Shown: positions 1-36,208, counted from the stretch's first letter. The stretch is 36,208 bases of DNA from Octopus bimaculoides (GCF_001194135.2 NC_068981.1:127998333-128034540), one strand, 5' to 3'. Notes: generated by a model not told the origin, from the letters alone. Program-made: numbers and translations.

Positions 1-100
1 ATAAAATATATATATAAATTATTTGTATATGTGTATACGTGTATGTATGTGTATAAACACACATACATAAATATACACACATGCGTGCGCACGCACACAC

Positions 101-147
<47 letters not shown>

Positions 148-167
148 TAATATATTTGTAGTATATG

Positions 168-640
168 CAGTATGTTCGGCTAATTTGACTGCATAATAGG
201 AAAGGAAAGCGCAATACCCCCATCCAAAAATAAAAGACTTTTAAAGACATCAAAAACTATCAGCTAGATTGTGGCTGGGAGATAACAGTTTACTCAAAGT
301 AGCGGCCCTCAGCTTTCACCACGGCCAGAAGACGACTACGGAACCTAGCGTGTGTCTCTGGGAAAATTTTCGAACACCTTCTTGATCTTGGCCGTCCTCT
401 TGGCCTTGTTACAGGCAGAGCGGTTGGTGTTTTTTTCAATGGCGCCTCCACATAATAACCCATTGGGTTACAATCGGTGGAATAAGGAGACCAGAAATTG
501 GAATCAGTGAAGTAGTAGAAATTCCGACAATCGCTTCTGACTCTCATAAAGCTGAATCTTGTTGCCACACATATGGCCTTCAAGCAGCGCCTGCCGCGTC
601 CCTCCTACTGGCCACGGTATCGTAGTCTCCGTTGCAGCTG
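168..640 (-). mobile_element. Decayed 3' part of a Tc1/mariner-superfamily DNA transposon (DDD type, probably maT-like)
   Basis: The minus strand gives RPYVWQQDSA (second catalytic D), then NFWSPYSTDCNPMGYYV (degenerate WPPxSPDxNPxDY), ending RFRSRLLAVVKAEGRYFE* at 290, the typical C-terminus. Frameshifts and stops are present. A TIR-like CAGTATGTTCGG lies at 168. D-D spacing cannot be counted because of indels, so the maT assignment is by recalled similarity. Confidence 0.78.
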
Positions 641-953
641 TCCATGTCACGTCTTAGAGTGTTTACAGTATTCATAAATCATTGAGCAGTAGTCATGATA
701 TCGGCATTTTCATACCCAGGTAACTCTTTGCTAATATTCAGCTGGCTTCCAGTCCTTCATGTCAGCTAACTTTTTCTCAACAAGAACTTTAATCTTTTTT
801 GCTCCAAAGCAGTTCATTGTTCCAATACATCAAAGCTGTTCTTGAGAAAAGGAGACGTAATATTGTCAAATTTAGCTCGAATACTCTGCATAATTGTGTG
901 TGCGTGCTTGTAAAGGTAATATATGTATGTATGTATGTATGCATGTAAGTATG

Positions 954-1417
954 TCATTATTCAGTTTATTTCAAGATTTCTTGCCAATAAAGAAAGAGCC
1001 GGTTTCTAACCAAGGCTCCTTCACTGGAATTTAAGCATCAACAACGGGGTATTTTTGTATGTATGTATGTATGTATGTATGTATATATGTGAGGATTTGT
1101 ATGTTTTATGTATGTATTCTCATGCATATAGTTGCATATCTAGACATGCTTATATATATTTTAAATGATAAACTTTTGGAATGTATTACAGATTTTTACA
1201 GTTCCAGTGATGGATTGGATCTGTAGTCTTCGAATTAGCTTTCTCCTTTCTGGTTTTGAGAAGCCTAATTTCTCAAGATTGGTATTTAGGCAATGTGTTA
1301 CATATCCCAAGGCCCCCAATAATTACAGGTATAAACCTGAACTTGTAATCTGGATAGGGTAGCTGCAGATTTCTCAATAGTTCAGCATAGGTGTTCTCTT
1401 TTTCAATGATCTTCAGC
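954..1417 (-). mobile_element. 5'-truncated R4/Dong-like REL LINE, 3' end (lineage B, CATA-associated)
   Basis: The minus strand reads MLKIIEKENTYAELLRNLQLPYPDYKFRFIPVIIGGLG...LQIQSITGTVKICNTFQKFII* (stop 1161-1163). This is homologous to the C-termini at 9560-9870 and 10264-10518. It is bounded by (TATG)n at 922-953 and 1418-1540. Confidence 0.85.
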
Positions 1418-1448
1418 ATGTATGTATGTGTGTATGTATGTATGTAAT

Positions 1449-1480
<32 letters not shown>

Positions 1481-1540
1481 TGTTTGTACGTATGTATGTA
1501 TGTATGTATGTATGTATGCATGTTTGTATGTATGCATGTA
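1418..1540. repeat. (TATG)n tetranucleotide microsatellite
   Basis: Direct reading. Similar tracts lie at 922-953, about 7570-7660 (as CATA), 9264-9357, 10088-10160, 17230-17320, 20320-20355 and 35655-35701. Confidence 0.95.
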
Positions 1541-2128
1541 AGTAACACACGTACCTACACACACATACATTCATCTTTTCTATTTGTTACACTAACGGGA
1601 AATAATGTCTCTTAAGATTAGCTCAGACACTTAAAATTAGCTCAAACATTGTACTCTTCTTAATGTAATGTCGCAGAGCAAAAGCAACTAAATTAATCAT
1701 TACATAGCACTATATGAATGTTATTCTGAAGCGTCACTCACAGTGCGTGGGATCAATAACTTACAATTTAATGTATATATTTATTAAACTTCTAAGACGA
1801 TAAAAATTGTATCTTTCTAAATTTAAAATTACTATTTACTGATTGTGCGCGCGTGTGTCTGTATGTGTGTGTGTGAGAGAATGAGAGAGAGAGAGAGGCG
1901 AATGTGTTCATGCTTACACCAGCCTAAGAACATGCTTATGCCTTATCGCTCTACGTTCCGTAACTAAATGGTTCGGAAAAGAGATAACGATAATATAGGT
2001 AGCAGACTACACTAAGTATTAGGTTTAATATCGACTAAGTCCTTGATGCTAGTACCCCACCATGAGCACGATTCAGTAACTGAAACCATTAACAGAACGA
2101 TAGAATCTTTATATATGAAGATTGTTAC

Positions 2129-2314
2129 CAGTTATGATCACACTTGCTGAGGAAATAGATGAAGCTAAACCAAAAATTTTAATAACTTGGAATAGTGATG
2201 GTGTCCCGTAAATTAATCTTCTAATAATTTCATCACGAAACAATACGTCCGTGGCAAATTCATCATGTTTTTTTTTATTCGCAAAACATATCCAGACCCG
2301 AACGTTATTCAAAC
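2129..2314 (-). CDS. Candidate internal coding exon of an unknown gene (186 nt, phase 1-1)
   Basis: Acceptor tatttactcttctaataacAG|G at 2315/2314 and donor ACTG|GTAACA at 2129/2128. The open, non-repetitive frame reads GLNNVRVWICFANKKKHDEFATDVLFRDEIIRRLIYGTPSLFQVIKIFGLASSISSASVIITG. I recognise no homology, and it could be chance. Confidence 0.2.
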
Positions 2315-3539
2315 CTGTTATTAGAAGAGTAAATACGTTGTATTTGATTAGCAATAAAACAAAAAAAGTTCACCAACTACTTAATATATGCATTATAAAA
2401 CGAATTACTTTTAATAATAGAATCACAAAATATAAAATGCAATAACAAATAACACAGTTTTAAATTGGAAGGAGAGAGCAATAATCTTAAAAGGCAAAAT
2501 TATAGGTAATATCTCCTAAAATAATCTACTGTTTTGTGGGTTTAATATTGATTGACCATGCATCGAATTCTTTAAACAGACACAGAGATTTCTCGAATTG
2601 TCATTATATCTTTTTGTGATATGGAATTTATACAGCAGTGATATAGTGTTCAATTATTTATATATANNNNNNNNNNNNNNNNNNNNNNNNNNNNNNNNNN
2701 NNNNNNNNNNNNNNNNNNNNNNNNNNNNNNNNNNNNNNNNNNNNNNNNNNNNNNNNNNNNNNNNNNNNNNNNNNNNNNNNNNNNNNNNNNNNNNNNNNNN
2801 NNNNNNNNNNNNNNNNNNNNNNNNNNNNNNNNNNNNNNNNNNNNNNNNNNNNNNNNNNNNNNNNNNNNNNNNNNNNNNNNNNNNNNNNNNNNNNNNNNNN
2901 NNNNNNNNNNNNNNNNNNNNNNNNNNNNNNNNNNNNNNNNNNNNNNNNTCTCTATAATGACTATTGCTTAAACATTTTCTCGCACCGTCTCTGATGAAGG
3001 GATATATAGCCTTGGATTTTTTTTTTTATTTCACTCTGTTAATTTTTAGATATACACATGCTAATACACGACCTACGTTGGACTCCTCATTCGTATATTT
3101 ATCGAACCTGGAGCTTAACTATAGTCTGTCCATAGCACTTACTCAGCATTACCTGACACCTTTGGGGCTTCTTGACACCAATAGCTCTCATACCATATAT
3201 ATATATATATATATATATAAGGCACGTGCCGTCAGTAATTACTTAGGGTATGCAGTTGGTGACCTTTATGTAGTAAAACACAAAAATAACCGAAACACAA
3301 GCGCACAAGTGACTTGCAGGCAGATCTATTTCTGCCTCTGTAGCACGTAAAGGAAACGTTGTTGTAGAAATGTTCTCAGCACGTGTACTACAGTAGTACT
3401 ATGAATAGCTAAATACAGTGATTGAAAAGCAGGAGTGAATTATGCCTACCTAATCTACAAAAAGAAAAAAACAATGCATTTTGCATTTTATGCATAGTAA
3501 TCAGACAAACCTTCGTTGTTTATCTTGATATGAGATTAC

Positions 3540-3688
3540 CATGTCACGCACATATGGCTGTGATGCATGTGTATGATGCATGTGCCATCATGACTACCCT
3601 TATCATAGGGATAGTCATGATGGGTATACTGGGCTTCGGATATTTTTACCGCAGTGTCACTTTGACGGCATGCACTGCTCTCTCACTC
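3540..3688 (+). mobile_element. 3' end of a (TAA)n-tailed retroposon (family C)
   Basis: It ends GCACTGCTCTCTCACTC followed by AAT repeats (3689-3706). The identical terminus plus (AAT)n recurs at 5539-5591. The 5' boundary is approximate. Confidence 0.55.
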
Positions 3689-3706
3689 AATAACAATAAT
3701 AATAAT

Positions 3707-4809
3707 TTCCACCCTAAGGCGAACGTCCACAGGCTCTACATGAAGAGGTGTAAAGGTGGATGTGGGCTGATTAGCGTACGGGAGTGAAGCAACAGTGAAA
3801 GAAGAAGCATGGCAGAATATTTGGTAAATAGCAAACAAGACCTAATATTACATGCTGCTAATGCAAAACGATTTATCAAAAATGGACCTGAGAGTGCTAA
3901 TGAATTCCGATTACGGATAGGCAACGAGAGAGAAGAAACTCTGCTCTGCATGGAATTACATGGTCAGTTCCACCGTGAAGCTAAGAATTTAAAAAACCAG
4001 GAAGCATCATGGCGGTGGCTCTGCAAGAAAAACCTAAAAAAGAATACTGACATTGCTGTAAGAATACTGACATTGCTGCCCAGGATCAGGCATTGAATAC
4101 CAACTCAGTGAAAAGAGATATATGCCACATAAGTGCGACGAACCTCTGCAGAATGTGTCGGAAGAGGGTCGACAGCGTGACTCACATTGTTAGTGCTTGT
4201 GAAAGTCGTGTGCAAAAAGAGTACAAGCTCAGGTACGATAAGGTAGCCCCAAATCTTCACTGGCTACTATGCCGAAAGTATGGATATGAGGTAACGGGTG
4301 TTTGCTACCAACATACACCAGAAAAGGTAATAGACGAAAAGGGGAAGGCAAAACCCTCTGGGATGTTGACTTCCAGACAGACAAGGTGTTAGAGCACCGA
4401 AGGTCGAAATGGTAACCTTTAGGCAGGACAAACAAAAGTGCCTAATAATCGACGTGGCAGGGCCAGGAGATCAACATATTATCATGAAAGAAAGAGAAAA
4501 GATTGATAAATATGGAGACCTAAGAATTGAGATCGTCAAGATGTGGCAGCTTCGGGAGTCGAATATAAAGTCGAACATAAAGGTATTGAGTTCAATACCA
4601 CCAAAGCTGAAGAAACATCTGGAAACTTTAGAAATATCCCACAATCTAGGTGTATTGAAACAATTGGCATTACTTGGAACTGCACGTATATTGCGTAAAG
4701 TACTGTCAATCTGAGGTCCTTGTTGTGACTTGACAGACAGTACAATCCCCCGGTAGACACAATATCTTCAATCAACAGCATCACTATACTGGATACTGTG
4801 CGACGTCTT
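3707..4809 (+). mobile_element. 5'-truncated R4/Dong-like REL LINE (lineage A, TAA-associated): RT thumb end, CCHC knuckle, REL endonuclease, 3' UTR
   Basis: FHPKANVHRLYMKRCKGGCGL (post-RT motif), LHGQF, SWRWL, CRMCRKRVDSVTHIVSAC (C-X2-C-X8-H-X4-C), EYKLRYD (RHD motif), MVTFRQDKQKCLIIDVAGP...EKIDKY (PD-D/ExK region), ending LGTARILRKVLSI* at 4714. Frameshifted. It starts immediately after (AAT)n and ends in (TAA)n. Confidence 0.9.
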
Positions 4810-4810
4810 A

Positions 4811-4869
<59 letters not shown>
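4810..4869. repeat. (TAA)n microsatellite / LINE tail
   Basis: Direct reading, about 20 units. Related tracts lie at 5556-5591, 6131-6170 and 7178-7240. Confidence 0.95.
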
Positions 4870-4871
<2 letters not shown>

Positions 4872-5555
4872 GCCCGGATGCAGTACCAAGCAGTGACTCT
4901 CATGGCTTCTGATCTTAATTGATTGGAAGTGTTATCATGTATATTGTTTTGTCTTGGTATAAAAGATGGGCTACAACAAATATTCTGCTTAATACCACAG
5001 ATTTGCTTGTCAGTTGTTTAACCTTAACCAGTTGAGCATGTCCCTTAGTGGTTGACGATATGTGCATCTCTGAGCATGAGCAGAAGTAGTGGGGGACCAT
5101 CATAGCCATGTGTTGAGAGGNNNNNNNNNNNNNNNNNNNNNNNNNNNNNNNNNNNNNNNNNNNNNNNNNNNNNNNNNNNNNNNNNNNNNNNNNNNNNNNN
5201 NNNNNNNNNNNNNNNNNNNNNNNNNNNNNNNNNNNNNNNNNNNNNNNNNNNNNNNNNNNNNNNNNNNNNNNNNNNNNNNNNNNNNNNNNNNNNNNNNNNN
5301 NNNNNNNNNNNNNNNNNNNNNNNNNNNNNNNNNNNNNNNNNNNNNNNNNNNNNNNNNNNNNNNNNNNNNNNNNNNNNNNNNNNNNNNNNNNNNNNNNNNN
5401 NNNNNNNNNNNNNNNNNNNNNNNNNNNNNNNNNNNNNNNNNNNNNNNNNNNNNNNNNNNNNNNNNNNNNNNNNNNNNNNNNNNNNNNNNNNNNNNNNNNN
5501 NNNNNNNNNNNNNNNNNNNNNNNNNNNNNNNNNNNNNNGCACTGCTCTCTCACTC
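4870..5555 (+). mobile_element. Second family-C (TAA)n-tailed retroposon segment spanning an assembly gap
   Basis: It starts directly after the (TAA)n tail of the previous LINE. After the gap (5121-5538) it ends in the same GCACTGCTCTCTCACTC-(AAT)n terminus as at 3672-3706. Continuity across the gap is inferred. Confidence 0.5.
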
Positions 5556-5591
<36 letters not shown>

Positions 5592-5752
5592 TGCTTCCTT
5601 GGGACGGCCAGAATAATCAGGAAAGTATTAGATAGCTGAAAAGCACAAATAGCATGGTACCGTAGGCTGTAGGTAACAAGCCTGCTATGTATGCAAGACC
5701 CCAGGAGTTCCAACAAAACCTGTGATAAAAAGAAATATTAAAAATTATAATA
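5592..5752 (+). mobile_element. Extremely 5'-truncated R4/Dong-like LINE 3' tip
   Basis: Directly after (AAT)n it reads CFLGTARIIRKVLDS* (5592-5639), matching LGTARILRKVLSI* of the 3707-4809 element. A different 3' UTR follows and ends in ATAATAA. Confidence 0.72.
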
Positions 5753-5754
5753 AC

Positions 5755-5960
5755 GGTCTCAAATTTTGTTACAAGGGCAGTAATCCTGGGGGAGCAGATG
5801 AGTCGATTACAACGACCTCAATGTTCAACTGGTACTCATCTTATCACACCCGAAGGGATGAAAGACTACAGCGGAATTTGAACTCAGAACGTAGCGACGG
5901 GGCAAAATACCGCTAAGCATTTCACCTGGCGTGCTACCGATTCTGTCAGCTCGCAGCCGT
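5755..5960 (-). mobile_element. tRNA-derived SINE (family S1)
   Basis: The minus-strand head has an A-box-like TGACAGAATCGGT and B-box GAGTTCAAATTCC, followed by a central CTTTCATCCCTTCGGG..GATAA..GTACCAGT. Homologous copies lie at 5968-6130, 15755-15955, 16280-16420, 19657-19860 and 34455-34630. From memory the central block resembles the Meta/MESC SINE domain (unverified). Confidence 0.75.
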
Positions 5961-5967
5961 AAGTAGT

Positions 5968-6129
5968 TTCAAATTTTGCCAGTGTTCATCTGGTATTTAT
6001 TTCATTGACCCCGAAGGGATGAAAGGTCAAGTTAACCTGGGCGGAATTTGAACTCAGAACGTAAAGACAGGCGAAACGCCACTAAGCGTTTCGCCTGCTG
6101 TGTGCTAACGATTCTGCTAGCGCGCAGCC

Positions 6130-6130
<1 letters not shown>
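5968..6130 (-). mobile_element. tRNA-derived SINE (family S1), tandem second copy
   Basis: It has the same B-box (GGAATTTGAACTC on +) and central block as 5755-5960. Its 5' head abuts (TAA)n at 6131. Confidence 0.75.
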
Positions 6131-6200
<70 letters not shown>

Positions 6201-6206
6201 AAGAAG

Positions 6207-7177
6207 GAATATATTCACAGACACGACAGAGCTGGGACCTATATACACTGGAAGCTATGCCAACACTATGGAATAANNNNNNNNNNNNNNNNNNNNNNNN
6301 NNNNNNNNNNNNNNNNNNNNNNNNNNNNNNNNNNNNNNNNNNNNNNNNNNNNNNNNNNNNNNNNNNNNNNNNNNNNNNNNNNNNNNNNNNNNNNNNNNNN
6401 NNNNNNNNNNNNNNNNNNNNNNNNNNNNNNNNNNNNNNNNNNNNNNNNNNNNNNNNNNNNNNNNNNNNNNNNNNNNNNNNNNNNNNNNNNNNNNNNNNNN
6501 NNNNNNNNNNNNNNNNNNNNNNNNNNNNNNNNNNNNNNNNNNNNNNNNNNNNNNNNNNNNNNNNNNNNNNNNNNNNNNNNNNNNNNNNNNNNNNNNNNNN
6601 NNNNNNNNNNNNNNNNNNNNNNNNNNNNNNNNNNNNNNNNNNNNNNNNNNNNNNNNNNNNNNNNNNNNNNNNNNNNNNNNNNNNNNNNNNNNNNNNNNNN
6701 NNNNNNNNNNNNNNNNNNNNNNNNNNNNNNNNNNNNNNNNNNNNNNNNNNNNNNNNNNNNNNNNNNNNNNNNNNNNNNNNNNNNNNNNNNNNNNNNNNNN
6801 NNNNNNNNNNNNNNNNNNNNNNNNNNNNNNNNNNNNNNNNNNNNNNNNNNNNNNNNNNNNNNNNNNNNNNNNNNNNNNNNNNNNNNNNNNNNNNNNNNNN
6901 NNNNNNNNNNNNNNNNNNNNNNNNNNNNNNNNNNNNNNNNNNNNNNNNNNNNNNNNNNNNNNNNNNNNNNNNNNNNNNNNNNNNNNNNNNNNNNNNNNNN
7001 NNNNNNNNNNNNNNNNNNNNNNNNNNNNNNNNNNNNNNNNNNNNNNNNNNNNNNNNNNNNNNNNNNNNNNNNNNNNNNNNNNNNNNNNNNNNNNNNNNNN
7101 NNNNNNNNNNNNNNNNNNNNNNNNNNNNNNNNNNNNNNNNNNNNNNNNNNNNNNNNNNNNNNNNNNNNNNNNNNNNN
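6207..7177 (+). mobile_element. 5'-truncated R4/Dong-like LINE, mostly hidden in an assembly gap
   Basis: After (TAA)n-(AAG)n it reads EYIHRHDRAGTYIHWKLCQHYGI (RHD motif, homologous to EYKLRYDKVAPNLHWLLCRKYGY). A gap of about 900 N (6277-7177) is followed by (TAA)n. The gap size is compatible with the remaining REL domain plus 3' UTR (inference). Confidence 0.68.
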
Positions 7178-7272
<95 letters not shown>

Positions 7273-7296
7273 GATGATGATGATGATGATGATGAT
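7178..7296. repeat. Compound (TAA)n-(GAT)n microsatellite
   Basis: Direct reading. Confidence 0.95.
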
Positions 7297-7393
7297 AGTG
7301 GTGGAGGTGATGAGGATTTCTGAGATTAAAAATGATTTATTTTATTAGATTTCATCATGGTTAATTTATATCATCAGCATTAGCAATAACAAC

Positions 7394-7425
<32 letters not shown>

Positions 7426-7758
7426 ATGGATAAGAAGAAACCATATCGAATTAAAGAATAAAAAGACCCAAACAAAGAAAAAAAAACGTTGCAGCATATA
7501 TTTTCTGTTGTTACAGATGCATAACAGCTGCAGTCTACCTGTGCTTGCAATTGGCAGTGAAGTATATTTGCATACACATACATACATGCATAGATACATA
7601 CATACATACATACATACATACATACATACACACATACATACACACACACATACATACCTATATACACTCATACATATATATATATGTATGAGTGTGTGTG
7701 TGTATCGTGTGTGCGTGTATATATATGTGTGTATTAATAATTAAGTATATATATAATA

Positions 7759-7789
<31 letters not shown>

Positions 7790-8052
7790 TATGCATGTAC
7801 ACTATACATACATACATATATACACACGGGCATATACACAGACATATGTACACTGTGTGGCAGTACTTATTCTATATTCTCTCTCACTATAAAGCATAGT
7901 TGCATCATATGTGCAATATGTAGCTTTAGCTACCTTCTTCATTGTGAAGTATAGCTGCTGCATATACGGCTTCACTGTAAATATTCCTATACATTAACTG
8001 CTTGGTACATGAGTGCATTCTGACTATTTTTTCTGATCGTCATATTGCACAA

Positions 8053-8310
8053 ATTGTTGTTGTTTTTTAGTTGTTTAGCTTCAGGTTAACTCTGACCGAG
8101 GAGTCTTGTGAACAAAATTGTCCCAGCTGAGAGCTTTCAATTGTTTGTTTTCTTACATAACAAAAACTATATTGTCAAATGAATCCTTCCTTAAGACGAC
8201 AGGTGTCATTTGAGAGTTTTCGCTGTTGTTTCTTGGAGTTTGAGAAACCACACAGGAGCTACCTCTTTGGTTCGAGATATACAAGTGGCTCGTATAAATA
8301 AACACTAAAT
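8053..8310 (-). mobile_element. Decayed (CAA)n-tailed non-autonomous retroposon (family T)
   Basis: Its reverse complement resembles the 31135-31395 copy, with a ...CTAAACAAC tail (TTGTTGTTG on +). Heavily diverged. Confidence 0.42.
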
Positions 8311-8896
8311 CTGATTTTCTACCAACCGATCGCTAGCTTCTTCTCGGTTCCCCTCCCTCGTTGCCACCGTTATGTAATCTAGCCCAAGTGCAGTTTATTT
8401 ATTCTGTAATATTCATGCAACGAATCGTATCGCTCTGCTCGAACAACATACTACCACAGAGATGCATTTGTATAGCTTCTTACATGCAGTAACACTGATA
8501 TCTAATGCATTACAGTATATAACTGTCCACTACTCCACTCATTGTAAGTAGATGAAGTAGATGAAGCAAACAGAATTAGCACTTCAAACCACACATATGC
8601 ACATGCGTTCACACAAGCACATTAAACCTAAATCTAACCGCTCCCTCCATCAATCCATTCATTTAACAATATATTCGTCTAGTGATCCTTCTCTCTGTAT
8701 CTGTCACATAAACTTGTGCATGTATTATGCACATATGTATATATGTATGTATTACACATACATACATATAAATATAAACACACACGTATGCGCATACATT
8801 CTTTTCTTTTACAGGCTTCAATAATCGGACTGGGGCCAAGCTGAGCATTGCCTTCAAGGGTGTATATTCTTATATGAACAAATATGTAAAGTCTAG

Positions 8897-8954
<58 letters not shown>

Positions 8955-8973
8955 CATACATACATACATACAT

Positions 8974-9026
<53 letters not shown>

Positions 9027-9380
9027 CATGTGATAATACCTGTCTACAAACTCACACACCCTACACATACGTATTCTGTTTGGTCTTAACATATCCTTTC
9101 GGAGAAGATTTCTTATAGAACTAACATATATTACATGGCGAAATAATCAGTAGCTGCAATGTAACAGCAATATATTCTGAAATACATGACTAAACGTTGC
9201 CTTCAGCATTTTGGCGCAGAATTCAATTCGATTAAACTTGATTTTATTCGCATATGTATTCATGTATGTACGTATGTATGTATGTATGTATGTATGTATG
9301 TATGTATGTATGTATGTATGTATGTATGTACGTACGTATGTAGTACTAAGTATGTATGTGTGTGTGTGTGTGTGCATGCA

Positions 9381-10087
9381 TGCATAATTTTTCTTTGTGT
9401 CTTATTTAAGCTCTTGAGAGTCCAAGCCGATTGCTAACAAAGCGACGAAGCTTTTTGAGTTAAGAGAATTCTTGCTGTTTGTAAATATGTGATTGAGTTT
9501 GTGTCGGTTGAACTGTCGATGCGTACACTCAAGTCTGTGCATCTATTCACATAAGAATCTCAGATGGAGAATTTTTGGAGTGTCTTGCAAATCTTCACTG
9601 TACCACTAATAGATTGGATTTAGAGAATCGGCGTCACTTTCTTTTGCTCTTTTTCCATTAAACTGAGTGTTTCTAGGTTTTTGAGCGAATTTGACCATTT
9701 TTTTGTACATAATCTGATGCGCCTATGATGATAGGTACAAATAAGAATTCATAATCAGAATAAAAGAGCTGTAAGTTCCACATTAATTCATCATAAATGT
9801 TTTCTTTTTCTTGCACTTTTGATTGTACATTCACATCCGCTGGGCAGCTGACACTACAGCAGTGCATGACTTTTGCTCCCTATCCAACAAAATATCAAAC
9901 CTCTTCTGTTTGCACCGAATTCATGTTTTTATTGGGGTGTTCCACCATTATTCCTTGTTTTTAAAGATGTGAATACCTGCTGGTTCTGATATGCCTTTGA
10001 TGTGTACGTCAGTGCAATCATTCCTGCGGGTAGCATTGTACATAATTTTTGTAACTGTATCATCCCTCATAGGCAGGTAATATCTCG
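9381..10087 (-). mobile_element. 5'-truncated R4/Dong-like REL LINE (lineage B)
   Basis: The minus strand starts [18 protein letters not shown], then CCSVSCPADVNVQSKVQEKENIYDELMWNLQLFYSDYEFLFVPIIIGA, and ends IQSISGTVKICKTLQKFSI* (9560-9562). It is bounded by (TATG)n/(TG)n at 9264-9375 and (TATG)n at 10088-10160. Confidence 0.85.
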
Positions 10088-10160
10088 TATGTATGTATGT
10101 ATGTATGTATGTATGTATGTATGTATGTATGTATGCATGTATGTATGTATGTATGTATGT

Positions 10161-12790
10161 CTCTTCTATCTTTTAATTATTATAAATCGTCCACTGAGGA
10201 GGGAGCCAGTTTCCAACAAAGATACAGGGCTCCATCTTTGGGATGTGGTTAACACAGACAAAGTCATATTTGTAACTTGAGAAAGGTCTTGCATATTTTT
10301 ACTGTTCCATTCACAGATTGCACTTGTAATGTACGAATCAGCCGGTCGATTTCTCTTTCTGCAAATCCCAGTTCATCCAGATTGTCCCTTAAGCATTTAC
10401 TAACAAAACCTAGTGCTTCAGTTATTATTGGTATGAATATGAATTCATAGTCTGGATATAGAAGCTGGAGGTTTCGAGGCAGTTGTCCATAGATATCCTC
10501 TTTTTCTTTGATTTTCAAAGAGATATTTATATCTGCAGGGCAGCTAACCTCTATGATGGTGCATACCTTTGCCCATCTGTCCCAAACAACAATATCCGGA
10601 CTGTTATGTTTACATTTGACAGAAGTTTTGATGGGAATATTTCATCAGTATTCCCTGAGTTGGTTTTTATGAGTGTATTCCATAACGAGATTTTCTAAGT
10701 TTATTTCAGGACAGTCTTTTTTGCGAATGGCATTGTAAATTGTTTTAGCAACAACATCGCGCCGCATAGGGAGGTATTACCGTGACAATATTTTAAAAGC
10801 TGCTAATCACATGCGTGATGCCTACACATGCGGTTGCACCTTGAGATTACAAGAGTGTCACTGTCTCTCTTGTTCAACAGGTGCTTTGTGGCAATCTCCT
10901 GTTCCTCGATTGCAAACGCATAGCCTTCAAAATGTAATGTGATGTAATGGTCTTGTGTCGAAGAGAGGCTGCTCTTCGTGTCAATTCTGCTGTCCCCTTC
11001 AAGCTTCCGGGCAACATACCCATGTATAGTCTTTTTTTTTGTATGCTGAGTGATTTCCATCCAGGAGTTCTATGAGGTAAGAGAGCCCAGCTGTTTTAGG
11101 GCTGTATAGATCATCAGGAAAAGAGTGCTTCTTGAGGAGCTCACTGTCAACTCGTACACTGCATTAATATATTTATTTTTGCTGCTGTTGTTCAGCAGGT
11201 GCTGCCTGAGTGATAACATACGGCATACGAAGGCCGTCTACACTGATTTCAGGCCTCTACCGCCTTCATCTCTTCTTAGGTAGAACCTGTCAACATTATT
11301 GTTTCTGTGGAAGTTCCCAGTTGTTGTCAGGATTTTGTGGATTTTGATATCTATGGAGTGGATTTCTTCTACAGACCAATCAACTATTCTAAATGATACT
11401 GCAAATGCATTGTGGGATATTGTTTTGTTGTAAAAGGAGAGTTCCGGCTGCCATATTTTCCTAAGTCTAGTGTCATATTCTCGGATCACTCTATCTTTAT
11501 TCACAGTGCCTTCATATGATACATTTTCATCTATGCCTAAGTACTTGTAACATTCTTTGTATGGAATGGGGGAGATAGAGATACCGTTGATGCGCAGGTT
11601 TTGGGTTTGGGGGACTGACTTTCCTCGTTCTATAACCAAATACGAACATTTTTTTTTGCCAAATTCCATGCCTATATCAGCTGAAAATGTTGTTATTACT
11701 ACCAGTTGTTTTTTTTTTGTTTTTTTGGCATTGTTAACACTTTAGCATAAATCTTGAGGTCGTCTGCAAAGAAATTATGAGTTACATTGATATTTCTAGC
11801 AGTTGAAGATCCTAACATGTAACCATTTGTTTTCTGCCGTAGGAACCATAATGGGTTCAGTGCCAAAATGAAAAGAAGCACAGAAAGATTATCTCCCTGG
11901 AATACTCCCTTTGAAATGCCTATAGTATCTGAAACAATTATTCTGTTCTCAGCTGGAAGGATGAGAATTGTTGTCCATGTCTTTGTAAGTCTCTCTATAG
12001 CAGCCACGAATGAGGGATAGAGTTGAATGCCTTCTTATAGTCATACTGTCACAGTGTTTTTACGCTGTTTTCTTACTTCAGACAGTACAGCTTTGTTTAT
12101 TAAAAGTTGTTCGGCACATCCCCACACTCCCTTCTTTCCACCAGCCTGTTCATCAGTCACAATGTTGTTCGACTCACAATGGTCTTGGAACAATCGGTTG
12201 AGGCAACATGTGTACAGTTTGTACTTAATGTTTAGGCAAGCAATGGGCCTGTAGTTTCCTGCCATCTCGGTGATTTCATTTTTGGCAACAAGATTTGTCC
12301 TTGCTGTAGTAAGCCAATTCGGTATATCAATCTGACCTTCCAAAGTCCTTTTGAACATACATATCAACTGGTTTCTATAAAATGTCAGCTTCTTGTACCA
12401 ATATCCAACTATTAGATCGCTTCCAGGTGCTTTCTATTCTACAGTTTGCCTACTGCTATAGCGAAGGTTTCTGCATCAATTTTGTATGTTTTACTGTTAG
12501 TGTTGGTATATTATTCTCTCTCAATTGTATTTAACGATGATTCATTCAGGTTTAAATCCCCAGAATGATTGTAGATCTTCTTGGGAGGGAGCTTTCTTAA
12601 TGGTAATGTTTTCCTTCCTCATCTCTCTGTATAATGCTTGTGGGTTGGAAGCAAACTTGCAATTGATACTGACTCATTCAAAAATTCGCATGCGATAGCA
12701 GAGTTTCTCGCACATCGTCCGGAGTTCATGTTTTAAAGTGATTAGCTTTCCCTCAAGAGTTCCATGTGAAGAGTTGCCATAAAGTTTCGT
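10161..12790 (-). mobile_element. Large decayed R4/Dong-like LINE (lineage B): RT, remnant CCHC, REL endonuclease
   Basis: The RT motifs are APGSDLIVGYWYKKL, NYRPIACLN, EQAGGKKG..GCAEQLLI, GVFQGDNLSVLLFILALNPL, FFADDLKIYA, YKYLGI and DRFYLRRDEGGRGL. They are followed by YLPMRRDVVAK, PDIVVW..IIEVSCPAD and a stop at 10264. There are many frameshifts. The 3' UTR runs into the (CATA)n tail, and the 5' limit is approximate. Confidence 0.92.
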
Positions 12791-13134
12791 TAATTTTTGT
12801 CCAAGGTAGAGTTGGTGAGGTGTAAACTCATTTTTCTCCTCCTCACCACCACCACCACCACCACTACCATATTCTTCATTATAACCACCACTGTCACCAA
12901 CATTGTTACCACCCCGTCCCCACCGATGCAGACAGTCAAGTCGGGCCCTTTAGTATAATATGAATAAAAATATTACAGTATCAAGTATCACATTAGATGC
13001 GGAAAATGAATTTCATTGGTGTTTATTAGACAACTCGCTGTTACACACACACACACACACACACACACAACAACAACAACAACAACAACAAACAAACACA
13101 CACACAATTATAACGATCACCAGCCAGCGTGGAA

Positions 13135-13390
13135 GCAATTATGTGGTCGTTCAGCCTGCTAGAAGCAGTAATCGAATCTCCCACAAATCACATCCTATCA
13201 CCGTAAAGAAGAAAATATTCGACATTATGATCCTATCTTCCTTACGCATAAAAAAAAAAAGACATGAGAAAAAAAAAAAGACATGAGAAAAAAAAAAAGA
13301 CATGAGAAAAAAAAAAGACATGGCAATTACGGTTGAAAAGTCTTTGATTATGGATCTGTACGCAAAGATGATTTGAGGTTAAACAACTAC
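13135..13390 (+). mobile_element. Family T retroposon copy with an internal tandem GACATGAG(A)n amplification
   Basis: ATGTGGTCGTTC..CTGCTAGAA at about 13140 matches about 31137. It ends TTGAGGTTAAACAACTACA like 31350-31370. Three GACATGAG(A)n units lie at 13260-13320. Confidence 0.5.
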
Positions 13391-13739
13391 AAATTCTAGC
13401 ATTTATAATATAGAATTATTGTTTTAAACAATAAAAGATCTCTTGGTAAATACCATTCCTGGCACAAGGCCCCAAGATGTTGGAGACAATACCGAGGCAA
13501 AATACTAGAGAAAGCAACAAGCAACAGTTTGGAATTTAGATCCAATAACACTAAAGACATATTAATGAACAGATATTAATAATTAGCAGTAACAATAAAA
13601 AACAAAAATATGAACAAGAAGAGGACCCAAAAATTTAGGAAAAATTACATATGAGATTCGGGGCACCGCACACACAACCCTAGCTTAATCTGACAAAAAC
13701 CCCAGAGGCAAAGTGTCTTCTTGTTGCCAACCTATAGCT

Positions 13740-15090
13740 GCAGATCAAATTTCGGTCAATTTAACTAAGCTTAATTTCGCTACTCTCGCCCAGATGTTAT
13801 AAGCTTACAGAAGAGTAACCTCTCCTTCTCTACCTCCACCTTCGTTCTGAAGTGATAGCTGAAACTGACAAGGGCGTCTTGAGAGGAAAAGCTTTATTTC
13901 CAAACCTTTCAGTCACATCTGCGATGCAACTTACCTTGCCATAACCATCAGCTAGACGACCCACTCTTTCTAACTAAAAGAAAGTGAATGGTCTATTTTC
14001 ACAGTACTCTTGCACAATACTCAGATTTCTGCCATACGTAATATCAGCTTTTCGGCATAAATCTGCAACTCAGCAATGTACTCATACTGGACAAGTGCGT
14101 GCCGAGCGGTCATATCCTCTACTAATCCTCTCTAGAATGCCAGAGTTGACTTTCCACCGACAACATGGTCCAGCTGGTAGGGTGCAGCGAGCACCCAGCA
14201 AAATTTCAGTTGCCAAAAACTGAACCTCAGTCTGCGCTTGACTCGAGATTACAAGCTTGTCAAAAAGACAAGCTGCAAAAAAGCGTGTCGCATGAACGTT
14301 TACAAACCTGTTCACTAGCGTTGTACTCTAGGAATCTCTGCAGAAAATTGAACCGTAGCCTGTGCCTGTGTCATCAACCACACTATTCTGATACCTCATG
14401 TAGTGAGCAATCAATAAATCTCCTAATCAGCTGAGTCTGTCCCTTCCATAAGAAAGGAAAGAGCGCACGCCCTAATATAGTTAGATGTTTTCTGGTACAA
14501 GACACGGCGGTCAGACAGTAGTAAGTTACTGAAGGATATAGACGCCACTACTTTCGCCTGACCTTTCAGGCACAACCTCCTCTCAGTCAATTTCCAAGTG
14601 AAACTGACCACCATGCACACCAGCTCTTCGCACTTTTTAACCACCTGGAAGACTAGTCTGAACAAGATCCTAATCACCTTAACTGGACTTTTGATCCAGC
14701 GATAAAAGCCGCTGTCCCACATGAACTTTCGTTTATTAATGATGCAGTGCATTTTCCCGCAATCTTATGGTATTCCTCCACAATAGTGCTGATCTCCTCG
14801 AATTAGAATGTGTCCAACACCAGAAGGGCGCCATCGTTCCGCATATGTAGACACAGCTGGCATGTGTTCCAGTTCGCACGAGATGCCCTTTAATGTCTCC
14901 AACATTTGTATCAGAGGTTCAAGTACTAAGACATACAAAAGAGATGAGAAAGGTTATCCTTGATGAACCAAAAGTACGAAACGAAACGAATCCGACAGGC
15001 TGTTATTTACTTTGGCTACCGAACAGATGTCGCTGCACGATGTAGCGATCCTGCTTTATATGGCAGGGCCTGAACCGGCTCTCCAGATGA
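13740..15090 (-). mobile_element. Heavily decayed L1/Tx1-clade LINE (RT domains 4-7 through the C-terminal Cys/His region)
   Basis: The minus strand gives VHQG*PFSSLLYVLVLEPL (QGCPLSPLLY motif), a frameshifted YADD (TATGCGGAACGAT), SPVK..TERRLCLKGQAKV (LSLKGR thumb motif) and HALVQ (zinc-binding remnant). Multiple stops and indels. Confidence 0.72.
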
Positions 15091-15336
15091 ATTATAGCCT
15101 TTCTTCAATAGACTGCCTAAATGTATTATCGACTATTGATTATAGAATTACCATAAGTATACAATATAGACTGTGGAATTACTATATTCATTATAGATTA
15201 TAAACTTATAGACCATAGCTATATCTGGGTTTATCAATACCTAAAATACGCCATTGCTGACGGGAATGTTGATTCAGTAAAAATTGTTTTAGTTGAGCAA
15301 TTCAACAGATGAGTTGAGTTTCATTAAAATGCACAG

Positions 15337-15401
<65 letters not shown>

Positions 15402-15754
15402 GTAAAAACAAATATAGAACCTAAAATTAAATCTTTCTCTCACAATTTAAAAAAAATTTCGAAGAAAATGTTTTTTTATTCCCCCAAATACTGTACTAAT
15501 TAACATTATTGCTTTAAATTAATATCTTATCCTATTAAGTAATTTTCTTAAAACGTATTACAATGCTCGTGGATATTCTTAGTTTAGGTTGCTTTCTGTT
15601 AGTAGCTAAACAATAAAGTAAAATATCAAATTTCAGCAACAGCCAGTACAGCCCGTAATATTTTCCTTGCAACGGTGTGCCTCCATGCAAGATTTCAGTT
15701 ACTTATAAGAACAAAACTGTAGTCTACACTTTGGAACATTTACAGTCATATATT

Positions 15755-15955
15755 GGTTTCAAATTTTGGCACAAGACCAGCAAATCTGTAAGATGTGGTA
15801 AGTATTCAAAAGCCCAGTATTCAAAAGTACTTATTTTATCGACTCCAAATGGATGAAAGGCAAAGTCGACCTCGGCGGAATTTGAACTCAGAACGTGAAG
15901 ACGGACGTAAAAAGTATTTTCCCGGCGTGCTAATATTTCTGCCAACTCACCGCCT
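15755..15955 (-). mobile_element. tRNA-derived SINE (family S1)
   Basis: Near full-length, containing GGATGAAAGGCAAAGTCGACCTCGGCGGAATTTGAACTCAG. Confidence 0.8.
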
Positions 15956-15989
15956 AACCGTTCAATAAAGATAAAAGTAAAGTTACCTT

Positions 15990-16212
15990 TTCGTGTCATA
16001 CCGACTCATAAAGGCTGGTTTCCCGGCGTTTATATTCCCTACATGAACGGGACGCCGGTCCGTCGTAGGATTACTCATTTTTTGTCAGCTGAGTGAACTG
16101 GAGCAACAAGAAATAAAGTGTTTTGCTCAAGAACAGAACGCGTTGCCTGGTCCAAGAATCGAAACCAAAATCTTACGATCATGAGTTCAACACCCTAACC
16201 ACGAAACCACAT
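15990..16212 (-). mobile_element. tRNA-derived CORE-like SINE (family S2)
   Basis: It shares AGCTGAGTGAACTGGAGCAAC..AAATAAAGTG..TTGCTCAAGA and a tRNA-like head (GTGGTTAGGGTG..TTCGATTC on -) with 24481-24820. Confidence 0.72.
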
Positions 16213-16279
16213 TTTACCCGGCGTGCTAACGATTCTGCCGACTCACCACCTTACCATTCATAGTGATATATTGATTACG

Positions 16280-16420
16280 AATTTTGCCAGAAGACCAGCA
16301 ATTTCGGGGAGGAGTCAAGTCGATTACATCGACCCCCAGTACTCAACTAATACTTATCTTATCGACCCCGAAAGGATTAAAGGCGAAGTCGCCCTCGGCG
16401 GAATTTAAATTCAGAACGCG
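16280..16420 (-). mobile_element. Family S1 SINE fragment
   Basis: GTCGATTACATCGACCCCCAGTACTCAACT..ATCGACCCCGAAAGGATTAAAGGC. A separate head fragment lies at 16212-16252. Confidence 0.72.
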
Positions 16421-16879
16421 AGTTCATAGTCCTATATTAACAAATAAACTATAAACTCACTAGATGTATTATTGACTATAAAATCACCAGTTTTATATAC
16501 TATAGATTACATTCTACAGAGTTATCAGTTTTATTATGTCCGTTAAGTCAGTCTTCCTTTGTAATTTATGAGGTAGTTGATGTTCTCCCCCCTTTTTTTT
16601 TTGTTTCATCAAACGAATGAAGTAAATTCTTAACTAGATTAGATTGCAACTAACTGTTCTCCGAGAAGGAACTGATCTAGAAACTATAAGTTAACATATT
16701 GCTCGTCGATTGTACAACGCCGCAACTGCTCACAGTGGTAAGCTATAATCATTCCGTTCAGCATTCTTAGAGGTAGGTGTCACACCGGACGTTTTCTTTA
16801 TTGGCTGTAGCGATTGATGATGATGATAATGATAATGAAGAATAAAAAGAAGGAAGAAGAAGAAGAAAAAAAGGAGGAG

Positions 16880-16980
16880 GAGGTGTTGGAAGAAGGGATG
16901 GTCGTGACTGGAAATCCTTTGATCATAGGTCTTCTCAGTTTGCAATGGCCTGTGATTAAAACAACAAGACCACTGTGCAA
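16880..16980 (+). mobile_element. Family T retroposon 3' fragment
   Basis: GGGATGGTCG..CCTTTGATCATAGGTC..AAAACAACAA resembles 31279-31370. Confidence 0.42.
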
Positions 16981-17659
16981 TGTGTTACGAAGCGTTTCTA
17001 CAACGGAAGCTATTGGTAGCAGGTTTCTTTCTTTAATATATTTCTCTTATGTCTCTTTAATTCTTATCCTCCAGAACACTAGTAACGTAAGTGGAATGAA
17101 ATGGCTGGAGCAGGAAATCGTGACTGGATTGCAGATACAACATTCTGAAAGCATAAATATATTTTATTATACACGGTTTCGTGCCTTCTTATTGGATAGT
17201 ATATGATGTGAAATGATCGTATAATATATATATGTATGTATGTATATATGTATGTATGTATTTGTGTATGTATGTATGTATGTATGTATGTATGTATGTA
17301 TGTATGTATGTATTTGTGTATACATATATACATTACATACACACACACCCACAGACGCACACACACATACATATAAAACTTACTTGGAAGAAGATGCGTG
17401 GCGTTCAATCATATAATAATATAAATAATCTATAATATAAATTGTCTATAATATAAATCTGACATGGGCGAATGTTGTATTCTTTCTTGTCTTGAGGTTT
17501 ACAGCCAAACGGCTGGGTGGATTCGCGTGAAAAATGGCACACATGTGGAGACTGGTGCATAGATTGGAAATCGATTAAAACAACCTGTGTGCATGCGCGC
17601 GCGCGCGTGTGTGTCAGTGTGCGTGAATATCAAGTCTCAGTCTATTTCCGATATTATTA

Positions 17660-17985
17660 ACAATGAGGAGGGGTACTTGCCTTTTATTTCAAAAGGGTTT
17701 ATCTCATCTAAGGGTGATAAGTCCACATTATGACCCATTACTATTTTGAGGGACACAGGCGCACTCCAGTCTCTAGTGATGGAAGGTACTCTTCCTTTCT
17801 CGGACGTGTCGTCTGCTAACTCTGATGTTTTATTAGAGGGTATTAGTGGAATTTCAAGTGCACCTCTTCATTTTGTTGATTTGCAGTCAGATTTTGTGCC
17901 TGCTTTGGTGAAAGTTGGTGTTAAGAAAACTCTCCCAGTTTCAGGTGTAGACTTGATTATTGGAAATGAAGTCATTCATACATGC
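17660..17985 (+). mobile_element. Gypsy LTR-retrotransposon aspartic protease fragment
   Basis: PITILRDTGALQSL (catalytic DTG)...LPVSGVDLIIGNE (retropepsin C-terminal D-L-I-(I/L)-G-x motif), preceded by YLPFISKGFIS. It ends abruptly at a (CATA)n tract, and no RT or integrase is nearby. Confidence 0.8.
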
Positions 17986-18193
17986 ATACATACATACATA
18001 ACCACTCTCACTCTCTGTGTGTGTCAATCACTCACTACAGAAACTGAATGAAAATATCAGTTATCTCTTTCTCTCTTTCTTTCTCTCTCTCTCATATACA
18101 CACACACCATCAACATTACTCTCTCTGTCTCTTCACACGCACTCACAAAAGCAATCCATATACACACCACATATTCTGTCTCGCACACCCCAT

Positions 18194-18242
<49 letters not shown>

Positions 18243-19656
18243 ACACACACACTCACACACGCACGCACGCACATCAATTCTTCCATCTCAAAAGAACTTC
18301 ACTCATACAACCGCGCTCTCTTTGTCTCTTTCGCTTTCACACCGACTTCAAAAGATCCCCTTTTTTTCCCCAACCACATATTAAAAAAATATTTTCACTT
18401 GTCCGGGCATTGCTATTACAGACAAATTCGCAACAATTTGACTCGAGAGATAAGCACAAACCACCTCGTGCTGACTGCAAAACTCCCGCCAAATTATCCG
18501 CAAAAACACACACACGCACGTCCATTTCATATATCTTCTTTCAATTTCTGCTCACTGATTAGACAAACGTCTAATACAATAGCTCTCAGTTACATTTTGT
18601 TCTCTAAAAAGGTACGTGCCCATTTTTTCTATAAGCGTATAACAATGACTTATTCCATACTTCTCCACTTAGCTTTTATCTTCACTTTTCTTAAATCGGA
18701 TATTCTGCTATAAGTTGCAGAACTTTGGCAGTACAGTTACAAATCGTTTCTGCTTTACTTCTTACATAGAATTTCCCCGTAAATTCTTACAGCTTCATTT
18801 TTTGGTGATGATCGAAATGTCAAACATTTTCTAACTGTTAAAGCAATTCTTAACGTCAACTTCTTAATGCGTCTTCTATTTTTTCTAGCCCCCATACTTA
18901 CCGAGAAAATTGATTAAAACTTTTTTCTAATGCAAATCCCCTCTTTGTCCCGCCATTAAAACAACCAGTTGCTCACACTGCAACAAGGTAACAACAGCCA
19001 AAACTTTCGCTATGCTGTCTCTCTTCTTTCACCTCTTTGTGTGGTTAATTATCTTCAAAGCAGTGCATGGATAGAATTAGTCGAACCCCTACCGAAAGCA
19101 CAGAATTAATTAAAAGAAGCGTCCACCTTGAACCGGTATTGTTATTTATATAACTTGAACCCGGTATCTCAAGCTAAATTAATACTCACAAGTCATACGT
19201 TCTATTCACTGTTTGCATAAATTAACTGTGCTTCATATGATCGATAGTTACTGATAGTTAGAGTGGGTCATTGTGTGCTAAAAAGCTTTGGTGAAGACTC
19301 TGTGCAAATATAGATGGTAGACCGACCGGTTAAGAGGCTAGATCTTCAATCGAAAAGCTGAACTGTTAAATATTCATTGACCAACAGTCTGATTAAAAGA
19401 AACTTCTATTTGGTGTGTAGGGCATGGTTCATGGCTCATACACAACGTCGAGTTGTTTATGTTTTTATAAATTCTACAATGGACTCTAGTTCTCCGTCAA
19501 CATATCACCTTCTATTAAACTCACTTATTCCATAAATTTCAACACCTCCTACCTCAACTGTATTCAATCTTACTATGACATGATACGTTCACATAAAGCG
19601 CTGCTGACTCAGTCCTTTCTCTAGAACTTTTGAACCCAAATAATAATTATTTCTCA

Positions 19657-19860
19657 CAAATTTTGGTACAAGGCCAGGAACATTAATGGGGAGAGGGAAA
19701 CCGATTGCATCGATGCGGGCGCTCAGCCGGTAGTTATTTTATCGATCTGGAAAGAATATAAGGCCAAGTCGACCTCATCAGCACTTGATCTCGGGAGTAA
19801 AAAACGGAGAAAATACTGCTAGGCAATTTGTCCGGCGGTAACAGTTCTGCAAGCTCACCC
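19657..19860 (-). mobile_element. Family S1 SINE with a flanking direct repeat (TSD)
   Basis: Diverged S1 homology. ACCCAAATAATAATTA occurs at 19634-19649 and at 19857-19872. Confidence 0.68.
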
Positions 19861-20530
19861 AAATAATAATTAAAAAGTAAACAACTACAACAATATTTAC
19901 ATCCAGTTATTCATGTTCCAGAATCTAGATAGGTTTAAATAAATTACTTGTACTGTAATTCTTTTTTGAACTAAATAATAAAGAATAGAACACACTGGAT
20001 GTTTTGTTCATATACGTAAAACTGTATGCAGTATAATACCTGTGTGCTATATCATATACTTGAATGTGTATATGTCAGTTTAAACTGGGGGGAAACAATG
20101 TGAACGAAGTCTGTGCAGAAGCCCATGGGTTCAACTGTATAAGTGATTACAAGGTCCATCTTTGTTACATTGTGATATATTATAAAGATTGCTTGAAAAT
20201 TACGTCAAGGACAGAAATTTCTGGGAAATACCCATACACTTAGACTATACTTCAATGAGTAACTCTTTTGATCGTGCAACTAGAATGTTTATTTGTCGGA
20301 ATCAACGCAGGAGTCCATCATGTATGTATGTATGTATGTATGTATGTATGTATGTATATGTGTGTGTTTGTGTGTGTGGGTGTGGGTGTATATGCCTACA
20401 TGCATGTAAATGTGTCTCCATGCATGTGCTTATGTATCTGCATGTGTGTATTATGTATGCATGTTTGTATGTATATAACATTTAGGTTCCTTGGTATGTA
20501 CCCTTGTACGCTTGTACGTATATGTATGTG

Positions 20531-20601
<71 letters not shown>

Positions 20602-21274
20602 TTTTATCAGCTGCTTAATGGCAAGGTTGTAAAGGAGAGATATGAAATAAAAAGGTGTCTTGTATTCTCCAGCCTTTGCACATCCATTCACCATTTAGAT
20701 ATTAAGCTTTATTGTTCTAGATATGACAACAGCATGTAGCCTTTGAATCATGGATCCATGTTGCCTCTCTCCAATAATCTTAATCCAGCCATACCTTGAT
20801 CCCGGTAGGTTTGTACACATCTTGTCGTTTCAATAATAAAGAGCATAAACTGAAAGTGTATTTTTGATACTGGATAAACAAACTCCACTCCAAAGGCTCA
20901 TAAATGCCTTCTTTCTCCTGTTTGTTTTTACTATACTGATATGAAGTGAGCAGCTGACACCTTGAACAGACCATATTTTCAACCCCTAATGGAGTATTTA
21001 TCTCAATGTACAATAGACATGATTAGTCATACAATAATAAATATAGCAGGAACTAGTAACATTATTACTGTTGGTTAGGAATTATAACTAGTATATCTGA
21101 TCTGATGATAGTCTCTCGTAGTCCGGGAAAGACGGTTTTGTAATTTCTTGCTGAACAACCAGCACGAATGATTTGTTTATAATAATTGAATGCTTGTGCT
21201 GAATATTAGCTCTCTCTGTTAAATCCACGCTGCTTGAACAGGTGCACAGTGCACTACGTTTCAGGTATCGAAGA

Positions 21275-21392
21275 GATTGCAGAGCAAGGTGAGATGAAGT
21301 GTTTTGCTCAAGAACACAGCGCACCACACGGTCCAAGAACTGGTACCATTATCTCGCAATCGCGAGTGCAATGATAATTAGGCCATGCGTCC
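21275..21392 (-). mobile_element. Family S2 SINE 5' fragment
   Basis: GAGCAAGGTGAGATGAAGTGTTTTGCTCAAGAACAC matches the S2 core. Confidence 0.55.
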
Positions 21393-21396
21393 TCAA

Positions 21397-21729
21397 CTAT
21401 AATAAAAACAACATTACCAATACAAAATACTTTACAAAATACTTGTGTTGTTTAAACATCAGAAGCTGCGGGTTTTCGTCCGGAAAAATTCCTTTAAAGA
21501 CATATAGTATTAAAAAAATACTGTATATCTCAATACTTCAAAGCAAGGCAAAATGTAATCGGCCAAGAAGTGATCATGATTTCATTTCGCCGAGCTCTAA
21601 AATAAATTGTATTTTTTAACACTATACCTCTTTAAACAGATTTTCCCGGACGAAAAACCGCAGTTTCTGGCGTTTAAACAGTGCATATAGATTAAAGTAT
21701 CTTTTCTTCATAATTTTTTTTTATTATAG
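21397..21729. mobile_element. Foldback / MITE-like element with long imperfect inverted arms
   Basis: TGTTTAAACATCAGAAGCTGCGGGTTTTCGTCCGGAAAA.. (from 21449) is the reverse complement of ..TTTTCCCGGACGAAAAACCGCAGTTTCTGGCGTTTAAACA (to 21680), about 70 bp of good match. A weaker extension reaches CTATAATAAAAA / TTTTTATTATAG. Confidence 0.75.
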
Positions 21730-22324
21730 AGCTGCTTCTATTGCATAATTCGAATATATATTATAATAGCTTTTATTAATGTATTAATTATCTACAGCAA
21801 AGGTGGCTACATATTTAATTTGTATTTCATGTGACAGGTATTTTACGCACGAGTTCTGAAGCGCTGTATCACATCCCCTTTAATTTATGTATAAAATATG
21901 TTGATATAGACATATTTAGCATTTTTACAGATATAATAATTTAATACAAAAGACACAAAACAAGCAATGTAAACATGATTTACTTTAATGAGACATTTGG
22001 GTCTTGATTTTACAAAATTTTTAATGTTTGGTTTTTGAATTAGTTACTGGGAAAAGAAAATTCTTCAAACTCAAACCATTCAAACGTGACTTCATTTTAG
22101 TTTCTTTTTTTTACCAATTTTATGGATAGTTTGTTCACATCTGCACATCGTTCTGAAACGACTGATGTAGCTCTGTGTAAATTTTGTTAGTTCTGAAAAA
22201 TTTGCAATTAATCTTGTCAAAAACATTCGGAGCTGAGGGAAGCCTTCTCAAATTACATTTTCAATATTGACTTAAAAACAAAAGTTTTTAAGTCAATAAG
22301 TTCCGCTTGTATGCTACTAAGCAT

Positions 22325-22465
<141 letters not shown>

Positions 22466-22961
22466 CGGACACACACTTATTTTTTTTTGCTTCTCACAGC
22501 AAAAACGTTTTAAATGGATACAAAATTTAAGTACGCAATCATCAGCAAAAATCACGAAAACAGCTTTCGACTGTTTCAACATTTTTTGTTAAACTGTCAC
22601 AATCGTCAGCATATTCTCTCTCTACTCTTTTAAGCGTAGAAACTGAGATAGGAGCATCTTTAATTTAACCTTAAATTCTATGGTATCTAGCTTAAGAAAG
22701 CAAGGAAACGATTTATTACTACTACTTTGTTACATCAAATAAAAATGCCGAATCAAATCGCTAATTATCATAACATAAATGAACTCATTTTAGAAAATGA
22801 TGAACATTATTTTTCTATTTCCGAAATCTAATTAGAACCTGTCTTTGGAAGATACTTGCCAATGGAAAACAATATTTTCATATTCTAAACCTTGCATTTC
22901 GCAATATTCCTTGAATTCTCATCCGTTTAATGCACTTTTAATCGCGTATTATATGTTAAAA

Positions 22962-23198
22962 AAGTGGCTCTCAACCATTTTTTGCCTATGGAGCCCCTGT
23001 GATTCCTATTTTACTTGCGTGGACCATTTGATGTTTGAAAAAATCTTATCATACTAAATATTATTAAAAATTGTATAAAAGATTGCTAAAGATATTTTGT
23101 ATATTGTATATGTACAACGAGTTCATTGGACATGAATTTTAACAACGAAATCTTATGTGGACCCCAAGGGCCATATGAACTCCTATTGAGAACCACTG
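22962..23198. mobile_element. hAT (Charlie-type) MITE
   Basis: TIRs are AAGTGGCTCTCAAC and ATTGAGAACCACTG. The 8-bp TSD is TGTTAAAA (22954-22961) / TGTTAACA (23199-23206) with a central TA, diagnostic of hAT-Charlie. Confidence 0.8.
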
Positions 23199-23364
23199 TG
23201 TTAACACTTAGATGATGACTAAAGTTTTTCCACGCAACAACTCTTGGTGCCTAATGTATTGATGTTTTCGAAGAGCATGATCTAAAAATTTTACAAGCAA
23301 AATTGCAGTCCTACAAGTCTTACTGATCACCGACAGAATTTTGTCAGTATAAACACTAATAACC

Positions 23365-23646
23365 ATTGCAGCGTGGAAGGTGTTTATAAGCCATTTAAAA
23401 TAACACACAAAATCCGTTAGATTCACTTCAACATTTAAATTTAATTTGTCAAAATATTTTCGTCGCTTTCAGACCGCGACCTGTTCACTGACAAAATTCT
23501 GTGCTGCATCAGAATTTTGTCAGTGAACAGGTCGCGGTCTGAAAGCGACGAAAATATTTTGACAAAGTAAATTTAAATGTTGAAGAGAATCTAACGGATT
23601 TTGTGTGTTATTTTAAATGGCTTATAAACACCTTCCACGCTGCAAT
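23365..23646. repeat. Near-perfect long palindrome (137-bp arms, 8-nt loop)
   Basis: The left arm 23365-23501 is the reverse complement of 23510-23646, with two mismatches by eye. The loop is TGCTGCAT. Confidence 0.95.
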
Positions 23647-24480
23647 TGTTTTCGTTTTAGCACACGATCTCAGATCAGGTCACTTGCTATGCAAGTACAT
23701 CTCCGTAAAACACTAATAAGTTTACTGAAAATTCTCGTAAATTTTTCTTGTCGGACATTATTATTATTATTTTTTTTTTTAGATATGTCCGATCCTCTTG
23801 ATTCTTTTCCCTTTAAAGTAACTCATGACTGGTTTTTCAATGAAGCTAAAATTGTTATCAAAACCTCTGATAAAAATGCGTGGCTGAGTTATATCCCATA
23901 TGTTGATAGATTCGTCCAGGGTTAAAGAAAATAAAGGAGAGACCTTTTAATTTCTCAGTTACATAAGGAAAGAACTCTTCCATGTGTGCTACATCGAAGT
24001 CCTACAATGTTTTTATCGCCAAGAAATAAATACTTAGAAACAAGGTCAAAAAAATTTCTTCTCCATCAGAGAAAGGTTTTCATTTTTGGCCAACACCAAA
24101 GCGATTTCATAGGGCGCTTCTTTCATCACCAGATTTTTACAACTTCATTTAACAAACGTATTTTAGTTTTTGATTTCGTCTGTTTACCTAAATATGTATT
24201 CTTTCCATAATGTATCTTTATATGTGTGTTGTCTGTTAAACTGGTATTTTTTTTTATTATGTGAGAAATTTTACGTGTATAATAAAAATACGAATATAGA
24301 ATTAAACAGTAAAACAATCAAAACGCATTTAATTATTCACTTTTTCTCGTGAACCCTCTAACCTTTTGCGTTCCGGAAAAAAAATTGACCGGGAAACGTT
24401 AGTTTAATATAATATATAGTGTACTGAGCAGTACATATGAGATTCATAAGATTAATCTTTTTATGATGCAACCTGATTTA

Positions 24481-24820
24481 TAGGGTAAGAGTAGAGACCC
24501 ACTTCGGTCATGAATGACCATGGAATTGCACCTAGAAAGTTCCCCTCCGAAGCACAAGTTCGGGCAAGGTTGTTTATGGAAGACCACCAGTCGCCCATGC
24601 ATGTCATGCTTCTCCTTTCCACGCCACCGACGTTGTGACGTTGTCCCAGGGAAAGGCCGATACAGCTTGACACCAGTGATGTCGCAACTCATTCCTACAG
24701 CTGAGTGAACTGGAGCAACGTGAAATAAAGTGTCTTGCTCAAGAGAACAACACAGCCCGGTCCAAGAATCGACCTCACTACCTCATGATTGTGATCCCGA
24801 CGCTCTAACCACTGAGCCAT
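24481..24820 (-). mobile_element. Near full-length tRNA-derived CORE-like SINE (family S2)
   Basis: The minus-strand head ATGGCTCAGTGGTTAGAGCGTCGGGATCACAATCATGAGGTAGTGAGGTCGATTC has A and B boxes and is followed by a CTTGAGCAAGACACTT CORE-like block. Octopus OR2 is a described CORE-SINE, but identity with it was not verified. Confidence 0.78.
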
Positions 24821-25157
24821 CACTGATTAATAACGGACATATTTCATATTTATAATGAACAGTATTTCACTGATTTATAATGGACAATATTACTTTTACC
24901 TATTTCGATAGACTGTAGAATAGGAACTCTAAGCTAATGTTATATTGTAGTCTATGGATTGTATCTTTCGTTTTAGAAATATTTATGGATACGTGGTAAT
25001 GCGAATGTTGGAGCTATAGTAGTAATGTAGATAATTATATTTACCATGCTTTGCTCTGGATCCTCAATACCTAGATGGAATTGTACGGGCGCCACCGCGA
25101 TATACGGTAATTCAAGGGGCAGTTCTTAAATCTGGCAGGCCCCACAAATGATTTCTT

Positions 25158-25225
<68 letters not shown>

Positions 25226-26100
25226 NNNNNNNNNNNNNNNNNNNNNNNNNNNNNNNNNNNNNNNNNNNNNNNNNNNNNNNNNNNNNNNNNNNNNNNNNNN
25301 NNNNNNNNNNNNNNNNNNNNNNNNNNNNNNNNNNNNNNNNNNNNNNNNNNNNNNNNNNNNNNNNNNNNNNNNNNNNNNNNNNNNNNNNNNNNNNNNNNNN
25401 NNNNNNNNNNNNNNNNNNNNNNNNNNNNNNNNNNNNNNNNNNNNNNNNNNNNNNNNNNNNNNNNNNNNNNNNNNNNNNNNNNNNNNNNNNNNNNNNNNNN
25501 NNNNNNNNNNNNNNNNNNNNNNNNNNNNNNNNNNNNNNNNNNNNNNNNNNNNNNNNNNNNNNNNNNNNNNNNNNNNNNNNNNNNNNNNNNNNNNNNNNNN
25601 NNNNNNNNNNNNNNNNNNNNNNNNNNNNNNNNNNNNNNNNNNNNNNNNNNNNNNNNNNNNNNNNNNNNNNNNNNNNNNNNNNNNNNNNNNNNNNNNNNNN
25701 NNNNNNNNNNNNNNNNNNNNNNNNNNNNNNNNNNNNNNNNNNNNNNNNNNNNNNNNNNNNNNNNNNNNNNNNNNNNNNNNNNNNNNNNNNNNNNNNNNNN
25801 NNNNNNNNNNNNNNNNNNNNNNNNNNNNNNNNNNNNNNNNNNNNNNNNNNNNNNNNNNNNNNNNNNNNNNNNNNNNNNNNNNNNNNNNNNNNNNNNNNNN
25901 NNNNNNNNNNNNNNNNNNNNNNNNNNNNNNNNNNNNNNNNNNNNNNNNNNNNNNNNNNNNNNNNNNNNNNNNNNNNNNNNNNNNNNNNNNNNNNNNNNNN
26001 NNNNNNNNNNNNNNNNNNNNNNNNNNNNNNNNNNNNNNNNNNNNNNNNNNNNNNNNNNNNNNNNNNNNNNNNNNNNNNNNNNNNNNNNNNNNNNNNNNNN
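25226..26100. other. Assembly gap (representative)
   Basis: N-runs lie at 2667-2948, 5121-5538, 6277-7177, 25226-26100, 31839-31926, 32874-33204 and 34714-35493. Most abut microsatellites. Confidence 0.99.
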
Positions 26101-26820
26101 ATATATATTTCAAAGTTAAGTTTACAGCGAGGTTACTTATGCGATAACTCGGCGTTTTAATATTTTGATAGAAATTTTATGAATTGTATTTTATAAAAAA
26201 ATAAGAAGGTTTAGCAGTATAACGTTTTCTTTGAAACGCAGTTTGTCAGACAGATGCCAATTAATTTCAATGCGACCTTCCAGCGTCTTTCTGTGGTAGT
26301 ATCGGTACAAAAGCTGTAGATAAATAGCTAAGGAAAATATAGCCACTGTAAATGTAGATATCGTACAGCACGGGTATTATAGCTGCTATAAATATGTAAC
26401 TGTGAGTAGTGATAGCTATTACTATGCTAATATATGTAGGAGTGGAGGAATAACGTTTAGTTTGTGATGTGCTGGTGTTACAATTGAATCAGACTTCGTA
26501 CGCATCGACTGGACTGCTAAAAAAGTGTGTGTCCTCATGTGTTACACGAGAGACGTAATCCTGTTGAACAACACAATTTGACCCTTGGGTGCTTTCAGCA
26601 AAGTCCTCCTTGTTGAAAATCTCAGCTCTGACATTACTACCACTGCCTTCCGTCTTTTATTCCAACATTGCTCTTCCTCTTCTGATTAAGCCATAGAGTG
26701 AATGTGTGATTGTATATATGTGTGTATATGTGTTTGTGTATATTTACGTATGTTGTGCGTATGTGTCAGGTCGGATTAAAATGATCTGCTACTTGTAATC
26801 AGAAAAATCATTATTATGTA

Positions 26821-27648
26821 TGTCACGATCGGAAACGATGGGGACTAAACAGGGGAAACCACTCTAGGGTCTCACCCTGGTTTATAAAGGGTGACTAGGC
26901 AAATTGAGAGGACAACAGACAATACCTGTCTTCAAGGGTGGATCAAACACAACGAAAAGTAAACCGTCATACACTGTTGTTGTTGTTGGTACTCCGTCGC
27001 TTACGACGTCAAGGGTTCCAGTTGATCCGATCAACGGAACAACCTGCTCGTGAAATTAACGTGCAAGTGGCTGAGCACTCCACAGACACGTGTACCCTTA
27101 ACGTAGTTCTCGGGGATACTCAGCGTGACACAGTGTGACAAGGCTGACCCTTTGAATTACAGGCACAACAGAAACAGGAAGTAAGAGTGAGAGAAAGTTG
27201 TGGTGAAAGAGTACAGCAAGGTTCGCCACCATCCCCTGCCGGAGCCTCGTGGAGCTTTTAGGTGTTTTCGCTCAATAAACTCACAACGCCCGGTCTGGGA
27301 ATCGAAACCGCGATCCTATGACCGCGAGTCCGCTGCACTAACCACTGGGCCATTACGCCTCCACCGTCATACACTAAAACAGTAAATAAAACAGAACCTT
27401 TATTAAGATTGTTTAATCTGTTATTGCTGACTCTCTTGATAACCTCTCACCCAGTTGTCTCTCTCGCTGACGACCTGTGCTGGTCTGTCTTTCTTCTGCG
27501 CCAAGGAACAGCGCGCGAGAGCAGTCCTACGTAAAAACGAAGCCAGCCTAAAGTGGCTTCACTCTGGCTTGCTTAGTATTAATCCTAATCCTGTCTTAAC
27601 CGTCAATCACATATCCCGTGCAGGTAAACTGTGGCTCCAATTTAAACA
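26821..27648 (-). mobile_element. Probable Gypsy-type solo LTR (about 430 bp) interrupted by a SINE
   Basis: TGT...ACA termini with a 4-bp TSD TGTA (26817-26820, 27649-27652). On the minus strand AATAAA is followed by a T/GT-rich tract and the element ends ATCGTGACA. Confidence 0.5.
26976..27364 (-). mobile_element. Full-length tRNA-derived SINE with (CAA)n tail and intact TSD (family S3)
   Basis: The head is GTGGAGGCGTAATGGCCCAGTGGTTAG..GGTTTCGATTCCC and the tail is CAACAACAACAAC. TSD CGTCATACACT lies at 26965-26975 and 27365-27375. Confidence 0.85.
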
Positions 27649-28134
27649 TGTACTGACTTGACGATTGATATGCTATTTCTGTGTTCATACGAGTATGCGC
27701 AAGCGAATTGTTGTGTACGTTTCTGTGTGCTTCGGTGCTTGCGTACACATGTGTATGTGTGTATGTCTGTGTGTATGTCTCTGTGTATGTTTGTGTGTGT
27801 GTGGATGTATACGTGCATGAAAACAGGTGTGCAAATTAATGTTTTTCTATTACTCAATCAAAAGAAGGCAATGTCAAACCCTTTGTCGGAGCTTCTGTGA
27901 CTGATACGAGGAATGAATGAATGAATGAATGAATGAAGGAATGAAGGAAGGAAGGAAGGAAGGGATGGGAAGGAAGGAAGGAAGGAAGGGATGGGGGAAG
28001 GAAGGAGGGAGGAAGCCATCCTTAGGTCAAAGATCTGGCTGAAATATTCTCAAACAGAGTGGACTCCACTGGAGTCACCTGATGACGAATTAAGTCATCC
28101 TAGAACCGGGGTTTCCACGCAGTTCTCTTCTGCT

Positions 28135-28500
28135 AAATTTTAATTCACAAGGTTTTAGTTGGCTTGAGGCTATGGGAGAGAAGACACCATCCCAAGAAGC
28201 CGCGTAATGCCGTTTCGTATGAAACGAAAGTCTTAAGCATACAGTCACGCCTGCGCTTGTTTGAGTGAGTGTGTATGTAAATAGGTGCGCGTATTTGAGT
28301 GTAAGATAATACGTGGGCGTCAAACACAGAATGTTCAATCCAGACAGACCAGCAACAAACTGCAGGCATCGTTGAGAAGTTAAGAAGTTCATTTTGCGTT
28401 CATGCTGTCCCGGGTTCGATCCCACGATGTGGAATTTCAGGCAAGTGTCTTTTACCATAAACCTTGGGTGGATCCGTGTCATGTAAGTAAAATTCGGTTC
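28135..28500. mobile_element. Two decayed CORE-like SINE fragments in divergent orientation
   Basis: AGAAGACACCATCCCAAG (about 28180, minus-strand copy) and GGGTTCGATCCC..GGCAAGTGTCTT (about 28410-28450, plus-strand copy). Highly diverged. Confidence 0.4.
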
Positions 28501-28699
28501 ATGGAGATTGCGGACTGCATTCGTAAGTCCACCTTGTTACACACCGTGTTATGCCGATGCTGTCGGTTGTACTCTATATTTAGAATAGAACAGTCTGCGG
28601 AGTATACAACTACTTCTTGTTTATCCAATGCGTAGGTAGTTCAATTAATCGAACTGGAATACTTATCGTCTAAACCGACGGAGATCCATTTGCACTTTC

Positions 28700-28898
28700 T
28701 ACGTCTATGTCAGCTCATTTCACTTCTCCTTTTTTTTTTTATTCAACCTTACCATACCTCTCCCACTTTCTCCCACGGTTTTCGGTTTTCACCCAACACA
28801 GTCTCTCAATCTCACGATTTCTTCGCTTCATTTCGACTCTATCGTCCGTTTATTTCTTCTTTCTCTCTCGCTTTCCTCTCTGTCTGTCTGTCTCTTTA

Positions 28899-28933
<35 letters not shown>

Positions 28934-29314
28934 TGCTCACACATATCGCGCACACATACATACATTATATATCCTATCTTATTTCGTATATTATTCCTCT
29001 CAGTTCTCAAGTACCCCCTCTTTATATCTTCTATTACTTTTTGTTTTCTCTTTGGTTCCCCCCTCCCTATCTTGTATATTACACCTTTCTTTCTCTCTAA
29101 TTCCTCCTCCTCCCCCCAGCTCATATATCACTGTCCTCGTTCTTTCTACCTTCCCGCTCTCTTGTATATAACTCCCCCTTTCACTCCAATCCCCCCTACC
29201 TTTCTAGGTCATATACTACTTCATCTCTATTTTACGCGCGATCTTTTCGTTTTCTTGTTAATCTAAGATTTTACTCATTCTCTCTCTCAACCTCTTTCTC
29301 CCTCTCTCTATTTT

Positions 29315-29351
<37 letters not shown>

Positions 29352-29780
29352 CTTTCATCTCTTCATTCCTATCCAAAGCTTTCTCCCTTTCGCTTTCCCC
29401 AGTATCATCGCCACTGCTTATCCCCGCTTCCTTCCGTGCTTCTCTCTCTCTCACTTTCCCTCTGGCTTTCCCGTTCACTTGCTCATCCTCTTCTCTATCT
29501 TTTATCTCCTTCTCCTGTCGAGGTTTCCCCCCACCGCCTTTTGTTGCCTATCCTCGTTCTCTCTCATATATTTTATTCTCTCTACGAACCAATCTGCCTA
29601 CCACTCTCTCTATCTCCCTGCTCTCCCTGTTCTCCCTCTTTTCATCTGTCTCTCAGAATATCTCTCTATTCTGTTTATGACTAAATTATTCAACAGTTTA
29701 TTTCTCTTCTCTTCCTCTTTGATAATTCACACTTTTTCCCGTCTTTCTGTCTCCATTCCCTCTTTCAGCTCTCTTATCTC
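28700..29780. repeat. About 1.1 kb of polypyrimidine-biased low-complexity sequence
   Basis: The plus strand is overwhelmingly C/T, with CT, CCT and TTC runs. Confidence 0.85.
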
Positions 29781-29789
29781 TCGGCATTT

Positions 29790-30022
29790 GTGGCACTAGT
29801 ATCAGCAGTAGTAGTACCACCACCAGCAGCAGCAGCAGCAGCAGCAACAGTAGTTGTAGTAGTAGTAGTAGTAGTAGTAGTACACCAATCGGTGGTGGTG
29901 GTGGTGGTGGTGGCGGTGGCTGTCGTAGTCGTCATAACAGTGATAATAGTTGTAGCGGTGTTGACGCTGGTTGTTACGACTGTAGTCGTAGTGGCGGTTA
30001 CACCATTGATAGTATTTATAGT

Positions 30023-30059
<37 letters not shown>

Positions 30060-31100
30060 ACAGCAGCAGCAGTAGCAGTAGTGGTTGGTATTAGTCGGAA
30101 ACGCTTTAGTAGTGGTCGTGGTGTCACTGGTTGTAGTAGTGGTCAAATTCGGCATGGTGGTGGCGATGGTTAGAGCTGGTGCGTGACACGCGATCGCCGC
30201 GCACTTTGTACGACTCCCTCGGAAAGCACGGCAGGAAACTTGCGTGAGTGGAACGTACGTCCTTGTGTTATCAACAGCGGCACTGCAGCCGGTCAGCTGT
30301 GCCGCGTGTTTCCTAAGAGCCTGTCTCTGCTATAGCAGACAGCAACGATACTGTTTTGACAACAACAACGATACTGTTGACAACAACAGCAACAACAACT
30401 GCTGTGTTGCCACCTAACACTTATATGAACATTAACAATCACAATCCGCAACTATCGACTGCGAGGACGAACAATAATAATAGTGTCACAATCGCCAGCG
30501 ACAACAGTAGCAAAAACAGCAGCAACAACAACAACAAGAGGTAAAAATAATAATAATAATAATAATAATAGTAACAAGAATAACAACAATAATTATCATT
30601 CTTGCTGCTTCGTCGGTAGATAATACGTAAAAATAACAACCGCGACGTGAATATGGACAAGAACAACGGTGACATGGATCACATCAACTATAACAACAGC
30701 ATTAAACAATTGTAATTATTAATTAAACTAACAGCGACCGGAGCAACAGTTGCAATAACAACAACAACAACAACATCGAGAAGAATAACATTGAGTAGAA
30801 TAACAACAACCGCAAAATCCATAACAATAACCAGTAACAATAAGATCAGCGATAATAAAAGCGACTGCGGCGACGGTGGCGACTGCGGTGACAGTTTTTA
30901 AACCGGGTCTGGTACAACGTGTAACAACGGCATAAAGAAAGAAATATCATCATCATCATCATCATCATCGTCATAATCAAGAACAGTAACAGCCACCACG
31001 ACGACGGTGACGACGTCGACGAAAGACACCAGCTGAAGCAACAATTAAAGCAACGCAACCTGTAACAGCATCAACAACCGCAGCAGCAGCAGCAGTAAAA
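29790..31100. repeat. Mosaic of trinucleotide microsatellites (CAG, TAG, GGT, CAA, TAA, CAT) around a CpG-rich core at 30170-30310
   Basis: Direct reading. It explains the overlapping Val/Ala, Thr and Cys/Tyr ORFs. Confidence 0.85.
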
Positions 31101-31134
31101 AATAAGTATATAAGCAACAGTTAATCGCAAGTGT

Positions 31135-31395
31135 CTATGTGGTCGTTCGACTTGCTAGAAATAGCAGCCAAATTTCTCTCTACTGAAACCTTTACGCTTT
31201 CGGTAACAAAAAAAAAAGGACATATCGATAATGTAGTCCTAGATAGACACCAACCCCAAAATTAAAAAAAAAAAAAGACGGGATGGTCATAATTAGAATG
31301 CCTAGAATGCATTCTTTTATCATGGGGTTGGCTCGTCTGGAGCTGAACTGAGGGTTAAACAAAACAACAACAACAACAACAACAACAACAAAATC
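31135..31395 (+). mobile_element. Family T (CAA)n-tailed non-autonomous retroposon
   Basis: This is the best-preserved copy: ATGTGGTCGTTCGACTTGCTAGAAATAGCAGCCAAAT...GACGGGATGGTC...GGTTAAAC(AAC)n. Homologous fragments lie at 8053, 13135 and 16880. Confidence 0.55.
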
Positions 31396-31984
31396 AACAA
31401 AAAAGTAACAACCGTCGTGATGGTCATTCACTGTGTGAGCCGTCGCAATAATAACACAAGTACAACAGTAATAACAACAACATCAACAACAGTAACAACT
31501 ACCGCAACACTGCCACCGTCCTCATGCGCCATCCAAACGCAGTCAGATATATAAATATATATATATATAGCAAGCGATAACAAAGCATCGACAAGATAAC
31601 TGTTTCACAATAGAGAGTAACTTACAATTTATCCCGAATATATATATATACATACAAAAATAAGAGGGATGACCAGCAAAAGTGGACTCCTATATGCTAG
31701 AAATAGATGCCGAATCATCTAACCACGAAAAAAATATATGTTCTCAGTAAAAATTCAGCGACACAACAGTTTTTTTTTAATATGCTAGACCACTGGTTCA
31801 AATTGATTAATATCAATTTCTACCCTCATAAATAAATTNNNNNNNNNNNNNNNNNNNNNNNNNNNNNNNNNNNNNNNNNNNNNNNNNNNNNNNNNNNNNN
31901 NNNNNNNNNNNNNNNNNNNNNNNNNNATATATCACGACGTTCATGCTGCAATAGAAGAGGTGGTGACAGGCGTGGTGGTAAAAA

Positions 31985-32020
31985 CGTCGGCGTCGTCAGT
32001 GACGTGACGGAAGTACAAGA
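31985..32020 (+). promoter_or_regulatory. Putative core promoter (Inr-like TCAGT, CRE-like TGACGT, ETS-like CGGAAGT)
   Basis: TCAGT at 31996-32000, TGACGT at 32000-32005 and CGGAAGT at 32008-32014 lie in a CpG-rich patch about 250 nt upstream of the ATG. I see no good splice acceptor between here and the ATG. Confidence 0.35.
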
Positions 32021-32255
32021 CTCGGTAAAGAACTAGAAAGAAAGAAAGAACAAAAAAGGAAAGAGGACAAAAAAAAAATTCTTAAGACGGAGAGACAGTA
32101 AAATGTTATAGGAAAGCAGTAACTCAGGTACGTCTGTCGGAAAGTAGAAAACACAAACAAGCACCTGATAACGATAGTTTCGTTCATCGTCTGCTTTATA
32201 CACCTGTCGATACCGTATTGAACACTCAACACTGGCCGATCGGTCCTTGGCTACA

Positions 32256-32765
32256 ATGGCAGTCAACGAAAATATTAATTATTGTAACATACAAAGAGCT
32301 GTACCTACAGCATGGTCAAGTTCTATTCTGCAGGACCCGGCTTCTATGATACGCCACCTCTTCATTCAGGAACTTTTGCTTACTGTTTTTGTATTGGTTT
32401 GCTTCGTGTTGATTCGGACAATATATACAGTTGTGAAGCGTCGATATGCTCGGATCACAGTATTCGTAATCGGTGGTGGGCCTATCGGGTTGACAGCAAT
32501 GTTTATAGCCGCCAAATGTGTCCGTGTAGCGCGCCTGGTCCTTTACGAAGAACTCAGTCGAAGTTCCTTGATAAACAGACTCAATCAACTTGCTTTCGAT
32601 ATGTCCAGTATAAACTTTCTCAAAGACCTTGGAATAGATTTCCATAATATGGAAGGCTGTTGGCAACAAAATAGTTTTTCTACTCGAGCCGGCATTTTTC
32701 AGGAGTACCTTTTGAATCTTATTTCAAAGATGGATGTGCCGATAGAAATGAAATTCCAAACAAAA
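32256..32765 (+). CDS. First coding exon of a putative membrane-anchored FAD-dependent oxidoreductase/monooxygenase (MICAL-MO-like)
   Basis: The start has strong Kozak context (ACAATGG). A hydrophobic helix LLLTVFVLVCFVLI with a basic flank KRR precedes the Rossmann motif ITVFVIGGGPIGLTA..LVLYEE (GxGxxG plus acidic end of beta-2). A canonical donor AAA|GTAAGT follows at 32765/32766 (phase 0). The frame is long, stop-free and non-repetitive. Downstream exons were not identified. Confidence 0.85.
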
Positions 32766-32841
32766 GTAAGTTGTATATATTTTCATACATGAATGCACAC
32801 ACACATACACACACGCGCTTGCATGCAGTATGTGTATGTAT

Positions 32842-32873
<32 letters not shown>

Positions 32874-33794
32874 NNNNNNNNNNNNNNNNNNNNNNNNNNN
32901 NNNNNNNNNNNNNNNNNNNNNNNNNNNNNNNNNNNNNNNNNNNNNNNNNNNNNNNNNNNNNNNNNNNNNNNNNNNNNNNNNNNNNNNNNNNNNNNNNNNN
33001 NNNNNNNNNNNNNNNNNNNNNNNNNNNNNNNNNNNNNNNNNNNNNNNNNNNNNNNNNNNNNNNNNNNNNNNNNNNNNNNNNNNNNNNNNNNNNNNNNNNN
33101 NNNNNNNNNNNNNNNNNNNNNNNNNNNNNNNNNNNNNNNNNNNNNNNNNNNNNNNNNNNNNNNNNNNNNNNNNNNNNNNNNNNNNNNNNNNNNNNNNNNN
33201 NNNNTATATATATACATACACGTATACACACCCACACACGCTCATATGCGCATACACATACACACACATATTGTTTCCATTTCAGCGTCTTCGAAGTTTG
33301 ATTTCAGTGATAAATAAGTAATGTGCTATGTAAGCCTCAAGTAAACACTGATGTTGAATTAACATTACTGTATATGGCCTATTTAGTGGGGAGGTAGGGT
33401 GGGGGAATGCTTAAAACATGAATTTATACGAGATGTAAAATGCGAAATTGTGATGATCATACTTTTCTCATTATCATAATTCATTTAAATAAAGTGAAAT
33501 GACTTTAAGTGGAAAACATACAGCGAATCTCACCACAGACAACAATACTATTTCATTTCATTTCAATGTATTTGAGAAAGGCACGATTATTATAAAGTCC
33601 CATTTCCCCTAACTCCTTCTATATATCTTACATCAATGTAAAAAAAAAACAACCAATCAGAGATCAATATTGTTACAGGTATGTAATGTTTGTTTTTACA
33701 AACGTATAGGGTATAAGGAGTTCCGTTTTACTTTTAAGTAATGTTTGAAGGTATTGGCATATACTTAACACCCTCAAACACTGCATATTGATCA

Positions 33795-33825
<31 letters not shown>

Positions 33826-34087
33826 GGTCTGTATTTATACTGATCAATAAGAAATGTCAAAATATCGTATGTGCGTTCAATAACTACATTTATGTGTGTG
33901 TGTGTGTGTATGTGTGTAGTGTGTATGTATTTATGTGTGGCGCGCGTGTGTGTATGTATTTGTGTGTGGCGTGTGTGCATACGTGTGTTTTCTTTAGTGG
34001 TTTACTGTTTTTCTTTAGCACGTAGATTATATATTTTTACTATTGGTGGGGCATATTAGAAACACGCATTCATAAACACTCTTGCAT

Positions 34088-34143
<56 letters not shown>

Positions 34144-34454
34144 GTAATTAGTAAAATAACTAAATCGAAAACATTTTCGGCGAAATCTATAAAACTAAAA
34201 AAAAAAAAAAATCATGTAACAGACCGGGACACACTGTGTTTCTGCAAACATGCTCTCATTGTAGAAGTACAACCAAAGGCGTCATCGGCTAGTAAACAGA
34301 TCTTGCAGCTGAAATTCTTCGAATACAACACTTTAGTAGAAACCAAAATAAGGAAATGGCAGAAAGGAAACAATATTTTGTTTTTCTCTGAAAGAAATCA
34401 TGGGTTCAAGAGATTTGGAAAACAGCTTATATACTTTAATACATGCCTCGATAA

Positions 34455-34630
34455 GGCGGTAAGCTGGCAAAAAGGCTAACATGCGGGATTAGATGCTTAG
34501 CAATGTTTCGTCCGCCTTTACGTTCTGAGTTTAAATTCTGCCGAGGCTGACTTGGCTTTTCAATGTAATCGACTTTTCCTCCCCACCCCCCTGAAATTGC
34601 TGACCTTGTACCAAGATTTGAAACCAATAC
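34455..34630 (+). mobile_element. Family S1 SINE with internal deletion
   Basis: AAGGCGGTAAGCTGGCAAAA..TTACGTTCTGAGTTTAAATTCTGCCGAGG..GTAATCGAC. Confidence 0.7.
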
Positions 34631-35493
34631 CTGTGGCTCCAATTGGTTTCGTTTAAGTTTGAATGATTATTATATTCTTTTCTACTCTAGTCACAAAGCC
34701 TGAAATTTTTTCTNNNNNNNNNNNNNNNNNNNNNNNNNNNNNNNNNNNNNNNNNNNNNNNNNNNNNNNNNNNNNNNNNNNNNNNNNNNNNNNNNNNNNNN
34801 NNNNNNNNNNNNNNNNNNNNNNNNNNNNNNNNNNNNNNNNNNNNNNNNNNNNNNNNNNNNNNNNNNNNNNNNNNNNNNNNNNNNNNNNNNNNNNNNNNNN
34901 NNNNNNNNNNNNNNNNNNNNNNNNNNNNNNNNNNNNNNNNNNNNNNNNNNNNNNNNNNNNNNNNNNNNNNNNNNNNNNNNNNNNNNNNNNNNNNNNNNNN
35001 NNNNNNNNNNNNNNNNNNNNNNNNNNNNNNNNNNNNNNNNNNNNNNNNNNNNNNNNNNNNNNNNNNNNNNNNNNNNNNNNNNNNNNNNNNNNNNNNNNNN
35101 NNNNNNNNNNNNNNNNNNNNNNNNNNNNNNNNNNNNNNNNNNNNNNNNNNNNNNNNNNNNNNNNNNNNNNNNNNNNNNNNNNNNNNNNNNNNNNNNNNNN
35201 NNNNNNNNNNNNNNNNNNNNNNNNNNNNNNNNNNNNNNNNNNNNNNNNNNNNNNNNNNNNNNNNNNNNNNNNNNNNNNNNNNNNNNNNNNNNNNNNNNNN
35301 NNNNNNNNNNNNNNNNNNNNNNNNNNNNNNNNNNNNNNNNNNNNNNNNNNNNNNNNNNNNNNNNNNNNNNNNNNNNNNNNNNNNNNNNNNNNNNNNNNNN
35401 NNNNNNNNNNNNNNNNNNNNNNNNNNNNNNNNNNNNNNNNNNNNNNNNNNNNNNNNNNNNNNNNNNNNNNNNNNNNNNNNNNNNNNNNNNNNN

Positions 35494-35530
<37 letters not shown>

Positions 35531-35569
35531 GGTGTGTGCATGTGTATGTATATGTACAAGTATGTATAT

Positions 35570-35655
35570 AGTTATTTAGTCTTATTTCAAGATTTCATAC
35601 CAAGAAAGAAAGTCGGTTTTTAACCAAGATGCAAGGCTCCTTCATTGGAATTTCT
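35570..35655 (-). mobile_element. 3' UTR tip of a lineage-B R4/Dong-like LINE
   Basis: TTATTTCAAGATTTC..AAGAAAG..GGTTT.TAACCAAG..AAGGCTCCTTCA.TGGAATTT matches 965-1035. It is flanked by TATG-type repeats. Confidence 0.7.
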
Positions 35656-36162
35656 ATGTATGTTTGTATGCATGTATGTATGTATGTATGTATGTATGTA
35701 TGGATGGATGGATTGATGGCTGGCTGGCTGGATGGATGTATGCATCTTCGGGTCGTCGATGACTAAGCCGGCTCCTTTCAAGGTGAGCCTGGTGAGTAAA
35801 ATCAAAACTTGCCAAAAGAACGGATAAATCCAGCGTAAGTTCAATGATTATCTAGCAAGAGCAGAGACACTCAGGAATTCCGAGTAATTGTCCGGCGTGC
35901 TTTTGTTAAGGTATGTTTCTAGGAGAAGGTTACTCTGATGTAAAACCATATATGCAGGGATTGGTATCGAACATTTTGAGGATCTGTGTCCCGAGCTTGA
36001 GATCAATGCACTTCCACGTTCCTGAGCATGCGAGTCATATTGGTACTAATCTTTTTTCGCGCTTTGGCTTCACTGGACCATATCAACTGGGTGGAAAGGG
36101 GCCCTGAAGTGTTGTGATGATCATACTCACCTACGAGTCGATAGCCACCATGTATACATGTA

Positions 36163-36208
<46 letters not shown>

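Follow-up and report, generated by a model that had tools for sequence, protein, structure and literature searches.

We found that lineage B, the retrotransposon lineage studied here, is very probably a LINE encoding a restriction-like endonuclease (RLE), in or next to the R4/Dong group, that takes (ACAT)n as its integration target with ACAT always on the sense strand. The window, a 36,208-nucleotide stretch of Octopus bimaculoides DNA, holds four or five dead lineage-B copies within (ACAT)n microsatellites. All of the pieces lie on the minus strand. The original prediction named the repeat (CATA)n, which is the same repeat in another phase, and proposed that this lineage targets a tetranucleotide microsatellite. 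The proposal was supported by ten relatives bordering (ACAT)n in the same orientation.

Of the lineage-B copies, copy 3 is the longest; it occupies 10161-12845 on the minus strand, as determined by an RVT_1 match and alignment to the protein P0001. Coding similarity to the stitched protein ran from 12748 to 10267, and similarity to P0001 (aa 262-1157 aligned) extended to about 12838-12845. The end of this copy had been predicted at 12790; it is really about 55 bp further, at about 12845, and its 5' flank had been overlooked. This flank is (GGT)n on the element strand (12846-12869, strand unassigned; detected by TRF as (CAC)n at 12844-12869 on the plus strand), and it is the sole junction out of pattern. 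The copy is truncated on its 5' side at about aa 255-262 of an ORF of about 1150 aa, and it is dead, with 14 in-frame stops and two frameshifts in the stitched reading. The reverse transcriptase (RT) region lies at about 11532-12277 with a FADD motif (RVT_1 E 8.6e-10), and the core of the endonuclease, SPDIV..IIEVSCPAD..KIKEK, is found at about 10500-10600. The stop codon at 10264-10266 is followed by the 3' UTR (10161-10263) and then by (ACAT)18 on the minus strand from 10160 to 10087 (TRF, 97% matches).

The same array at 10087-10160 is the 5' flank of copy 2 (9383-10086, minus strand), a frameshifted C-terminal endonuclease region truncated at about aa 653 in the stitched numbering. Its 5' break (10086/10087) lies directly on the 3' array of copy 3, head to tail. 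Its coding part runs from 10076 to 9563, with the stop codon at 9560-9562 and the 3' UTR at about 9383-9559. On its 3' side (9253-9382, minus strand; TRF period 4), a short (CA)n is interposed before (ACAT)n, and the short (TG)n run predicted at this end was seen in the repeat annotation at 9353-9374.

Copy 1 (955-1417, minus strand) is 5'-truncated at about aa 738, and its break (1417/1418) lies directly on (ACAT)n at 1418-1544 (TRF, minus strand), a 127-bp array with unique DNA beyond. Its coding part runs from 1416 to 1164 and is followed by the stop codon (1161-1163), the proximal 3' UTR (1118-1160), an internal (TACA)n within the 3' UTR (1056-1117) and a terminal 3' UTR module with a conserved hairpin (955-1055). 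After the 3' end at 955, (ACAT)n continues from 954 to 922 (TRF, minus strand). Because of the internal (TACA)n, 955-1055 may be a separate mini-insertion of about 100 nt. An 85-nt piece at 35570-35654 (minus strand, from sequence alignment) consists of the terminal 3' UTR module only, including the hairpin; read from 35654 to 35570, it shows 80% identity over 84 nt to 957-1032. On its 5' side lies (ACAT)14 (35655-35710, minus strand; TRF), and on its 3' side degenerate ACAT/(CA)n (35494-35569) runs into the assembly gap at 34714-35493. The degeneracy had been predicted and was seen in the repeat annotation. The 5' (ACAT)n of these two pieces of about 85-100 nt may derive from an internal 3' UTR tract, a possible source that makes them poor support for a target on the 5' side. 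N runs at 2667-2948, 5121-5538 and 6277-7177 lie between copies 1 and 2 and touch no lineage-B piece; their only effect is uncertainty about how far copy 1 lies from copies 2 and 3 and whether it is linked to them. Checked against the coordinates, all lineage-B pieces ended on their 3' side in the repeat, and the two truncated coding copies carried it at their broken 5' ends, both as predicted.

Copies 2 and 3 are neighbours in the same orientation, as would be expected if one local segmental duplication had carried the repeat along. However, protein identity was 56-65% between copies 1 and 3 and 38-56% between copies 2 and 3, and both the truncation points and the 3' UTR lengths (103, about 180 and about 206 nt) were unequal. 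The 3' UTRs could be aligned in the terminal module only. We regard a duplication as highly improbable. Since protein identity is just 38-65%, the copies are separate insertions, in agreement with the original prediction. Judged from sequence, the pieces represent three or more diverged subfamilies, all by dead copies that have lost their 5' part.

The adjacency to the repeat was then compared with random placement. For six of the eight lineage-B ends, an (ACAT)n array in the correct orientation is no more than 3 bp away, and at every window junction with this repeat ACAT has the same orientation, on the element sense strand. The repeat is abundant in the window, where 12 arrays make up about 2% of the non-N bases, and this abundance, like the six arrays that lack a recognisable copy, weighs against a specific target. 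Adjacency could in principle arise by chance if (TATG)n is very common in the genome. However, random placement in 200,000 trials put at most two of eight ends at arrays, with a per-end chance of about 0.002. The uniform orientation, and the recurrence of the pattern in ten other samples, also oppose this explanation, which is almost certainly wrong.

A more serious alternative is that (ACAT)n is merely a self-templated 3' tail and that the 5' adjacency comes from landing, by chance or weak preference, in older tails. The repeat is found at the 3' end of every copy, the 5' array of copy 2 is the 3' array of copy 3, the 5' flank of copy 3 is not (ACAT)n, and an ACAT tract is internal to the 3' UTR of copy 1; all of these fit a tail. 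Against it, the 127-bp 5' array of copy 1 is bounded by unique DNA, and six (ACAT)n arrays in the window have no recognisable copy. The window alone could not separate tail from target; the relatives decide.

Ten relatives from ten samples, with protein identity of 29-48%, had (ACAT)n at each visible junction and always on the sense strand, although many are from short-read contigs that break off within the repeat, leaving the far side unseen. Seven had the repeat on both sides (L001, L003, L004, L005, L085, L086 and L087); L085 is from Argonauta hians, and its 3' tract is degenerate. The other three showed one junction, at the 5' side in L002 and L088 and at the 3' side in L089. The 5' flank was thus (ACAT)n in the nine relatives with a visible 5' junction and in the two ORF-truncated window copies. 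Several full-length 5' ends shared a AGGACGTG-like motif 15-25 nt from the junction, and its conservation indicates that these are true termini. A tail does not explain why (ACAT)n directly precedes conserved 5' termini. The DNA on the far side of the 5' array was tested in three loci (L002, L004 and L086); it was unrelated to the element 3' end, and thus no element 3' end lies upstream. The insertion in L004 divides a compound microsatellite, (CCAT)n(ACAT)n on one side and (ACAT)n(AGAT)n on the other, so that its flanks pass into different repeats. In L086 and L087, short 3' arrays are followed by unique DNA. A tail with incidental 5' adjacency is thus unlikely, and the 3' array could still in part be copied from the element RNA. 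LINEs that make their own tails, such as RTE and CR1/L2 types, have the repeat at the 3' end only and were excluded because the 5' flank here is the same repeat. Since ten relatives from ten samples border (ACAT)n, these results indicate that the family homes to (ACAT)n.

The protein was examined in 26 aligned relatives. All 26 carried RVT_1 and 23 carried zf-RVT, and a domain search of the same 26 gave no match to an APE or N-terminal zinc-finger domain. The nuclease residues P1047, D1048, D1069 and K1079 were invariant in the alignment, in a C-terminal PD..E..D..K pattern. The best solved relatives were R2 proteins (9nl3, 9dou and 8gh6; E 3e-28 to 2.5e-15), with alignment from the RT through the CCHC knuckle. 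In an AlphaFold model of residues 1-105 (mean pLDDT 72.6), three helices were predicted at 25-38, 46-57 and 65-77. When this N-terminal model was compared with the PDB by Foldseek, no match reached significance (best E 0.25), and the weak ones were of helix-turn-helix type only. This domain region is absent from all window copies.

Copy 3 nested among ACAT-flanked elements in trees, which were built by neighbour-joining without usable support values and without reference R4, Dong, HERO or NeSL sequences. The nearest outgroup, P0117 (locus L090), has (AAT)6 downstream of it. Lineage A of the same window lies at (TAA)n and matched the Dong-like proteins P0117, P0118 and P0120 with E down to 5e-38; (TAA)n also borders L043/L090. 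The domain architecture together with this nearest outgroup supports the placement of lineage B within, or next to, the R4/Dong group of RLE LINEs, and the R4/Dong-like character proposed originally is likewise supported.

Dong itself, of the R4 clade, is known from Bombyx mori, Anopheles, Biomphalaria, Darwinula and others, and inserts into a microsatellite, which is then found on both sides of it (PMC3812793, PMC7998251). Like lineage B, it is a single-ORF LINE with an RT and a C-terminal restriction-like endonuclease and is without N-terminal zinc fingers. The two differ in target: Dong uses (TAA)n, whereas lineage B and the related loci border (ACAT)n, with (ACTT)n in its place in two samples; protein identity of lineage B to the TAA-flanked group was about 29-32%. 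The N-terminus of the R4/Dong clade has been described as a diverged Myb/SANT-like domain with no zinc fingers (PMC7998251). An HDV-like self-cleaving 5' ribozyme has been reported for R4 and Dong (PMC3774820). Among 16 loci searched at E <= 1, no Rfam match was found, the Rfam models of this ribozyme being narrow, and simple folding of the 5' ends showed nothing recognisable. In Ascaris and other nematodes, R4 occupies a single insertion site within 28S rDNA; it shares the clade label, the domain plan and strict target specificity with lineage B, but its target is rDNA and not a simple repeat.

The 3' UTR of these elements contains a hairpin, (A/G)CCUUR-stem-YCGG, about 35-65 nt before the 3' junction, with compensatory changes. 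Hairpin cells were paired in 93.4%, compared with 69.5% after shuffling (none of 500 shuffles reached the observed value), and the covariation score was 0.762 versus 0.308, for segments that were chosen by eye ahead of the covariation test; slid controls were 20-40% paired.

R2 has one or more N-terminal C2H2 zinc fingers and a Myb domain, targets 28S rDNA and is the model for target-primed reverse transcription (TPRT). It is a distant homologue; the lineage-B relatives are without zinc fingers and have a microsatellite target. By analogy with R2 TPRT, the endonuclease would nick the (ATGT)n strand, and the freed 3'-OH would prime cDNA synthesis on the element RNA. The protein would grip this RNA via the 3' UTR hairpin, and pairing of a terminal (ACAU)n may assist priming. 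The predicted three-helix N-terminal domain may recognise the repeat. The 5' truncation points differ between copies, as TPRT produces. Every insertion would leave the target on both sides, and arrays would in consequence turn into nests of copies.

The target might instead be set mainly by pairing of the repeat-ending RNA with the nicked DNA and not by protein-DNA recognition, in which case it could change whenever the terminal repeat of the RNA changes. At the 3' junctions the boundary of element and repeat is blurred, which favours pairing. Four relatives from two samples (L006, L007, L008 and L009) are flanked by (ACTT)n instead, and their nearest relatives, L088 and L089 from other samples, are (ACAT)n-flanked. 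This also favours pairing, and it suggests at least two parallel switches. However, a strand-specific nick in the repeat would still be required. In addition, all three (ACTT)n elements with the N-terminus present have L-R-D in predicted helix 3, whereas Q, E or T is found there in 10 ACAT-flanked loci and 21 proteins (partly overlapping sets). This difference in the modelled helix suggests that the protein holds the determinant or that a module has been exchanged. We consider target choice mainly by RNA pairing to be possible but doubtful.

LINEs that home to microsatellites are already known. Waldo (R1 clade; Anopheles gambiae and Forficula) targets (ACAY)n, which includes (ACAT)n (PMC3812793). 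Waldo is of APE type, with an N-terminal apurinic-like endonuclease, whereas the lineage-B relatives have a C-terminal PD-(D/E)xK nuclease and no APE match; the target that they have in common would be convergent. Others are Togen (NeSL-related, (TG)n), Kibi ((TC)n) and Koshi ((TTC)n) of the Tx1 group, and some HERO families (PMC4640811, PMC3812793). These belong to other clades and use other repeats than lineage B, and Kibi and Koshi are of APE type. The target had been predicted to be unfamiliar for the R4 clade, and the papers searched indeed gave only (TAA)n and rDNA for R4/Dong. A published (ACAT)n target for this group was not found in these papers, in which repeats of the (ACAT) type appeared for the unrelated Waldo only. 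According to the searchable literature, (ACAT)n is therefore new as an R4/Dong target.

We tentatively suggest that these elements may form an old, widespread Dong-related RLE clade homing to tetranucleotide microsatellites, whose target has been re-set more than once. The change from (ACAT)n to (ACTT)n would have occurred in at least two lineages of one sample pair, coinciding with a change from Q, E or T to D in predicted helix 3. Should the target be set by the N-terminal domain or by RNA-DNA pairing, the clade would be a series of site-specific retrotransposons that have been re-targeted in nature. RLE LINEs such as R2 are under development for site-specific DNA insertion, and close relatives with the short defined targets (ACAT)n, (ACTT)n and (TAA)n are material for studying how protein and RNA choose a site. 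The finding also bears on the interruption of (ACAT)n microsatellites, and hence on repeat annotation and marker design. In Octopus vulgaris, five recently active Dong-R4 families with 1129 insertions have been reported (PMC13282606). A conserved (ACAT)n-specific cephalopod branch would go some way towards explaining why Dong-R4 elements can reach high numbers while sparing genes, and it would also account for arrays becoming nests of copies.

The window is eukaryotic DNA rich in repeats. Minus-strand translation of 10100-13050 gave a degraded LINE protein having a reverse transcriptase (RT) with FADD, a Cys/His region and the C-terminal motif SPDIV..IIEVSCPAD..KIKEK, and a homologue search returned one named homologue only, from the octopod Argonauta hians. 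The stitched reading of this copy (copy 3) is 821 aa long, with 14 in-frame stops and 2 frameshifts. When it was searched against the window using tBLASTn, three coding copies of lineage B were found, all pseudogenic and all on the minus strand: copy 3 (12748->10267), copy 2 (10076->9563, aa 653-821) and copy 1 (1416->1164, aa 738-821). A fourth minus-strand piece (35654->35570) holds only the final 85 nt of the 3' UTR and is 80% identical to 957-1032. The original prediction had ended copy 3 at 12790; the coding copy was found there, but its alignment with the intact homologue P0001, which starts at aa 262, moves the 5' end to ~12838-12845. No N run lies inside or touches any coding copy; three gaps fall between copies 1 and 2, and the 3' flank of piece 35570, which enters the gap at 34714-35493, is the sole lineage-B flank that meets one. 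Protein identity among the copies was 38-65% and their 3' UTR lengths were unequal. These results indicate separate insertions of diverged subfamilies, as predicted, and rule out segmental duplication as the origin of the copies. The stretches 955-1055 and 35570-35654 consist of the terminal 3' UTR module alone. They share 80% identity across 84 nt, a closer match than either makes with the 3' UTR of copy 2 or copy 3. They may have arisen by extreme 5' truncation, or may belong to a short non-autonomous family that accompanies the LINE.

A CATA-type repeat had been predicted at the 3' side of all four pieces and was observed at each. On the element strand, it reads (ACAT)n after copy 3 (10160->10087) and after copy 1 (954->922), comes behind a short (CA)n after copy 2 (9382->9253), and is degenerate 3' of 35570. 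Copies 1 and 2 are both broken within the ORF at their 5' side, immediately against (ACAT)n (1418-1544 and 10087-10160, respectively). The 5' junction of copy 3, which the original prediction did not describe, is (GGT)n instead of (ACAT)n. In total, an (ACAT)n array in the correct orientation lay no more than 3 bp from six of the eight ends, against a maximum of two in 200,000 random placements, which rules out chance adjacency. Copy 1 also contains an internal (TACA)n at 1056-1117, again newly noted, so its last 100 nt may represent a short insertion of its own, comparable to piece 35570. The remaining (ACAT)n arrays in the window (7576-7684, 17227-17321, 20320-20375 and others) are free of copies: a blastn search with the four 3' UTR modules recovered no further lineage-B remnants beside them.

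Since the window alone cannot separate a self-made 3' tail from an insertion target, relatives were examined. Their contigs were retrieved, and a metagenome collection was scanned using an alignment of 26 homologues. The best database homologues were 34-48% identical, with intact ORFs of ~1150 aa on elements of ~3.9 kb. At the ten loci of the ACAT group, (ACAT)n was found on the sense strand at every visible junction: on both sides in L001, L003, L004, L005, L086, L087 and the Argonauta hians locus L085 (where the 3' tract is degenerate), at the sole junction seen on the 5' side in L002 and L088, and at that on the 3' side in L089. This supports the predicted insertion into a tetranucleotide microsatellite. 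If the repeat were a tail only, none of four further features would be expected. The 3' arrays of L086 and L087 are short (36 and 20 bp) and give way to unique DNA, and upstream of the 5' array in L002, L004 and L086 the DNA does not resemble the 3' end of the element. In L004 the repeats farther out differ between the two flanks, (CCAT)n on one and (AGAT)n on the other, indicating that the element split a compound microsatellite. Several full-length 5' ends have in common a motif resembling AGGACGTG, placed 15-25 nt from the junction, which identifies them as true termini. These observations favour target over tail. Other short sequences lie between (ACAT)n arrays near the LINE copies in L086 (492-1566, 5778-6043) and L004 (~2470-2553, 6806-6880); these could be satellites or further units that home to repeats. 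A ~70-nt unit (..CAAGGCTGAGTCTCTACTGGACTACACCTTATGTTT..) is also repeated on both sides of the L004 element, adjoining (AGAT)n and (ACAT)n.

R4/Dong elements have been reported to combine RT with a restriction-like endonuclease (RLE) and a diverged N-terminal Myb/SANT-like domain without zinc fingers, and to insert into rDNA or microsatellites, the Dong target being (TAA)n in most insects, molluscs and cnidarians (PMC7998251). Of the 26 aligned relatives, all had a Pfam match to RVT_1 and 23 one to zf-RVT; none had a match to an APE (apurinic-like endonuclease) domain, an N-terminal zinc finger or Myb/SANT. The nuclease motif PD, D, K was invariant across the alignment. Among solved structures, R2 proteins matched best (9nl3, E 3e-28), the alignment spanning RT to the CCHC knuckle. 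The N-terminal 105 residues form a three-helix unit in the AlphaFold model (mean pLDDT 72.6), for which Foldseek found no significant match in the PDB. In neighbour-joining trees, copy 3 nested among ACAT-flanked elements, and the nearest outgroup, P0117 (the protein of locus L090), has (AAT)6 and then unique DNA at its 3' side. In line with the predicted R4/Dong-like affinity, lineage B was therefore provisionally classed as Dong/R4-like, on its architecture and on its neighbourhood in trees limited to the collected relatives and their outgroup. Its repeat is (ACAT)n, whereas that of Dong is (TAA)n.

On the plus strand, 3707-4711 (lineage A) is a fragment of a Dong-like RLE LINE, truncated on its 5' side. 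Its matches to P0117, P0118 and P0120, which are outgroup proteins, range from E 5e-38 to 6e-31; P0001 was matched at only E 1e-3. Both of its sides are bordered by (TAA)n-type repeats (3690-3706 and 4811-4869), and it is an in-window control for repeat-specific homing. Its coding remnant carries a 20-bp perfect tandem duplication (AAGAATACTGACATTGCTGT x2) at 4040-4078. Another short piece, at 6207-6275, shares 69% identity with P0117 aa 833-855; it comes after (TAA)n(AAG)n (feature 6131-6275) and enters the gap at 6277. The 22-nt end gcactgctctctcactcaataa followed by (TAA)n occurs twice, at 3669-3706 and, directly after the gap 5121-5538, at 5539-5591; it resembles the 3' terminus of a further element associated with (TAA)n, which may be non-autonomous. 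Outside the window, the 34%-identical relative L024 (JAAGOD010055388.1) adjoins the 3' end of 18S rRNA, so the wider group has an rDNA-specific member. The sequence 3' of L024 is ..GTAAAAGTCGTAACAAGGTTTCCGTAGGTGAACCTGCGGAAGGATCATTA; TAAAAGTCGT recurs at the contig's 5' end.

A hairpin, (A/G)CCUUR - 5-7 bp stem - YCGG, was found ~35-65 nt before the 3' junction in the copy 1 terminal module, copy 3, piece 35570 and relatives L001, L003, L004, L005, L085 and L086. Paired cells reached 93.4%, compared to 69.5% in shuffles (0/500 as high), and fell to 20-40% when the partner was slid by 1-3 columns. The covariation score was 0.762 against 0.308 in shuffles (0/500 as high). Both measures are favoured by the choice of segments by eye. 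With the four window copies alone, folding of the entire terminal module by RNAalifold yielded no more than a weak hairpin, and the structure became convincing once relatives were added. By analogy with R2, the hairpin would be the likely protein-binding site on the RNA. HDV-like ribozymes have been reported at Dong and R4 5' ends (PMC3774820). Rfam scans of 16 loci identified no ribozyme family, and MFE folding no shared structure at the 5' ends. The sole Rfam matches were of mir-297 type (mir-297, mir-1277 and mir-3149 on the (ACAT)n arrays of L001-L005, L043 and L085-L089). At 27-54 bits, far under gathering scores, they were rejected as low-complexity artefacts, being the microsatellite itself. 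L090, the Dong-like element flanked by (AAT)n, has a C-rich motif (GGTCCCAACCTCCTACGCTGGGC) close to its 5' end (49-71), with weaker versions in L001 (~185-215, ..ATGGTCTCCTCGC..) and L003 (~35-50, ..GGCCTCCGCGG..).

Relatives L006-L009 (samples ERZ1740067 and ERZ1740060) are bordered by (ACTT)n. They occupy at least two tree positions, each beside an ACAT-flanked element from another sample (L088, L089). The target thus seems to have changed on at least two occasions, perhaps by parallel switching or by exchange of a specificity module. We compared helix 3 of the predicted N-terminal domain (P0001 residues 65-77). The (ACTT)n elements with the N-terminus present (L006, L007 and L008) have L-R-D-[Q/K]-A; the ACAT-flanked aligned loci (n=10) and N-terminal alignment proteins (n=21; partly overlapping) have L-x-[Q/E/T]-x-[A/S/V/P], with D in none. 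The coincidence of this D with (ACTT)n flanks, seen in aligned sequences, is a lead and not a result.

A mechanism can be proposed in which a nick in the (ATGT)n strand, with target-primed reverse transcription there, would fix the orientation, and incomplete cDNA synthesis would give the 5' truncations. Target left on both sides after each insertion would allow copies to come to lie head to tail, as copies 3 and 2 do. The modelled N-terminal domain would be a putative reader of the target, and RNA-DNA pairing may aid targeting.

Microsatellite targets reported previously are (ACAY)n for Waldo (R1 clade, APE type), (AC)n for Mino, (TC)n for Kibi, (TTC)n for Koshi, (TAA)n for Dong and (TG)n for Togen, besides those of some HERO families (PMC3812793, PMC4640811). 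The (ACAY)n of Waldo includes (ACAT)n, but Waldo is APE-type, whereas lineage-B relatives have no APE match in Pfam. Papers on octopus name Dong-R4 as one of the recently active LINE families, or mention a Dong consensus, and give no target (PMC13282606, PMC9115989). In the full-text literature, no report of an (ACAT)n target for R4/Dong was found; the family may well be in Repbase/Dfam. By the searched literature, and Repbase/Dfam apart, we rate (ACAT)n as a new target for microsatellite-homing R4/Dong-like LINEs.
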